A stretch of 64,000 nt of DNA. Origin: Alkalispirochaeta sp. (lineage in GTDB: Bacteria > Spirochaetota > Spirochaetia > DSM-27196 > Alkalispirochaetaceae). A model generated the notes under the pieces. That model searched no databases. It was not told where the DNA came from and saw nothing but the letters and a program-made list of their open reading frames with translations. The translations under genes and the position numbers were made by a program. The stretch is from positions 32,001 to 96,000 of the forward strand of contig CBDESZ010000026.1 of assembly GCA_965242725.1 (NCBI GenBank). The letters run 5' to 3'. Within the stretch, counting starts at the first letter, position 1. Every line of letters starts with the position of its first letter. This document shows, in pieces, positions 1-64,000 of the stretch.

Positions 1-249
1 GAAAAGAGCTTGTACACCCGCGTATTGGCGATGAACAAGTCGGGCGAGAAAAAGATGATAAAGACCTATTCTCGGACCTCCACGATCATTCCTGAGATGG
101 TTGGTCTTACGATCTCCGTCTACAACGGAAAGGCGTGGGTGCCGGTATATATCACTGAAAACCTTGTGGGACACAAACTCGGCGAGTTTTCTCCCACGCG
201 GTTGTTTCGTGGACACGCCGGATCCGACAAGAAAGCCGGGAAGCGGTAA
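1..249 (+). CDS. rpsS: 30S ribosomal protein S19 (5' partial)
   Basis: [16 protein letters not shown] motif; upstream of L22; start lies before the window. Confidence 0.97.
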
Positions 250-261
250 AAGGATTAGACG

Positions 262-612
262 ATGGGATACAAGGCAGAAGCCAAGTTTGTCCGGATTTCG
301 CCGTTTAAAGCGCGGCGCGTTGCCGATATCGTTCGGCGCCGTCCGTATGTAGAAGCGGTTGCGATTTTGTCCAACATGCCCCACAAGGGAGCACGGCTGG
401 TGAAGAAAGTCATTCAGTCGGCTGCGGCAAACGCGTTGAGCAATAACCGGAATCTGGATGAAGGGATGCTCGTTGTGAGCGAATTGTATGTCAATGAAGG
501 GCCGCGGATGAAACGTCTTTGGGTGCGCGGTCGTGGTCGGGCGGATTTGTTGCTGAAGCGGATGAGTCATATCACCGCGGTAGTGGATCGCCTGGAACAG
601 ACGGGAGAATAG
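262..612 (+). CDS. rplV: 50S ribosomal protein L22
   Basis: [25 protein letters not shown] motifs; operon position. Confidence 0.98.
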
Positions 613-613
613 C

Positions 614-1315
614 GTGGGACAGAAAGTAAATCCGTACGGTCTGCGTCTGGGTATTAACAAAACCTGGCGGTCCAAGTGGTACGTCGATCCTCGGGAATAT
701 GCCGATACGCTGCACGAAGACCTTCATCTCAGAAAGGTGCTGCACGATTCGCCGGAAGCGCGGAGCGCCGACATTGCCGAGGTGGAAGTGATTCGCCATC
801 CTCAGCGCATTACGCTGGTGATTCATACCTCCCGACCGGGCGTCATCATCGGTACCAAGGGATCAAACATTGAGAAGATCGGTGCACGTCTCCAGAAGGC
901 GGCGGGCAAGAAGATCCAGATCAAGATCAAAGAGATTAAACGGCCCGAAACGCACGCTCAGGTTGTGGCGCTGAATATTGCGCGGCAATTGCGCTCCCGT
1001 GGTTCATTTCGGCGAACACTGAAAATGGCGGTAAACAACGCCATGAAAGCGGGAATCCAGGGCGTGAAAATACACATCGCCGGGCGTCTCGGCGGAGCTG
1101 AAATGTCACGGACGGAACAGCAGAAGGCGGGACGGGTACCCCTTCATACGCTGCGGGCAAACATCGATTACGGTTTTGCCGAGTCCCAGACGACCTTCGG
1201 CACTATCGGCGTGAAGGTATGGATGTTCCATGGGGAAGTCCTGAGCAAAGAAACAAAGCAGGATGCCGGTGCCGTTGTTCGTAAGAAACGACAGACAAGC
1301 GGGAGGACTGCCTGA
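614..1315 (+). CDS. rpsC: 30S ribosomal protein S3
   Basis: [28 protein letters not shown]. Confidence 0.98.
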
Positions 1316-1740
1316 TGCTTAGTCCAAAGAGAGTTCGTTTTAGAAAACGACAACGACGGGTCAAGCGCGACCTGAAGGGTGATACCTTTCGGGGGAATAC
1401 GATCGCTTTCGGCGATTACGGTCTCGTTGCGCTTGAGGGTGAATGGATCACCAACCGTCAGATAGAAGCGGCTCGTATCGCCATGACGCGTAAAATCAAG
1501 CGTGGCGGAAAAGTGTGGATCCGGGTTTTTCCGGACGTCCCGTACACGAAGAAGCCGGCTGAAACGAGAATGGGTAAAGGTAAAGGAAGCCCCGAGTACT
1601 GGGTAGCCGCTGTAAAGCGCGGGCGGGTTCTTTTTGAACTGGCCGGTGTCGAGCACGAGCTTGCTGAAGCGGCTCTTACACTCGCGGCGAGCAAGCTTCC
1701 GATAAAAACGCGGTTTGTTGCGCGGAAAGGAGTTGAGTGA
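1315..1740 (+). CDS. rplP: 50S ribosomal protein L16
   Basis: [20 protein letters not shown]. Confidence 0.98.
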
Positions 1741-1741
1741 A

Positions 1742-1954
1742 ATGAAAAACTCTTTTCGCGACCTTACTTTCGAAGAACTGATCGTAAAACGGGAAGAATT
1801 GAATCGGAAGTACATGGACGCACGGATCGATAAGGTCGTAGGTCATGTTGAAAATCCCCTTGCGGTTCGTACCTTGCGTCGACAGATTGCGCGTTTGAAT
1901 ACGTTGATTTACAACCACGCCGAGGTTGCGGCGGTTGAAGAGGAGAACGCGTAA
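1742..1954 (+). CDS. rpmC: 50S ribosomal protein L29
   Basis: [19 protein letters not shown] at 1742 after GGAG. Confidence 0.95.
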
Positions 1955-2223
1955 TGGCGGCAGAGACGATCAGAACCACCGGAAAAAAGGTGTTTCAGGG
2001 ACGGGTCGTGAGCGACAAGATGGAGAAGACGATCGTTGTACGCGTGGAAGGACGGAAGGTTCATCCCCTGTACAAGAAGTACGTTAACTTCTCCAAGAAG
2101 CTGAAGGCCCACGATGAAAACAATGAGGCCCATGTGGGTGACACGGTGCGTGTCGTGGAGTCCAGGCCGATCAGCAAAGACAAGTGCTGGCGCCTCGTGG
2201 AAATCGTTGAGCGGGCTCGCTGA
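1954..2223 (+). CDS. rpsQ: 30S ribosomal protein S17
   Basis: [26 protein letters not shown]. Confidence 0.98.
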
Positions 2224-2234
2224 GGTATGGTGCA

Positions 2235-2603
2235 ATGATTCAAATGCAGACGTTTTTGAATGTAGCGGACAATAGCGGCGCAAAACGGGTGCAATGCATA
2301 AAGATCCTCGGAGGAAGCAAACGAAAATACGCTTCCGTCGGAGACGTTATCGTTGTAGCCGTAAAGGACGCGTTGCCGAATGCTCCGGTGAAAAAAGGGA
2401 CCGTTGAACAGGCGGTAATCGTTCGGACCAAAAAGGAGTTTCGTCGTGCCGACGGAACGTATATCCGCTTTGATGATAATGCGTGCGTTATTATCGATAA
2501 GACCCATAACCCCAAGGGAAAGCGGATCTTTGGCCCGGTGGCGAGAGAATTGCGAGATGCGGACTATATGAAGATCGTATCTCTCGCGCCTGAAGTGTTG
2601 TAG
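2235..2603 (+). CDS. rplN: 50S ribosomal protein L14
   Basis: [21 protein letters not shown]. Confidence 0.98.
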
Positions 2604-2617
2604 GAGCATCGTTGATT

Positions 2618-2926
2618 ATGAATACGAAGCTGAAGAAAAACGATCCGGTGGTAGTGATTGCCGGAAAAGACAAGGGAAAAACCGGGCGTATCCTGCGTAT
2701 CGATCGTGAGAAGGGACGTGTTCTCGTAGAGGGCGTCAACATGGTCAAGAAAGCGCAGCGTCAGCGCAGCCAGAATGAGAGCGGCGGTATCATCGAGAAG
2801 GAAGCGACAATCGCGATTTCTAACGTGATGTACGCCGGCAAGGACGGCAAGCCCGCACGCCTGGGCTTTCGCACCGAGGGCGGTGAGAAGGTCCGGTTTT
2901 CCAAGAAAACGGGGGATACGGTCTGA
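2618..2926 (+). CDS. rplX: 50S ribosomal protein L24
   Basis: [14 protein letters not shown] motif. Confidence 0.97.
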
Positions 2927-3474
2927 TGGCAAGTGTACCCACAATGGAAAAGAAGTATCTGGAAACGGTAAAAGGCGAACTCATGAAAGAGTTCGGCTAC
3001 CGTTCCGTGATGGAAGTACCGCGAATCGAGAAGATCGTCCTGAGCATGGGCGTCGGTGACGCGATCGACAACAAGAAGGCGATTGAGAGCGCTCAGAACG
3101 AGCTTTCCCTCATTGCCGGACAGCGCGCCGTGAGAACAAAGGCACGCAAGTCGATTGCGAACTTCAAGGTTCGGGAAGGTATGGAAATCGGCGCGAAGGT
3201 TACGCTGCGTCGAGCGAAGATGTGGGAGTTTCTCGATCGCCTGGTCAATGTGGCACTGCCGCGGGTCAAGGACTTTCGGGGCATCAATCCAAACGGATTT
3301 GATGGACACGGAAACTATTCGCTGGGTGTAACGGAGCACATTATTTTTCCGGAGATCGATTACGACAAGATCGACAAGATCACCGGACTGAACATTGTAA
3401 TCGTGACGACTGCCAAAAACGATCAGGAAGCCCGGTCGCTTTTGAGCAAAATGAATCTGCCGTTCCGTAAATAG
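2926..3474 (+). CDS. rplE: 50S ribosomal protein L5
   Basis: [24 protein letters not shown]. Confidence 0.98.
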
Positions 3475-3488
3475 GAAGAGGGGGCTCG

Positions 3489-3674
3489 ATGGCTAAGAAA
3501 TCGTTAATAATAAAGGCGCAACGGAAGCCGAAGTACTCGACGCGTCGGGTAAACCGGTGCCGTGTCTGTGGGCGTCCCCGCGGGTACATGCGCAAGTTTG
3601 AAATGTGCCGTGTGTGTTTCCGGAAATTGGCAAGCGAGGGGTTTATCCCCGGCGTGACAAAGTCGAGCTGGTAG
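3489..3674 (+). CDS. rpsN: 30S ribosomal protein S14, zinc-binding (type Z)
   Basis: [15 protein letters not shown], 61 aa. Confidence 0.97.
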
Positions 3675-3683
3675 GAGAGAGAG

Positions 3684-4082
3684 ATGAGTGTATCTGATCC
3701 TGTAGCTGATATGCTTACCAAAATTCGGAACGGTAGTATGGCCAAGTTTGAGAAGGTTGACATCAATCCTTCAAAAATCAAGCTTGAGATCATCAAGATT
3801 CTGAAGAATGAAGGCTACATCAAGAACTTTAAGAAAATGAGTCAGGACGACCGGGAGTTCATCCGGGTTTTTCTGAAGTATGACGACAAGCAGATGCCGG
3901 TTATTCACGGGATTCAAAAGATCTCTTCACCGGGACGCCGTGTATACACGGGGTATCGCAAGATGCCGCGGGTGCTCAACGGGTATGGTACGTTAATCGT
4001 ATCGACCTCGGCGGGCGTGACCACCGGGCGTAAAGCTGCGGAGAAGCGGGTTGGCGGTGAGCTGATCTGCTCGATCTGGTGA
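3684..4082 (+). CDS. rpsH: 30S ribosomal protein S8
   Basis: [26 protein letters not shown]. Confidence 0.98.
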
Positions 4083-4094
4083 GGAGGAAGTAGC

Positions 4095-4634
4095 ATGTCT
4101 CGTGTTGGACGAATGCCGGTTCCGATTCCCCAAGGGGTGAGCGTTGCGGTGAAAGACGGATTGATCACCGTAAAGGGACCCAAAGGCGAACTCCAGAAGT
4201 CTCATCGCGGAGAGGTTGCAGTGACCGTTGGCGACCAGGAAGTGGTGGTAGAGCGGACCGCGGAAAGCCGGAAGGCCCGGGGATTTCACGGACTGTATCG
4301 GCAGATTATTCGCAATATGGTTGTCGGAGTTTCCGAGGGGTATTCCCGTACCCTGCTTATAACGGGTGTCGGTTTTCGCGCTGAGGTGAGCGGAAGCTCC
4401 ATCATGCTCAACCTGGGATACAGCAATCCCATTGAGTTCCGTCTTCCCGACGGAATCACCGCGGAAACGGACGGTCCCAACAAATTAACGGTACGGGGTA
4501 TCGATAAGGAGTTGGTAGGAAAGGTCGCCTCGGAGATTCGCAAGATCAGACCGCCTGAACCGTACAAGGGCAAGGGCGTGAAGTACGAGGACGAGTATGT
4601 ACGACGGAAGGTCGGAAAGTCCGGTATTAAGTAG
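4095..4634 (+). CDS. rplF: 50S ribosomal protein L6
   Basis: MSRVGRMP, RPPEPYKGKG. Confidence 0.98.
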   Translation: MSRVGRMPVPIPQGVSVAVKDGLITVKGPKGELQKSHRGEVAVTVGDQEVVVERTAESRKARGFHGLYRQIIRNMVVGVSEGYSRTLLITGVGFRAEVSGSSIMLNLGYSNPIEFRLPDGITAETDGPNKLTVRGIDKELVGKVASEIRKIRPPEPYKGKGVKYEDEYVRRKVGKSGIK

Positions 4635-4649
4635 GACGGGTAGAACGAT

Positions 4650-5009
4650 ATGAAACGAATCATTGAAAAGAATCGTCGCCGGACTAAGCGGAAAATGCGG
4701 GTACGCGGACGGGTGACCGGTACGGCACAACGACCGCGTCTGACCGTGTTCCGTTCTAACAAGAATATCTACATTCAGGCGATCGACGACGAAAACAATC
4801 AGACGATCGCGTCGGCGTCCACGGTGAGCGGAGAGATGAAAAGCCTCAAGGCAAACGTGGAAGACGGCCAGAAAATCGGCGAGGCCATCGGGAAGGAACT
4901 CGTTGGCCGGAAGATCAAAGAAGCGGTGTTTGACCGCAACGGATACCTTTACCATGGTGTAGTGAAATCCGTCGCTGAAGGTGCCCGCAAAGCCGGCGTA
5001 AAGTTCTAG
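4650..5009 (+). CDS. rplR: 50S ribosomal protein L18
   Basis: [21 protein letters not shown]. Confidence 0.98.
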
Positions 5010-5019
5010 GGGGTATTGC

Positions 5020-5514
5020 GTGGATCGTGGTATGGATAAAGAGTTTGCAGAAAAACTGATCAAGCTGAACCGGGTTGCGAAAGTAGTAAAAGGCGGACGG
5101 CGCTTCTCCTTTTCCGCCCTTGTTGTGGTAGGTGACAAGAATGGTCGTGTCGGCTATGGCTACGGAAAAGCGAACGACGTTTCTGAAGCCATCAGGAAGG
5201 GTGTGGATCGTGCCAAACGAAGCATGATCGAAGTTCCCCGGCAGAAGCATACTATTCCGCATACGGTACAGGGTCGGTTCAAGAGCGCAAACGTCCTGTT
5301 GAAACCTGCGGCACCCGGTACCGGAATTATCGCCGGTGGACCGGTGCGTGCGGTATTGGAAGTCGGCGGCATCAACGACGTATTGAGCAAGTCGATGGGA
5401 AGCCAGAACGCCGTCAATATTGTAAAGGCCGTCTTTGAGGGACTCGGTGGGCTGATGCAGGCGCGACAGGTTGCGCACAGCCGTGGAAAGTCTCTCAAGG
5501 ATATGTGGGGGTAA
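5020..5514 (+). CDS. rpsE: 30S ribosomal protein S5
   Basis: [23 protein letters not shown]. Confidence 0.98.
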
Positions 5515-5518
5515 GGTC

Positions 5519-5698
5519 GTGAAGGTACGTATCACACTTGTGAAAAGTCCCCTTGGACGAAAACCGAATCAACGCAGAACGGTAGAAGCTCTCGGGTTGA
5601 AGCGGATTCGTCACAGCGTCGTTCACGAAATGAATGACGCGATCCAAGGAATGATTAATACCGTTTCCCATTTGGTACATGTCGAGGAAGAGAAATGA
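5519..5698 (+). CDS. rpmD: 50S ribosomal protein L30
   Basis: [28 protein letters not shown] start inferred. Confidence 0.94.
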
Positions 5699-6156
5699 GT
5701 ACAATCCATTTACCGGAAGGTGCGACGAAACAGCGGAAACGACTCGGCCGGGGAATCGGATCGGGTAACGGAAAGACGTCGGGCAAGGGCCACAAAGGTC
5801 AGAATGCCCGATCCGGAGGCGGTGTACGTCCCGGGTTTGAGGGTGGTCAAATGCCCCTGTACCGTCGTATCGCCCGTCGCGGTTTTTCAAACTATCATTT
5901 CAAGAAGACGTATTTCCCGTTGAATCTTGACCAGCTCGCACTCTCTTTTAAGTCTGACGAGACGGTGGATCTCGATTCACTGAGGAAGAAGAAGGTGATC
6001 GGGAAAAACGTCAATGATGTGAAAGTTCTCGGTCGCGGGGAAATTGACAAAGCCCTCACCATTCGGGGACTTGTCGTCTCAGCGGGAGCGCGAGGCAAGA
6101 TCGAAGCGGCCGGCGGCAAGATTGTCGATGTCGCTTCTGAAGGAGCTGAAGGGTAA
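5695..6156 (+). CDS. rplO: 50S ribosomal protein L15
   Basis: [27 protein letters not shown]. Confidence 0.98.
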
Positions 6157-6161
6157 GCCAT

Positions 6162-7487
6162 ATGGCCTCGAATCCGATTGCGGACATTTTTAAGATCAAG
6201 GATCTCAGGGAACGGGTGCTTTTCACCTTAGGAATGCTTGCCATTTTTCGCCTTGGTGCGACGATACCGATCCCCGGGATCAACTTGAACGCGCTGCAGA
6301 CGTACTTCCTGACCCAGCAAGCGGGAGCGGGGATCTCGGTTACCGATTATCTCGACTTCTTTGCGGGAGGAGCATTTTCGCGGTTCAGCGTCTTTATGCT
6401 CGGCATCATGCCCTACATATCGATGTCGATCATTATGCAACTCCTGCTCCTGGTCTTCCCGAGTCTCAAGAAGATCTCCGAGGAAGAGGGCGGGCGCAAG
6501 AAGATACAACGATATACGCGGTACGGTACCGTCGTGGTAGCGCTTATTCAGTCATTTGCCGTGACCGTCTATGCGGACAGCATTCCCGATGCGATAACAA
6601 TTTCACGGGGATTGTATACGGTGGTTTCCATGCTGTCGGTAACGACGGGTACGGTATTTCTCATGTGGCTCGGTGAACAGATCAACCAGCGTGGTATCGG
6701 AAACGGAATATCATTGCTGATATTCAGCGGTATCGTCGCGCGGATGCCCAACGCCATCTGGATTCTCCTGCAGCGTGTCCGCACCGGTGATTTGAACCCC
6801 GTCTTCGTGATTGTCGTATTTGTCATGTTTGTCGGTGTTGTGGCGCTGGTCATATATGAGCAGCGGGGACAGCGAAAAATCCCGATTCACTACGCCAAAC
6901 GCGTCGTCGGACGCAGAATGTATGGAGCGCAGAACACCTACGTTCCCTTCAAGATCAATCCGTCCGGCGTCATTCCGGTCATATTCGCGTCAAGTGTCCT
7001 GACCTTCCCGCTGCAGATTGCACAGGGACTCGGCCCGGGCGTGAGATGGCTGCAACGGCTGGCATTCTGGATGCGACCCGATGGAACGGCGTATATCATC
7101 GTCTATACGGTGCTCATCATCTTCTTCGCCTACTTTTATACGCAGGTGACGTTGAACCCCATTGAGATATCAAAGAACATCCGTGAAAACGGCGGTTCGA
7201 TACCGGGGATCCGCAGCGAGAAGATGGAAGAATACTTCACCCGGGTGCTGAATCGGATTATTCTGCCGGGTGCAATATTCCTTGCATTCATCGCGGTTAT
7301 ACCGACGCTGATTCAGCGAATGTTCAATTTTCCGCAGCAGGTTGCATTTCTGCTCGGTGGAACGTCGCTGCTGATTATGGTCGGAGTTGATTTGGATCTT
7401 ATGTCCCAGATCGAGGGACATTTGAGAATGCACCATCACGACGGACTCACCAGGAAGGGTCGGATCAAGTCGCGACGGAGCTTGTAA
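6162..7487 (+). CDS. secY: preprotein translocase subunit SecY
   Basis: multiple TM helices, GIGNGISL, GVIPVIFASS, GGTSLLI. Confidence 0.98.
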   Translation: MASNPIADIFKIKDLRERVLFTLGMLAIFRLGATIPIPGINLNALQTYFLTQQAGAGISVTDYLDFFAGGAFSRFSVFMLGIMPYISMSIIMQLLLLVFPSLKKISEEEGGRKKIQRYTRYGTVVVALIQSFAVTVYADSIPDAITISRGLYTVVSMLSVTTGTVFLMWLGEQINQRGIGNGISLLIFSGIVARMPNAIWILLQRVRTGDLNPVFVIVVFVMFVGVVALVIYEQRGQRKIPIHYAKRVVGRRMYGAQNTYVPFKINPSGVIPVIFASSVLTFPLQIAQGLGPGVRWLQRLAFWMRPDGTAYIIVYTVLIIFFAYFYTQVTLNPIEISKNIRENGGSIPGIRSEKMEEYFTRVLNRIILPGAIFLAFIAVIPTLIQRMFNFPQQVAFLLGGTSLLIMVGVDLDLMSQIEGHLRMHHHDGLTRKGRIKSRRSL

Positions 7488-7505
7488 CTGGAGTAAGGTG
7501 GTAAT

Positions 7506-7622
7506 ATGAAGGTTCGTGCAAGTGTAAAACCGATTTGTGCCAATTGTAAGATAATCCGGAGACGCGGAGTCGTTCGGGTTATTTGTACCAATCCTAAGCA
7601 CAAACAACGCCAGAAGGGGTAA
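7506..7622 (+). CDS. rpmJ: 50S ribosomal protein L36 (below ORF-track size cutoff)
   Basis: hand translation [38 protein letters not shown]. Confidence 0.97.
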
Positions 7623-7625
7623 TTG

Positions 7626-7991
7626 ATGGCTCGTATTGCAGGAATAGATCTTCCGAATAAGCATGTCGATGTTGCGCTCACATACATTTACGGGATCGGC
7701 CGGTCATCGGCGATCGCAATCTGTAAGGCCGCAAACGTGGACACGGAGCGTCGGGTAAATGATCTCAACGCAGAAGAAATAAATGCCGTACGGCAGATAA
7801 TCGAAAATGATTACACCGTTGAGGGACGTCTTCGGACTCAGGTCTCGCTGAACATCAAACGGTTGATGGATATCGGTTCCTATCGAGGCCTCCGTCATAG
7901 AAAGGGCCTGCCCGTTCGCGGACAGCAGACCCGGACGAATGCCCGTACCCGGAAGGGAAAACGGAAGACGGTCGCAGGAAAGAAGAAATAG
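7626..7991 (+). CDS. rpsM: 30S ribosomal protein S13
   Basis: [25 protein letters not shown]. Confidence 0.98.
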
Positions 7992-8005
7992 GGAGGGCCT
8001 GAACT

Positions 8006-8389
8006 TTGGCCAAAGTGACGAAGAAAAAGAAAGAAAAGAAGTCAATTTACGAGGGGCGAGTTGTCATTCAGGCGACGTTCAACAACACCATCGTGACGAT
8101 CAGCGACATGAACGGCAACGTCGTGTCCTGGAGCAGCGCGGGTTCTCTCGGTTTTCGTGGGGCGAAGAAATCGACACCCTATGCGGCGCAGTCAACGGCG
8201 GAGACCGCCGGACAGAAGGCTCTTTCTTCAGGACTCCAGGAAGTTCACGTCTTCGTGAAAGGTCCCGGTGTCGGACGGGAGTCCGCCATTCGCGCCCTCG
8301 GGCAGCTTGGACTGAAGGTACGGTCGATAGAAGATATTACCCCGATCCCCCACAACGGGTGTCGTCCGCGCAAGAGTCGGCGCGTATAA
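8006..8389 (+). CDS. rpsK: 30S ribosomal protein S11
   Basis: [24 protein letters not shown]. Confidence 0.98.
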
Positions 8390-8413
8390 TCCGGTCCGGG
8401 AAAGGAGACAGGT

Positions 8414-9466
8414 ATGGCTCGAAAAGCATTACTCAAAGGGTTTAAACGCCCAAAAGGGATCACCTTTGAACCGAGCGAATCTGGTCCGGACCACGGGACG
8501 TTTGTTGCATATCCCTTTGAACGTGGATACGGCACTACGATAGGGAACTCTCTCCGTCGGGTGCTGCTCAGTTCCATTCCAGGATGCGCAGTGACGGCGG
8601 TCCGGATCACCGTCTACGATAAAGACGGAAACCAGCGCTTTCTATCCAACGAATATGAATCCATTCCGGGGATCGTTGAAGACACGCCGGATATTCTCAA
8701 TCGCATCAAGCGACTGCAGATCCGGTTGCCCGATGAAACGGATCAGAAAGTTCTCTTTATAGAGCTGAAGGGTGCGCAGACGGTTACGGGAAAGGCATTC
8801 GCCGTTGACGGTATCGAGATCACGAATCCCGATATTCCGGTGATGACCCTCATGGAAGACGGATGGCTCGATATTGAACTGCAGATCGATCTGAACCGCG
8901 GCTACGTCGCGGCGGAGCAGAACGAGCAGTACATCGACGAGGTGGGTACCATTCCGTTGGACGCGGTCTATTCGCCCATTCGCCGGGTCAAGTATTCCAT
9001 CGAAAATACCCGGGTCGGTCAACGGAACGACTACGACAAGCTGATCCTGGACGTATGGACCGACGGGACGATCTCGCCCGTAGACGCCGTCGGAGAAGCG
9101 GCAAAGATCGCCAAGGACCACTTCGACGTCTTCATCAATTTCAACGAGGACGAAGTCGGATCGGATGACGAGGAAGATGAGGACATGAAGCTTGTCCGGG
9201 AGATCCTGTCGACACCGGTTGACGAACTGGAGCTCTCGGTGCGGGCGAGCAACTGTCTGAAAAATGCCAACATCAACAATCTCGGCGATTTGACACAGAA
9301 GACGGAAGACGAAATCGCCAAGACGCGTAACTTCGGAAAAAAATCTCTCCAGGAGATAAAGGAGAAGTTACAGGAGTGGGAACTGAGCCTCGGCATGACG
9401 GACTATACCGTCCTGAAGGACAACCCCGTGTTCCTGAAGAAAAAGGAAGAGAAGAATGAAGCATAA
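8414..9466 (+). CDS. rpoA: RNA polymerase alpha subunit
   Basis: [33 protein letters not shown]. Confidence 0.98.
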
Positions 9467-10076
9467 GATCGGTTTTAATCGCCTTGGAAGGCGCGCGGGA
9501 CATCGTAAGGCGATGACGCGAAATATGTTGACCTCTTTGTTCCGGCACGGCCGTATTCGGACGACCAAGGCAAAGGCTCTTGCGGTCCGTAGAACGGCTG
9601 AAAAGATGATCACCCGGGCAAAGGTGGATAGTGTCCACAATCGACGCATGATCGGTCGGGAGATCAAGGACCAGGAAACACTGGCAAAGATGTTTACCGA
9701 AATCGGTCCCCGTTTCAAGGAACGGCCGGGCGGTTACACACGGGTGCTGAAACTTGGACCTCGTCCGAGCGACGCCGCGGAAATGGTCATCCTCGAAATA
9801 CTGAGCGAGGATGAGGGTAAACCGGAAAAGAGCTCAAAGAAGAAGGCCGGGACCAAAAAATCCGCGACTGCCGGAACGGATTCCAAGAAGACGGCGTCAA
9901 AGAAAGCCTCTTCCAAGAAGGAAGATGGTTCCGAAAAGGCGGAAGAAAAGAGCTCCCCGAAGAAGAGCGCCGTCAGGAGCGAGGATAGCGAACCCTCTGA
10001 AGAAACGGCTGCCGCGGAAGCCTCAGCGGAAGACGACCAGGCTGAAGAAGCCGCGTCAGACAAGGACGAGAAGTAA
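9456..10076 (+). CDS. rplQ: 50S ribosomal protein L17 with long low-complexity C-terminal tail
   Basis: [25 protein letters not shown]-rich tail. Confidence 0.96.
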
Positions 10077-10115
10077 CACACAATCGATGTCGTGCCTCCA
10101 GGCACATGGAGATAG

Positions 10116-10144
10116 AACACCGGCTTCAAGCCGGTGTTTTTTTT
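10116..10144 (+). terminator. intrinsic terminator of the ribosomal cluster
   Basis: AACACCGGCT-TCA-AGCCGGTGTT running into a T-run. Confidence 0.9.
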
Positions 10145-10327
10145 GGGACAGGAAGTTGTATACACATTCGTGTTGCACATCGAGACCAAAGTTTCTGCGG
10201 GGTCATGACTTACGGGCGCCGGAAGCCGGCTTGCCCCGTATTTCCGGTTGGTACCAGGAGATAGCTCCTGTTTTGCAACAACATTATGTATACCTAACGT
10301 TGAAAGAACGCCTGCGGATCGGAACGC

Positions 10328-11167
10328 TCAGGGAAGGGAACCCTCGAGGCGGCTCATGCTGCTCGGGCCGGTCCAACGTGCCGTTACTTCGCCGCTCGGA
10401 AGCAGTACGATTGTCGTCGGCGTCCCCCGGATCTGAAATTGTGACGAGAGAGCGCCGCTGCGGTCGAGGACGACGGGATACCGGATATCGTGGCTCACAA
10501 CATACTGACGCACATCTTCTTCAGACGTTTCGGTTCTGGTCATGTTAATCGCGACGAAATGGATTGAATCTTTATGCTCGGCGTAGAAACGCTTTTTTGC
10601 GGGTAGCTCCGCCCTGCAGGGTCCGCACCACGTCGCCCAGAAGGTCAGCACCGTGGGGTTTGACGGGGAGAGCAGGGGAGTATCTCCCAGCTCTGCCGAT
10701 GCGGAAAAGGCGGAGACGGACGGCCCACCCGCGAAAGGTGCGGTGACATAGTCGCTCTGTTCGGCCGCCACGTCGATGACGGCAAGGGAGAAGAGGAACG
10801 CCGTTCCGGCGGAGAAAACGGCGATAAGGGAGGGGAGAAGCAGCCGCCTGTCCCGTACGATTTTGTACGCCCCGTATGTGAGGGCGACGGCCATACCCGC
10901 GAGAAACCCGCCACGTCCACCGGGCATGCGCAAAAGAATCACCGGCGCTCTGATGATCTCTTCCCACCATCGGATGAGAGGCCACAACTTCCACACGAGG
11001 AAGGCGAGGAGCCCCGCGGTCCCGATCGTATCGACCACGGCCTGAGTTCCCACTTCCATGCGTTGACGCAACAGAAAAAGGACGACGTACCCAACGAGAA
11101 TCGCCGCAAATGCCGCCACGACGACGGCGGGAACGAGAAAAGGGCCTAAGGAAAAGGACGTACCCAT
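10328..11167 (-). CDS. TlpA/ResA-family thiol-disulfide oxidoreductase with N-terminal membrane domain
   Basis: FWATWCGPC and GTPTT motifs; about 4 TM segments at the N-terminus. Confidence 0.85.
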   Translation of the reverse strand: MGTSFSLGPFLVPAVVVAAFAAILVGYVVLFLLRQRMEVGTQAVVDTIGTAGLLAFLVWKLWPLIRWWEEIIRAPVILLRMPGGRGGFLAGMAVALTYGAYKIVRDRRLLLPSLIAVFSAGTAFLFSLAVIDVAAEQSDYVTAPFAGGPSVSAFSASAELGDTPLLSPSNPTVLTFWATWCGPCRAELPAKKRFYAEHKDSIHFVAINMTRTETSEEDVRQYVVSHDIRYPVVLDRSGALSSQFQIRGTPTTIVLLPSGEVTARWTGPSSMSRLEGSLP

Positions 11168-11241
11168 CGCCGAAACATATGAAAAATACTACATAAGGTC
11201 AAACAGTTGCGTATCTCAACGGGCGTTGAGATAATCTCTCC

Positions 11242-12609
11242 ATGCGACGGTATTACCCTACCCCGGCCGGAGACGACCATATCTACAAGGATCAAAGTAT
11301 ACGGCGTCTCTCGATAGATGAATGGCGAAAGATGTGGACTGAAGATCGTACGGAATGGTTCCGAACCCTGAAGGACCGGCCGAACCGATTTGACGGTTCC
11401 CTGTGGCACCGGGCGATCGCGTCGTGGAAAAACGATATTCCCGATGCCGGTGGTGCGGATCCCCTTGCGGGGGTTCCCTTCCTGGTGAAGGATCTCTTTG
11501 ATGTACCGGGTGAACGTACGACATGCAGCTCGGCGGTGTTGCTTGACGACGGTGGCGTCCGTACACCGCCGGCTGAAAAGCACGCATGGCTGACGGAATG
11601 CTTTCTTGAGTTGGGCGCCCATGTGACGGGGCGGACCAATATGAACGAGTTTGCCTACGGTCTGGACGGCCGGAACAGCAGGACCGGCAACTGTCCTCAC
11701 CCCCTTGACCGACGCAGGATTCCCGGCGGCTCGTCCAGCGGTTCCGCCTGGGCCGTCGCGGCGGGAATTGTTCCGTTTGCCCTTGGAACCGATACGGGAG
11801 GTTCAGTGCGATTGCCCGCAGCGTTATGCGGCATATACGGCGTTCGTCTCGGATGGAGCCGCGACCGTCTGCGGGGCGTCTTTCCCCTGGCGGGGTCCCT
11901 GGATACGGTAGGGTGGTTTACCCACAACCGGGGCGATATGGAGCAGCTGTTGTCGCTTGTCTGTACGGACGCGTCACATCCCGGGCCCTCAGGTTCCGCA
12001 GGTTTTCCAAGCGGCGGGAATCCGCGGATTGCGGCAATCCTTCCGCACGGCACCGTAATGGACGACGAGATCGGCGCGATGTGGCGGGAGGTGGTAGAAA
12101 AACTCGACACCCTGTCGGCGGGTGTCGACATCGCTGACGTTCCTCCCCTCCTCGGCGACGCTGCCGTGGACGCCTACAACATCATCGGTTCCAGCGAAGC
12201 GTGGGCCGTTCATCGTGACTGGATCGGTTCACATGGTGATCTCTACGATCCGGTGGTGCGGGGTCTGATAGAACGGGGTAAATACTGGAGCGGCGAGCGT
12301 CTCCGTCTTGCCGAAGAGACACGGTCAAGGGTCCGGGAATACGCTGCATCGTTATTTCAGGACTATGACTTCGTCATCCTTCCCGCAACGGTAGTGGCTA
12401 CGCCGCTCGACCGGGATATCGACGGGGACTTCAGAAGTCAGATAATACGGCTGAACACATTTGGATCTCTGGCGGGGTTGCCGGCCCTCTCGGTACCGGT
12501 ACACTTTGACGCCGTGAGGAGCGGCGGAATCCAGATACTCGCGCCTTCCGGTCGGGAGCGATCCTTTCAGGACGTTCTCCATATCTGGGACCGATTAAAC
12601 ACACTATAA
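11242..12609 (+). CDS. amidase signature family protein
   Basis: VKD, PGGSSSGSA, GTDTGGSVR (K-S-S triad). Confidence 0.9.
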   Translation: MRRYYPTPAGDDHIYKDQSIRRLSIDEWRKMWTEDRTEWFRTLKDRPNRFDGSLWHRAIASWKNDIPDAGGADPLAGVPFLVKDLFDVPGERTTCSSAVLLDDGGVRTPPAEKHAWLTECFLELGAHVTGRTNMNEFAYGLDGRNSRTGNCPHPLDRRRIPGGSSSGSAWAVAAGIVPFALGTDTGGSVRLPAALCGIYGVRLGWSRDRLRGVFPLAGSLDTVGWFTHNRGDMEQLLSLVCTDASHPGPSGSAGFPSGGNPRIAAILPHGTVMDDEIGAMWREVVEKLDTLSAGVDIADVPPLLGDAAVDAYNIIGSSEAWAVHRDWIGSHGDLYDPVVRGLIERGKYWSGERLRLAEETRSRVREYAASLFQDYDFVILPATVVATPLDRDIDGDFRSQIIRLNTFGSLAGLPALSVPVHFDAVRSGGIQILAPSGRERSFQDVLHIWDRLNTL

Positions 12610-12616
12610 TAGCGAT

Positions 12617-13594
12617 ATGGAATACCGATACGCAGGATCAACGGGGCTCAGGATCTCACAGCTGGCATTGGGCACGATGTCCTTCGGCGGCGACGCCGAC
12701 GAGGGGACAGCCCGCGCCCTCTTTGAGGAGGCCCGCTCCCGGGGAGTCAATTTTTTTGACTGCGCGGACGTCTATCAGAAGGGAAGGGCGGAGGAAATAC
12801 TCGGGCGACTCATACGGACATGTCGTGACGAGGTGATCATCAGCTCAAAAGTCGCGTCGCCCATGGGGGATGGGCCGAACGAAAGCGGGGCGTCGCGGTA
12901 CCGCATCGTCCGATCGGTGGAACGGTCCTTGAAACGTCTCGATACTGACCACCTCGACGTCTATTTTATCCATCGCTACGACGCGGCGACGGCGCTCGAG
13001 GACGTACTGCGCGCATTGGACGACCTTGTCCGGCAGGGAAAAATCCTTTACGGCGGGTTGAGCAACTTCTCGGCGTGGCAGGCGCAGCGGGCAATCGATA
13101 TTGCACGTTTCAGGGGGTACGCCGTACCCGCTTTCATACAACCGATGTACAGTCTGGCAAAACGGCAGGCGGAGGTGGAAATTCTCCCCATGGCGGCAGA
13201 CAACAATATCGCCGTCCTCTCCTACAGCCCCCTCGGAGGAGGTCTGCTGTCCGGAAAGTACGGAGTGAAGGACAAGCCCGCCGACGGCCGCCTCTCCACA
13301 AACAGCATGTATCAGGTGCGCTACGGGGACGCCGGGAACTACCGTATTGCCGAAGACTTTCGGAACCTTGCGGAACAATGGGGATATCATCCCGTCTCAC
13401 TCGCCGTGGCGTGGGTAGGCTCCCATCCGGCGGTAACGGCGCCCCTCTTGGGTGCGCGGTCGGTGGAACAGCTGAAACCGGCGCTGGACAGCGCGGATAT
13501 TTCACTGACCCCGGAGCAGCGACGCGAAATTTCCCGCCTGAGCCCGGCCCCACCGCCCGCGACTGATCGCATTGAGGAACAGCACAGGGAGTGA
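12617..13594 (+). CDS. aldo/keto reductase
   Basis: LGTMSFG, FFDCADVY, SLKRLDTDHLD, YSPLGGGLL. Confidence 0.93.
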   Translation: MEYRYAGSTGLRISQLALGTMSFGGDADEGTARALFEEARSRGVNFFDCADVYQKGRAEEILGRLIRTCRDEVIISSKVASPMGDGPNESGASRYRIVRSVERSLKRLDTDHLDVYFIHRYDAATALEDVLRALDDLVRQGKILYGGLSNFSAWQAQRAIDIARFRGYAVPAFIQPMYSLAKRQAEVEILPMAADNNIAVLSYSPLGGGLLSGKYGVKDKPADGRLSTNSMYQVRYGDAGNYRIAEDFRNLAEQWGYHPVSLAVAWVGSHPAVTAPLLGARSVEQLKPALDSADISLTPEQRREISRLSPAPPPATDRIEEQHRE

Positions 13595-13670
13595 CACCTC
13601 CCGTCGTCCCGGTCTGGCTCGTGACGACGATTTCTGTTATCATCGCCCAACAATTTTTCGGGAGATGACA

Positions 13671-16445
13671 ATGCACGCTGTGGAGTTGAGCAAGACATTT
13701 AACGCAGCCGATTTTGAAGATCGGAATTATAAAATGTGGAAGAATGCGGGCTATTTCAAGCCGGCGGAACACGGAGATCCAGAACGCGACAGTGATCCCT
13801 ACGTCATCGTCATTCCTCCTCCAAACGTAACGGGTGTGCTCCATATGGGGCACGGCCTTAACAACAGCCTGCAGGATATCCTCATTCGCTACCAGCGAAT
13901 GCAGGGACGCCCGACACTCTGGGTGCCCGGTACCGACCACGCCGGTATTGCGACGCAGAATGTGGTGGAACGCAAACTCCTCGCCGAAGGTACGAGCAGG
14001 GAAGAGCTCGGCCGGGAGAAATTTGTCGAACGAACGTGGCAGGTCAAGGAAGATCACCACACCATTATCACCCGTCAGCTGGAGAAGATCGGTGCCAGTT
14101 GTGACTGGAGCAGAGAGCGCTTCACCCTCGACCAGGGCCTGAACGACGCGGTGAAAGAGGTATTTGTAACGCTCTACGAGCGGGATCTCATTTACCGCGG
14201 CGAATACCTCATAAACTGGTGTCCAAGTTGCGGCACCGCCCTCTCCGACGACGAAGTGGAACATTCCGAAACGCATGGACACATCTGGCATATACAGTAT
14301 CCGATCGTCGATCCCGATAATCCCGACGCCGCGGAGGGGTCCCTCGGATGGATCGTCGTGGCGACGACGAGACCGGAGACGATGCTCGGTGATACCGCCG
14401 TCGCGGTGCATCCCGAGGATGAGCGATATCGCGGTCTCGTCGGTAAGTCGGTACGTCTCCCCCTTTCGGGACGGATCATTCCGATCGTTGCCGATTCATA
14501 TGTTGATCGCGAGTTCGGAAGCGGTGCGGTAAAAATCACCCCCGCCCACGACCAGAACGACTGGGAGATCGGGGAGCGCCACGGTCTTGAGCGAATCAAT
14601 ATCCTCACCGCCACTGCCCATTTGAACGAAAACGTACCGGAACCGTACCGGAACCTGTCCGTCCGGGACGGGCGGAAGCGCGTCGTGGCGGACCTGGAGG
14701 CGGGTGGGTATCTCCGGAAGACGGAAGATCATATTCATCAGGTCGGTCACTGCTACCGCTGTGATACCGCCGTGGAGCCGTGGGTGAGCACCCAGTGGTT
14801 TGTGCGCATGAAACCCCTTGCCGACAAGGCGCTGAAGGCGTGGAGGAACGACGAAATTCGTTTTTATCCGAAACACTGGGAAAACACCTACACCCACTGG
14901 CTTGAGAACATACGGGACTGGTGCATCTCCCGACAGCTCTGGTGGGGGCATCGGATACCGGTGTGGTACGACGATGCGACGGGGGAGATGATCGTGAGCA
15001 GGACCGATCCGACCGACGATCCCCGCTACGCGGGTAAGACGCTCCGCCAGGACCCCGATGTACTTGATACGTGGTTTTCAAGCTGGCTGTGGCCGTTCAG
15101 TACCCTTGGATGGCCCGAAGAAACGGAGGATCTCCGCAAATACTATCCGACGACCTCTCTTGTCACCGCATATGACATCATATTCTTCTGGGTATCCCGC
15201 ATGATCATGGCCGGTCTTGAGTTCAAGGGTGAGGTCCCCTTCCGGGACATCTACATTACCGGGCTCGTCAGGGATATCAATGGACGGAAAATGTCCAAGA
15301 GCCTTGGAAACGGTATTGATCCCCTGGATATCGTCGCGGAATACGGGGCGGATGCACACAAGTTTACTCTTGCATATCTGAGCGTCCAGGGATCGGACGT
15401 TCCCATCGCAACGGACAGCTTTCAGCTGGGCAGCAAGTTTGCCAACAAGATATGGAACGCCACACGCTATCTCCTCATGAACCTGGAGGGACGGGAGATC
15501 GTGCCATTTGATGAGATTGAACTCGACGACATCGACCGGTGGATCTACTACCGCCTCGACCGCTCGATACGGACCGTCGCGCATGCAATGGCGGGGTATC
15601 GCATGGATGAAGCGGCGCGCAGTGTGTACGAGTTTTTCTGGAACGACTTCTGCGACTGGTATATCGAGGCGAGCAAACTTCATCTCTACGCCGACGACAA
15701 CGCACGGAAGGACCGCTCCGTCTCTCTCCTGCTGTACATCCTTGAAGAGAGCCTGCGGCTTATGCATCCCTTCATGAGTTTCATTTCTGAAGAGATCTAT
15801 CAGAAACTGCCTGAAGCGCTGACGCCCGCCGACGGGGCGGCGACGTTACCCGGCTACCGGGAGGGGGCCCGTCGTTCCCGCCCGGAGGGACGCCCCGACG
15901 CGGTCATCGTCGCTCCCTATCCCCGGGAAACTGAGTGGAGAAAGAGTGAGGAGTCCGTCGCCGCCGCAACGGGCTTTTCAGGTCTCCAGGAGCTCGTGCG
16001 GGGAGTACGGACGATGCGCAGTGAGTTCACCATACCGCCGTCCAAGCGTTTCGACCTGTACATACGGTACAGCGATGATCGGACCGACCTGGGTGAGTAC
16101 TTTCGACGACACGGAGATCTTATTTCCATGCTTGGAGGGCTGGGTGCCCTGGAAATCGGGACGGATTCGGGACGAAGGTCCGGGTCAGTCGCCGTCGTGG
16201 GCAGCGGATTTGAGGCGTATCTCTATGTACGGGACATCATTGATGTGGAAGCACAGCTCGCGCGGCTTCGCAAGAATGTCGAAAAGATGCGCAACGGACT
16301 GAACCAGTCGGAAAGGAAGCTGTCGAGTCCGGGCTTTGTGGAAAAGGCGAAACCCGAGGTTGTCGAAAAGGAACGGGTTAAAGCCGCCGATCTGCGGGAC
16401 CAGCTTGAACGGACTGAAGCGGTTCTGCGGGAACTTGCGGACTGA
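13671..16445 (+). CDS. valS: valine--tRNA ligase
   Basis: PPPNVTGVLHMGH, DWCISRQLWWGH, KMSKS; ATG 13671 after GGAG. Confidence 0.97.
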   Translation: MHAVELSKTFNAADFEDRNYKMWKNAGYFKPAEHGDPERDSDPYVIVIPPPNVTGVLHMGHGLNNSLQDILIRYQRMQGRPTLWVPGTDHAGIATQNVVERKLLAEGTSREELGREKFVERTWQVKEDHHTIITRQLEKIGASCDWSRERFTLDQGLNDAVKEVFVTLYERDLIYRGEYLINWCPSCGTALSDDEVEHSETHGHIWHIQYPIVDPDNPDAAEGSLGWIVVATTRPETMLGDTAVAVHPEDERYRGLVGKSVRLPLSGRIIPIVADSYVDREFGSGAVKITPAHDQNDWEIGERHGLERINILTATAHLNENVPEPYRNLSVRDGRKRVVADLEAGGYLRKTEDHIHQVGHCYRCDTAVEPWVSTQWFVRMKPLADKALKAWRNDEIRFYPKHWENTYTHWLENIRDWCISRQLWWGHRIPVWYDDATGEMIVSRTDPTDDPRYAGKTLRQDPDVLDTWFSSWLWPFSTLGWPEETEDLRKYYPTTSLVTAYDIIFFWVSRMIMAGLEFKGEVPFRDIYITGLVRDINGRKMSKSLGNGIDPLDIVAEYGADAHKFTLAYLSVQGSDVPIATDSFQLGSKFANKIWNATRYLLMNLEGREIVPFDEIELDDIDRWIYYRLDRSIRTVAHAMAGYRMDEAARSVYEFFWNDFCDWYIEASKLHLYADDNARKDRSVSLLLYILEESLRLMHPFMSFISEEIYQKLPEALTPADGAATLPGYREGARRSRPEGRPDAVIVAPYPRETEWRKSEESVAAATGFSGLQELVRGVRTMRSEFTIPPSKRFDLYIRYSDDRTDLGEYFRRHGDLISMLGGLGALEIGTDSGRRSGSVAVVGSGFEAYLYVRDIIDVEAQLARLRKNVEKMRNGLNQSERKLSSPGFVEKAKPEVVEKERVKAADLRDQLERTEAVLRELAD

Positions 16446-16518
16446 AAATCGTCGGGACGCCGGCGTCCCTGCGACGCCGGCCCCCCGCCGTCCCGTCCAT
16501 CCCGACGGGACGGTCCCT

Positions 16519-17520
16519 TCAGTAGCCGGCCAGAAGATCGACGGCGCCGGAAACGTCGGCGGGCATGCCCGATTCCAGCCACTGAACCACCAGATCCACC
16601 ACTTCCCGGGCGCTTGCCTCCGTTGCCGGCGGGGTGTACCCGCCAAGGTGGGGAGAAAAAATGACGTTGTCCAACTGCTCCAGGGGATAGCGTGACGGAA
16701 GGCACCGGGTGCCCGCCGGATCGGGATAGGTGAACCACGTATCAATCGCCGCCGTGAGTGAGCCGGTGGCGCATGCTGAGTAGAGGGCGCCCTCATCTAT
16801 GACGTCTCCCCGTCCTACATTGACGAGGATTCCCCCGGACAGGGCGGCGAGGCGGGCGGAGTTGATGATTCCTTTTGTCTCCGCGGTACTCGGCAGGGTG
16901 ACGATAACCGCATCGGCGCGTTGCATTGCGTCATCCAGGTCGGTGGTGACCGCATCAAACAGGCCCGACGGGATACCGTCGTCCCCGTCCCTGCGGCGTA
17001 CTCCCACTATTTCCGGTCCCAGAGGCCGGAGAAATCGTGCCGTCCATTGACCGATGGAACCGGTGCCGACGATGGCGACCGTCATTTCCGACAAAGATCT
17101 CCAGCTCAGGTCAACACGTTCTCCCGCGGCAAAACCATGCCATCGGCCTCCGCGGAGATCCCGGTCGCCCGCGACGATCCGTCCGGCGGCGGCGAGGAGG
17201 AGCGAAAGGGCGCGTTCGGCGACCCACCGGCCGTTTGCGTGCGCATTTATGACGGCGATCTTCCGCAGCTGCAGCTCTGCGAGGGGGAGCGTGTTGATGC
17301 CCGCCATCGGAATGGCTATGAGCCGGAGTGACGGCAGACCCTTCAGGGTTTCACCGCTCAGCCCGTAGGTGACAAGAGCCTCCGCGGAATTGAGGGTTTC
17401 TCCGTCGGCGCGGGTGATCTCCTGGACGGAGCTGATCGTTGCATCGGTTTTCTTCCGTGTTTCCTCGATGAGGGATCGCCAGAAATCGTTTCGGGGGGTA
17501 TGAAAAAGAAGTGTTGCCAT
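16519..17520 (-). CDS. D-isomer-specific 2-hydroxyacid dehydrogenase
   Basis: GTGSIG, VNVGRG, SPHLGG. Confidence 0.88.
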   Translation of the reverse strand: MATLLFHTPRNDFWRSLIEETRKKTDATISSVQEITRADGETLNSAEALVTYGLSGETLKGLPSLRLIAIPMAGINTLPLAELQLRKIAVINAHANGRWVAERALSLLLAAAGRIVAGDRDLRGGRWHGFAAGERVDLSWRSLSEMTVAIVGTGSIGQWTARFLRPLGPEIVGVRRRDGDDGIPSGLFDAVTTDLDDAMQRADAVIVTLPSTAETKGIINSARLAALSGGILVNVGRGDVIDEGALYSACATGSLTAAIDTWFTYPDPAGTRCLPSRYPLEQLDNVIFSPHLGGYTPPATEASAREVVDLVVQWLESGMPADVSGAVDLLAGY

Positions 17521-17567
17521 GGCGGCAGTGTACCCAAGAATGTGAATGAAAGCTACAATGGAGCGCT

Positions 17568-18677
17568 ATGGAGTACATCGCAGCCGTCGATATCGGGGCA
17601 GGGGAAAGTACGAAACTTGCCCTGTGTCGCGATCCCCTGACTCTTTCGGGATACCGGGAATTACCCGTCTCCGCCTACGGTTCGAATTTCGAAGCGTACT
17701 GCACCGGCCTTGCCCGTGAGATTGAAGCGCTCCTGAAAGAGGCGGGGGCAAATCGGTCCGGTCTGCGGGGAATCGGTGTGGCGACGGCAGGTATTCTTGC
17801 CTCGGACGGACGGTTTCTCCGCACAAGCAACATTGCCATGCTTGAGGGGCACAACATCAGAGAGTGGCTCAGGCAACGATTTGACGTGCCAGTCGGTATC
17901 GCCAATGACGCCGACGCCGGCGGCCTTGCGGAGTGGGCGGTCCTGCAGGTGGAACTGCTCTATTGGGTCTTCGGCGGAGGATGGGGCGGATCGTGGATCT
18001 CCCGGGATGGAACGGTACGCTTTCCCTCTACCGACTGGAACGGCGACGACCGCACCCTGCACCCGACGAACGAACCGGGGTTTTCAATCCCCCTTTCAAA
18101 GGAGATCCTCCGGGACCTCTTTCCCGAGGTCGGTGCTTCCTATCGCAGATTTGAAGAGAATCTGCTGGAGGAGTTTTCAGGGGACGCGGGGGTTCTGACC
18201 GGGCCGGCGGGAAGTCCCGATACGATCCGGGCGGAAGTCATACTCAGTGGACCAGGTCGACTGCGACTTTTTCACGCAATCGTCGGCGACAACGACGGCT
18301 ACGAATCGTGGTTTGATGCCGACGAACGGGGCGGAATGGCGGACCCCGCAATGGCGGGACGCCTTATATCGAAACTTTCCCGCATGAGAGTTGATTATGC
18401 GTTGAATACGGACCGCCTCTACGGGAAGGTTCTTGCCCATGCGACGAGGGTCATGGTGCGACGCGCCACGGAAGACGGGCTGCCGCCGGGCGTTCCCATT
18501 TGTCTCGGCGGTAAACCGAGTTATGCCCTGCCGTATTTCGGGCCGAGTACGCAGCGATTTCTTGGAAAATTCGGGCTCCTGAACTACCTCAGGCCAAGCG
18601 TGATTGACGAGCGCGGTCTAAACGCCAATATCGTCGGTGCCGCCGTCGTCGGCGAACAGGCCGCCGCCCGAAGCTGA
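17568..18677 (+). CDS. ROK family protein (atypical)
   Basis: AVDIGAG, NDADAGGLAE, FGGGWGG, NIVGAA. Confidence 0.75.
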   Translation: MEYIAAVDIGAGESTKLALCRDPLTLSGYRELPVSAYGSNFEAYCTGLAREIEALLKEAGANRSGLRGIGVATAGILASDGRFLRTSNIAMLEGHNIREWLRQRFDVPVGIANDADAGGLAEWAVLQVELLYWVFGGGWGGSWISRDGTVRFPSTDWNGDDRTLHPTNEPGFSIPLSKEILRDLFPEVGASYRRFEENLLEEFSGDAGVLTGPAGSPDTIRAEVILSGPGRLRLFHAIVGDNDGYESWFDADERGGMADPAMAGRLISKLSRMRVDYALNTDRLYGKVLAHATRVMVRRATEDGLPPGVPICLGGKPSYALPYFGPSTQRFLGKFGLLNYLRPSVIDERGLNANIVGAAVVGEQAAARS

Positions 18678-19526
18678 CTCTCCCTCCGAACGCGGGGAGT
18701 GCTCCGTATCTCCGTGACGCTCCGGGGGAGCTCCCTCTCCGTCCCGGTCTCCCTCGTTCCGGGACAACTGGTAGATCCACAACGCCGAGTGGAGGAGGAT
18801 CTCCGCAAAGATTCTCATCAGAAAGAGAAATAGCACCGCCGACGCCAGCACACCGTAGACGACCACGCGACGCCCCGTCGTCCGGACGATCAGTCCGCTT
18901 ACGAAAGAAGCACCCTGCCACACCACGGCGGCGGAGAGGAAAACGGGCAGGGTAATACGGAACGGAATCGGTCGACCCGCCGAGAGGCGGACGATGCTGC
19001 CCAGGGTAAAGGCAAGGACGATCACCGAAGCGATGCGCGCAAGGAATTCGAGAAGAATTTCAGGCAGAGGTACATAGGTGGACCCGAATTGCACGACAAG
19101 TGTTGCCAGGGCCGTGGCATAGATCAAGAGGAGAAATACCGCGTTCAGTGCGACGGCGCGGAGACGTCCCCGGCCGGGGGTGAGCTCTATACCGAGCCCC
19201 GCGCGGACGACACGATGAACATCAAAGAAAAGGGTGTGCACCGAATAAAGGAAGACGCCGATGGTCACAACCGTCAACGATCCCGGACGGTCGGCAAAGA
19301 ACTCAAGACCAACCATGATGGACCGGCGGTAGGTGGCGGGGACCCCAGCCAGAAGCTGACTCTCCAGGATCGCCAGGACTTCTTCGGTGAGCACGATACT
19401 TCCCGCGAGGGTCAGAAGAAAGAGCAGGGGAATCGTGGCGAAGAGGGCTGAAAAACTGAGTCCTTTTGCGAGTAAGGGACCATGCATGCGGAAGTACCGC
19501 TGAATAACGGCGCGAACAGCGTTCAT
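18618..19526 (-). CDS. YihY/BrkB family membrane protein
   Basis: [26 protein letters not shown] pattern. Confidence 0.8.
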
Positions 19527-19645
19527 ACGCTATTTTCCGACAGGGGCACAACATTCGCAAGGGTTCACGCTGTTCCACCCTTATCCTTGACCTCCCGTGG
19601 GAAGGGGCATACGATCTATGGGACACAAATTACAGGGAGCAGACA

Positions 19646-21272
19646 ATGGCCGAAAAAGACGTAATTGCACAGGGAAAAAGCATCCTCGGTATTGAGTTGG
19701 GTTCGACGAGAATTAAGGCGTCCCTCATAGGCGAAGACACCGCCCCCATCGCCGCCGGTTCCCACACGTGGGAGAATAAGCTGAAAGACGGCATCTGGAC
19801 GTACGATCTCGACGATGTCTGGACGGGGTTGCAGGCGTGTATGGCCGATCTGCAGCGGGACGTCTCCGACCGGTACGGAGTGACCCTTCGCAGCGTCGCA
19901 TCCGTCGGCGTCAGCGCGATGATGCATGGCTATCTGACCCTCGATAACGACGACAACCTGGTCGTTCCTTTTCGCACGTGGCGAAACAATATCACCGGTG
20001 AAGCCTCGGAGTTTCTGACCGAACTTTTTCAATATCCCATCCCCCAGCGCTGGAGTATCGCCCACCTCTATCAGGCGATTCTGAACGGGGAAGACCATGT
20101 GGGCCGGATCGCCCGCATGACGACCCTCGCGGGGTACGTACATTACAGACTGACGGGGCGCTTCGTACTCGGCATGAACGACGCATCGGGTATGTTTCCC
20201 GTTGATCCCGAGACGGGAGGGCTACTTTACGGGAATGCTGGACGCCTTTGACGGTGCCGTTGCGGAAAAGAAGTTTCCCTGGAAGATTCGCGACATCATG
20301 CCGGCGATCGTGGATGTCGGTGAGGAGGCGGGGGTACTGACGGAAGAGGGGTGCGGCACTGCTGGACCCGTCGGGAACGCTGACGGGCGGGCATTCCCCT
20401 CTGTCCTCCCGAGGGTGACGCCGGTACCGGAATGGTTGCAACCAACAGCATTAAAGTTCGTACCGGGAATGTGTCTGCCGGTACAATCCGTTTTTGTCAT
20501 GATCGTCCTTGAGAAGGCGCTGAAAAAAGGTTCATTCCGAGATCGACCTCATCGTTACGCCCCGACGGACATACGGTGGGCATGGCCCATTCAAACAACT
20601 GCACCTCCGATTTTGACGCGTGGGTCGGCCTCTTCGGTGAGGTGGCGACGGCGCTGGGGGTGACGGTCACGCCCGACAAGGTCTACGGCGCGCTGATGCC
20701 ACTCGCGGTAGGACCGGATGCGGACAGGGATGCAGGGGGGACTGCTTTCATACGGTTATATTTCCGGGGAACACGTCACCGGATTCACCGAGGGACGTCC
20801 CCCTCTTTGTCCGGGATCCTGCGGGTCGTTTCACCCTGCCGAATTTCATCAGAACCCATCTCTTTTCCGCCCTCGGTGCGATGCGTACGGGATTGAACAT
20901 CATGACCGAGGAAGAGGGCGTCCGGGTGGAGGAAATACGCGGACACGGTGGATTCTTCAAGACCCTCGATGTGGGAAGCCGTATCATGGCCGCCGCCACA
21001 AACACACCGGTAAGCGTCATGGCGACGGCCGGGGAGGGTGGTGCATGGGGAATGGCGCTGCTCGCGGCGTACATGACACGGAAGGGAACGGAAAACGACA
21101 CTTCCCCAGTTTCTGGACGCCATATTTGCCGACAGCATGGGCGTGCCGACGGCGCCCGATCCGGGCGATGTGGAGGGATTTGAGGAGTTTTTTCCGCCGC
21201 TATACCGCGGGGCTGGCCATAGAGCGCGCCGCCGTTGTAGCGCTGCCGGGAAGGGTAGTGTCGGACCGCTGA
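19646..21272 (+). CDS. FGGY-family pentulose kinase (ribulo/xylulokinase-like); multiple apparent frameshifts
   Basis: [40 protein letters not shown] spread over several frames. Confidence 0.8.
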
Positions 21273-21390
21273 CGACGGGAGACAACCAGGGGCAGATGGC
21301 GGCGGGCAGGTAGTGCCGGACAGACAAAGACGTGCAGGTAGCGCCTGCGCGTTGTCAGCCCGCCGGACCGCGTGGTATGCTCCATGGAAC

Positions 21391-22580
21391 ATGACCCATC
21401 GCATTCGTCTTTGAAATATTTCTACCGGTAGTAAATGGAATTGTAACGTCCAGCCATAACCTGGCGCAGAACCTCATGGCCCGGGGACATCGGGTAATTT
21501 ACATCGCACCGCGGTGGAAGGAATCGACAATAACGGACCATGAGGGTGTTCCGGTCTATTATGTGTCCAGTTACGAAACCTTTGTCTATCCGGGAATGCG
21601 AAACGTCATTCCCTGGAGTCGTCACGTAAAGCGCATCCTCCAGCGGGAAAAGGTGGATATCGTCCATGCGACGGGACCGTGGCTCCTGAACTGGGCGGCT
21701 CTCAGGGCGGCGCGAAAGCTCGGCTGCGGGACGGTACAGACCTTTCATACGATGCTGCAGGAGCCGAGTTACATTCGCTATTTTACCCACAGCGACAGCC
21801 TCGTTCCGGTTCTCCGGGCGCTGGCGTGGCGATACTTCGGGCTATACATGCGCCGAAGCGATGCCGTCACGGGGCCGAGCAAATACGTGGCCTCCCAACT
21901 CTCAAACCACTATCCGGATGTACCGATTCACTACATTCCAAAACGGCATAGATATCGAGAAGTTTTCACAGAAAACCGATTACGATGCGACGGTTGCCCG
22001 CTTCCCGATGTACAACAGAAAGACCTTTATCTTTATCGGCCGCCTGGGACAGGAAAAATCGGTGGACCGCCTCATTAACGGCATGAGTGTTGCCATGCGA
22101 CGGGACAAGGACATTCGTCCTGCTTCTCATCGGGGACGGTCCGGGTCGGAAGGCGTATGAAGCGCAGGTACGGGAATTGCGGCTCACGCGCTCCGTGTTC
22201 TTCCTCGGGAGAATTTCGCCGTATGATCTCTATACAAGCGGCCCTCATTCACAACGCCTGCGCAAATGTTACGGCCAGCACCACTGAAAGCTTCGGCATG
22301 ACCGTTATCGAGTCCATGGCGTCGGGCACACCGTCGATCGTTCCCAATGTCCCGGGAATTTCGGAGCTGGTTGAGGGGACGGGACTGACCTTTCCCCGGG
22401 ATGATCTGGAGGAGCTGGGCGGACCGTGTTCTTGCCATTGTGCAAGGATGATACGTTGCGACGGTCACTCTCGGCACAGTGCCTGAAACGGGCACAACGC
22501 TTTGACGGCGCGGTAATCGCAGACCAGTTTTGAAACAACTTTACCTCAGTGTCGCTCAAAAACACCCGATGGAACGTTGA
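21391..22580 (+). CDS. GT4 family glycosyltransferase; multiple apparent frameshifts
   Basis: PVVNGIVTS, FIGRLGQEK, TESFGMTVIESMASGTP across frames; ends approximate. Confidence 0.78.
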
Positions 22581-22692
22581 CAAAGGACTTCTTGTACAAG
22601 GTGTAATTTCACCATAACACTCATCTCATACTACAACATTGGCTCGTGTCGCCCTGAACGTTGACTCCCCTGCCGCCAAAGAGGTCTGTCCG

Positions 22693-25600
22693 ATGACTCA
22701 ACCACTGCTCGGAATCGATATCGGTTCCACCACGGTTAAACTGGTTTTGTTGGAGCCTGCCGCACGAAAGGTGGTGTACCACCGGTACGGTCCGCCACGG
22801 AGCGCAGCAGCGGGCGACGACGATACGCCTTCTGAAGGACCTGCTGGCGGGGGTCGGCAATATTCGGGTACTGCCCATCTGTACCGGCAGCGGTGCAAAT
22901 GGTATCGCCCGCTCCTCCGGGCTGCCCCACGTTCAGGAGGTCGTGGCAAACAGCGTCGCCGTGCGCCCACTTCTATCCCGACACCCGGGTTGCCATTGAG
23001 CTGGGCGGACAGGGACGCCAAAGTCATCTTTTTTCGCCTTGATGAGGCTACCGGAGAGCTCCACGCATCGGATATGCGCATGAACGGGAGTTGTGCAGGC
23101 GGAACGGGAGCGTTTATCGATGAAGTCGCAAAACTGCTGCAGACACCGGTTGAGCAGTTTGACGACCTTGCGGCGCGGGGGGCGTCAGGTATACCAGATT
23201 TCCGGCCGCTGCGGTGTTTTTGCCAAGACCGACATACAGCCGCTTTTGAATCAGGGGGTGGACCCGCGCCGATCTCGCCCTGTCAACCTTTCACGCCGTC
23301 GCGCGGCAGACGATAGGAGGCCTTGCCCAGGGGTTGCACATCCATCCGCCCGTCATTTTTCAGGGCGGCCCCCCTTACTTTCAACCACACCCTCCTTGAA
23401 GTCTTTGCCCAGCGCCTCGGATTGAGTCCCGAAGAGGTGATTCGACCGGAACAGCCTGAAATATTTGTTGCACTGGGAGCGGCACTCTCCCTTCCGCTGA
23501 TCGCGCCTGAGATGAACGATCTCTCCGTCGATGAACTCATCGAACGCGTCGGCGTCATCGATGGAGACCCGGGAAGGGGAGACGATGAGTCCCCTGCCGG
23601 CCGGGAAGGCGCGGGGAGGTTCTTTTGCCGATCGCCGGGAACGGGATGACTTTGAGCGACGACAACCGACGGCCCCCGTGGAAGGCGCGAGACCTTTCCT
23701 CCGGGGAGTACCGTCGATGTCTATATCGGCATCGACGCGGGATCGACGACGACGAAAGCGGTCATCATAGACGAGGACGAACGCATTCTTGACAAGGGAT
23801 ATTCCCACAATGAAGGGGAGCCCCTTCAGACGGGGGTACGGATTCTTTCGGAACTGCTCGGTCGCTACGAAGAGGAGGGAGTGGCGCTCCGGATCAGGGG
23901 ACTCGGTACGACCGGCTACGGCGAGCGCCTCTTTGCCGCCGCCTTCCACGCCGATTTTCACACGGTAGAGACCGTCGCCCACGCCCATGCCGCGCTGGGA
24001 ATCGAACCTGACGTCGGTTTTGTCCTCGATATCGGCGGACAGGACATGAAGGCGATCACCATACATGAGGGGATCGTCACGGCGATCAGCCTGAACGAGG
24101 CGTGCTCCGCCGGATGCGGCTCCTTTCTCGAGAACTTTGCCCACAACCTTGAAGTTCCCGTCGAGTCGATTGCCGCACGCGCGTTTGCGGCGCACATGCC
24201 GAGTCAGCTTGGCTCCCGATGCACCGTATTCATGAACTCCTCAATCATTACGGAACAGAAAAACGGCAAAAGCCCCGACGACATCCTCGCCGGACTCTGC
24301 CGTTCGATCGTGGAGAATGTCTTCACCAAGGTTGTCCGGGTGCCGAACTTTTCCGCCCTCGGCGACACCGTGGTCGTCCAGGGCGGTACCTTCGAGAACG
24401 ACGCCGTCCTGCGCGCCCTGGAACAGTACACCGGGCGACGGGTAGTGCGGGCGCCGCACCCCGGACTGATGGGTGCCCTCGGTGTCGCACGGCTGACCCG
24501 GGAGCATATGGACCGGACGAAGACCGGCCCCTCCGCCTTTCCCGGTCTGGAGGGGCTGCGCACCTTTGAGGCGAAACGGGAAAGCGGACATATCTGCCCC
24601 TACTGCTCAAACGCATGCAATCGTACGGTGGTACGCTTTTCCGACGGTACCCTCTTTGTCACCGGCAACCGCTGTGAGCGGGGAGAGGTCCTTGAAGACC
24701 CGGCGGCGCCGGACGGGAAAGAACGGGAACGGGAACGGCTGCGCGAAATTGCCCGCCGCCATCGGGGCACACCCAATCTCATGCAGGAACGTGATCACCT
24801 GCTCTTCAGGCGCCCCCGGGAAGAGCTGATTCATGACGTGCGGAAGGTGACGATCGGCATTCCCCGGACACTGGAGTTCTGGCAGAGCTATCCCTTCTGG
24901 TACGCCTTCTGGACGACCCTGGGATTCGACGTCGTCCTTTCCGACGAAAGCAGCAAAGAGCTGTACGAAAACGGACTCTCGGCGGTACCGTCCGATACCG
25001 TATGCTTTCCCGCCAAGCTCGCCCACGGTCATGTGAGAAACCTCATTGCCAGGGGGGTGAACCGTATTTTTATGCCCATGATCAACCGCATGCCGCCGGA
25101 AAACCTCTCGGTTCAGAGCAATCACGTATGTGCCGTTGTGAAAGGCTATCCTATGGTCGTCGATGTGAGCGATGAGCCCGAGCGGAACTGGGGCATTCCC
25201 CTTGATCGCCCCATGTTTCACTGGGTTGACGAGAGAACGCGGCGGAAGCAGATCGTGAAGTGGGTCTCCGAGACCTTTCGTCTTCCTCCCGACGTGGTGG
25301 AGGAGGCGGTTCATCGCGGTAACATCAGGCAGACCGAGTTCGAGGGAGAGCTCATGCGCCGGGGTGCGTCTGTCCTGGCGGACCTTGAGGAGCGGCAAGA
25401 AGCCTTTGCGGTCGTCATTGCGGCGCGGCCGTACCATTCGGACCGGCTCATCAACCACGACCTTGCCGCGTTTTTTATCGAGGCAGGAATACCCGTACTG
25501 ACCGCCGACAGTCTGCCGGGGCTCTACGACGTCGATCTCTCGGCGACGAGATCGGAGATGACCATAAACTTTCACGTCCGTATGTATGCGGCGGCGTTGA

Positions 25601-27117
25601 AGGTCGCGGAAAATCCGAAACTTGAACTCGTTCAGATCGTCAGTTTTGGATGCGGTCATGATGCGGTCATCAGCGACGAGATCGTGCGTCTCCTTGAGAC
25701 GGGGAGCGGCAAGAGCCCGCTGACATTGAAACTCGACGAAACGGATGTCAAAGGACCACTGGCGATCAGAATCCGCTCATTCATAGAGACGGTCAGGACG
25801 CGCCGCCGCCGGGATCACCTCTCCCGCCGGCCCGGGGTGATACTTCCCGATCCCTTTCCTGTGAAGTTCAGGAAAGAAGACCGCCGCGAGAAGGTCATTA
25901 TGGCCCCAAACGTGAGCGAAGCGTTTTCAATAATCATCAGTGCCGCGATCAGGGCGGAAGGGTATCGCATCGAACCCCTTCCCCTGGCGGATCGGCGCGC
26001 CATAGAACTGGGCAAACGCTACATTCACAACGATATGTGCTACCCCGCACAGGTGAATGTCGGTGAAATGTTGCGGGCCCTGGAGACGGGTGTTGTGAAG
26101 CGGGAGCACGCGGTCTGCGGACTCGCCAAGAGTCAATGCGACTGCCGTCTCGCCCACTACGCCAGCCTCGCCCGGCGGGCCCTCGACGACGCGGGATATC
26201 CGGAGATTCCGATAATCACCACCGATATGGACACAAAAAACATGCATCCCGGTTTTGCATTGAGCCCGCTCTTTCAGTTGCGGATGCTCTGGGCGCTGGC
26301 GATGGTGGACGCTCTGGAAGCGCTGCGGTTGAAGTTGCGGCCCTACGAGCTGCATACGGGAGAGGTGGACGGTGTCATAAACGAGTCGGTGCAACAGGTC
26401 GCGGCGGCACTGGAGGTGTCGGTACGACGTGCCCTCCGCTCCTTTGAGCGGGCGATCGAGCGACTGCAGACGGTCCCCCTCTCGGATGCTCCCGCCCGTC
26501 GGAAGGTCTTCGTCATCGGAGAGTTCCTGCTCAATTTTCACGCCACTAGCAATAACAACATCGTCCACTATCTGGAATCCCACGATATGGAGGTGGTGCT
26601 TCCGGCGATCCTCGATTCGTTCCGACGCGATTTCATGCGTCAGAAGACGGAACGACGGGAGTTCTTCATTCGCTATCCCTTTGTGGAAACGGTCCTGGGG
26701 GAGGTGACGGACTATCTCTTTGAGCATGTCCTCAACCGCATTGCGTCGATCGCCGAGCGCCACCCCCGATACCACCGACGCATCGGCCTGCCTGAAATAG
26801 CGACGCTCTCCGAAAAGATCGTTCACCACACATTCACCTCCGGTGAGGGGTGGATGATCGCCGGCGAAATACTCCACCACGCCGCGGAAGGAATCAACTC
26901 CTTCCTCATTCTGCAGCCCTTCGGATGCCTCCCGAACCACGTGACGGGACGGGGGCTGGTAAAGAAACTGAAGGAAATCTATCCCCGTATCCAGATCCTC
27001 AGCCTCGATTACGATCCTGACACGAGTTTTGCAAATATCGAGAACCGTCTGCAGATGCTCGTAATGAACAGTCGCCTTGCCGCCGGGAAAGTGAAGGATT
27101 ACACTGAATACCCATGA
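22693..27117 (+). CDS. 2-hydroxyacyl-CoA dehydratase activator-like multidomain protein (BadF/BcrA ATPase x2 + dehydratase-like region); 5' part frameshifted
   Basis: GIDIGSTTVK, MNGSCAGGTG, GIDAGSTTTK, NEACSAGCGS, CFPAK, SFGCG, QPFGCLPNH. Confidence 0.85.
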
Positions 27118-27782
27118 ATGAACGGGTAATCGATGGAGTGATTTTTGATCTGGACGGCGTCGTGGTCTACACCGACGAGTATCACTACAAGGCGTGGAAA
27201 AAGCTCGCCGACAAAAACGGATGGGACTTTGACGAATCCCTGAATGACCGGCTCAGGGGGGTGTCCCGTATGGCGTCTCTTCAGATCATCCTTGACCACA
27301 ACGGGATTGAATTGCCTGAAGAGACGCGCACGGCCCTGGCGACGGAAAAAAATGAAGACTACAAGGCTTTTCTCGCCGAAATTGATGAAACCGCCCTCGT
27401 CGCCGGCTCTCTTGAGTTTATTCGGGCGCTCCGGGCGCGGGGAATAAAAACGGGCCTCGGAAGCAGCAGCAGGAACGCATCCCTCGTCCTTGATAAACTC
27501 GGAATTACCGAACTCTTTGACGCCGTGGTGACCGGCAGGGATATCGAAAAATCGAAACCCGACCCGGAGATCTTTGTGAAGGGTGCACACCGGCTGGGTA
27601 CTCCCATCGATCGGACCTATGTGTTTGAAGACGCCGCAAGCGGTGTTGACGCGGCGCAGGCGGGCGGAATGGTCGCCGTAGGATTCGGTCCGTCCGACGG
27701 CCTTGACCATGCTGATGTGCGGGTCCTTTCGTTTTCAGATATCGACGTGGATGTTTTTGTTCAGACCGGCCGTCCCGGGTAG
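27114..27782 (+). CDS. pgmB: beta-phosphoglucomutase (HAD family)
   Basis: FDLDGV, RLRGVSR, KPDPEIF, FEDA. Confidence 0.85.
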   Translation: MNERVIDGVIFDLDGVVVYTDEYHYKAWKKLADKNGWDFDESLNDRLRGVSRMASLQIILDHNGIELPEETRTALATEKNEDYKAFLAEIDETALVAGSLEFIRALRARGIKTGLGSSSRNASLVLDKLGITELFDAVVTGRDIEKSKPDPEIFVKGAHRLGTPIDRTYVFEDAASGVDAAQAGGMVAVGFGPSDGLDHADVRVLSFSDIDVDVFVQTGRPG

Positions 27783-28918
27783 GCGTCGAGAATTGCCGAC
27801 GCCTCCGCGGCATTGTGGGTGTCATAGAGCGCAAAGAGGAGTCTCGTCGCCTCGGGATCCTCGGGAGCGGCGGGAAGGCCGTCGGGTGGTCCGTCGGGGT
27901 AGACGCACAGATAATTGCGAAAAAACTTTTTCAGAACCTCGTAATTCCGGCGATCGCCCCACCGGGCGGTAAAGGCGTTGATCTGCTCGCGAAGATAGGC
28001 AAGCCGCCGGATCAGCGGTATTTCCGTCCATTCCGGTGGCTCACCGCCGTCCTGCGATCCTCGCGCAGCTGAACGCGCAGCTGTGGAGACGGATCTCCTG
28101 GCAAAGATAAGGGGATCGTAAAAGACACCACGGCCGATCATGATGCCGTCGACCCTCGTCTCTTCCACGCGCCGGAGTCCCTGATCGATCGAGTATACGT
28201 CGCCGTTCCCGATGATTGCGGTGTCGTGGCCGCCCCTCCGCAGGCGTTCATCCCGCAGGTTCACCGCCTTTGCCACCTCCGACCACTCCGCCGCACCTTC
28301 CGAAAGCTGGTCGGCGATGCGGCCGTGGATCGTCAACGCGTCGATATTCAACTCCAGGAGAAAATCGACCCATTCCTCGGTAACGACGCGATCGAGGCCG
28401 ATTCGCGTTTTCACGCTCAGGGGCAGCGATGATCCGGCGCGACATGCGGCGATGATTTCCGCGGCTACGTCGTGTCGCCCGATGAGGGCGGAACAGGCGC
28501 CGACTTTGCGGATTTTTCGCGCCGGGCATCCCATGTTTATGTCGATACCGTCAAACCCGAGGCGTTCCACCGCCTGCGCCGCCGCGTAAAACTCTTCCGG
28601 ACGGGTACCCCAGAGCTGGGCGACCATCGGGCGTTCAAAATCGGTATAGACGAGACGATCGTACCGCTCCGGGGAACCCGCCGTCGGGCGCGTCGCTTCC
28701 GTTTGTTGCGACTCATCAATCCGACGCGCCGCCTCCATCTGCCACGCCCGCACCGCGCCGTCGACACGGGTAAATTCGGAATACATGATTGCCGGTCCCG
28801 GACTGCCCCACGCCAGTGACCACCGGCGAATGAGGGTCCGGAAGACGGTATCGGTCACGTCTTCCATGGGAGCGAGTACGAAAAAGGGGCGCGGGATATC
28901 GCGATAGAGGGAGGACAT
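27761..28918 (-). CDS. tRNA-dihydrouridine synthase family protein
   Basis: LAPMEDVTD, DINMGCP, SVKTR, IHGR, GNGD, MIGRG. Confidence 0.92.
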   Translation of the reverse strand: MSSLYRDIPRPFFVLAPMEDVTDTVFRTLIRRWSLAWGSPGPAIMYSEFTRVDGAVRAWQMEAARRIDESQQTEATRPTAGSPERYDRLVYTDFERPMVAQLWGTRPEEFYAAAQAVERLGFDGIDINMGCPARKIRKVGACSALIGRHDVAAEIIAACRAGSSLPLSVKTRIGLDRVVTEEWVDFLLELNIDALTIHGRIADQLSEGAAEWSEVAKAVNLRDERLRRGGHDTAIIGNGDVYSIDQGLRRVEETRVDGIMIGRGVFYDPLIFARRSVSTAARSAARGSQDGGEPPEWTEIPLIRRLAYLREQINAFTARWGDRRNYEVLKKFFRNYLCVYPDGPPDGLPAAPEDPEATRLLFALYDTHNAAEASAILDAYPGRPV

Positions 28919-30054
28919 CACAATGCGGACAGGAACCAGAACATGGCGACGCCGAGGTAATTTCCGACGGCGTACCCGATGACACCGGTGGTGATACCCG
29001 CCGCGATGAGACGGGGATCCCTGACAATAGGGGCGAGCATGCCCACAAAGGGAGGCGAACAGACCGCGGAAATGCTGGTGACCATGATCGTCCCCCTTCG
29101 AATCCTGAAAATTCGACCCAGAATGAAATGGAGGCCGAGGCTGCCGAAGACGACGATGGAGAGATAGGCGATGATCACCGGAGAGGTGGTGACCATCCGT
29201 TCCACTTCAGCCATCGATCCGACGGCGACGGAGAAGATGAGGATGAAAAACTCCCCGGTCCTGAAGCTTGTAGTCAACCGGGATATACCGGGAATTATGG
29301 TTGCCAGGAGGGAGAGTGTCGTCAAAAGGAGAATGGTCACCGTCGTCGCGTGCTCGTCGGGGACCATTGCCGAGAGGGCGACGCTCAAGAGTACGACGGC
29401 GGCGGCGCATCCAAGGGCGATGAACGTTGTCCCCCGGTTGCCCCGAGCGACTATTTGAACATACGCGGGTGAGAGATTATCGGCACCGCCGCCGGAGGGG
29501 GCGGCGGATCTGCCGTCACGCTCCTCTCCACCCAATATGCGCCGCCCGAGGAGGAGGATAAGGAGGATGTAGACGGCGCTCACGAGAAGATCCACCGTGT
29601 GAACCGTCAGGTAGAGGGAGCTTTCCACGTCAAGGGCGACGCGTATCGCCGCAAGATTCGGTGTTCCGCCGGTATAGACGCCCACGAGGAGTCCGCCGAT
29701 TTCCGCACCCGACTGGACGAGATGGGCAAGGAGGAAGTGGGCGACCGTCACCGCGATAAGTACCGAAATTCCGGCGAGGAGGAACGAAATGATCGCCTCC
29801 CGGCCCGCCCTCATCCAGCCACGGATATCGACGGCAAAGAGCATGAGGGGAATCGAAAACGCCACGGCGGCACTGGAAACGCCGTCCTGCAGTGCCCCCA
29901 TTGCCGCGGTGTGGGGCAGAACCAGCGAAAGGAGCAGTCCCGCCACGTAGGCGGGAATGATCGGATTGATGACGTTTGTCCGCGGCAGATAGTGCTGGAC
30001 AAAAATGATAATGACGGGAATCAGGATGAACAGGAGGGCGATGCTATACTCCAC
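28918..30054 (-). CDS. DUF819-like membrane protein
   Basis: GGTPNLAAI, GYAVGNYLG, about 10 TM segments. Confidence 0.7.
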   Translation of the reverse strand: MEYSIALLFILIPVIIIFVQHYLPRTNVINPIIPAYVAGLLLSLVLPHTAAMGALQDGVSSAAVAFSIPLMLFAVDIRGWMRAGREAIISFLLAGISVLIAVTVAHFLLAHLVQSGAEIGGLLVGVYTGGTPNLAAIRVALDVESSLYLTVHTVDLLVSAVYILLILLLGRRILGGEERDGRSAAPSGGGADNLSPAYVQIVARGNRGTTFIALGCAAAVVLLSVALSAMVPDEHATTVTILLLTTLSLLATIIPGISRLTTSFRTGEFFILIFSVAVGSMAEVERMVTTSPVIIAYLSIVVFGSLGLHFILGRIFRIRRGTIMVTSISAVCSPPFVGMLAPIVRDPRLIAAGITTGVIGYAVGNYLGVAMFWFLSAL

Positions 30055-30230
30055 AGGAAACTCCCCAATGCTACTTCTTCTTTTTCAGGGCAAGAAAAAT
30101 CGCGCCCAGGCTCCACAGTCCCACCGTGGCGAGGGCGGTTTGCCACATTGAATCAACGGTACCGGCAAGTACCGGAATCCAGAGCAGCACGGTCCCTGAA
30201 AGAAGAAGTACCATCATACCCCGCCTCGTT

Positions 30231-30980
30231 TCAACCGGCGAGAACCTGAAACACCGTCATTCCCGCAACGGCGAGGGTAGTCGTCGTCGCGACGTGTTCC
30301 TTTTTGGCGTTTTCAAGAGCCTCGGGTATGAGTTCAGACGTGACCATCCATATCATGGCGCCGGCGGCAAGACCGAGACCGACGGGGAGTACCGGTTCAA
30401 AGAGCCGTACAAAGAGGAACGCCGGGACGGCGACGAGGGGCTGGGGAAGGCTTGAGAAAATGGCCCACAGTCCCGCTTTCCACGCCCTGACGCCGCGCGG
30501 AACGAGGATAAGTGAAATCGCGAGACCTTCCGGGATGTTGTGGACGGCGATGGCGAGGGAAATGAACGCGCCAAACTGCTCCCCTCCGCCGAAGGAGACC
30601 CCCACGCCGACGCCTTCCGCAAAGGAGTGAAGGGTCATGACACCGACAATCATGAGCGCTTTCTTTGCGTCCGCACCCTGAAGATCCCCCACTGAAACTC
30701 CGTCGTTGTGGTCAAGACGGGTCTGGGTCACGTAAATGAAGAGGACCCCGAGAAGAATACCTCCGACGGTACGCCACATGCTGTAGTCGATACCTTCGTA
30801 GATGAGATTGAAGCTCGCCGCGGCCATGATTCCCGCCGCAAAAGCGCCGGCCAGGGCGAGGACGCGCCTGGACAGATCCTTGCGGACAAAGAAAGGAATT
30901 GCCCCAAGCCCCGTTGCCAGGGCGGTAATCATGGCATAGACAAATACGATCCATACCGACGGGAGTGCGAGATCTTCCAT
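30231..30980 (-). CDS. ZIP (ZupT/GufA) family metal transporter
   Basis: HSFAEG, HNIPEGLAI, AAGAMI, ELIPEA. Confidence 0.9.
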   Translation of the reverse strand: MEDLALPSVWIVFVYAMITALATGLGAIPFFVRKDLSRRVLALAGAFAAGIMAAASFNLIYEGIDYSMWRTVGGILLGVLFIYVTQTRLDHNDGVSVGDLQGADAKKALMIVGVMTLHSFAEGVGVGVSFGGGEQFGAFISLAIAVHNIPEGLAISLILVPRGVRAWKAGLWAIFSSLPQPLVAVPAFLFVRLFEPVLPVGLGLAAGAMIWMVTSELIPEALENAKKEHVATTTTLAVAGMTVFQVLAG

Positions 30981-30988
30981 GGCATTAA

Positions 30989-31003
30989 TAATAATGATTC
31001 TTA
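30989..31003. promoter_or_regulatory. Fur/Zur-like 7-1-7 box over the ZIP promoter
   Basis: TAATAAT-G-ATTCTTA immediately upstream of the ZIP start. Confidence 0.5.
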
Positions 31004-31075
31004 ATAAGAGAGGCAATGAATCGTACATCGGACCGGCGGCTGCGCGGAAGGCGCACATGTGGTAGGATACTGCGA

Positions 31076-32401
31076 GTGAAAAGTCCGACAATCAGTGCGC
31101 TCATTATCGCGATGTTATTCGCCCTCGCCGGGTGTTCCGGAGGAAATGAAACGACTCAGCAATCCGAATCCTCGCCGGAACGAGTGGGAACCGGGTCAAA
31201 CCGACGTCCCTACGCGGGGGTGGAACTGCATATCCTCGCAAACGACCACCCCTGGGTCCACCACATATCTCAAAAGGTCTCCGCCTTTACCCGCGCGACC
31301 GGTGCAACCGTCCACTTTGAAGTCTATCCGGAGGAGCAGTTTCGGGTAAAACGGACCGTGGAAATGCTCTCCGGTATATCGGAGATCGATGCCTATATGA
31401 TCATGCCGGGAAACAGCCTTGACGAGTACTACCATCAGGGATGGATCGAACCGCTGGACGACTTCATGGGAACCGGTTTTCAGACCGATGACTTCTATCC
31501 CCGGGCACTCGCGGCAGGGATGAGGGAAGGGCAGCATTTCACCATTCCCCTGCTTCTTGAGACGTCCATCCTTGCATACAATCGCCGAATTTTTGACGAA
31601 TATGGTCTCACCGTGCCTCGAACGATGGAAGAACTGGAACGGGTCGCCGGGGAGGTCTATCGACGGTCAAACGGGACGATCTACGGCATTACCATGCGGG
31701 GGCGCGGTGCGTCGGCGACGAGTCAATGGGCGGATTTTCTCCACTCGTTCGGGGGGGCCTGGGTTGACGAAGACGGGATGGCCGCTCTTGACTCTCCCGA
31801 GGCGCGGGCGGCGCTTGAGTACTATGGACGGCTCCTGCGGGAGTACGGTCCGCCCGACGCAACGGGCAACGGCTGGTATGAAAGCCTCTCCCTCTTTATG
31901 CGCGGTGATGCGGCGATGATATTCGACGCCAATGTCTTTCGGACGCACTATGAAGACAGAGAACGATCGCTCGTCGCAGGCGAGGTGGGATACGCGACGC
32001 TGCCGGCAGGTCCCGCCGGGACGGTGCCGCATATCTCCCACTGGGGACTGGCGATCTATCCGGGATCACGCAATAAAGAGGCAATGTGGCTCTTTATCGA
32101 GTGGGCATCCACGGTGGAGCAGGCGCTTTCCGCGCACCTCGCGGGCATACCGTCGGCGCGCATGAGCATATGGCGGGCACCGGAAGTTACCGATGTCGAT
32201 CCGGCGCCGCAATGGACGGACGCATCGACCCGGAGCTATGAGATCGCCACCTATCAGTGGAATCCTCCGGTCCGCAAGGTTGAAGAGGCGCGCGCCGTCG
32301 TCGGATCCGCAATAGTCGACGCCATACTGGGACAGGAGGTGGCTCCCGCGGCGCGTCGGGCGACGGAAGGACTCAATACAATCATCCGCAGTGAAGAGTG
32401 A
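31076..32401 (+). CDS. sugar ABC-type solute-binding lipoprotein (solo)
   Basis: lipobox LAGC; SBP family 1 features; GTG start inferred. Confidence 0.85.
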   Translation: MKSPTISALIIAMLFALAGCSGGNETTQQSESSPERVGTGSNRRPYAGVELHILANDHPWVHHISQKVSAFTRATGATVHFEVYPEEQFRVKRTVEMLSGISEIDAYMIMPGNSLDEYYHQGWIEPLDDFMGTGFQTDDFYPRALAAGMREGQHFTIPLLLETSILAYNRRIFDEYGLTVPRTMEELERVAGEVYRRSNGTIYGITMRGRGASATSQWADFLHSFGGAWVDEDGMAALDSPEARAALEYYGRLLREYGPPDATGNGWYESLSLFMRGDAAMIFDANVFRTHYEDRERSLVAGEVGYATLPAGPAGTVPHISHWGLAIYPGSRNKEAMWLFIEWASTVEQALSAHLAGIPSARMSIWRAPEVTDVDPAPQWTDASTRSYEIATYQWNPPVRKVEEARAVVGSAIVDAILGQEVAPAARRATEGLNTIIRSEE

Positions 32402-32402
32402 T

Positions 32403-34487
32403 ATGAACCGCCCCATGAGCATCCGGAACCGCATATTTTTCTCATACGTTCTCCTCCTGGCGATCATCGGCCTGTTTGTTTCAATGTCCGGGGTGATACG
32501 GGCGATCCGTTTCACCGTTGAAGAGGACCGCGCGGCGGTGCTTGAGCTCCAGTCCAACTGGGCGGCAACGCGAATGCTTTTGGGCGATATGATTATCAAC
32601 TGGAGCAACGGCGCCGCCTATGAGGAGTTCATCGAGTACCGTCGACGATTCAACGACCAGCTGGCATCGCTGGAAGCGGGAATGGCGAACCGCCTCTATT
32701 ACGGAGAGCGGTTTGTCCCCCTCTTCGCCGGCCTCGACGCCGTATGGACAACGGCGGACAGCCATCTGGAGCGGGTGACGGCGGTGGTGGAAGACCCGAG
32801 TTTCTATCTTGTAGAAGAGATGGTACAGCGGCAGCCGGGTCTGCAGCGGCTGAACCATCTGTGGGCGGAACTCGTAGACCGCAACACCGTTCAAAGCCGC
32901 AGGACCGCACATCTTATTCAACAGCTCATTACGGAAGTGGAGTTCTTTCCCATTTACGGCGACACCATGGAACGTCTGATGAGCGAGCTTGTCGGACAGG
33001 CAGAAGAGGTGCAGCGACTTATCGCCCGGGTGGAATCGGTGGGACGCCTCGTCTTTTTCCTCACCTTCCTCGCGGCGTCACTCTTCCTTGCGTCACGGTT
33101 TTCCCACTCCCTTTCACGGCCGATCATCAGCGTCACCCGTCGGGTCAGGGAGTTTGCCGGGTTGACCGGCGAGTCTCTCCCGCCGCAGACCACATATCAT
33201 GGTACGGGCCGGTGGGCGGGCGGGCAGGATGAGGTCGCCCTCCTTTCCGATACCATCGACCGCATGGTCGATCACTATACCGATCTTGCCGAACGGGCGG
33301 AGCAGCTTGCCCGGGGCGAGGTGACGGGAAACAGCCCCCAGTTTCCGCGGGAAGGTGTCGTCGGTCGTTCCCTCGACGAAATCGCGGAGTACCTTCACGA
33401 GCTTGCCAGCACGAGCGCATGGATTCGGAACGGAGAATATGGACTGCGCATCCGACAGCGGTCGGAAAATGACGTCATCACCCGCAATTTCAACATCATG
33501 TCCGCGGTCATCCATGAAAAGATAACCACCCTGCGCAACATGTTTGAGGCCGTCGATGAGGCGGTCATCGTCGTTGACGCCGACGGATCGGTCCTGGAGG
33601 TGAACTCTCAGGTCTATCACCTCCTCGGAAGGGGAACAAGAGATGACGAAACTGATGAGTACATACGCCGGGAAATCGCCCCCCTTCTGTTGAAGAGTCC
33701 CCGGGAAGAGCGGGAAGGGACAGACGGCGTTCCCAGCTATGTCTCGATGTATAACATCCACGGGCATGAGGTTCCCGTCAGAATGCTTCGCCGTACACTG
33801 CCGGGCGGCTCCGAGAGCCGGGAGCAGTGTATGTTTCTCATCACCAACGAATCTTGGCGGGCCCGGGCCAAGCGGGAACGGGAGCGGCTGCGTGCCCAGG
33901 CGACCATGGCGGAGCTGCGGGCCCTTCGCGCGCAGATTCATCCCCACTTCTTTTTCAACACCCTCAATACCATCGCCTATCTCATCGAGACCGACGGGGA
34001 ACGGGCGGTCGGTACCGTGCAGGATCTGGCGGACCTTTTTCGCTATACCCTTGCGGCGACAAAGACGGACAGGGTGCCCCTGCGGGAGGAGCTTCGGCAT
34101 ATCAGGAAGTATCTCGATATCGAACTCCTCCGCCATGGTGACACCCTGACAATTACCTACGACGTGGATGAAGCGATTCATTCCCGTGCGGTCCCGCCGA
34201 TGCTCCTTCAACCGCTGGTGGAGAACTCCATACGTTACGGCGGAGATGCGTCGGGGCATATTCATCTCACCATCAGAGGCCGTGCGGAGGGCGCCAACAC
34301 GGTCCTTGAAATCGGAGACAACGGCTGTCGCGAAATAGAACCGGAGTCGCTCTTTCACGCCCACGGTACGGGAATACGCAACGTAAACCAGCGCTTTCAG
34401 ACGCTCTTTGGAACGTCAATCAGGATTCGTCGCAATTCGCCGGAAGGATTGCTGATAACCCTGCCGATGCCGGGAGGAGGACAATGA
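32403..34487 (+). CDS. LytS/YpdA-type sensor histidine kinase (2 TM, HAMP, PAS-like)
   Basis: AQIHPHFFFNTLN, LQPLVENS, GTGIRNV. Confidence 0.92.
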   Translation: MNRPMSIRNRIFFSYVLLLAIIGLFVSMSGVIRAIRFTVEEDRAAVLELQSNWAATRMLLGDMIINWSNGAAYEEFIEYRRRFNDQLASLEAGMANRLYYGERFVPLFAGLDAVWTTADSHLERVTAVVEDPSFYLVEEMVQRQPGLQRLNHLWAELVDRNTVQSRRTAHLIQQLITEVEFFPIYGDTMERLMSELVGQAEEVQRLIARVESVGRLVFFLTFLAASLFLASRFSHSLSRPIISVTRRVREFAGLTGESLPPQTTYHGTGRWAGGQDEVALLSDTIDRMVDHYTDLAERAEQLARGEVTGNSPQFPREGVVGRSLDEIAEYLHELASTSAWIRNGEYGLRIRQRSENDVITRNFNIMSAVIHEKITTLRNMFEAVDEAVIVVDADGSVLEVNSQVYHLLGRGTRDDETDEYIRREIAPLLLKSPREEREGTDGVPSYVSMYNIHGHEVPVRMLRRTLPGGSESREQCMFLITNESWRARAKRERERLRAQATMAELRALRAQIHPHFFFNTLNTIAYLIETDGERAVGTVQDLADLFRYTLAATKTDRVPLREELRHIRKYLDIELLRHGDTLTITYDVDEAIHSRAVPPMLLQPLVENSIRYGGDASGHIHLTIRGRAEGANTVLEIGDNGCREIEPESLFHAHGTGIRNVNQRFQTLFGTSIRIRRNSPEGLLITLPMPGGGQ

Positions 34488-35248
34488 AAATTCTCAGGGC
34501 AGTCGTGATTGACGACGAGAAGCCGGCGCGGGATCGGCTGCGGGCGATGCTGGAACGGGTGGATGCGGTTCGCGTTGTCGGGGAGGCGGTAAACGGCTCC
34601 GACGCGGTGGGGGTCATTCGGTCACTCAAACCGGACCTGATCTTTCTGGACGTCCACATGCCGCTGCTCAGCGGGTTTCAGGTGCTTGAGCAGCTTGAAT
34701 CTCCCCCGGCGGTGATATTCACCACCGCCTACGACGAATATGCGTTGCAGGCCTTTGACGTGCACGCCGTCGACTACCTCCTCAAGCCGTACAACAAGGA
34801 TCGCCTTGAAAAATCGGTCTCCCGGGCGTTGAGCCGGCTCGACACGGTCGGGACCGACGCCGGACTGGACTCCCTCATGGAAGAGTATCGGGAACAACAT
34901 CCCTACCTCGAGCGAATGACCATACGGTCCGGGAAGAGCTACCGGGTGGAAAAGGTGGAAGACGCCGAATGTTTCGTCGCTTCGGACGGACTCGTCTTTT
35001 TTGTGACGGAACGGGAACGGCTCTTTGTGGAAGGGACGCTGAAGCATCTGGAAAGTCGCCTCGATCCCCGCATCTTCATGCGCATCCATCGCAATGCCAT
35101 CGCCAATCTGTCCCGGGTGCGGCGGGTCATACCCCTGGGGAAGGGGCGTCTCGCCGTAGAGTTCCCTTCGGGCAGCAGACTCGACGTGGGGCGGACACGG
35201 ACGGACGCGTTTCGCCGGGCCTTTCAGCTGTCCCAGGGAGAAGGGTAG
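34484..35248 (+). CDS. LytTR-family response regulator
   Basis: VIDDE, FLDVHMP, FTTAY, LLKP; FMRIHR. Confidence 0.93.
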   Translation: MKILRAVVIDDEKPARDRLRAMLERVDAVRVVGEAVNGSDAVGVIRSLKPDLIFLDVHMPLLSGFQVLEQLESPPAVIFTTAYDEYALQAFDVHAVDYLLKPYNKDRLEKSVSRALSRLDTVGTDAGLDSLMEEYREQHPYLERMTIRSGKSYRVEKVEDAECFVASDGLVFFVTERERLFVEGTLKHLESRLDPRIFMRIHRNAIANLSRVRRVIPLGKGRLAVEFPSGSRLDVGRTRTDAFRRAFQLSQGEG

Positions 35249-35263
35249 TGGTGTCGTATCTCA

Positions 35264-35295
35264 TCGCCGTTCATCCCTAAAAAGTCGCCGTTCGT
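35264..35295 (+). promoter_or_regulatory. LytTR-type direct-repeat binding site upstream of dctP
   Basis: TCGCCGTTC at 35264-35272 and 35285-35293 (12-nt spacer, 21-nt period). Confidence 0.8.
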
Positions 35296-35367
35296 CTCTT
35301 TTTTGTTGCGGCCCTCCCATTTCCGGCGGATTATACCGTCACACAACCATTAAGGAGGGTTTCAGAA

Positions 35368-36399
35368 ATGAAACGTGTATTGATTTTACTGGTAGCGGTG
35401 GGCCTGATTCTGAGCACCGCGACGGCGATCTTCGCCTCTGGACAGAGCGAAGGCGCGGCGGCACAGGAGACCTACACAATTACCGCAGGTATCGGTCTCA
35501 ACGACAAATCGGCGCAATATCAGTCCCTCGAGTTCTTCAAGGAACTTGTGGAAGAGAACAGCGACGGTCGCATTACCGTTGAGCTCTATCACTCCAGCCA
35601 GCTCGGTGACGACCGGGAAATGATGGAAGCGCTCCAGCTGGGAACGCAGGAAATGACCTGCCCCTCAACCGCTCCGATCGCTCCCTTTGTCAACGGCTAC
35701 AAAGTATTCGACCTGCCCTTTATCTTCCCCAACGAAGGCGCAGCGGACTACGTTCTTGACAGCGAAATCGGCCAGGATCTCCTGGATCAGCTCTCCGAGA
35801 TCGGCATTAAAGGCCTCGTCTACTGGGAAAACGGCTTCCGCCAGCTGACCAACGACGTACGGCCCGTACGGACTCCCGCCGACGTGCAGGGACTCAAAGT
35901 TCGCACGATGGAGAACCCCATTCACCTCGCAGCGTGGGAAACGATGGGCGCAAACCCCACTCCCATGGCATTCGGCGAGCTCTTTTCCGCCCTTCAGCAG
36001 GACGTCGTGGACGGACAGGAAAACCCCTGGGGTACGATCTACCTTCAGAACTTTCCTGAAGTACAGCAGTACACCACCGACACCGGCCACGTTTACAGCC
36101 CCTTCGTGCTTATGATTGCACAGAAGTTCTGGGATGACCTTCCGGCGGACCTCCAGGACGTCGTAATGGACGCGGCAGTGCAGTCCCGCGATCACAACCG
36201 AAAGCTCAACCGGGAGCTCAATGCGCAGTATCTCGAGCAGCTGAAGGACGTGATGAACGTGACCATCCTCACCAATGAGGAAAAGATGGCCTTCCAGGAA
36301 GCGACCGCAGCGGTGTACGAGCAGTATTCCGCGGAGATCGGACGTGATCTGGTCAACGACGTTCGGGCCAAAGTGTCCGAATACATGGCGCAGAACTAA
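35368..36399 (+). CDS. dctP: TRAP transporter substrate-binding protein
   Basis: WENGFR, GLKVR, VDGQENP; SD AAGGAGG. Confidence 0.93.
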   Translation: MKRVLILLVAVGLILSTATAIFASGQSEGAAAQETYTITAGIGLNDKSAQYQSLEFFKELVEENSDGRITVELYHSSQLGDDREMMEALQLGTQEMTCPSTAPIAPFVNGYKVFDLPFIFPNEGAADYVLDSEIGQDLLDQLSEIGIKGLVYWENGFRQLTNDVRPVRTPADVQGLKVRTMENPIHLAAWETMGANPTPMAFGELFSALQQDVVDGQENPWGTIYLQNFPEVQQYTTDTGHVYSPFVLMIAQKFWDDLPADLQDVVMDAAVQSRDHNRKLNRELNAQYLEQLKDVMNVTILTNEEKMAFQEATAAVYEQYSAEIGRDLVNDVRAKVSEYMAQN

Positions 36400-36421
36400 G
36401 AGTCGGATCGCATATTGAAGC

Positions 36422-36453
36422 GGCCCGTCGACCTCGTCGACGGGCCCCTTTTT
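36422..36453 (+). terminator. stem-loop/terminator between dctP and dctQ
   Basis: GGCCCGTCGAC-CTC-GTCGACGGGCC then CCTTTTT. Confidence 0.7.
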
Positions 36454-36516
36454 ATGCTCCCGCATTGGCGTCCGACCATTGCGCCTTTTTATATCTATAG
36501 TATATTGGGAGTTACT

Positions 36517-37125
36517 ATGACTTTCCGTGACGTTCAATTGACAGTTGCCCGGCTCTTCAAGGCGCTGCTTATAGCCCTCGTGGTATTGATGTTTCTCGTT
36601 GTAGGCATGAACGTATTCAGCAGATACGTGCTGAACGCGTCCCTTGGCTGGGCCGACGAGCTCGCCCGGTTTCTCTTTATTTATGTCTCCCTCCTGGGAG
36701 CCGTTCTTGCCTATCACGACAACGACCACGTCGCGCTTGACATCGTCCTTTCCGGCATTCGTTCACCGAAGATCCTGAAAGTGATTCGTGTATTCGGGCA
36801 GCTACTCATCGTCGGTGCCCTTTATATCTTTACCCGGTACAGCTGGATCGTCGCCATTTCGGCACGGAACGTCAGTCCGGCGCTCTATATTCCCATGAGT
36901 ATCGTCTACGGCGTCATGCCGGTTACCGGTTTTGTCATGCTGATACAGGCGATACTGAAACTCCGCCCGATACTGAAGGGGGTACCCCTCGGGGAGGCCC
37001 ATACGGCGGAACGGGAGGCGCTGGAAGCGGCCGCCGGTCTGAAAGGCGAAGCGGAGGAGTTCAGTCGCTATCTCAAGGGCGACGAGAACGTTCGGTACGA
37101 CCGGACAGAAAAGGAAGGAAGGTAA
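36517..37125 (+). CDS. dctQ: TRAP transporter small permease
   Basis: WADELAR, HVALD, 4 TM segments. Confidence 0.88.
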   Translation: MTFRDVQLTVARLFKALLIALVVLMFLVVGMNVFSRYVLNASLGWADELARFLFIYVSLLGAVLAYHDNDHVALDIVLSGIRSPKILKVIRVFGQLLIVGALYIFTRYSWIVAISARNVSPALYIPMSIVYGVMPVTGFVMLIQAILKLRPILKGVPLGEAHTAEREALEAAAGLKGEAEEFSRYLKGDENVRYDRTEKEGR

Positions 37126-37131
37126 ACCGGC

Positions 37132-38409
37132 ATGCTGTGGCTATTTCTCGGAACACTCTTCGGCTTCATCGCCCTGGGTATACCCGTCGTATTCGCACTC
37201 ACCCTTTCCAACATCGCCCTGATCATGGCGCTGGACGTACCGTTTACCGTAATCGGAAACCGCCTCGCCTCGGGAATCAACAGTTTCCCCCTCCTGGCGA
37301 TACCGTTTTTCATGTTTGTCGGTGAAGTGATGAACAGGGGAGGCATCGCACGACGCCTTGTGGAACTTGCCGACGCCATCGTCGGACATATCACCGGCGG
37401 TCTGGGCCATGTAAACATCATGGCCAGCATGTTCTTCGGCGGAATCAGCGGATCGGCAATAGCCGACACCGCCGCAATCGGAGGACTGCTCATACCCCCG
37501 ATGGTACAGCAGAAATATCCCTCGCCGTACGCTGCGGCAGTTACCGCCTCGTCGGCGGTGATCGGTATCATCATTCCGCCGAGCATTCCCTTCATCCTCT
37601 ACGGCATCATCACCAATACATCCATTGCACGCATGTTTCTGGGGGGAATCATTCCCGGCATCATCGTCGGTGTCGCCCTGATGATCACCACCTATTTCAC
37701 GAGCAAGAAGCATGGATATGGTGTCGCCGCCGATGGACAGCGCTTCTCCTGGCATCGCCTCTGGAGAGCCTTCACCAACGTATGGCCCGCATTGAGTATC
37801 CCCTTCATCGTCGTCGGTGGAATCCTTCTGGGCGTATTTACCGCGACGGAAGCGGGAGCGATCGCCGCAGCGGCGTCTCTCCTGATGGGGCTCTTCCTCT
37901 ACAAGGAAATAAAGATATCGGATCTCCCGAAAATCCTGATCAATACCGCCAAGACGACGGGTGTCGTCCTTTTCCTCTGCGGAATGGCGATGGTGACGGC
38001 GTGGCTCCTGACGCGGGCACGGGTGCCCTTTGCCCTGGCGGATCTTCTCACGGGATTTTCCTCGTCACCTCTGGCGGTGCTGCTCATGGTGAACGTTCTG
38101 CTCTTCGCCGTCGGTTTCGTCATGGACCTCACCCCGGCGATGCTCATTCTCGCGCCGATACTCCTGCCCGTCATGGAAGCGGTGGGAATCGACCCGGTCT
38201 ACTTCGGCGTCATCATGTCCATCAACCTGGGAATCGGTCTGATCACACCGCCGGTGGGGACGGTGCTCTACGTGGCGTGCGGCGTGGCAAACATCAAACT
38301 GGAACAGCTTGTGCGCTCCCTCACGCCCTTTCTCGTCACTCTTCTCGCGGTGCTGGTGCTTCTCATCGCCTTCCCGCAGCTGGTAATGTTTATTCCAAAC
38401 TTGATGTAG
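37132..38409 (+). CDS. dctM: TRAP transporter large permease
   Basis: LLAIPFF, GISGSAIAD, IIPPSIP, ITPPVG. Confidence 0.93.
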   Translation: MLWLFLGTLFGFIALGIPVVFALTLSNIALIMALDVPFTVIGNRLASGINSFPLLAIPFFMFVGEVMNRGGIARRLVELADAIVGHITGGLGHVNIMASMFFGGISGSAIADTAAIGGLLIPPMVQQKYPSPYAAAVTASSAVIGIIIPPSIPFILYGIITNTSIARMFLGGIIPGIIVGVALMITTYFTSKKHGYGVAADGQRFSWHRLWRAFTNVWPALSIPFIVVGGILLGVFTATEAGAIAAAASLLMGLFLYKEIKISDLPKILINTAKTTGVVLFLCGMAMVTAWLLTRARVPFALADLLTGFSSSPLAVLLMVNVLLFAVGFVMDLTPAMLILAPILLPVMEAVGIDPVYFGVIMSINLGIGLITPPVGTVLYVACGVANIKLEQLVRSLTPFLVTLLAVLVLLIAFPQLVMFIPNLM

Positions 38410-38432
38410 CGATCACCTCCATCCGGAAGTGC

Positions 38433-38465
38433 AGGGCGGTCCCCACGGGGAGCGCCCTTTTTTTT
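38433..38465 (+). terminator. intrinsic terminator after dctM
   Basis: AGGGCGGTCCCC/GGGGAGCGCCCT hairpin plus T8. Confidence 0.8.
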
Positions 38466-38542
38466 GATTTTTCTGACCTCGAAGGCGCCGCCGCGCCATC
38501 GCGCCGCGCCGCCGTCATCGTCGACACGGTCGGCCGGCAGCC

Positions 38543-39325
38543 CTATACGGTTGCCTTGGTCGCTCCCGTGGAAATGCCGCCGTCAATGAGGAGCGTCTGC
38601 CCCGTCATGTAGGCACTCCCGTCGGAGGCGAGAAAAACGACCGCCCCGTCCAGATCGTCGGGCTTGCCGGGACGCTTCAGGGGAATGCGGTCGTTGAGAT
38701 AGGTGAGCCACTCCCTGTTTTCGTAAAGCACCTTGTTCTGTTCCGTCCGGAACCAACCGGGAGCGAGGCAGTTCACGGTGATGCCGTGGGGCCCCCAGTC
38801 GTCGGCAAGGCTCATGGTCATCTGTTTGACGCCGCCGCGGCTCGCGCAGTAGGGGGTGATGCCGGCGTACCCAAAGACGCTGGTCACCGACCCGATATTG
38901 ATGATGCGGCCGTAGCCCCGGGGAATCATCGTCTTTGCCACCTCCCGGGCGACAAAAAAGGAACCCCGCAGATTGGTGTCCAGAATGGTGTTCCAGTCAT
39001 CCCAGGTCACCTCTGTCGCGGGTTTGCGGATATTGAGGCCCGCGTTGTTCACGAGAATGTCGATCTTCCCGTAATGGTCCATCGCATCGGCGACCATGCG
39101 GACGATGCTCTCCTCGTCGCGGACATCAAGCTCGAGGGGGAGCGCGCGCCGCCCCATGCTCTCAATCTCCCGGACAAAATCCCCGAGGGCGTCGCGCCTC
39201 CTGCTCGTTACCACAAGATCCGCTCCCGCCCGCGCCAGGGCACGGCCAAAATACTGTCCCAGCCCTCTGCTGGCGCCGGTCACCACGGCAACCTTGCCGG
39301 TCAGGTCAAAAAGTTCAGTGCTCAT
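38543..39325 (-). CDS. SDR oxidoreductase, gluconate 5-dehydrogenase-like
   Basis: TGASRGLG, NNAG, YCASR, DGG. Confidence 0.85.
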   Translation of the reverse strand: MSTELFDLTGKVAVVTGASRGLGQYFGRALARAGADLVVTSRRRDALGDFVREIESMGRRALPLELDVRDEESIVRMVADAMDHYGKIDILVNNAGLNIRKPATEVTWDDWNTILDTNLRGSFFVAREVAKTMIPRGYGRIINIGSVTSVFGYAGITPYCASRGGVKQMTMSLADDWGPHGITVNCLAPGWFRTEQNKVLYENREWLTYLNDRIPLKRPGKPDDLDGAVVFLASDGSAYMTGQTLLIDGGISTGATKATV

Positions 39326-39375
39326 ATCGTTCCTCCTTTTTTTGGGGGCGGCCCCTACGCGGGTCGTCGCGCGCC

Positions 39376-39417
39376 GCCCCCTACTCGTCGCCCCCTACGC
39401 GTCGCCCCCTACGCGTC
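39376..39417. repeat. 3 x 14-bp tandem repeat GCCCCCTAC(G/T)CGTC
   Basis: units at 39376, 39390 and 39404; partial copy at 39351. Confidence 0.85.
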
Positions 39418-40521
39418 GGGCCGCAGAATGACCTTCATCAGGCCCTCTTTATTGTCATAGAGGCGCCGAAACCACTCGGCTCCCTCCGCCAGAGGCGCCT
39501 CGGCGCTCACCAGCGGGTCCAGCGCCACCGTGCCGGAGCGAATCAGCTCCAGGCACGCCGGATACTCCCCGGACGACGCGTTGGAACCCTTCACGGTAAT
39601 CTGTCGCGTCACCACAAGCTGCAGCGGCATCTCGACGGCGGCGGCAAAGTTGCCGATGATCGTCACCGCCCCGCCGCGCCGGACGGAGGTCACCGCCGTA
39701 TCGAAGGACTTCTGAATACCCACCACATCAAAGGCGTTGCGCACGCCCCGTCCCGCGCTCTCCCGGGCGACGACGGCGGACACATCATCCCGCACCGGAT
39801 TCACCACAGCCGACGCGCCCAGGGACGTTGCCAGCTCCAGCCTGCGATCGTCCAGGTCCACGGCGATAATGCGACCGTAGCCGCTCGCCCGCAGGACCTG
39901 AATCAGAAGAAGGCCGATCATCCCGGCTCCCACCACCACCGCCGAATCGCCCACATCATGGGGAGTGATACGCGCGGCGTGGACGGCGATCGACAGGGGC
40001 TCCACCATCGCGGCGTGTCGGTAGCTCACATCGTCGGGGAGGGGATAGACGCCCCGGGCGGGCACGGCGACGTACTCCGCAAAGGCGCCGTCCTGCCGGT
40101 ACTCATCGCAGCTCACGCCGAGAACGCGGCGGTTCTCGCAGAAATTGATCTCCCCCCGGCGGCAGTAAAAGCACTCCCCGCAGTAGAGGGTGGAGTCAAA
40201 GGTGACCCGCATGCCCGGCCGCAGCGCCGCTGCCCCGTCGTCGGACTGCGCCCTGTAGCCAGCTGCCGCCCCGTCGTCGGACTTTGACCCGCTTCCGCCG
40301 CCCGCGCGGGACCCGACCTTCACGATGTCGCCCGCCGCTTCGTGGCCCATAATGACCGGCGGAATCCGTCGTCCCGTACTGCCGTCAATGCCGTGAATGT
40401 CGCTCCCGCAGATCCCCACGGCCTTCACCGCGACGAGGACCTCGTCCTCACCGATCTCGGGGACCGGGGCGTCCTCAATGTATTCCAAATGATTGTATGC
40501 AACGAGTTTAAGGGCTTTCAC
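39409..40521 (-). CDS. Zn-dependent sugar/sugar-acid dehydrogenase (MDR family)
   Basis: GICGSD, GHE, CGECFYC..C, GAGMIG; GTG start after AAGGAG. Confidence 0.88.
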   Translation of the reverse strand: MKALKLVAYNHLEYIEDAPVPEIGEDEVLVAVKAVGICGSDIHGIDGSTGRRIPPVIMGHEAAGDIVKVGSRAGGGSGSKSDDGAAAGYRAQSDDGAAALRPGMRVTFDSTLYCGECFYCRRGEINFCENRRVLGVSCDEYRQDGAFAEYVAVPARGVYPLPDDVSYRHAAMVEPLSIAVHAARITPHDVGDSAVVVGAGMIGLLLIQVLRASGYGRIIAVDLDDRRLELATSLGASAVVNPVRDDVSAVVARESAGRGVRNAFDVVGIQKSFDTAVTSVRRGGAVTIIGNFAAAVEMPLQLVVTRQITVKGSNASSGEYPACLELIRSGTVALDPLVSAEAPLAEGAEWFRRLYDNKEGLMKVILRPDA

Positions 40522-40867
40522 GCCGACTCCTTCTGATTCGAAATATGGCTGACCTGCCGCCCCGATTCTGCCATGAAAACCCGCCGCCGCCAAGCAACAG
40601 CCCCCGGCACTTCAGGCTGTCCAATCTATATTTCTATTTTGAACTTGCGTTCTGCCGGGACTCCACTTCCGCCCACCGCCCAAGCCCGGATCGGGGGGCG
40701 GCGAAGGGCAATATCGAGCCGCCGCCTCACCACCGCCCCGCCGCCGCCCCAAACGGGCATACGAAAAACATAATAATATTAGTAATAAATAAAATAGGAA
40801 AAAACATGATATTATATACATACATCACAGATGAGCTCTCCGACACAATCTGTTCAAGGAGGGAAGA

Positions 40868-41626
40868 ATGAAAACATCAATCCTGCACATCACGCTGATA
40901 CTCGCGCTGATCGCCGTCGTGGTTCCGGCCAATGTAGTTGCCCAGGCCCCCGCGCAAGCCCGGTCCCCGGCCCTGGAACGGCCGCCTGCCGACCACTGGA
41001 GCACCCGCATCGCCGCCCCCGGCTATGGCTTCAGCTTCACCTCCGTCGAGGTCGAATACGGTGAAGACGACGAAACGGAAGTATACCTCATGCCCGGCAT
41101 CGACCTGCGCCACTTCAACGGCATCAACGTTACCGAATCGGGGCACTTCTACTTCGGATATGAAGTGGGCGTTGCCGCCAACTTCCTTGTCGGCAGCGGA
41201 TCGACAATGGACATCGTCGGGGAAGAATACGAGCTCAACAGCGCCATGGTCGCTACGCTCCTCCTCATGGGAAAACACGGTTACCACCGGGACATCGGCT
41301 CACCCGACAAGGGCCTCGGCTTCGGCGTGGAACTCGGTCTTGGCATCATGGGCGGCGCCGGCGACATCGAAATCGAAAACACCGACGGCGATACCTTCAG
41401 TCACACCACGGAGATCATCGGACCAGTCTTTGAAGCCGCCGGCGAGTTCTCGATACGCACGGACCGCGACCTGCGCCTCGTCTGCCGCCTCGGCCTCATG
41501 GCCGGCGCTCCTCTCATCGAGACGGACGATGGCGATACCGGCGTCGACTACTTCTCCGCCGCATCCGCCCCGGTCCGCGTCTCCCTGCGCTTCGGATTTG
41601 TCAGAGATTACGGCTGGGAGTACTGA
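40868..41626 (+). CDS. exported hypothetical protein, probable outer-membrane beta-barrel
   Basis: SD AAGGAGG, signal peptide, amphipathic beta-strand pattern, aromatic C-terminus. Confidence 0.6.
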   Translation: MKTSILHITLILALIAVVVPANVVAQAPAQARSPALERPPADHWSTRIAAPGYGFSFTSVEVEYGEDDETEVYLMPGIDLRHFNGINVTESGHFYFGYEVGVAANFLVGSGSTMDIVGEEYELNSAMVATLLLMGKHGYHRDIGSPDKGLGFGVELGLGIMGGAGDIEIENTDGDTFSHTTEIIGPVFEAAGEFSIRTDRDLRLVCRLGLMAGAPLIETDDGDTGVDYFSAASAPVRVSLRFGFVRDYGWEY

Positions 41627-41708
41627 AAAGAGCCATCGGCAGTACAACGATCATTATTCAGAGAAATGCGGAATTTTTGTAATGCAGAATTACGCATATT
41701 CTTCAGAT

Positions 41709-41942
41709 ATGAAAGTAACTCTTACCGTTACCGACAGGGGTTCGGTGACCCTCCCTGCGAGAATGCAGAAAGAGATGGGAATCGGAGCGGACTCGCTGCA
41801 TATCGCCGAGTCAACGGAAGAGGGAATACTCCTTCGGCCTGCCGTAGCCCTTCCGGTAGAGGTTTACACCCGGGATCGTCTCGAGGAGTTTGCGGCCGCA
41901 GAACGTGCCGTGGATGAATGGTACGGTGAGTCATCGCAGTAA
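41709..41942 (+). CDS. AbrB/MazE-like antitoxin
   Basis: VTDRGSVTLP..EEGILLRPA. Confidence 0.8.
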   Translation: MKVTLTVTDRGSVTLPARMQKEMGIGADSLHIAESTEEGILLRPAVALPVEVYTRDRLEEFAAAERAVDEWYGESSQ

Positions 41943-41945
41943 GTG

Positions 41946-42011
41946 ATGCGAATATTCGTGGATGCAAACATCCTTTTTTCCGCCGCATATGCCGACCTTC
42001 GTGCTATCTGA
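41946..42011 (+). pseudogene. truncated PIN-domain toxin (21 codons)
   Basis: MRIFVDANILFSAA directly after the antitoxin, then stop. Confidence 0.7.
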
Positions 42012-42476
42012 CCTTTGTGACCCCCATTCCCCTGGGAAGAGCCGGAAAAATGACGTCTTTTGTTCCATACCGGACTTCCGGCGGGTACCAGACATAGCAG
42101 GGTTTTCCATCGTGGCCGGGATCGATAAGGATCATCAGCAGCTCGGGATAGGTGATCATCTTGGAAAATGGTCCCGTCTCGCCCCGGTTCAAGATGTGTA
42201 TGGCATCCTCTTCCGATGTATGTTCCGGGAACTCCGTGCGGCCGTAAAAAGCGGCGACGTAGCGGACGGCGGCATACCGGGGAAATCTCGGCCTGGCCGC
42301 CTCGCGTTCAAAAAACTCCCGGTCCGCTTCAAGACACGTTTCAAACTCGTCCCATTTCACACCGATCGTTTCTGGATATTCCGCTGAATCCTGCCACCCA
42401 TTCCGACGTAAACCTGCCACCTTGGGAGGGTTTGCAACCTCGCGTCAGCCAGCATAGGGTGCCGGCAGGTTTGGCG

Positions 42477-43211
42477 TCAATCTGAAGTGCTCTTTCGGCG
42501 TCTACTCGCTCCTTTTAGTTCAAATATCCATGGTGTATGGGCAAGGCGATCCATGATCGCGTCGGCGATAGTTGGCTCTCCGATGATTTCGTGCCACGCG
42601 CCAATCGGCACCTGGCCGGTGATGATCGTACCGGCTTTGTTATACCGGTCGTCGAGTATCTCGAGAAGGGAGAGGCGGTCATCGGCGTTCAACGGGCTGA
42701 GTCCGAAGTCGTCGATGATGAGTAATCCGGTTTTGGCAAATCGCCTGATCTCGTCGAAGTAGCTCCCGTCGGCGCGCGCAAGCCGGAGCGTCGGAAACAA
42801 TTTGGTTGCCCGCACGTAGCGCGTAGATATCCCCCGGAGACACGCTTCATGACCGAAAGCACAAGCGAGGTAGCTTTTCCCGGCGCCGGTCGGTCCGGTA
42901 ATGAGCATGGTCTCGCCACGCTCAACCCATTCCATTGTGGAGAGATTGCTCACGGTATCCCGGTCGAGATTGCGTTCCGGGCTGAACTCAATGGCATCGA
43001 TCGCCGCGGGGATACGTAGACCGGCCTGACGGAGCAGCCGTTCGGTCTTTCGTGTTTTTCTGAGATTCAATTCCGCCTCGGCCATCTGGGCAACGAGCTC
43101 ACCGGTGGTCGGGGCACTATTCGGCCCAAGACGGGCCGAGGCTTCGTATACGTCGGCCATTGCAGAAAGTTTCAGCGTCCGCAGCGTTTCAACGGTTTGT
43201 AGACGGTTCAT
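42477..43211 (-). CDS. istB: IS21 helper ATPase
   Basis: GPTGAGKS, LIIDDFG, ADAIMDRL. Confidence 0.95.
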   Translation of the reverse strand: MNRLQTVETLRTLKLSAMADVYEASARLGPNSAPTTGELVAQMAEAELNLRKTRKTERLLRQAGLRIPAAIDAIEFSPERNLDRDTVSNLSTMEWVERGETMLITGPTGAGKSYLACAFGHEACLRGISTRYVRATKLFPTLRLARADGSYFDEIRRFAKTGLLIIDDFGLSPLNADDRLSLLEILDDRYNKAGTIITGQVPIGAWHEIIGEPTIADAIMDRLAHTPWIFELKGASRRRKSTSD

Positions 43212-44797
43212 ACGTGCACTCCGTGGCGTTGGTAGGAGGCACGACCGCGAATATTGCTGTGAGGAGGAATTGAGCGGTCTGATTCGTCGGGTTCACCTGC
43301 CGATGTATCGAGTCCACGCTCAAGAATCCGTTTTAGATTCTTATAGGTCGGTACGCCGATCGTATTAGCGAAGCGACACGCCGCCTCGAGACGAGTGCGA
43401 GAATACGTCTTGGGAAGATTGAGGATACCCAGGCAGCTTTTGAATGCCTGTTGCGGCACCTCCCGGGCATCGAGCACCGCCTGAATGCACCGTTCTGTTT
43501 CCGGCCCGATATCCGCCGCCCACGAAAGGAGCCTGTCCGGACCCAACTCGTCGTGGAAGCGGTGTTCCGGTGTCATATGGTCGCGATTGGTCGTGTACTG
43601 ATGCGCTCCCGTTTCGCGACGGTGAAATGCGATCCTCACGTTCTTGTGGTAAATCTCTATCTCTCGGTGGGTATAGGAGATACGCACTTTCAGTCCGCGA
43701 TAATCGGCAGGAACGCTATAGTAGTGTTTATCCACCGGGAAGAAGACGTGGTAATTCTTTTGCACGGTGATCGGGCTGGTATAGAGCCGGACCTCATATG
43801 GTTCGGCAGGCAACGGACGAAGGCACTCCTTCTCGATCGCATCAAACCGTTCTTTCCGGCTGATGCCGACTTTCTGCATCGCTCGATCATTCAGACCGTC
43901 CAGGTTCTCCCACATCGCCGTGTTCAACTCGTCAACGGTGGTAAACGTTCGGTTCCGCAGCGGTGCAAGAATGCGCGTGTAGACCAGTCGTACCGCAGCT
44001 TCCACCAACGCTTTATCTCTCGGTTTCTTGACGCGCGCCGGCACAACGGCGCATCCGTAGTAGTGGCTGAAGACATCAAACGAAAAATTGATTCCCGGCT
44101 CGTATCGACTTGGTGTATCCACCGCCGCTTTCAGATTGTCGGGGACGAGGATTTTGGGAGCGCCTCCGGCATATTCCATCGCGTGGGTGGTGCAGCGAAT
44201 GGTGTGTTCGGTGTCCTGCGATATCGTCGCCTCGGTGTAAATCAATCCGCCTGAGGGAAACACCGCCACATACAGTTCCACAGGGATATGAATCCCCGTT
44301 TTCGGATCGACGATGAACGGACGGTCTCCGGCATAGTCGAGAAACATCTTTTCCCCCGGCTCGTGATGGAGGTGCATCGATAGTTCCGAGTCCTCCGTGT
44401 ACATCCGCATGTGCTGACAGAACTGGGAATACTGATACCCCTCGGGGTGCTCGGCGATGTATTCTTCCCACAAAATCTGTCGGGTCACCACGCCCATACG
44501 GTCGCGGCGTCGCCCCAGCTCGTTGACCATTCCCGGCATCAGATTCATCAGAACTTCGTATCGTGGATCATGACGCCGTGTTTCGCTATCCCGCAAACGC
44601 TCGAGCAACTCATCGTCGCTCATCGTCTCCACATCCGCCCATTTCAGTCCGGCATTTTCTGCCTGTTTGAGATACTCCGTCACCACCGGCCGGGATACGG
44701 CCAGTGCGCGGCTGATCTTCCGGATGGATAATCCGGAAGACTCGTTCAACCGAATGATTTCTCGTATTTTACTCATGCTGATCCTCGCTTTCGGCAT
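43208..44797 (-). CDS. istA: IS21 transposase
   Basis: MFLDYAG, VPDNLK, PRDKALVE, YYSVP; SD GAGGAGG. Confidence 0.95.
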   Translation of the reverse strand: MPKARISMSKIREIIRLNESSGLSIRKISRALAVSRPVVTEYLKQAENAGLKWADVETMSDDELLERLRDSETRRHDPRYEVLMNLMPGMVNELGRRRDRMGVVTRQILWEEYIAEHPEGYQYSQFCQHMRMYTEDSELSMHLHHEPGEKMFLDYAGDRPFIVDPKTGIHIPVELYVAVFPSGGLIYTEATISQDTEHTIRCTTHAMEYAGGAPKILVPDNLKAAVDTPSRYEPGINFSFDVFSHYYGCAVVPARVKKPRDKALVEAAVRLVYTRILAPLRNRTFTTVDELNTAMWENLDGLNDRAMQKVGISRKERFDAIEKECLRPLPAEPYEVRLYTSPITVQKNYHVFFPVDKHYYSVPADYRGLKVRISYTHREIEIYHKNVRIAFHRRETGAHQYTTNRDHMTPEHRFHDELGPDRLLSWAADIGPETERCIQAVLDAREVPQQAFKSCLGILNLPKTYSRTRLEAACRFANTIGVPTYKNLKRILERGLDTSAGEPDESDRSIPPHSNIRGRASYQRHGVHV

Positions 44798-45242
44798 TCG
44801 GTTCCTCCTCATCAATCACGATGACGAGATCCAACGTTTCTTGCGAGGATGCAAATCTCCATTCCGATACAAACCTGCCACCCGTTACGATGACCGCCGA
44901 AAATTGGCAGGTTTACGTCGGAATACCCGGCAGGTTTAGCCCGGAATGGGTGGCAGGTTTAAATCGTAACAGCCGGCAGGTTCGGGGCGTAATTTCCAGT
45001 TTCGAGGTAGGGGAGGGGGATGCGCTTGTCCATCGCGTCATAGCGACGTCGCTGATGGTCGAGTCGTCGTGCAAAATTGGGTCGTTCCGTATCGTAGCCG
45101 AGGGCTCTCCCGATCGTTCGACGTGCATCAGGTCCGGTAAAACTTTTACTTTTCCAGGCGACATATCGTTTGGTATAGAAAAACCGTTCGTATCCCGGCG
45201 TCCGATTGTCTTTCGGTACAAAGGTGTCAAAGAAGTTCGCCT

Positions 45243-45398
45243 TCATGCTTCTGTATCCCGGAAAAAGTCCCTGCCGAGTTTTTCCCGGAGTTCCCGAGTA
45301 TCAATATCCATGAGGGCACGGATTCCTTTAATGACCTGCCGTGCGTATGCCGATCCGGCATCAATTGTTTCTTTGAATAACTGCTTTTCCGTCTGCAT
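45243..45398 (-). CDS. small hypothetical protein, 51 aa (absent from ORF track)
   Basis: MQTEKQLFKETIDAGSAYARQVIKGIRALMDIDTRELREKLGRDFFRDTEA; SD AGGAGG; ATGA overlap with the next gene. Confidence 0.75.
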   Translation of the reverse strand: MQTEKQLFKETIDAGSAYARQVIKGIRALMDIDTRELREKLGRDFFRDTEA

Positions 45399-45479
45399 AG
45401 ACTGCTCCTCCTGTATAGGTGATCCGAGCAGTGCGTACGGTGTACAGGCAGAAACTTCCGGCAGGCAGTGAATACCTTC

Positions 45480-45597
45480 TCACATCGTTCCGGGACGCGC
45501 TGTCATATGCGTCTCCAGTCGGCTGTGGCACCTTGCCGTGGAGGCAGGTTGCCGGGCGATCTCAGGGCCGTTTCCCTCACGCCACTCGTGATGTTGG
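45480..45597 (-). ncRNA. SAM-I (S-box) riboswitch
   Basis: P1 ACAUC/GAUGU; AUCACGAG; kink-turn P2 GGCG..GAGGG-AAACGG-CCC..GA-UCGCC; P3 GGCAACC..GGUGCC; L2 CGG complementary to J3/4 CCG; P4 present. Confidence 0.88.
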
Positions 45598-45601
45598 GTA
45601 A

Positions 45602-45630
45602 AACCTATCAGATATGGCATCGCCTGTCAA
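45602..45630 (-). promoter_or_regulatory. sigma70 promoter for the riboswitch transcript
   Basis: TTGACA-17 nt-TAGGTT with TG extension, just upstream of P1. Confidence 0.7.
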
Positions 45631-45700
45631 TAGTATGGAAATTTGAGTGGGATAACGAAATAAATAGAGATAATGATAAATTTAATTGGCCGGCGATTCA

Positions 45701-46693
45701 CTACCGGTACCGCCCCGCCGTCTCCTGAAAACACTTCTTTGCCCGCTCCCGAAGTTCCGGCGGCTCCAGGACTTCCGCATTGGGACCCCACTGGGAGACC
45801 CAGAAAAGCACCTGCGACTGCTGGTTGGTGCGGAAACGGACGATAATGCCGCCGTCGGGGAGGCGTTCCACTTTCTGATCGTGGTGCCAGCGTCGCTCGG
45901 GGATTTTGGTGGCCGCCTCGCCGTCAAACCTGACGGCGATATCCACGGCGCCCTCGTTGACGAAGACGCCGAATGACGGGTCGATGTAGCTTTCCACAGA
46001 GAACCCGTCGGGACGGGTGAAGGTCTCCTTGCGAAGACGGGCTTGTTTGATCCGGTAGAGGGCGTAGATCCGTACCTCCTCGTGGTGGTGGGACCAGCAC
46101 AGCAGGTACCATTCACCGCGATGACCGACGAGATGCAGGGGATCAATGACGCGGATCGCCGTCTTGTCGTGCGCCGGTGCCTGGTAGTGGATTGCGATGG
46201 TGCGCTGTTTGTAGAGACCCTCCCGGACGACCGACCACACCTTCTTGTCGATCCCGGTGACGGGGTCGGAAATCACCGAGACGTGGGCGACGAGATCCTC
46301 GGAGCTGACGGTGACGTTGTCCGGAAGGAGGGTAGCGAGGCGCTTGTAGACGGACCTGAGTTGTTCATACCAGGGGCTGTTGCGATAGCCTTCCAGGGCG
46401 CGGTCGCCAACCATCAATGCCATCAGATCGCCCTCGGTGAGGTCCAGCGCCGGCAACTGCCAGGACATATCGCCGTAGTAGAAGCCTTTTTGGTGCCTGT
46501 CGAACTCAATGGGGGCGCCCCGGTCCCTCATCTTCTCGATGTCCCGCTGGATGGTACGGGTGGTGACCTCTTCAATGTTTTCATCGGACAGACCGCGAAC
46601 GATGTCCGCAGCGGAAGGGTAGTCCCGTTTGTTCCGAAGGCGTCCGTCGATATAGGCGATTCTGGTGGTGATGGCGCGGTAGCTCATAGGCAT
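45701..46693 (-). CDS. WYL-domain transcriptional regulator (wHTH-WYL-WCX)
   Basis: TRTIQRDIEKMR HTH, IDPLHL..WYL, EVLEPPELRE. Confidence 0.93.
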   Translation of the reverse strand: MPMSYRAITTRIAYIDGRLRNKRDYPSAADIVRGLSDENIEEVTTRTIQRDIEKMRDRGAPIEFDRHQKGFYYGDMSWQLPALDLTEGDLMALMVGDRALEGYRNSPWYEQLRSVYKRLATLLPDNVTVSSEDLVAHVSVISDPVTGIDKKVWSVVREGLYKQRTIAIHYQAPAHDKTAIRVIDPLHLVGHRGEWYLLCWSHHHEEVRIYALYRIKQARLRKETFTRPDGFSVESYIDPSFGVFVNEGAVDIAVRFDGEAATKIPERRWHHDQKVERLPDGGIIVRFRTNQQSQVLFWVSQWGPNAEVLEPPELRERAKKCFQETAGRYR

Positions 46694-46763
46694 AGTGTTG
46701 AATATTTGAGCATCATTTTCAAATATCTATAGTATTAGGCGGTCTGGACGGATATCTTGCGTC

Positions 46764-47162
46764 TCAGCCGGATCCGCGCAGCACTTCCAGAAAAACGCGT
46801 GGCGACACTACGAGCTTTTCGGGAGGAAAGTGTTTGTCGTTTCCCGTGACGAGATAATCGGCACCGCCCGAAATCGCCACCTCGTAGAATGGGATGTCGT
46901 CGGAATCAGGAACCACTTCCTTGGCGGGCGCGGCGGTAATGTAGGTGCTGTCGTATTCCAGGTACTCCAGGAGTGACTGGATGTAATCAACGGGAAAGTG
47001 AAACTTCGGACGTAGAAGAACTTTTCGATATTCGGATAGAATTCGATCGTCGACAAGGACGGTCACCGACTTGTTGAGTACGGCGTTGAGAATCGAGCCG
47101 GGTGCTCCATGTGGATTCAGAACTCCGGAAATCAGAACGTTGGTATCGAGAACAATGCGCAC
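46764..47162 (-). CDS. PIN-family putative toxin
   Basis: IVLDTNVLIS, DSDD, LVTGNDKHF. Confidence 0.88.
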   Translation of the reverse strand: MRIVLDTNVLISGVLNPHGAPGSILNAVLNKSVTVLVDDRILSEYRKVLLRPKFHFPVDYIQSLLEYLEYDSTYITAAPAKEVVPDSDDIPFYEVAISGGADYLVTGNDKHFPPEKLVVSPRVFLEVLRGSG

Positions 47163-47446
47163 TAGGAACGCTCACGACGAACCGCGTCGATTTCGGCCTG
47201 TATCTCCGCTTCGGTCATTGTATCGAGCCCGTTCTCTTGGGCGGTTTTCCGCAACTGACGAAGCGCATTTGCCGCTCGGGCGCTGCGAACTGCAGACAGC
47301 GTTTCTTCAAGTGTCTCCCCTGAAAGTGGAGTGAGCAATGCGATCGGCTTTCCGTTGTTTGTGATCACCATCTCCTGCTCCGTCGGAAGCTGTTTCCAGA
47401 TTGCCGCCGGAGAGGTTCGGATGTCACGGACGGTGATGAACTTCAT
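47162..47446 (-). CDS. Phd/YefM-like antitoxin
   Basis: ITVRDIR, VITNNGKPIALL; coupled to the PIN gene. Confidence 0.85.
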   Translation of the reverse strand: MKFITVRDIRTSPAAIWKQLPTEQEMVITNNGKPIALLTPLSGETLEETLSAVRSARAANALRQLRKTAQENGLDTMTEAEIQAEIDAVRRERS

Positions 47447-47501
47447 GTCTTTATAATCATTCTATTGTCACTTGATTGTCAACGATTCTTGTGCTCATAC
47501 G

Positions 47502-49814
47502 TTAAAACCCAATCCCCCGCGTCCGGTCCCGGCTCCGGGCGTTTGACAGGATCTCTCCAACGACGACGGCAGCCTGCACCGGGACTGCCGGCTCCTCCGT
47601 CAATGGCGTCTCGTCCCTCCCAATCTCCAGCATCTCCGCGGCCGTGGCGAGGTCGCTCATCATGAGGGGAGGCCCCTGCCCGAGGGCGGCGATATCGCCG
47701 TCGGTAAAGGTGACATCCGGAAAGATGTAGGCCAGTGCCGGGCGCAGCACATCTTCGTCGATGGCACCGAAGGTGACGTGCTTGTGGAATCGTCTGCGGA
47801 GGGCGGGGTCCACGGCGTCCACCCGGTTGGTGCAGGCGATGAGGATTCCGCTATACTCCTGGATCTACTGGAGGAACTCGGCGATTTGGGAGTGCTCCCA
47901 GGAGCGATGGGCGATGGACCGATCGTAGAGGAGGGCGTCTGCCTCGTCGATGATAAGGACCGAGCCGGCACGGGCGGCGGTGCGGAATGCCGCTGCGATC
48001 TGCTCTTCCGACTCTCCCACATATTTTGAGAGCAGGTCCGACGGGCGCTTGAGCAGGACGTCCCGGCCCAGGCGCTTTGCGAGCCACAGGGCGTACTGCG
48101 TCTTGCCGCCGCCGGGAGGCCCGCCAAAAAGGAGGCGCAATCCCTGTCCGGCCTGCGCGCGATGCGACGCCTGGCGTTCAACTCGATCCAGAGATTCCGA
48201 AGTGGAACAGAATCGGGGGTCGAAGGAGCGGGCGACCGTCGGCAGGCGGCGGACGTCACGGGCGAGGGCGCCGGTGGAGATCCGGTCGATGTAGCCGGAG
48301 ACGCGCCGGTGTACGTCGGCGGGACTGAGGTGCCCGGTGTTCAGTTCCGCGGCGATGATCCGGGCGGTACGGTCGATGGCGGCAGGGGTGATGTCGTATC
48401 GTGCGGCGATGTCGTGGAGCAAGGGGGCGATCCCGGCCGGATCGTGAACGAGGGGTGAGAGGCGTTCCGTGAGCATCCGGACTCTCGTGTCGATGGCGGG
48501 GCGGGGAAAGGCGAGGACGTGACCGAAGCGGCGCATGGCGGAGGTGGGAATCATGCGGTGGTCGTTGGTGATCCAGACGGTGGCCACCGGAAGGTGCTCG
48601 AGCAGGTCGTTGAGGACTCCCTTGTCGTAGCTCCCGCCGTCCAGACCGCCCCCCAAGAGGCCGAAGAAGGCGGCGGCGCTCTGGAGAATGGAGTCGGCTT
48701 CATCGATGATGAGGACGTCCGTGGCGGGGGAAAGCAGATTGGCTGCCATTCGGATTGCATTGAAGCGGCTCCCTTCCGCTTCGGCGCGACGTGGTCCATG
48801 GGAGTATTCGGACCGGCGGTTTTGCGCCGCGAGGGTGTGACCGGTGAGACCGAGGGAGTGGATGAGAGCGCGGGCAAACTCGGTCTTGCCGATCCCCGGC
48901 TCTCCGGCGATAAGCAGGGGGTAGACGCCGCGGACCGCTGCGGCGCAGGTGCGTATTTCGTCGGCGGGCAGCGGGAACTCGTCGAGCGGGAACCGCGGGG
49001 AGGGTGTGTCGTCAAAGAGCCCGGCCGTGAGGTCATCGAGGGTGTCGGATCGGAGTGCGAAAAGAAGGGGACGGCTGACGTTGATATCGAAAATTTCGTC
49101 GCGACCGCCCCGGAAGGCGATGAGACCGAGACGCTCCAGGGGGGAACCGGGGGCGGTCTCCCGGACAAAGGCGGGAACGTCGGTGTCGGCGGCGTCTGCA
49201 ATGATCGACATCTGGGTGCGATGGGTTGCCTGATGCATGAGGCCGGCCATCGGTTCGATATCCTCGAGGGTGTACAGTGCCATGAGAATCCGGATGTCGA
49301 GGGGCGACAGGGTGAAGATGCGGGCAATCTCTTCGACGATCGGCGGGAAGGGAGGGAAGGGCGGGACGGACTCCGCGCCGGCGCTGCTTTCTTTTGCGTC
49401 TATGTCGTCTTTGTTGTCGGCGTGGTCGTTCCGGTCGACCTGGTAGACCAGGTCGGCGATGAGATCCACGACGATGGGGTGGATCGTCTCGTTGTTGCGA
49501 CCGATGCGGTAACAGATTTGCCGCAGGCGGCGCGGGGACGCGTGCGGGGCCTCCAACTCGCTGACCGCGTCCGGCGGCAGTCTGAGGAGTTCTTTCTGCT
49601 CCAGTATGCGGGCGATGAGGGTGTGAAGTTCTTCCGGCTCGGAAACCGTAAGGGCAAACTGGACGAGGTCGTCCGATGGCGAGAGGTGTTCAGCGCATAT
49701 GCGAAAGACGTAGCGGTGGTACGCCTTCCAGTGCGTGTCTATCGGTCTCTGAAGGCGTGAGCGGCCTCCGCGCTTCCGGGTGAGGTGTTCATGGTGTCGT
49801 TGTTGTGGCGTCAT
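47502..49814 (-). CDS. double-AAA+ ATPase with an in-frame TAG at 47865-47867
   Basis: GEPGIGKT/LIIDEAD and GPPGGGKT/LIIDEAD; frame continues past the TAG as IQEYSGILIACTN..DPALRRRF..GIGF. Confidence 0.88.
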
Positions 49815-49821
49815 GTACAGG

Positions 49822-49855
49822 AAGGTAGCCGGTGGTCCGCGACTTAGAGTGTCGC
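49822..49855 (-). promoter_or_regulatory. candidate WYL-activator site plus -10 box (AAA gene)
   Basis: coding strand GCGACACTCTAAGTCGC-N11-TACCTT-N7-ATG. Confidence 0.7.
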
Positions 49856-49939
49856 CGGGACTGACTGTTACGTTTTTTGCAAAAGACCACGTTTCTGCCG
49901 GGTTGCACGTTGACTGGTTTGGGCCCGCCCACTTCGCCG

Positions 49940-50464
49940 TTACCGCCCGCCCGACGGTCCTCGCTTCAGAAACTCCCGCTGCGCCGGCGTCTCGGGAAGA
50001 GAGCCGACCCCCGCGATCTCCCGCGAGGCGACCGGGTAATCATAGCCGAGGGACATGAGGACGGCGACGGCAAACATTCCCGTCCGGCCGATGCCGGCGG
50101 CGCAGTGAATGAAGACCCGCTCTCCGTTGTCGATCAGCTCCGCAACGTGACGGGCGGTATTCCAGAAGCGCCCCGCAGCGAAGAGGGCGGGCGCCTGGAG
50201 GTCGTCTATCGGGAGGTCTATCAGCGTGACCCGGCTCTTCCCGGTACCGTCCGCCTGACGGTGCCGGCGCCGTTCCCGCCACACCCGGTACTGCGGACTC
50301 TCTGCCGCGATCTGCTCTTCCGGTGCGAGGCAGACCACCGTACCGATGCGGTGCTCCTCCATCTCACGGAGCCACCGGGAAAAATTTCCCGCGAGGCGCC
50401 CCGCAAATTTGCGCCCGGGCATCGCGTCCAGATACAGCCTGTTTTTCCACGTTCTCATGCTCAT
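49940..50464 (-). CDS. PTP/dual-specificity phosphatase-fold protein
   Basis: HCAAGIGRTG CX5R loop, LPIDDLQAP, PETPAQ. Confidence 0.88.
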   Translation of the reverse strand: MSMRTWKNRLYLDAMPGRKFAGRLAGNFSRWLREMEEHRIGTVVCLAPEEQIAAESPQYRVWRERRRHRQADGTGKSRVTLIDLPIDDLQAPALFAAGRFWNTARHVAELIDNGERVFIHCAAGIGRTGMFAVAVLMSLGYDYPVASREIAGVGSLPETPAQREFLKRGPSGGR

Positions 50465-50471
50465 GCTATGG

Positions 50472-50507
50472 ATACTATTGTACCGTGGGCGACAGGGAGT
50501 GTCGTAT
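50472..50507 (-). promoter_or_regulatory. candidate WYL-activator site plus -10 box (phosphatase gene)
   Basis: coding strand ATACGACACTCCCTGTCGC-N11-TAGTAT-N7-ATG. Confidence 0.7.
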
Positions 50508-50618
50508 GTTCGAGGCACGCCACGATACCGTTTTACCAATGCAAAACATATTAGTTGTTTTCTGGTGCATAGAGGATAATATAATATATGTGGGCATATA
50601 ATTATAATGGAGGCGACG

Positions 50619-50849
50619 ATGGCACAGGTGACGATTTATCTTGATGAAGCTCATGAAAGGCGGCTTCGGAAGGCGGCGGAGGATGCGGGGATGCCGGTGA
50701 GCCGGTGGGTTGCGGCTCTCATTGAACGGTATACTCGGACCGAGTGGCCTGCTGAAGTGCGTGACGCCGCCGGATCGTGGCCGGATGCCCCTGATGCAGT
50801 ATCATTGCGAAATCCGTCCGGCCGGGATGTGCCGAGAGAGTCGCTATGA
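50619..50849 (+). CDS. CopG/RHH-type VapB-like antitoxin
   Basis: MAQVTIYLD..SRWV..AGSWPD; overlaps the VapC start. Confidence 0.8.
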   Translation: MAQVTIYLDEAHERRLRKAAEDAGMPVSRWVAALIERYTRTEWPAEVRDAAGSWPDAPDAVSLRNPSGRDVPRESL

Positions 50850-51250
50850 CCTACGTTCTCGATACCAATACGCTCATATATTTTTTCAAGGGCCAGGGCG
50901 GCGTGGCGGATACGCTCCTGAGTACTCCGCCTGCGGAGGTTGCAGTGCCGGCAATCGTGGTGTACGAGTTGGAGACGGGAATCCGTAAGTCGTCACACCC
51001 GGAGAAGCGGACGCGGCAATTAAGCTCCCTTCTCGATGCCGCCCGGGTGCTGCCGTTTGATAGGGCGTGCGCGACCGAGGCGGCGCGGGTGCGGGCGGAG
51101 CTCGAGGCATCCGGAACACCGGTCGGTCCCGTGGACGTACTCATTGCCGGTACGGTGATAGCCTGTGACGGCGTACTGGTTACCCACAATGCGGACGAGT
51201 TTAGACGAATCTCCGGATTGCGCATCGTCGATTGGTACCGAATGACCTGA
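50846..51250 (+). CDS. vapC: VapC PIN toxin
   Basis: LDTNT, YEL, GPVDVLIA, LVTHNADEF. Confidence 0.9.
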   Translation: MTYVLDTNTLIYFFKGQGGVADTLLSTPPAEVAVPAIVVYELETGIRKSSHPEKRTRQLSSLLDAARVLPFDRACATEAARVRAELEASGTPVGPVDVLIAGTVIACDGVLVTHNADEFRRISGLRIVDWYRMT

Positions 51251-51339
51251 TCGAGAAGCATAACCGGATAGAACCGGCACCCTCGTGGTATACTTGCATG
51301 ACTTCTTCCGCTAAGGGGTCGGCGTTGCGTATATCGCGA

Positions 51340-52269
51340 ATGTGGATAATCTCCGGGCTGGTACTCATTCTTATTGTTTCGGGCATTGCGACGCGTATAT
51401 TGGTCCGCGACGCGCGACCGCTCAGGGGACCGGCGCTGGATGACCTTGATTTTCAGGAAGTGTCGTTCCCGAACAGGGAAGAAGGGTTGCTTCTCGGTGG
51501 ACTCCTCTTCCTGCCGGGCCAACGGCAGGATATACCCGCGGTGGTCATTATCCATGGCTCCGGAACGAGCAGACGCGACAACTCATGGTACCTTTCCGTT
51601 GCCGGCTATCTACAGGAACGAGGTGTGGCGGTACTTCTTCCTGACAAACGGGGATCGGAACGCTCCGAGGGAGACTGGCGCACCGCTGGTTTTGCAGAGC
51701 TTGCTTCCGATGCGATCGCCGGTGTCACGTTTCTTGAGTCGTACGAAATCGGCGATTTCTCGAAGATCGGCGTGATTGGCATGAGTCAGGGCGGACAGAT
51801 CGCCCCGATCGCCGCGACCATGTCGGATGAGGTTGACTTCGTCATCAGCGTATCCGGATCGGCAGTACCTCTGAGGACACAGCTGTTCTATGAAGAAAAT
51901 CACAATCTTCGGGAGCTGGGCGTTCCTCCGCTTCTTTCCAACGTGCTCGCCTACCCTGCGGCCTGGAGTATCATCTATCTGCGGCAGCGGGACTTCTGGA
52001 CGGCGATCGGAAACCCCGACGCGCTGCCCAACTGGAATCAAGTGGATGTGCCTTCGCTCATCCTTTACGGTTCGGACGACACAAATGTACCGGTAACCCG
52101 CAGCGTGAACAGACTGCGTTCACTGGACAAGGAGAACCTGCACATCAACGTCTACCGGGATTCCGGGCACGCTATCGAGGATCCGCCGGGACGGGGTGAT
52201 CGCATCGTCAGAGAGGAAGTTCTCGAGGACATCGTAAGCTTCATCCGAGGGGTCCCCGGACCGCCTTGA
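51340..52269 (+). CDS. alpha/beta hydrolase, membrane-anchored or exported
   Basis: HGSG, DKRG, GMSQG nucleophile elbow, D and GH triad; start uncertain (alternative 51298). Confidence 0.82.
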   Translation: MWIISGLVLILIVSGIATRILVRDARPLRGPALDDLDFQEVSFPNREEGLLLGGLLFLPGQRQDIPAVVIIHGSGTSRRDNSWYLSVAGYLQERGVAVLLPDKRGSERSEGDWRTAGFAELASDAIAGVTFLESYEIGDFSKIGVIGMSQGGQIAPIAATMSDEVDFVISVSGSAVPLRTQLFYEENHNLRELGVPPLLSNVLAYPAAWSIIYLRQRDFWTAIGNPDALPNWNQVDVPSLILYGSDDTNVPVTRSVNRLRSLDKENLHINVYRDSGHAIEDPPGRGDRIVREEVLEDIVSFIRGVPGPP

Positions 52270-52300
52270 CCACCGGAATCGGAGCGCTCATTATGGAGTC

Positions 52301-52657
52301 ATGGATGCGAGGGAGACGTTGCGGCAGTTTTACCGGGACCGGGCGACCCGGAAGCGGGAGGATGTCCGGGAACGACGGGAGCGATTTGAGGCGCTTCTTC
52401 CGCATATTGTTGACGGTATTCTGGAACGCGACCCGGAGGTCTCCCGGATCATCCTCTTTGGATCCCTTGCGGAACGGAACGAAGGCGTCGTCAGGGATAT
52501 CGATATCGCCGTCGAAAGCACCGACTTTCTCAAGGTGAGCGGGTGGCTCTTGAGTCTGTCTGAACCTGTTGATGTCGTCGACTTGAACGATCTCTATCCC
52601 CATATCCGGGAGCGGGCGGAATCGAAGGGCAGGGTCCTGTATGAACGACGAGACTGA
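52301..52657 (+). CDS. minimal nucleotidyltransferase (MNT) antitoxin
   Basis: LFGSLA..DIDIAV, VDVVDL. Confidence 0.85.
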   Translation: MDARETLRQFYRDRATRKREDVRERRERFEALLPHIVDGILERDPEVSRIILFGSLAERNEGVVRDIDIAVESTDFLKVSGWLLSLSEPVDVVDLNDLYPHIRERAESKGRVLYERRD

Positions 52658-53117
52658 TCGCGCACTGCTGATAGCGGAGCTGGAAGGTGATCTGGCGGCG
52701 CTTCCGGAACTCCTGGCGAGCAATCACAAAAGTATGGAGCGAATCGGTGCGGGAGCAACGGACGATCTGGATTATGCAGCTCTCGGATACACTCTTCATA
52801 ATCTGTACAACCTGATCGAAAATTCCTTTTTTCGTATAGCAAAGCATTTTGAAAATGAACTCGGCAGTGAAGGATGGCACAAGGAGCTTCTGCATCGGAT
52901 GACCCTTTTCATCGAGGGAATCCGCCCGCGGGTAATCGACCGGCCGACGGCGGAACAGATTGATGAACTGAGAGCCTTTCGCTACGTTTTTCGGAATATG
53001 TATCGAAAAAGCCTTGATCCGGAGAAGCTGCTCCTCCTTCAGAAACGGCTGCCGGATATCGTGGATGCCTGGAGACGGGCAATACAGGATTTCATTGACC
53101 TCCTGAAGACCCTTTGA
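52641..53117 (+). CDS. HEPN (HepT-like) protein
   Basis: LHNLYN..E, WHKELL, LRAFRYVFRNMY; overlaps the MNT gene. Confidence 0.8.
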   Translation: MNDETDRALLIAELEGDLAALPELLASNHKSMERIGAGATDDLDYAALGYTLHNLYNLIENSFFRIAKHFENELGSEGWHKELLHRMTLFIEGIRPRVIDRPTAEQIDELRAFRYVFRNMYRKSLDPEKLLLLQKRLPDIVDAWRRAIQDFIDLLKTL

Positions 53118-53206
53118 TCGCTAGGAACAGCACGCCCGGCAGCCAACCGATCCGGGCGGCGGCGTCGGACAGAGGCGCGGCCCCGCGGGACGCCCGGCGT
53201 TCAATT

Positions 53207-53248
53207 AAAAAAAAGAAAATAAAAAAACCCGCCGCAAAGCGACGGGCT
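53207..53248 (-). terminator. intrinsic terminator downstream of tRNA-Asp
   Basis: GCCCGTCGC-TTT-GCGGCGGGT plus long T tracts on the minus strand. Confidence 0.8.
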
Positions 53249-53255
53249 TGAAGGT

Positions 53256-53329
53256 CGGGAGTGACGGGGATCGAACCCGCGATCTCCGGCTTGACAGGCC
53301 GGCGCGATAACCAACTTCGCTACACCCCC
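53256..53329 (-). tRNA. tRNA-Asp(GTC), CCA not encoded
   Basis: acceptor GGGGGTG/CACTCCC, anticodon arm CCGGC-CTGTCAA-GCCGG, T loop GTTCGAT. Confidence 0.95.
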
Positions 53330-53529
53330 TGAAGGCGATGCAACTGCCGCTTCGCGACAATTGCGATGTACGATTTATACCGATTGCGCCAACCTTTGTC
53401 AACGCCTTTTTCTGCGATTCCCTGCGTGCCCTGCAGCGCTTTGCGCGATCCGGCGCGGCGACGTCGGTTTCAGCGGCGCAGGGCGACGGCGCGGGGTGCA
53501 GTGCCCGCCAGTTTCACCTGGCGGCGGAC

Positions 53530-55572
53530 TCAGCCGGGCTGGGACGCCATGACGTCGTGGAGGCTTCCCCCGTTCTGGACGTTGGTAAATCCCAGCTGCT
53601 CGAGTATTCGCTTGCCGTAGGCGGAGCGGGCGCCGGATGCGCAGTAGAGGATGATTTCCCGGTCCCTATCGGTGATCTGCTCCGCCCAGTCGTACACGTC
53701 GTCCAGGTTGACGTTGATTGCGCCGGGATAAGCGCCCATTTGAAACTCCATCGGTGTACGAACATCGACGATGAGGGGGCCGTCGGCGGCAGGCGCGTTG
53801 TCGGCGGCCGCCGCGTCCGTATCACCCTCTGCCTGGTCGCCTGCGTGCGCGCGTCCACCTCCCGCTTCCAGGTCTTCTATGGACTTCCGTTCCACCGGAA
53901 GGAGTCCGACCCTGATGCGGTCAAATCCCGCGGCCCGGGCGTGACGCTCCAGGGAGATGTATCCGCCGGAGAGGTTGTAGACCTTTTCAAATCCGGCGGC
54001 CTTGAGCATGCGCAGGGCGACGTGTCCTTTCTGACCGTCGTCACTGATGAGCAGGATTGCCTGGTCCCGGGGTATTTCGTCCATGTGGTCCCGGAGGATG
54101 TTCTGGCTGGCGTTGGAGCTGCCGGCGAGGTTGGCTTTCCGGAAAGAGATGGGATCCCGCAGGTCTATGGCAATGGGCTGCTCTTTCACGGCGAACTCCT
54201 GCACGTCCTGGGCGAGTATGGAAGGACTGAATCCGCTCATATGATTGGAGGCGGTAAATGCGGCCATGTTGACCGGTCCGTTGGGGCTGTTGAAGGGTGG
54301 TGCGTATGCGAGATCGAGCTCCTCCAGATCCGCCACGGTGAGTTCCCCGGCGATCGCCGTCGCCATGACGTCCAGGCGCTTGTCGATGCCGACGCGACCC
54401 GCCGCCTGAGCTCCCAGTACTTTGCCGCTTTCACGGTCGAAGATCACCATGAGGCTGACCTTTTCCGAACCGGGAAAATATGCGGTGTGGCTCGCCTTGT
54501 GAACCACCACGGCGTCGGCGTTGATTTTCTGTTTTCGCGCCGTCTTCAGGTTGAGTCCCACCGATCCGGCGACGGCACCGAAGACTTTCACGATCGATGT
54601 GCCCATGGCACCCTTGTAGACGCGGGAGCCTCCCAGGGCGTTTTCCGCGACCAGACGCCCCTGCCGATTGGCGGGTCCCGCAAGGGGCATGCGTACCGTT
54701 TGACCCATGACTGTGTGTTCGATTTCCACCATGTCTCCGGCGGCAAATATGTTCTCATCGCTCGTCTGTAGGCGGTTGTTCACCTTGAGGCCGCCGGCGG
54801 CACCCATTTCAAGTCCTGCTTCCTGAGCAAGGGTGAGGGTGGGGCGGACCCCGACGGAGAGAAGGACGAAGTCGGCATCCACATGTTCTCCCGAGTCGAG
54901 TACCAGGTGCCCATCGGCGATCTCCGTCACCGATCGACCGAGGTGGAGATTGATTCCGTAGTCAAGGAGTTCCTTCTGGAGAAATCCGGCAAATTCGCCC
55001 TCCAGATTGGGCATGACCTGGGGTACCATTTCCACGAGGCTCACGTCCATACCCCGTTTGGCGAGGGCTTCAACCATCTCCAGGCCGATAAAGCCGCCCC
55101 CCACGACGACCGCCTTTCGGGGTTCTTCGTTTTCTATGAACCGGTCGATGGCATCCATGTCATCCAGCGTCCACAGCTGAAAGACGTGGTCCTTTTCCAC
55201 ACCGGGAAGGGGCGGGACAACCGGCTTGCCTCCCTGGGCGAGAATCAGACTGTCATAGGAATGCTCCCGCTCCTCACCGGTGGAGAGGTTCCTGGAGAGC
55301 ACCACATTCCGCTCCCGGTCTATTTTCAGGGCTTCCGTCTCGGTATGGACGGTCACGCGATATTGGTCTTCAAAGGTCTGCGGGCTGGCGAGAATGAGGG
55401 ACGAACGGTGCTCGATGTCCCGTCCCAGATAGTAGGGAAGTCCGCAGTTGGCAAAGGATACGTCCGCTCCCCGTTCCAGAATGGTTATTTCCGCTTCTCC
55501 GTCCAGTCTGCGTGCCCGGGCGGCTGCTGTTGCACCGGCGGCAACGCCGCCTATGATTACTATTCGTTTCAT
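53530..55572 (-). CDS. CoA-disulfide/persulfide reductase with two rhodanese domains
   Basis: GGVAAG, SFANCGLPY, GGGFIG, YAPP; C-terminal YCASGARS. Confidence 0.9.
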   Translation of the reverse strand: MKRIVIIGGVAAGATAAARARRLDGEAEITILERGADVSFANCGLPYYLGRDIEHRSSLILASPQTFEDQYRVTVHTETEALKIDRERNVVLSRNLSTGEEREHSYDSLILAQGGKPVVPPLPGVEKDHVFQLWTLDDMDAIDRFIENEEPRKAVVVGGGFIGLEMVEALAKRGMDVSLVEMVPQVMPNLEGEFAGFLQKELLDYGINLHLGRSVTEIADGHLVLDSGEHVDADFVLLSVGVRPTLTLAQEAGLEMGAAGGLKVNNRLQTSDENIFAAGDMVEIEHTVMGQTVRMPLAGPANRQGRLVAENALGGSRVYKGAMGTSIVKVFGAVAGSVGLNLKTARKQKINADAVVVHKASHTAYFPGSEKVSLMVIFDRESGKVLGAQAAGRVGIDKRLDVMATAIAGELTVADLEELDLAYAPPFNSPNGPVNMAAFTASNHMSGFSPSILAQDVQEFAVKEQPIAIDLRDPISFRKANLAGSSNASQNILRDHMDEIPRDQAILLISDDGQKGHVALRMLKAAGFEKVYNLSGGYISLERHARAAGFDRIRVGLLPVERKSIEDLEAGGGRAHAGDQAEGDTDAAAADNAPAADGPLIVDVRTPMEFQMGAYPGAINVNLDDVYDWAEQITDRDREIILYCASGARSAYGKRILEQLGFTNVQNGGSLHDVMASQPG

Positions 55573-55682
55573 ATCGATCTCCCGTTATGTATAATAATTT
55601 ATATATAACAAGAGAGCGATTATCTGTCAAGGGGCGGCGATTTCGCGGTTCTGACTTTGCCGGGAGCCGGCGTTCCCGAGCG

Positions 55683-56468
55683 TTATGGGGCCGTCGGGGG
55701 AGCGACCTTCCGGAAGGTAACAATATCGCCGGGGGCACGACCGACGACTGTGTAGTTATACCGTCGCGAAACCCATGCCACCGTCTCCTCCGTCCAGAAC
55801 GAGACGTGGGTGTGATCGTTCCGGTACCACCAGCGGGTGAATTCGTCCCCGGTACCCGCAAAGAGACCCGTCCGAACGGCGAAGAGGCCTCCTTCTCTCT
55901 TCAGGAGCGAGTCAATTCTTCCAAGCTCCTTCCCGGGATTGTGAAAATGTTCAACCACTTCCACGGCGGTAATCGCATCGTATCGTTCTATGTGGGTGAG
56001 GGCGTCGGTTTCTGCCGTGAAAAAGGGGTCGTAGCCGGTTGCGTCATAGCCGCGCTCGCGGAGAAGCTCAACCAGAGCCGGTTCCGGACCGCTTCCGTAG
56101 TCGAGGACCGCCGGGGCACTCCCGGGGGCGACGCCTCCCGCACCGTTCTCGTGAGGCGCCGGGGCGCCCGGCTGCAGGAAGGGGGATAGGGCGCGTTCAA
56201 TAAATGTCGTAAGATAGCGGCGGTAGCGAGGGTCATCGAGGCTATTGTTGTGCTCCTGATAGCGCTCCCGCTCCTCCGCCGGAGCGGGAAGATCCGCCTC
56301 GGTACTTTGTATCAGACCGCATTCGGGACAGCGCATGTACCGCCATGTGCGGTGCCTTCCACCGATCCTTTCAGACATCGAGCCTCTCCGGACAGTTATC
56401 GGTGCGGAAATCCACAGTATCGCCGTCGTTCCGCATAGCCTGCACCGTTCGCTAATTGTTGACCGCAT
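55683..56468 (-). CDS. class I SAM-dependent methyltransferase with Zn-ribbon N-terminus
   Basis: CRLC..CPEC, LDYGSGP, YDPFF, EVVEH. Confidence 0.85.
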   Translation of the reverse strand: MRSTISERCRLCGTTAILWISAPITVRRGSMSERIGGRHRTWRYMRCPECGLIQSTEADLPAPAEERERYQEHNNSLDDPRYRRYLTTFIERALSPFLQPGAPAPHENGAGGVAPGSAPAVLDYGSGPEPALVELLRERGYDATGYDPFFTAETDALTHIERYDAITAVEVVEHFHNPGKELGRIDSLLKREGGLFAVRTGLFAGTGDEFTRWWYRNDHTHVSFWTEETVAWVSRRYNYTVVGRAPGDIVTFRKVAPPTAP

Positions 56469-56493
56469 ATGTTGCATTTACTATATTTTCCCC

Positions 56494-56913
56494 GTGGCAT
56501 CGAAGCTTCGCAAGAGTAAACAAAGAGATCGTATCTATCAGCTTCTCAAAATGAGCAGGCAGCACGTCACCGCGCACTGGATCTGTGAAACACTTCGGGA
56601 TGAGTTCCCGACGTTGAGTCTGGGAAACGTCTATCGCAATCTCAACATTCTCGCCGAACAGGGACTCGTCAACCGCCTCGGCTTCGGGAGCAACACCGAC
56701 GTCTATGAAGCGGTGAGAGAACCGCACTATCACTTTGTCTGTGAAGTGTGCGGGGCGATAGAAGACGTCAGGATTCCTGTCGATATGCAACAGACCGTTG
56801 AAAACCTCATTCGCGACCAGTACGGACATCTGGTAACGCGGAAATCCGTGGAGTTTCACGGCATTTGCAGTGCCTGTCGGGCGAGCAGGGCGGATACTCG
56901 CGACCCTATCTGA
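56494..56913 (+). CDS. Fur/PerR-family regulator
   Basis: SLGNVYRNL, HYHFVCEVCG, GICSAC. Confidence 0.9.
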   Translation: MASKLRKSKQRDRIYQLLKMSRQHVTAHWICETLRDEFPTLSLGNVYRNLNILAEQGLVNRLGFGSNTDVYEAVREPHYHFVCEVCGAIEDVRIPVDMQQTVENLIRDQYGHLVTRKSVEFHGICSACRASRADTRDPI

Positions 56914-58016
56914 TCGAGGGGCAGTATTTCCGTGGCCGCCTGCGCCTCAACGGCGGCGCGGGGCATACCATAGACAACCGATGTCGTCTCGTTCTGGATG
57001 ATCGTTGTTCCACCGGCGCGGTGTACGGCGACGCATCCTTCCGCACCGTCCCGTCCCATTCCCGTCAGGAGGACGGCGATGACGCCTTTGCCGTAGGACG
57101 ACGCGGCGCTCTCAAAGAGAATATCCACACTCGGTTTCTGAAACTGCCGTCGCTCTCCATCATTCAGCTCAACAGTATTCCGTTGTACAGTCATGTGAAG
57201 CCCCGACGGCGCCACAAGTATCGAGTCGGGTTTCAGTTCTTCCCCGCCCGTTGCGACGGAGACGTCGCGATGGGCCGTTTCACGAAGCCAGCGGGCAAAC
57301 CCTTCTGAAAATCCGTGGGAAATATGCTGTACTATCGCAACGGGAACGGGTATCGGTTCCGGCAGTTCCTGTATGACCGCCCTGATCGCCTGGGGACCGC
57401 CCGTCGATGCGCCGATGACGATGATAGTTCCGGGACGACGAGACGGTACGTGAACGTGGCGTGTTGTACCTCCGACTTCCGCGCTGGGGCGGAGGCCGGA
57501 GCGCGCGCCGGGACATGCTGCTTCTTCAGCCGCGACGGCGCGATAATGAGCCGGTGACGTGCGCCGCAGGGCGTACAGCGTCCGCAGGAGGGGCGCGCGG
57601 CCTTCCTCGGTGGTGAAGGCGCGAACATCGGGTCGACGTCGGATGAGGGTGAACCCCTCTCTTCTGAGGAGCGCTTCCCGTTGGATTGTAAACTCGGGAA
57701 TTAATACGAGTGAGGGTATGCGCGCCCGCCGCTGGACGCGGCGGGCGCTGTTGAGCTGCGCCGTATCGTCCGGGTTGAAGTCCAGCAGGAGCACATCCGC
57801 ACCCGCGGGAGCCGTCCCTGCGTCGCCCTCTCCCTCGGCCCCCGCGGCGTCTGCTTCTGCGGCGTCTCCTTTGTTTCCCGCGGCTCCCGCACCTCCCTGG
57901 CCGAGAAGGGACGCCTCCACGACAACACAATCTCCCTCGCTGCCGAAAGCGTTCGCAAGGAGCGTTCTCATTGTCGGTGAGGCGCTGAAGATTCGCAGTC
58001 GGATGAGGTCGTCCAC
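56856..58016 (-). CDS. cheB: CheB methylesterase with degenerate receiver domain
   Basis: GASTGGP, VQH, LTGMGRDGA, VVYGMP. Confidence 0.88.
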   Translation of the reverse strand: MDDLIRLRIFSASPTMRTLLANAFGSEGDCVVVEASLLGQGGAGAAGNKGDAAEADAAGAEGEGDAGTAPAGADVLLLDFNPDDTAQLNSARRVQRRARIPSLVLIPEFTIQREALLRREGFTLIRRRPDVRAFTTEEGRAPLLRTLYALRRTSPAHYRAVAAEEAACPGARSGLRPSAEVGGTTRHVHVPSRRPGTIIVIGASTGGPQAIRAVIQELPEPIPVPVAIVQHISHGFSEGFARWLRETAHRDVSVATGGEELKPDSILVAPSGLHMTVQRNTVELNDGERRQFQKPSVDILFESAASSYGKGVIAVLLTGMGRDGAEGCVAVHRAGGTTIIQNETTSVVYGMPRAAVEAQAATEILPLDQIGSRVSALLARQALQMP

Positions 58017-58162
58017 TTTGTCATTGTCGGCATGACGGGGAACCCGCCCGAGGCGATCCGTGGGGAAGTGTTGTTATAAGGCCGGTCATGCCGCTCCGGC
58101 AGACCGGGCCGACGCGCCGGCGGGATGTTTTCAGCAAAACGGGCCGACGCACCTGCGGGACG

Positions 58163-59443
58163 TTAAATCACCGTTCCTGCCGGCAGAGAGGTGTTCTTCG
58201 GAACGATGATAATGCCGTCACGCACGTAGCACCGGTCGTAATCACCGTCCGGGGGCACCCCGTCCCACCCGATTGAGCAATTGTCACCGATGCGGGTGTT
58301 CTTGTCGATGATTGCGTGGCGGATACGGCAGTTCTTCCCGATACCGACGGGAGGCAGCGATTTGCCGCCGTCCATACGCTCCGGGCCCGGCTCTTCATAG
58401 TAGTCCGCACCCATGCAAATGACGCCGTCCAGATGTGTGCCTTCACGGACGATCTTGCGGATGCCCACAACCGATCGCTCGATAACGTTATCCGTGAGAA
58501 TACAGCCGTCGGCGATCAGGGAATTGGAAATGCGGGCCGAATTGATCTTGCTCGGCGGAAGGTCGCGGCGGTGGGTGTATATGGGGCTGTTCTCGTCAAA
58601 AAGGTTGAACGCCGGTGTGATATCGGCGAGAGCGAGGCTGGTGTGGTAGAAGCTCTCGATCGTACCGATGTCTTCCCAGAATCCGTCAAAGAGATAGGCG
58701 TTGACCTCCATTTTGTCGATCATCATGGGAATCACTTCGTGGCCGAAGTCGGTGTACTGATTGTCCAGCGCCCGCTCCAGCGCATCGGCGTTGAAGACGT
58801 AAATGCCCATGGACGCCATGTAGTCCCGTCCGGGGCGGTAGTTGGGCACCGCATCCCTGGCGCCCTCGGGGATTTTCATGGCGGTAATGTCCTTTTCCAG
58901 CGGCGGCTTCTCGGTGAAGTTGTTGATCCGCAGCTCCTCGTCTACGGTGAGAATCCCGAATCCCACCGCCTCCTCCCGCGTTACCGGAAGGACCGCCACC
59001 GTTGCGTCGGCGCCGCTGGCCACATGCTTTTCGTAAAAGTCCTTCAGATCCATACGGTAGAGCTGGTCTCCCGAAAGGATCATGTAGTGGCTCGGTTTGC
59101 GGGTCCGGAAATGGACGAGATTCTTCCGTACCGCGTCGGCAGTTCCCTCATACCAGCCGCTGTGTTCAAAGGTCTGTTCCGCCGCGAGGATTTCGACGAA
59201 ACCCTTTGTAAAACTGTCAAAAATATAGGTGTTGTTGATATGTAAATGCAGCGAAGCCGAATTGAACTGGGTCAGTACGTATATTTCCTTGAAATTTGCA
59301 TTGATACTGTTTGAAAGGGGAATATCCACCAACCGGTATTTCCCTCCGAAGGGCACTGCCGGTTTGGAACGCTCTGCTGTCAGCGGGAAGAGACGCGTCC
59401 CTTTGCCTCCACCCATTACAACGGTCAGTACATCATTTGCCAT
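58163..59443 (-). CDS. glgC: glucose-1-phosphate adenylyltransferase
   Basis: GGGKGTRLFPLT, KPAVPFGG, GTADAVR, ASMGIY, WEDIG. Confidence 0.95.
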   Translation of the reverse strand: MANDVLTVVMGGGKGTRLFPLTAERSKPAVPFGGKYRLVDIPLSNSINANFKEIYVLTQFNSASLHLHINNTYIFDSFTKGFVEILAAEQTFEHSGWYEGTADAVRKNLVHFRTRKPSHYMILSGDQLYRMDLKDFYEKHVASGADATVAVLPVTREEAVGFGILTVDEELRINNFTEKPPLEKDITAMKIPEGARDAVPNYRPGRDYMASMGIYVFNADALERALDNQYTDFGHEVIPMMIDKMEVNAYLFDGFWEDIGTIESFYHTSLALADITPAFNLFDENSPIYTHRRDLPPSKINSARISNSLIADGCILTDNVIERSVVGIRKIVREGTHLDGVICMGADYYEEPGPERMDGGKSLPPVGIGKNCRIRHAIIDKNTRIGDNCSIGWDGVPPDGDYDRCYVRDGIIIVPKNTSLPAGTVI

Positions 59444-59502
59444 AATTTCAGTGTAAGACCGGCGACTGGAGCGGTCAAGGAAATACATGCTACCATACGG
59501 CG

Positions 59503-61792
59503 ATGGTAGCAGCCTTGATTGATGAACTGCGTGGCGACCGGGCGTTTATGGACAACGTCCGACACTGGCAGGTTGTGCCCGCCCGGGACGGGCGATACCG
59601 GGACATTCCCCCCTTTCTCGACGGCCGTATCGTGTCGGCGCTGCAGCGCCGCGGAATTGACCGGCTCTATTCCCATCAGGCCGATGCGATTGAGGCGGTG
59701 GCGGAGGGCCGGCACGTCGTGGTGGTGACGCCCACCGCTTCGGGAAAGACGCTGAGTTACAATCTTCCCGTCCTCAACCGTATTCTTTCCAACCCCGACT
59801 CGCGCTCCCTCTATCTCTTTCCCACCAAGGCGCTCAGCCAGGATCAGCAGGCGGAGCTCAACATGACCGTCGAGGAGGGGGGCCTGCCCGTCGCGGTGAT
59901 GACCTTCGACGGCGATACGCCCCAGGCTATTCGCGCCAATGCGCGACGGCAGGGACGGATCATCATTACCAACCCGGACATGCTTCATGCCGGAATCCTC
60001 CCCAACCACACAAAATGGGTGCAGTTCTTTCAGAATCTCGATTACGTCGTCATCGACGAACTGCACACCTATCGCGGGATTTTCGGCTCGCATGTGTGCA
60101 ACGTCATACGCAGGCTCAAGCGGATCGCGTCCTTTTACGGCGCCTCGCCGCAGTTCATCATGTGTTCCGCCACCATCGGCAATCCCGGAGAACTGGCGGA
60201 GCAGATGGTGGGGGAGCAGGTGCGTCTCATTGACGACAACGGGGCGCCCCAGGGGGAAAAGCACATCGTTCTGTACAATCCGCCGCTGGTGGACAGCGTT
60301 CAGGGTATCCGGCAGGGAATCGTCCACTCCTCACGCCTTCTGGCGCTGCGATTTCTCAAGGCCGGCGTGAGAACGATCGTCTTTTCCCGCTCCCGGCAGC
60401 GGACGGAGCTTGTGGCTGAGTATATCCGTAAGAGTCTGGCGAACCACTATACCGAAAACGGACGTATACGGGTGGAATCGTACCGCGGGGGCTATCTGCC
60501 CTCGGAGCGACGCGCCATCGAACGGGGTCTTCGGGACGGCTCCATTCACGGCGTGGTAAGTACCAACGCCCTTGAACTGGGTATCGACATCGGTGGTCTG
60601 GACGCCGCCGTCCTGGGCGGATTTCCGGGGAGTATCGCAGCCTCCCTGCAGCAGGCGGGCCGGGCCGGGCGGCGCCGGACGGTCTCTCTGGCGGTCCTCG
60701 TCGCCGGGGCATCGCCGCTGGATCAGTTCATCATCGAGCATCCGGAGTACTTCCTTGAGGGCAACCCGGAAAAGGCGTATATCAACCCGGACAACCCCTT
60801 CGTCCTCTACGACCAGCTCAAGTGCGCCGTCTTTGAACTTCCCATGGAAGAGGAAGAAACCTTTGCCCCCGACGCGCCCAACATGCTCATGCTTCTGGAA
60901 GAGGCGGGCGTCCTGCACCGGACGGGGCGGACCTATCACTGGGTTGAGCAGTCATACCCCGCGGAGGAGGTGAGTCTCCGCAGCGCCACCAGCGACAACG
61001 TCGTCATTGTCGATACCACCGCCGGTCGCAACGACGTAATCGGGGAAATGGACCGCCCCTCCGCCAAGGAGCTTCTCTTTAAGAAACGCAATATATCTCC
61101 ATCGGGGTTCCCAGTTTGTGGTGACCGAACTGGATATTGAAAACCGGCGCTGCTATGTCGCCGAGACGGACGTTAACTACTATACCGATTCCCTCGTCAA
61201 GGTCGATTTGCGGGTGTTGACTGAAGATGAACGCACGGCGTCACCGCAGTGTCAAACGGTAATAGGAGACGTGCTTGTTCGCAGTATCGTGGGCAAGTTC
61301 AAGAAGATCCGCTTTCAGTCCCATGAAAACGTGGGATACGGCGACATCGATCTCCCGGAGGAGCAGATGCACACCCGATCGGTGGTTTTCCTCTTTCCCC
61401 CGGAGACGGCGGTGGGAACCGCCCTTGAAGCGATGGCGGCTCCGGGACGCGCCGTGGCGCTCCAGCGGCTCGTACGTCTCCTGCGCAGCGTCGCTCCGGT
61501 GTATCTCATGGCGCAGACCCAGGATCTCGGCGTCCACGCGAGCGTCAGAGATCCGCACTTCAATATGCCCGCCTGCTATCTCTACGACCAGTACCCCGGA
61601 GGCAGCGGACTCTCCGAGGCCTTTGCCCTTCGCTATGAATGGATCGTCAACGCCGCGGTTGAGCGGGTGACCGAATGCATGTGTGACGGCGGCTGTCCCT
61701 CCTGTGTTGGTCCGCCGGATATTCACGACGGATGGGACGGCAATCCCAAGGAGGCGGTGATGCTCCTGCTCTCCGCCTGGACGCATGGGTGA
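59503..61792 (+). CDS. MrfA/YprA-like DEAH helicase with DUF1998-type C-terminus; one frameshift near 61085
   Basis: TASGKT, DELH, SATIGNP, TNALELGIDIG, QAGRAGR, CMCDGGCPSC. Confidence 0.88.
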
Positions 61793-63086
61793 TCTCTACA
61801 ATCGCCTGCGGGAGATTCGCTCCCGCAAGCCTGCCGCGGAGAAACGTCGCGTACACCTTCAGCCACCCGGCGGAGCGTGGACGCCTATCGCCGAGGGGGC
61901 GTACCGGCGGACGACGGAACATGAAATCGATATCGGCCGATGGGGAGACCGCTTCACCTCCGACGGCCGGTGGCAGACCCTCTCCCCCGTAACGGGTCAC
62001 GACGATCACCGGACACCGCTTTTTCTGGATATCGAAACCAATGGACTGTCCGGAGGGGCGGGGACGATTGCGTTTCTCATCGGCATCGCGTTTCCCATCG
62101 CGCCTGGTCGTCTGACCTTGGAGCAGTTCTTTCTTGGTGATCCGGCGGGCGAGCGGGCATTGATCGCCGCCCTTGTCGATGCGATTGCCGCCGTACCCCG
62201 GCCGCTCTATGTAACCTACAACGGAGGCAGCTTTGATCTCCCGGTGCTCAGAAGTCGCTGTGTGATAAACCGCACTCCCTTTCCGGAGGAAGCCCATTGG
62301 GATGTACTCCACACGATTCGGCGTCTCTATTCCGGTACGATCGGTAACTGTTCCCTCGGCAATGTGGAATCCGCCGTCCTGAAACGACCTCGTCTCGAAG
62401 ACGTTTCCGGACAGGAGGCGCCGGAACGCTATCAGCGATACCTCTCGACGGGACAGATTGATGAGGTGCGCCCGGTCTGGACACACCATGAGCGGGACAT
62501 CGTCCATCTCGCAGAGGTTGCGCTCCTGGCTAACGCAATACTATCCGGCGTCTGGGACGGGGAGGTGAGGGAGGACGGGACGTCGAGAGAGGGAACTCCC
62601 ATGATGCCCGATGGTATCGCCCTCGCAAAGACACTCATCCGGAGAGGGGGAGAAGCTGAGAGGCGACGGGCGGAGCGCATTGTTGAGAGGGTGTGCGTCG
62701 CAACGGAACGACAGCGTATGGCGCTTCGCGCCTTCGCCCGGTCCCGGCGATTCCCGATGCGTCCCGGCGCGGCGTGGATAGAAGCGCGTACCGTCGGCGC
62801 GCGTCTCTCCCGGGAGCGGGGAGACATGGAACAATATCGGGCGTTATTGGAGCAGCTCGCCGACGTCGCCGCCCGAAAGGTTGATGTCGAGGCGTACGCG
62901 AAGCTCCTGGAACACCACGACGGCAATTACATTCACGCCGCCGCGATCATCGAGGATTGGTGTCGTCGGAACGCATGGGATGAGGAACTGCGTCACAGGT
63001 TTCGTCGACTTCAGCGTCGATTATCCCGTCGTACAATCGTTCATACTGTTCAATGGAGCGGTACAGCCCGAAATCACGGGTCATAG
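61785..63086 (+). CDS. MrfB/YprB-like RNase H-fold exonuclease
   Basis: FLDIETNGL, TYNGGSFDLP, H..D; helical C-terminus; overlaps the helicase stop. Confidence 0.82.
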   Translation: MGDLYNRLREIRSRKPAAEKRRVHLQPPGGAWTPIAEGAYRRTTEHEIDIGRWGDRFTSDGRWQTLSPVTGHDDHRTPLFLDIETNGLSGGAGTIAFLIGIAFPIAPGRLTLEQFFLGDPAGERALIAALVDAIAAVPRPLYVTYNGGSFDLPVLRSRCVINRTPFPEEAHWDVLHTIRRLYSGTIGNCSLGNVESAVLKRPRLEDVSGQEAPERYQRYLSTGQIDEVRPVWTHHERDIVHLAEVALLANAILSGVWDGEVREDGTSREGTPMMPDGIALAKTLIRRGGEAERRRAERIVERVCVATERQRMALRAFARSRRFPMRPGAAWIEARTVGARLSRERGDMEQYRALLEQLADVAARKVDVEAYAKLLEHHDGNYIHAAAIIEDWCRRNAWDEELRHRFRRLQRRLSRRTIVHTVQWSGTARNHGS

Positions 63087-64000
63087 CGGTGTGCTGCATC
63101 CGTTTGAGTTCTTCCCGATCGGTGGTATAGACGGCAACGGCATGTGCGATTGCGTCAAATACGGCATCAGGATTGTGCGCCTCAATATGAAATCCCGTTG
63201 AAGAATCAACGGTATCGGCGAGACCTCCTGTGCGCGTTACGATGGGGATCGTTCCGTACCGCATTGAATACATCTGGTTGAGACCGCACGGTTCATACCG
63301 GCTGGGCATGAGAAAGAAATCGCTTCCCCCTTCAATCTGATGGGCGAGGGTGTCGCTGTACATGGCGAGTCCCGCAAAGTTTTCATACATGTGCGAGAGC
63401 TCCCTGACGCGATCTTCACACCACCGCTCTCCCGTTCCAAGGACGACCCACTGGACGGGAAGTTCGGTGAGTATACGCTCGGCCGCGCCGTACTGGGGAT
63501 CAAAGAGCTCTTCTATTCCCTTTTGACGGGTCAGACGGGTCACCATGCCGATCAGGGGTGTGCCGGACGAGACGGGAAGCTCCAGCTCATCCTGAAGTTG
63601 GGCCTTGCACACCCGTTTCCCCCCGCATGTCCTCTGCATTGAACCGTGCAGGCAGATATGGATCGGTGTCGGGGTTCCACACGGTCGTGTCGATCCCGTT
63701 GAGGATTCCCCGCAGATCGGGAGCGCGCATTTGCAGCGCCGTATGGAGGTTGTATCCGTAGCGGGCTGCTGTATTTCCCGGGCGTAGGTGGGACTCACCG
63801 CGACGATCCGGTCGCTGCTGTAAATGCCGCCCTTGAGGAGATTGAGAGATTCACCCTGAATCAGCCCGAAGCTCTCCGCCTCCGTTTCGGACATACCGAT
63901 CGTACTCAACCCCTCCGTTTTCGGGATCGTTCCCTGAAATGCGAGATTATGTATGGACAACACCGTGCCGGCGGCACCGATCGCCGTCTTTCGATAGAAG
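62947..64000 (-). CDS. glgA: glycogen synthase (5' partial; compensating frameshifts near 63765 and 63620)
   Basis: SIHNLAFQG, VSPTYA, MPSRYEPCGLNQM, TGGLADTV; GILNGID lies in an alternate frame. Confidence 0.9.
   Translation of the reverse strand, partial: FYRKTAIGAAGTVLSIHNLAFQGTIPKTEGLSTIGMSETEAESFGLIQGESLNLLKGGIYSSDRIVAVSPTYAREIQQPATDTTSIRRCKCALPICGESSTGSTRPCGTPTPIHICLHGSMQRTCGGKRVCKAQLQDELELPVSSGTPLIGMVTRLTRQKGIEELFDPQYGAAERILTELPVQWVVLGTGERWCEDRVRELSHMYENFAGLAMYSDTLAHQIEGGSDFFLMPSRYEPCGLNQMYSMRYGTIPIVTRTGGLADTVDSSTGFHIEAHNPDAVFDAIAHAVAVYTTDREELKRMQHTAMTRDFGLYRSIEQYERLYDGIIDAEVDETCDAVPHPMRSDDTNPR

Follow-up and report, generated by a model that had tools for sequence, protein, structure and literature searches.

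A SAM-I riboswitch ahead of orphan mobile genes in an Alkalispirochaeta island, and a possible class of SAM-gated cassettes in spirochaetes

The island and the broken operon

We have analyzed a window of 64,000 nucleotides from Alkalispirochaeta sp. (assembly GCA_965242725.1, contig CBDESZ010000026.1, positions 32,001 to 96,000; coordinates below count from the first base of this stretch). It contains a SAM-I riboswitch and the small operon behind it, both on the minus strand, inside an island of toxin-antitoxin and regulatory genes. On the 5' side of the riboswitch and on the same strand, Pfam matches identify a HTH-WYL-WCX regulator (45701..46693; WYL E 7e-17, WCX E 3e-16), a Phd/YefM antitoxin and PIN toxin pair (46764..47446), a two-domain AAA ATPase (49814-47865, with its tail in a separate frame at 47822-47502) and a DSP-type phosphatase (50539-49940). 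The remainder of the island (50607..53329) holds a RHH/PIN pair, an alpha/beta hydrolase, a MNT/HepT pair and a tRNA with anticodon GUC, which is the likely edge; no repeat of the tRNA 3' end appeared in the window. The other edge may be marked by an orphan MazE/AbrB-like antitoxin on the plus strand (41709..41942; Pfam MazE_antitoxin E 2.5e-4), with 62 bases between its end and the 3' end of the last gene of the operon. Its PIN partner is missing here, and the pair is present in loci L009 and L011. Neither an integrase nor an att repeat was found in the island. The AAA ATPase (window 47502-49814) consists of 649-aa and 106-aa frames, compared with a single 798-aa frame in genome G009, and is the third damaged gene of the island. 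Two-domain AAA ATPases lie near the cassette or its genes in this genome (G000), G009, G494, G209, G140 and G084 (contig C58).

The operon itself starts with an ORF of 51 codons (45243..45398, minus strand), whose stop overlaps the start of the next gene (ATGA). This ORF corresponds to a shortened form of a 141-aa protein encoded at the equivalent place in another genome of the set (G015, contig C322). BLASTP aligned its residues 1-34 with 1-35 of the longer protein (46%) and its residues 27-47 with 110-130 (48%), so that only the two ends are covered and the middle is missing. In a phage collection, that middle resembled two hypothetical proteins of one Thiohalocapsa phage (38% identity, E 6e-3), while an Atlas search with the 141-aa protein gave nothing at or above 0.9. 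The second gene, of 203 codons, is split. Its 5' part (82 codons, 44999..45246, minus strand) carries a XRE-HTH-like region and is 73% identical to the intact homologue P0002; the frame runs 13 codons on into an insertion sequence and stops at 44959. Its 3' part (121 codons, 42004..42372, minus strand) codes for a small alpha/beta domain for which no fold was clearly matched. Among the named homologues of this gene, the closest is labelled Alkalispirochaeta sp.

The interrupting element (42373..44998, minus strand) is a member of the IS21 family, as indicated by its istA (44776-43208) and istB (43211-42477) genes, TGG...CCA ends with 23-nt internal repeats, and the 5-bp target duplication GAAAC that flanks it; the Pfam matches were IstB_IS21 (E 3e-61) and Mu-transpos_C_2. 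Elsewhere in the genome there is one partial copy (97% over 506 nt, contig C16), together with three short end-like matches. Three separate copies of the 203-aa gene are interrupted: the one described here, P0006 and that of G015:C322. P0006 begins with a peptide of the right end of the same IS21 at another insertion position, and the G015:C322 copy is close to a contig end. Since the 203-aa gene is split by the IS21 and the 51-aa ORF has lost its middle, the output of the switch is probably dead in this genome, the switch itself being intact. The earlier note on this DNA had taken the 51-aa and 203-aa proteins as the targets. This holds in part, as intact 203-aa homologues exist, but here the second gene is not an open frame and the first keeps only the ends of the 141-aa protein. 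Its description of the targets as genes with no recognizable role in sulfur metabolism was borne out: no Pfam family of that kind was found in the ORFs of the window or in 95 homologues.

The SAM-I aptamer and its promoter

A Rfam covariance search, which the earlier note had proposed as a check, found the SAM-I (S-box) aptamer RF00162 at 45597-45479 on the minus strand. The match reached 55.8 bits (E 3.6e-10; the gathering cut-off is 44.4 bits), spanned model positions 1-108, i.e. the whole model, and was the only one in the assembly (4.3 Mb in 34 contigs, 92% complete). P1 is 5 bp long. The L2-J3/4 pseudoknot CGG/CCG was found between 45570-45568 and 45522-45520, and the GA motifs of the P2 kink-turn are visible in the Rfam alignment. 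We compared this leader with its relatives by using eight non-redundant aligned leaders of the same switch clade, a set that does not include L014 (a duplicate of the G009 locus), L012 (nearly identical) and L016 (which has no downstream gene or platform). The pseudoknot keeps GG/CC in all eight and the third pair in six. Nine positions in P1, J1/2 and P3, chosen and numbered after what we take to be the SAM contacts of the T. tengcongensis structure, are invariant in 8/8. An altered ligand such as SAM-AMP was considered and set aside, the nine contact positions being unchanged. The complete SAM-I fold described before is thus there, with its pseudoknot and SAM contacts kept. Judging by the RF00162 score, the contact bases, the pseudoknot, the kink-turn and the two-state platform described below, the sequence of this RNA makes it a member of the SAM-I class.

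Just upstream, at 45602..45630 on the minus strand, there is a promoter-like sequence formed by TTGACA (45630-45625), a 17-nt spacer and TAGGTT (45607-45602). The TTGACA recurs at about the same distance in four close relatives. The -10 box has only three of the six consensus bases, preceded by a TGn extension, and was absent from the list produced by a consensus promoter scan. The promoter proposed earlier is therefore present as a sequence, with a -35 box that recurs in relatives, but its -10 box is weak. A transcript from it would begin at about position 45597, where the aptamer starts.

Expression platform and predicted switching

There was no terminator-like site between the aptamer and the ATG, in agreement with the lack of a U-tract terminator remarked upon before. 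Instead, the predicted fold contains the hairpin that had been proposed to bury the ribosome binding site (45401..45432, minus strand), in which the anti-SD ACUGCUC (45432-45426) pairs with GAGCAGU (45407-45401), enclosing CCT-ATAC-AGG and with it the SD AGGAGG (45412-45407). Between this hairpin and the aptamer, folding also gave a GGUA-loop-UGCC hairpin followed by UGCCGG (45458..45476, minus strand). The UGCCGG can pair with the aptamer sequence CCGGCA (45555-45550) in the SAM-free fold, and this 6-bp helix is kept in 5/5 close leaders, including changes from G-C to G-U. In the predicted open state the anti-SD is sequestered by nested helices between the platform and the 5' half of the aptamer; the pairing partners vary in sequence among the leaders yet still pair.

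In the folding model, the cost of opening the region from SD to AUG was 13.7 kcal/mol with the aptamer locked versus 6.0 with the aptamer free, and freeing the aptamer reduced this cost in 8/8 leaders, which are related and hence do not amount to eight independent tests. Shuffled aptamers attained the value of the free state in 0/25 cases for this leader and in 0-2/25 for the others. The translational control suggested by the earlier note is thus favored by a folding model that is backed by a shuffle control, and the predicted behavior is that of a translational switch, OFF with SAM bound and ON at low SAM.

Between this leader and its four closest relatives, 107-111 of the 121 aptamer columns are identical, versus 34-55 of the approximately 80 in the platform. 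Specifically, in the comparison with G015, the aptamer is identical in 111/121 columns and the platform in 34/80, and within the gene behind it 67 of the 137 codons for the same residue differ in sequence. As far as aligned sequences can tell, the constraint on the aptamer is much stronger than that on its flanks.

SAM-I linkage in related genomes

We have examined the 22 genomes of the same family and found SAM-I matches in four of them. In G015 there are two. On contig C289 the switch lies directly before an intact 203-aa homologue with housekeeping genes at either side, and on C322 it precedes the 141-aa gene and a 203-aa homologue. In G005 and G009 the genes that follow the switch are unrelated orphans (144 and 115 aa), amid helicase, AAA, DSP-phosphatase and toxin-antitoxin genes. 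A metagenome pattern scan for this SAM-I clade added six stretches: one has an intact 203-aa gene behind the switch (L017), two repeat the G009 locus, two have another orphan there, in one case broken, and the last has no gene. The same scan pattern had no matches in viral contigs. Altogether the same switch clade heads at least five unrelated genes, and broken or missing genes follow the copies of G000, L013 and L016. A pair of small protein and HTH-like protein as a fixed unit, as in the earlier description, did not survive this comparison, because in G015:C289 and L017 the switch is followed immediately by the 203-aa gene, without a small ORF between the two.

At the level of the order, we found 12 SAM-I matches in 10/99 genomes, and the gene after the switch had a metabolic Pfam family in 0/12. 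A class-wide sample gave SAM-I in 8/151 genomes, and there the eight other matches included three before MetQ-, MetK- and MetN-like genes and two before amidohydrolase-like genes, as judged by eye. Ordinary S-boxes therefore exist in the class but not in the clade of our switch. The metK gene of G000 has no S-box upstream, which indicates that the switch arrived as part of the cassette and senses the SAM pool of the host. A met gene deleted from behind the switch was considered as the origin of the linkage and discarded, given the intact 203-aa homologues that follow the switch and the 0/12 metabolic targets in the order. The view of the linkage as non-accidental is strengthened by these data, no relative in the order having a met gene in that place, and by the finding (see below) that homologues follow two classes of SAM switch.

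Other orphan families with no Pfam match are located behind SAM-I in two other genera of the order, one of about 240-270 aa (L203, L204 and L208) and another of about 185 aa (L205-L207). The targets in G615, G616 and G618 gave a first impression of being SAM-lyase-like that was not borne out.

The 203-aa protein family

The homologues that we have located come from Spirochaetota genomes and one metagenome pattern scan. The family comprises 129 clusters at 50% identity and has a patchy distribution, being found in 9/401 genomes of the phylum (G000 included) and in 2/22 of the same family as G000. None of the libraries recognized it: there was no Pfam match in the 95 homologues, nor any match in PHROGs or PADLOC, and PADLOC 2.0 (library of 2023) gave 0 families for seven switch-controlled proteins. 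In phage and plasmid collections the family was not found with the one query used, and no record matched P0009 or the G494 protein.

The predicted structure (pLDDT 93) has a helical N-terminal domain and a small alpha/beta C-terminal domain. By VIA-align, the first of them (approximately residues 20-105) gave alignments to numerous XRE structures, at Z values (3.1-4.1) that are within background, and Pfam HTH_3 was not matched by any of the 95 members. However, the SAM-gated cassettes of G494, G209 (two loci) and G140 contain XRE-like proteins, with no Pfam match either, that are homologous to this N-terminus; a profile of four such sequences matched it by hhalign at 89.5% (E 2e-6). Taken together, a Z of about 4 and the four-sequence profile suggest that the N-terminal half is XRE-HTH-like, in keeping with the HTH-like second gene of the earlier note. 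Foldseek gave nothing at E <= 0.001 in PDB or BFVD for the protein, and the nearest Atlas clusters were mostly viral hypothetical proteins (0.93-0.94). Several candidates for a fold match were rejected. The best VIA-align scores, Z 5.0 with the whole protein and 5.9 with the C-terminal domain alone, were to a flagellar microtubule protein and within background, and the alignments to Dmd, AcrIF9 and the T3 lyase (Z 3.4-3.9) do not count as evidence. The T3 SAM lyase scored Z 3.4 against the C-terminal domain (rank 22, within background).

SAM-II switches ahead of the same family

In G376 and G084, two distantly related spirochaete genomes, the 203-aa homologue sits behind a different leader, of the SAM-II class. 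We derived a search pattern from these two leaders, and it recovered at least 118 genome loci, mostly proteobacterial; among the matches listed, most precede metZ-, metK-, metH-, metN-, metY- or sulfonate-transporter-like genes, as read by eye. Of 20 loci scanned, only four gave RF00521 above its cut-off at the pattern site. Two viral matches of the pattern had no 5' motif and were set aside. We built a covariance model, R1, from 52/104 pattern copies with the G084 and G376 leaders excluded. It scored the G084 leader at 53.8 bits and the G376 leader at 46.0 bits, values that are not fully independent since the copies were themselves picked by the pattern. With RF00521 both leaders are the best match in their own genomes, at 26.6 and 20.1 bits, below the cut-off of 36. 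Any R1 match was found in 4/151 genomes of the phylum, and whole-genome searches with RF01726 gave no match at the loci of the 203-aa family. The common SAM-II lineage (L052-L169, GCCGAUUUGA...CUUGCGGGC...CAGCUAAAGCG) is mostly under the RF00521 cut-off. Several of its copies (L119, L129 and L166) are found before non-metabolic genes, RadC-, HD- or phosphoesterase-like by eye.

The same protein family is thus located behind SAM-I and SAM-II, two structurally unrelated folds. Among the nine other genomes in which a protein search found the 203-aa gene, three (G015, G084 and G376) have a scored SAM switch directly upstream. The leader of G345 is SAM-II-like at 14-15 bits, below the threshold, and was not counted, and five (G191, G218, G393, G330 and G265) have no SAM switch upstream. 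SAM control is therefore not obligatory for the family. The expectation that homologues would follow SAM riboswitches and lie in defence islands was borne out for the switch in these three of the nine genomes and not in the five with none, and in G376 and G015:C289 the surroundings are housekeeping genes.

A pool of cassette genes and SAM-lyase relatives

The operon of G084 consists of a SAM-II switch, the 203-aa gene and two further genes, B (190 aa) and C (145 aa), which recur elsewhere. In a Melainabacteria record gene B comes directly after a SAM-II copy, and in G265 it forms a fusion with the 203-aa family. Gene C occurs at 13 places in 10/401 genomes, and five of the 13 (G084, G104, G239 and twice in G209) have SAM-II of at least 22 bits upstream on the same strand within 7 kb. 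As for the other places, G140 has a 19.5-bit SAM-II copy, G175 a weak copy downstream, and six have no copy in the regions fetched.

The SAM-lyase family PF23780 is rare in the phylum, with genes above the cut-off in 3/401 genomes. Two of these, G104 and G239, have it downstream of a SAM-II copy, and the gene of the third is at a contig start. G000 gave no PF23780 match. On contig C10 of G104 (L186:8363-12700) the operon behind the SAM-II switch contains three matches to PF23780 together with a DUF3293 protein. The element that carries it also has three tyrosine integrases, a Phage_CRI-type rep and RNase H. On contig C15 of G239 (L199:40-3405) a SAM-II-like switch of 22.2 bits is followed by an orphan, a lipoprotein-like gene, a fusion of C with a SAM lyase, and DUF3293; upstream of the cassette there are a 486-aa orphan and a sequence resembling a tRNA, the latter detected by eye. 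Partner genes common to the cassettes link those of G104 and G239 to the 203-aa family.

Both switch classes are found in tandem on contig C400 of G494 (L187:5632-5935), where SAM-I (69.1 bits) and a SAM-II/V-type switch (16.6 bits, over the SD) precede a XRE-like orphan. From this comparison of sequences, the 203-aa gene seems best explained as belonging to a pool of orphans that mobile islands of spirochaetes have placed behind either class of SAM switch. Two SAM-II-gated orphan operons are also found approximately 30 kb apart on contig C3 of G209 (L225:5156-7570 and L226:10896-15658). One has tandem SAM-II copies, a XRE-like gene, B and C, and adjoins McrBC; the other has a HD-domain gene and a two-domain AAA ATPase.

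A possible role for SAM-gated cassettes

SAM riboswitches are textbook feedback devices of methionine metabolism. The mechanism that we envisage for the cassettes would keep the switch and change its output. With SAM bound, the aptamer would fold on itself and the downstream hairpin would bury the ribosome binding site. Once SAM becomes scarce, a long nested helix between the platform and the 5' half of the aptamer would sequester the anti-SD, allowing translation of the operon. The ancestral output would have been the 203-aa protein, with its XRE-like HTH and unclassified C-terminal domain, with or without the phage-like 141-aa gene before it. Low SAM might signal a starved host or weakened SAM-dependent restriction, upon which the HTH protein would launch the programme of the element. 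We infer that the cassette reads low SAM as a signal of conflict.

We tentatively favor a role on the side of the element, in which the cassette acts for the mobile DNA, a reading with the chances somewhat against it that is based on the sister cassettes linked to integrases and rep, their SAM-lyase-family genes and the phage-like partners. The neighboring genes (WYL, toxin-antitoxin pairs, McrBC, GmrSD) would be just as much at home in a defence island. In a host-side alarm, a phage SAM lyase would drain SAM and the cassette would be translated, leading to dormancy or death or turning on neighboring defence genes. The predicted direction of the switch fits such an alarm, and so does the company of the cassettes, which are found amid WYL, PIN, HepT, Fic, REase-ARP, McrBC, GmrSD and C5-methylase genes, while HsdM is present elsewhere in G000. 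The T3 SAM lyase is reported to defeat type I R-M and BREX (10.1101/2023.02.27.530186). The three separate interruptions of the 203-aa gene are what is often seen for costly genes, although IS-rich islands break genes regardless. On the other hand, no target had a PADLOC match, the island of G000 contains no SAM-dependent defence system, and in G376 and G015:C289 there is a bare switch and gene among housekeeping genes. Besides, the sister cassettes themselves encode SAM-lyase-family proteins, so an element-side role fits at least as well as defence. These genes do not settle the role, since the family also holds defence-side SAM-AMP lyases (PMC12255297). Overall we consider the alarm rather unlikely.

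The cassettes could also belong to a general starvation response with no genetic conflict, in which the level of SAM would report a shortage of methionine or sulfur and the outputs would be stress or repair genes. Such shortage is the ordinary trigger of SAM switches, a switch that came with the cassette and reads the host pool would respond to it, and the bare cassettes outside islands would be expected. But the patchy spread (9/401 genomes, 2/22 in the family), the shuffled gene content and the phage-like or SAM-lyase-like partners are untypical of a core stress regulon, and we find this option unlikely. Finally, the promoter and riboswitch of a met operon might have been carried into islands by accident, to serve now as mere promoter and ribosome binding site with SAM sensing irrelevant. 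Copies before at least five unrelated genes, or before broken or missing ones, would agree with this, as would the fact that most family members from the protein search have no scored switch. It is hard to reconcile with an aptamer far more constrained than its flanks and with all its SAM contacts kept, with a two-state platform predicted in all eight leaders, with the lack of a met gene after any of the 12 SAM-I matches in the order, or with the recruitment of one family by SAM-I and SAM-II, a relative in G494 being behind both types in tandem. We regard such an accident as very improbable.

Returning to the element-side reading and the host alarm together, both would fall under a broader proposal, to which we give a little less than an even chance: that spirochaete islands harbor a distinct class of SAM-gated conflict cassettes, with a XRE-like lead gene and in some cases SAM lyases, which have recruited SAM-I and SAM-II independently. 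A drop of SAM would be the trigger in an arms race over DNA methylation, the cassette being either a guard against phage SAM lyase or a self-reinforcing switch of the element. Several unannotated protein families would in this way be tied to one signal, SAM. With a phage SAM lyase as the trigger, an RNA would be detecting an enzyme of counter-defence; with a cassette that works for the element, the mobile DNA would take its timing from the condition of the methylation defences in its host.

Relation to known systems

The G000 RNA resembles SAM-I (RF00162) in having the whole aptamer, P1-P4, the pseudoknot and the SAM-contact bases. It differs from the usual SAM-I in being located before orphan mobile genes rather than met, cys or SAM genes, in its 5-bp P1 and lack of a terminator, and in a predicted ON state that pairs most of the aptamer 5' half with the platform. 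SAM-I and SAM-II are treated as separate general classes, with RF00521, RF01726 and RF01826 in the SAM-II grouping, in the section of the review dealing with them (PMC5473149). The leaders of G084 and G376 belong to the SAM-II class and the G000 RNA does not; other copies of that lineage are mostly before met and sulfur genes, while those in spirochaetes head orphan cassettes. The 203-aa N-terminal domain aligns with XRE/Cro HTH regulators (PDB 5woq, 3f6w and C.Csp231I, 3lfp; Z 3.1-4.1, within background). Unlike them, the protein has no Pfam HTH_3, and its HTH-like part is joined to a domain that matched nothing clearly (best Z 5.9). As to phage SAM lyases and SAM-AMP lyases (PF23780), putative members identified by sequence are found in the SAM-II-gated cassettes of G104 and G239 and none in the window or in G000. 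Loss of SAM is reported to induce the met regulon of E. coli, in passages that make no mention of riboswitches (10.1101/2023.02.27.530186).

Riboswitches on phages and prophages are called rare in the relevant passage of PMC5473149, with c-di-GMP-I in C. difficile prophages and glutamine aptamers in cyanophages. In both those cases and ours a metabolite switch is carried on mobile DNA, but the ligand differs, and that passage has no SAM example. The relevant passages of PMC2864571 add nothing on spirochaetes. A full-text literature search, in a collection with few subscription journals and confined to main texts, returned no report of SAM riboswitches gating island or defence genes; gene-context tables such as those of PMC2864571 and PMC5473149 may list such cases. 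What we describe is an ordinary aptamer in a role for which we found no published report, with good comparative support and a broken copy in G000. Its targets lie outside the S-box regulon, having no Pfam family of Met, Cys or SAM synthesis or transport. An unusual S-box target of another kind was detected by eye in G395, where short SAM-I switches (L174 and L179) precede paralogous N-formylglutamate amidohydrolase-like genes.

Follow-up and report, generated by a model that had tools for sequence, protein, structure and literature searches.

The ATPase and phosphatase genes analysed here share one promoter design, CGACA-N5-(T/A)GTCG-N12-TAnnnT-N7-ATG on the minus strand, which we read as a DriD-like activator promoter that has no -35 element, gives a leaderless start and is linked to a neighbouring WYL gene. 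This reading, put forward in a preliminary description of the locus, is supported by promoter conservation, spacing specificity, synteny, protein fold and recognition-helix residues. We give a probability of about 0.75 to the WYL protein being a DdaA/DriD-type homodimeric activator of a small, island-restricted regulon, and we infer the binding, activation, ligand, start site and cargo functions that go with it. Positions are those of the window, the whole stretch of 64,000 nucleotides of Alkalispirochaeta sp. DNA that was analysed.

Two promoters with one geometry

The features of the locus and the basis of each assignment are as follows.

45701..46693, minus strand: wHTH-WYL-WCX regulator of 330 aa when read from the first ATG, with the second Met as the start in homologues; Pfam, PDB sequence comparison, Foldseek and alignment A1
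46764..47446, minus strand: Phd/YefM antitoxin and PIN_3 toxin pair, between ATPase and WYL gene, outside the regulon; domain searches
47502..47864, minus strand: remainder of the ATPase frame past the stop, with sensor-1, arginine finger, small subdomain and IGF tail; sequence
47865..47867, minus strand: premature TAG, codon 650, inside the second AAA domain; sequence and re-assembled contigs
47868..49814, minus strand: Cdc48/p97-like double-AAA ATPase, cut at 649 aa, with a helical/winged-helix-like N-terminal region; domain and fold searches
49822..49827, minus strand: ATPase -10 box TACCTT, 7 nt 5' of ATG; its T, A and T do not vary among the 17 aligned promoters of orthologues
49840..49854, minus strand: ATPase dyad CGACA-N5-AGTCG at about -40 to -26, where WYL binding is predicted; departs from the consensus at one position (T in 16 of 17)
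49940..50464, minus strand: Cys-dependent PTP/DSP-fold phosphatase, 174 aa, intact HCxxGxGRTG loop, single genome copy; Pfam and PDB sequence comparison
50472..50477, minus strand: phosphatase -10 box TAGTAT, 7 nt 5' of ATG; sequence and orthologue promoters
50490..50504, minus strand: phosphatase dyad CGACA-N5-TGTCG, perfect, with ATA before it; compare the DriD consensus ATACGAC (PMC13004042)
50607..51250, plus strand: divergent vapB-like and vapC pair, context only; a -10 at the fixed spacing is absent on the plus strand

In the ATPase promoter, the dyad CGACACTCTAAGTCG (49854-49840) is followed by 12 nt, TACCTT (49827-49822), 7 nt and the ATG at 49814, while in the phosphatase promoter the dyad CGACACTCCCTGTCG (50504-50490) is followed by 12 nt, TAGTAT (50477-50472), 7 nt and the ATG at 50464. 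The two 16-mers are identical at 13 of 16 positions, and the distance from dyad end to ATG is 25 nt in both. All of these elements had been pointed out in the preliminary description and were found; its dyad positions, however, are off by 1-3 nt, and its spacer of 11 nt is correct if counted from the C after GTCG but becomes 12 nt when measured from GTCG. The alternative phosphatase box that it mentioned, TACAAT (ACGACA-17-TACAAT, 9 of 12 positions matching), does exist, but inspection by eye of nine phosphatase orthologue promoters found no TAnnnT at that position, and the box was rejected.

Dyads of the form CGAC-N7-GTCG occur 416 times in the 4.34-Mb genome, and those continued by N12-TAnnnT-N5-9-start number only two, the two window sites, which lie 650 bp apart. 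The chance expectation is 0.083 (about 0.08) sites per genome, if dyad and box are assumed independent and the ATG is placed 6-7 nt after the box. In a matrix scan of the same genome, the two sites rank first and third, and the match between them (C7:48968) falls within an efflux-type gene. The scan revealed no other intergenic site, and the idea of a genome-wide regulon in the window's genome was rejected. The genome has both recA and lexA, neither with such a site in front, which makes SOS independence of the predicted regulon plausible.

The ATPase and the phosphatase

The ATPase is related to VAT (profile E 8e-57, two tandem classic-clade AAA domains, with a like result from Foldseek), and its second domain has a Y-V-G pore-loop motif, as in the type II AAA+ unfoldases Cdc48, p97 and VAT. 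It differs from them in its N-terminal 270 aa, a purely helical region but for a short hairpin, with a lead towards a winged helix (PF22977, which appears in 12% of one Atlas cluster), in its IGF tail, and in the truncation of the window copy. The N-terminal region was barely probed by whole-model fold searches, which were filled by AAA matches. In p97 the N-terminus is formed by the N domain, unlike the helical region of this family, for which we know of no cofactor.

Close full-length relatives have about 710-800 aa, and the two AAA domains described earlier are intact in the orthologues but not in the window copy, where the stop falls inside domain 2. At this codon, 17 of 18 orthologues carry Gln and one carries Gly. 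The TAG has the same letters in contigs from four runs, three of which cover the place well inside a contig; on these contigs, which come from one sample at depth 2-3 that may be the assembly's own source, assembly error was rejected as the cause. Recoding was rejected as well, with the absence of a CUA-anticodon (amber) tRNA among the 48 tRNAs of the genome. The nonsense codon has thus probably silenced the ATPase output in the window's genome. The phosphatase has the HCxxGxxR loop and the upstream acid, with no variation at H120, C121, R127 and D88 among 35 sequences, and gave no PADLOC match; judged from the genes as they stand, it is likely the only functional one of the two in this genome.

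The surroundings of the locus are rich in TA and defence genes. The distance of about 0.8 kb between ATPase and WYL gene, as given in the preliminary description, holds only if measured from the read-through end at 47502, and the Phd-PIN pair intervenes, with a sigma70-like promoter of its own (TTGACA-18-GATTAT, 47482-47453).

Co-occurrence of the genes and cargo of the promoter

Among 84 genomes of the order, the ATPase is found in 22, the phosphatase in 17 and both in 9; of the two, 13 genomes carry only the ATPase and 8 only the phosphatase. The WYL gene is present in 30 of the 84, including 17 of the 22 ATPase-bearing and 14 of the 17 phosphatase-bearing genomes, and the five ATPase and three phosphatase genomes where it had no match at E<=1e-60 are fragmented assemblies. 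Of 30 ATPase loci, 14 include it within their sequenced stretch; among the 16 others, 14 span less than 7 kb. All three genes occur together in 8 of the 84 genomes and share a locus in 6 merged loci.

The same promoter in relatives heads a BREX operon (G013, with BrxE/BrxC/PglX/BrxHI matches), nuclease cassettes and uncharacterised genes. The complete genome G028 contains 8 exact sites (0 in the control), of which seven head island genes and one heads the ATPase, and six lie within 70 kb adjoining the WYL gene. As to phage or plasmid carriage, the WYL clade was not found on viral contigs, and the ATPase had no plasmid match at E<=1e-25 and no phage match at E<=1e-15; of seven distant ATPase relatives from viral contigs, one (L244) is next to a WYL gene and shows a dyad whose -10 stands at N11.

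These distributions bear on whether the two genes make up a dedicated anti-phage system of two parts controlled by the WYL protein, which we regard as unlikely. The loci where all three genes meet, the TA- and defence-rich context and the weak similarity of the ATPase to the IetA and TRIP13 models speak for it. However, each gene is often found without the other, and G028 has the WYL gene and the ATPase, with no phosphatase match. The promoters are separate and gene order is variable, the PADLOC/NCBIfam matches of the ATPase are partial, generic AAA-domain matches far below cut-off (IteA, 58 vs 510 bits), and in the window the phosphatase is intact while the ATPase is broken. No known defence system such as IetAS or CBASS TRIP13 was recovered at family level with PADLOC/NCBIfam, and the partner gene is absent. 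ATPase plus phosphatase is no fixed pair, and the dedicated module suggested in the preliminary description is not supported in that form: only 9 genomes of 84 have both, and unrelated cargo stands behind the same promoter.

Conservation of the promoter in relatives

With orthologues chosen by protein match, the site, counted where dyad and -10 are followed after 6-7 nt by a start in frame, is present before 14 of 19 scorable ATPase 5' ends. Among the five misses, two have the site just beyond the scored stretch (L186, L200), one has N11 and one stands behind a site-bearing gene. Before the phosphatase orthologues, the site is present in 11 of 17, six of them leaderless, and absent in 6; where targets are leadered, a Shine-Dalgarno sequence follows the same predicted start. 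In 17 aligned ATPase promoters, some of which had been found through the pattern itself, G2 A3 C4, G12 T13 C14 and the T-A-T of the -10 box are invariant and the spacers vary.

The spacing is specific. Over the 84 genomes, the N12 pattern has 59 matches against 7 in the reversed control, compared with 21 at N11 and 20 at N13 (control 7 for each), and within the family there are 32, 6 and 4 matches at N12, N11 and N13. Six WYL carriers (G015, G016, G027, G448, G451, G032) have no exact match, and two of them (G016, G032) have near-matches. The same geometry also stands before YafY-type WYL genes in G014 and G472, so related WYL clades appear to use similar sites. In 400 genomes drawn from the phylum, the WYL protein had one match at E<=1e-90, in a genome of the same order. 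Among cultured species, close homologues of it are recorded for Spirochaeta africana (P0023) and Alkalispirochaeta americana (P0016).

The WYL regulator and its predicted role

In the regulator, the WYL and WCX domains score above the Pfam cut-off and the HTH match below it. In a Foldseek search with its model, DriD is the best match (E 8e-17) and PafBC the next, while CapW/BrxR follow at E 7e-12 or weaker. R46, T47, Q49 and R50 of helix 3 correspond to R37, T38, E40 and R41 of DriD, and A211 to DriD R207; for the wHTH residues, the assignment was made from the motif and the fold match and not from a printed residue-by-residue alignment. According to PMC10853764, R37 and R41 of DriD read G2 and C4. 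In alignment A1 (its own numbering), the predicted base-reading arginines are conserved, with R48 present in all 55 sequences and R/K44 in all but one (54 of 55). The predicted pocket residues Y168, R179, Y194, R206 and R212 likewise show no variation among the 55, and every one of them has Ala in place of the first ssDNA-loop Arg (A209, aligned to DriD R207), a change also described for DdaA (PMC12392091). The window WYL protein may sense ssDNA.

The position of DriD Glu40, which contacts C1, covaries with the site. For genomes with a Q/E-type WYL protein the count is 23 Y-sites to 0 R-sites, and for those with a K/R type it is 7 to 14, the first base changing from C/T to G in the K/R clade; because all K/R types form one clade (93/93), this amounts to about one evolutionary event, which Fisher P values overstate.

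Could the dyad be a repressor operator, with the WYL protein blocking the promoters until a signal frees it? BrxR and CapW, which repress BREX and CBASS, are likewise WYL regulators of defence islands and have their site at their own promoter; the dyad here overlaps the -35 position, and in some K-type relatives (L189, L190) the WYL gene itself is preceded by the site. Moreover, one relative's site heads the BREX operon of G013, and PMC13004042 describes BrxR as the WYL repressor of BREX. We consider this reading improbable all the same. Polymerase alone would find no usable -35 at the conserved -10, and the spacing stays strictly fixed over dozens of promoters, in front of many separate cassettes, as suits an activator. 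In fold the protein, which includes a WCX domain, is nearer to DriD/PafBC than to CapW/BrxR, and the site is absent from the upstream regions of the window clade's own WYL genes (0 of 28).

It is also of low probability that a genuine site is recognised by a different WYL protein, such as that of the YafY-type gene on C4, or shared by several, with the neighbouring WYL gene linked to it by island residence only. The window's genome does contain three further WYL genes, four in total, one of which (C4:161478, YafY-type) has the identical RTIQRD helix, and the geometry recurs before YafY-type genes elsewhere (L092, L110). Against this, the ATPase, the phosphatase and the window WYL clade stay neighbours through many rearrangements, and the outer base of the site tracks the helix residue of that clade. 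A chance or inherited look-alike sequence without function is hardly credible: the matrix shows no N12 excess in the window's genome alone (5 matches vs 4-11 at other spacers), but conservation among orthologues at 32-70% protein identity is confined to the motif positions, and the same design stands before unrelated genes with an 8-fold excess over the reversed control.

Comparison with known WYL activators

The activator reading finds its closest match in DdaA of Acinetobacter/Moraxellaceae (PMC12392091, PMC13010146), a likeness in described features. These features are the wHTH-WYL-WCX architecture, two helix-3 arginines, the Arg-to-Ala change in the ssDNA loop, and targets that include anti-phage systems. 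The DdaA site CGWCA-N5-TGWCG (PMC12392091) matches the window dyads and is closer than the non-palindromic site of PafBC. According to the same paper, ancestral DdaA regulated various uncharacterised genes close to its own locus. Unlike in DdaA, recA and lexA are without such control in the window's genome and the targets are island cassettes; the site spans about -40 to -26 relative to the predicted start, compared with about 50 bp upstream as reported for DdaA (PMC12392091); the ATPase and phosphatase cargo is leaderless; and the K/R clade uses GGACA. The mark of a global DNA-damage regulator, a site before recA and repair genes, was not found in the window's genome.

DriD of Caulobacter crescentus (PMC9186387, PMC10853764, PMC13004042) is the top fold match and shares the CGAC-N7-GTCG dyad and the base-reading Arg pair. 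Its promoters are described as having no -35 consensus, a fixed distance to the -10 and the site over the -35 position (PMC13004042), and we read a spacer of 11-12 nt from those DriD promoter sequences that are printed. However, the window protein is about 19% identical to DriD and has Ala for R207; 68 of 69 DriD homologues have a site at their own promoter, compared with 0 of 28 in the window clade; and the reported DriD targets are recA, recJ, dnaG, didA and bapE. PafBC of mycobacteria (PMC6789036, PMC5656591) also has a right half-site, TGTCR, 5' of TAnnnT without a -35, but it is a heterodimer, encoded by two adjacent WYL genes, with a non-palindromic TGTCR and 11 nt (PMC5656591) that governs a large chromosomal repair regulon, whereas here there are one gene, a palindrome and 12 nt, one base more than in the mycobacterial P1 motif.

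Proposed mechanism and implications

In the mechanism that we propose, the two wHTH domains of a WYL dimer would bind YGACA-N5-TGTCR at about -40 to -26, replacing the -35 box. The WYL/WCX pocket would take up single-stranded nucleic acid that arises when DNA is damaged or phages attack, and the ligand-bound protein would recruit sigma70 RNA polymerase. Transcription would begin 6-7 nt past TAnnnT, which would give leaderless ATPase and phosphatase mRNAs. Every target would be a separate cassette with its own promoter copy, and for this reason the cargo would differ between genomes. Intact ATPases probably assemble as double-ring unfoldases and act by stripping or remodelling protein complexes, which may include DNA-bound ones reached via the winged-helix-like N-region, and the phosphatase probably removes phosphate from protein or from a nucleotide or nucleic-acid end.

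A bolder version, which we hold as tentative and rather doubtful, is that dyad-N12-TAnnnT is a portable plug that would place arriving cassettes (BREX, nucleases, p97-like unfoldase, phosphatase) under one ssDNA sensor, that the leaderless ATPase and phosphatase would be undescribed anti-phage or damage-recovery effectors, and that one helix residue (Q/E or K/R) would set two versions of the switch without cross-talk.

In the literature covered, mostly openly available papers, we found none describing this gene combination or spirochaete WYL regulons. The window's own locus appears to be a partly decayed copy. The spirochaete system would add a new case to the local regulons of DdaA/DriD type, one whose cargo is unstudied, and it offers a concrete case for the question left open in the DdaA paper, namely what WYL activators acting as local island regulators target. 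It points to a bacterial p97-like ATPase family without an assigned function and predicts a one-residue specificity code (Q/E or K/R at the Glu40 position), and the promoter may serve to pick out uncharacterised defence candidates that would be induced together.

Shared promoters of the ATPase and phosphatase genes

With a probability of about 75%, we read the WYL protein of the window as an activator of the DdaA/DriD type that controls a local, cassette-wise regulon, with single-stranded nucleic acid as the predicted inducer. Its predicted docking place is a dyad, CGACA-N5-(T/A)GTCG, separated by N12 from a TAnnnT -10 box. The shared promoter design and the three protein assignments (wHTH-WYL-WCX protein, double-AAA ATPase, PTP/DSP-fold phosphatase) of the preliminary description are confirmed.

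Features in the window
42477-44815, minus: adjoining IS21-family element (IstA-like and IstB), ~0.9 kb from the WYL gene end
45701-46693, minus: WYL gene
49814, minus: ATG of the ATPase gene, promoter CGACACTCTAAGTCG-N12-TACCTT-N7-ATG
49940-50464, minus: phosphatase gene (ATG 50464), promoter CGACACTCCCTGTCG-N12-TAGTAT-N7-ATG
52301-53117, plus: paired genes for an MntA-like nucleotidyltransferase and a HepT-like protein, a candidate type VII toxin-antitoxin system

The three genes have Phd-PIN, VapBC and MntA/HepT-like pairs as neighbours, and homologue names place their clade in free-living Spirochaetia.

In 84 genomes of the order, homologues were located by protein search and their 5' regions scored for the site. 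As the preliminary description required, the motif recurs upstream of homologues: dyad, -10 box and an in-frame start at 6–7 nt were found in 14 of 19 scorable ATPase regions (9 loci with the 5' end absent or unaligned and 4 duplicates left out), and the site in 11 of 17 phosphatase regions, 6 of them leaderless (3 unscorable loci and 1 duplicate left out). Among the 5 ATPase misses, the site falls beyond the scored stretch in 2 and stands at N11 in 1; of the others, 1 lies behind a site-bearing gene and 1 has none. An earlier count of mixed ascertainment gave 14/18 and 8/17, with no site before any of 28 WYL genes. On the 5' side of the window WYL gene (46694-46725, minus) the full dyad is absent; close relatives retain a half-site resembling TTGACA just upstream of the start, at a distance of a few bases, possibly for autoregulation or as a plain promoter element.

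The ATPase and phosphatase co-occur in only 9 of the 84 genomes and the gene order differs between loci, which argues against the dedicated ATPase-phosphatase module proposed earlier; such a system, compatible in itself with activation by the WYL protein, is rather unlikely.

ATPase and phosphatase proteins

The model of the intact ATPase (pLDDT 89.6) matches Cdc48/p97, VAT, Rix7 and Drg1, and Walker A/B motifs and arginine fingers are kept in both domains, while the N-terminal part gave a winged-helix lead only. The predicted activity is likely that of a substrate-threading unfoldase. The window copy carries an in-frame TAG (47865-47867), 3' of the domain 2 Walker B and 5' of sensor-1 and the arginine finger. 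No differing letter is seen in contigs from four runs (two span the whole stretch, the third has the codon well inside a contig and the fourth only near a contig end), which come from one sample at depth 2–3 and possibly underlie the assembly itself. In 18 other copies this residue is Gln (17) or Gly (1), none of the 48 tRNAs of the window genome reads TAG, and among 17 aligned promoters only the window ATPase site has a non-T at dyad position 11. We infer that the window ATPase is a recent pseudogene.

The HCxxGxGRTG loop of the phosphatase is invariant, and the protein matches archaeal PTPs and the PTP-SAK and Tc-R-P families. Neither protein has a family-level match among defence models (PADLOC/NCBIfam). 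One orthologue (L152:258-1556, genome G463) has ~260 extra residues of no known family, with a perfect site upstream. A viral contig (L244:5203-8294) carries a distant ATPase relative, preceded by a CGTC-N7-GACG dyad with the -10 box at N11 and followed by a long WYL-WCX gene, so that the pairing reaches beyond the window clade.

Assignment of the regulator

At E<=1e-60 the WYL protein has matches in 30 of the 84 genomes. Of the 22 genomes with the ATPase 17 are among these, as are 14 of the 17 with the phosphatase; related genomes in these counts are not independent. The WYL model (pLDDT 77) has DriD as its best match. In DriD, Arg37 and Arg41 read guanines and Glu40 touches C1 (PMC10853764); in the WYL clade the two arginines are conserved, and the residue at the Glu40 position is Q, K or E. 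Ten genomes with only Q/E-type WYL proteins have 23 sites beginning with C or T and none with a purine, and fourteen with the K/R type have 7 and 14, respectively (G009, G461, G023, G013, G010 and G444, with both types, Gly or a truncated gene, were left out); in K-type genomes the ATPase promoters carry GGACA. Since the K/R-type proteins form a single clade, this covariation amounts to about one event; it is consistent with assignment to the WYL protein and is no statistical proof.

Reading of the site by another WYL protein is improbable. In its favour, the window genome has three further WYL genes, one with an identical RTIQRD helix, and in each of two genomes a YafY-type WYL gene stands behind identical site geometry. 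These (L092 of G014, L110 of G472) are leaderless behind TGACA-N5-TGTCG-N12-TAnnnT, and in both genomes this dyad is also flanked on its other side by a box at N11.

DriD, as is predicted for the WYL protein here, sits on the -35 region, and its spacing to the -10 box is constant (PMC13004042; PMC9186387). Repression at these sites by the WYL protein is improbable. DdaA, whose site is CGWCA-N5-TGWCG, shares the replacement of the first ssDNA-loop arginine by Ala (PMC12392091), found here in 55/55 clade members. Its regulator type, site and defence-gene control are already published, and local regulons of unknown function were noted (PMC12392091; see also PMC13010146, and PMC10693628 for SiwR). 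The PafBC motif, unlike the dyad here, is non-palindromic (PMC6789036) and lies one base nearer the -10 box (PMC5656591). Our literature searches found no paper on a spirochaete instance, p97-like/PTP cargo or the Q/K-to-C/G switch.

Site-headed cassettes

The window genome holds 416 CGAC-N7-GTCG dyads and only 2 full sites, both in the window (0.083 expected if independent). recA and lexA are both present and neither bears the site; the regulon of this genome apparently consists of the two window genes. In the 84 genomes, YGACA-N5-TGTCR-N12-TAnnnT has 59 matches in 30 genomes (reversed control 7). The N11 and N13 variants (21 and 20; control 7 each) exceed their controls partly because a chance box can pair with any real dyad. 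An origin of the sites by chance is hardly credible.

In relatives, the activator would have other cargo. For example, G013 (contig C35; L045/L083/L071) has a perfect site followed from 26 nt on by a BREX-type operon (brxE, brxC, pglX; brxHI further down the contig). The same contig carries WYL and ATPase remnants, with a PARG macro-domain gene nearby. The complete genome G028 has 8 exact sites, six of them at 978–1046 kb running up to WYL-ATPase. Of these six, one lies before the ATPase, one before a DUF4236 gene and two before unknown genes; another heads a cassette with an Mrr-type nuclease and a Schlafen-helicase gene after it, and one a DUF285 gene that precedes a PD-(D/E)XK nuclease. The remaining two of the eight lie upstream of membrane-protein/DUF6915 cassettes. 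Genes beyond the first are presumably co-transcribed. SHOCT, NUDIX, DUF4240, DnaB_C-like and PrsW-family genes are also site-headed in relatives; for the intramembrane proteases of the PrsW family, several genomes have GGACA-type sites upstream (L179, L198, L201 and putatively L181). A PD-(D/E)XK nuclease and UvrD helicase pair, putatively AddAB-like by domain content, recurs beside clade WYL genes or sites (L066, L073, L146).

G006 has at least 7 sites in 12 kb. Its hotspot L070 (G006:C14:1-20000) contains the Phd-PIN and vapBC pairs of the window, and WYL in two copies, of which one is frameshifted. Among its many sites is one that drives a 61-aa fragment of ATPase domain 2, which suggests shuffling or deletion of cassettes between promoter copies.
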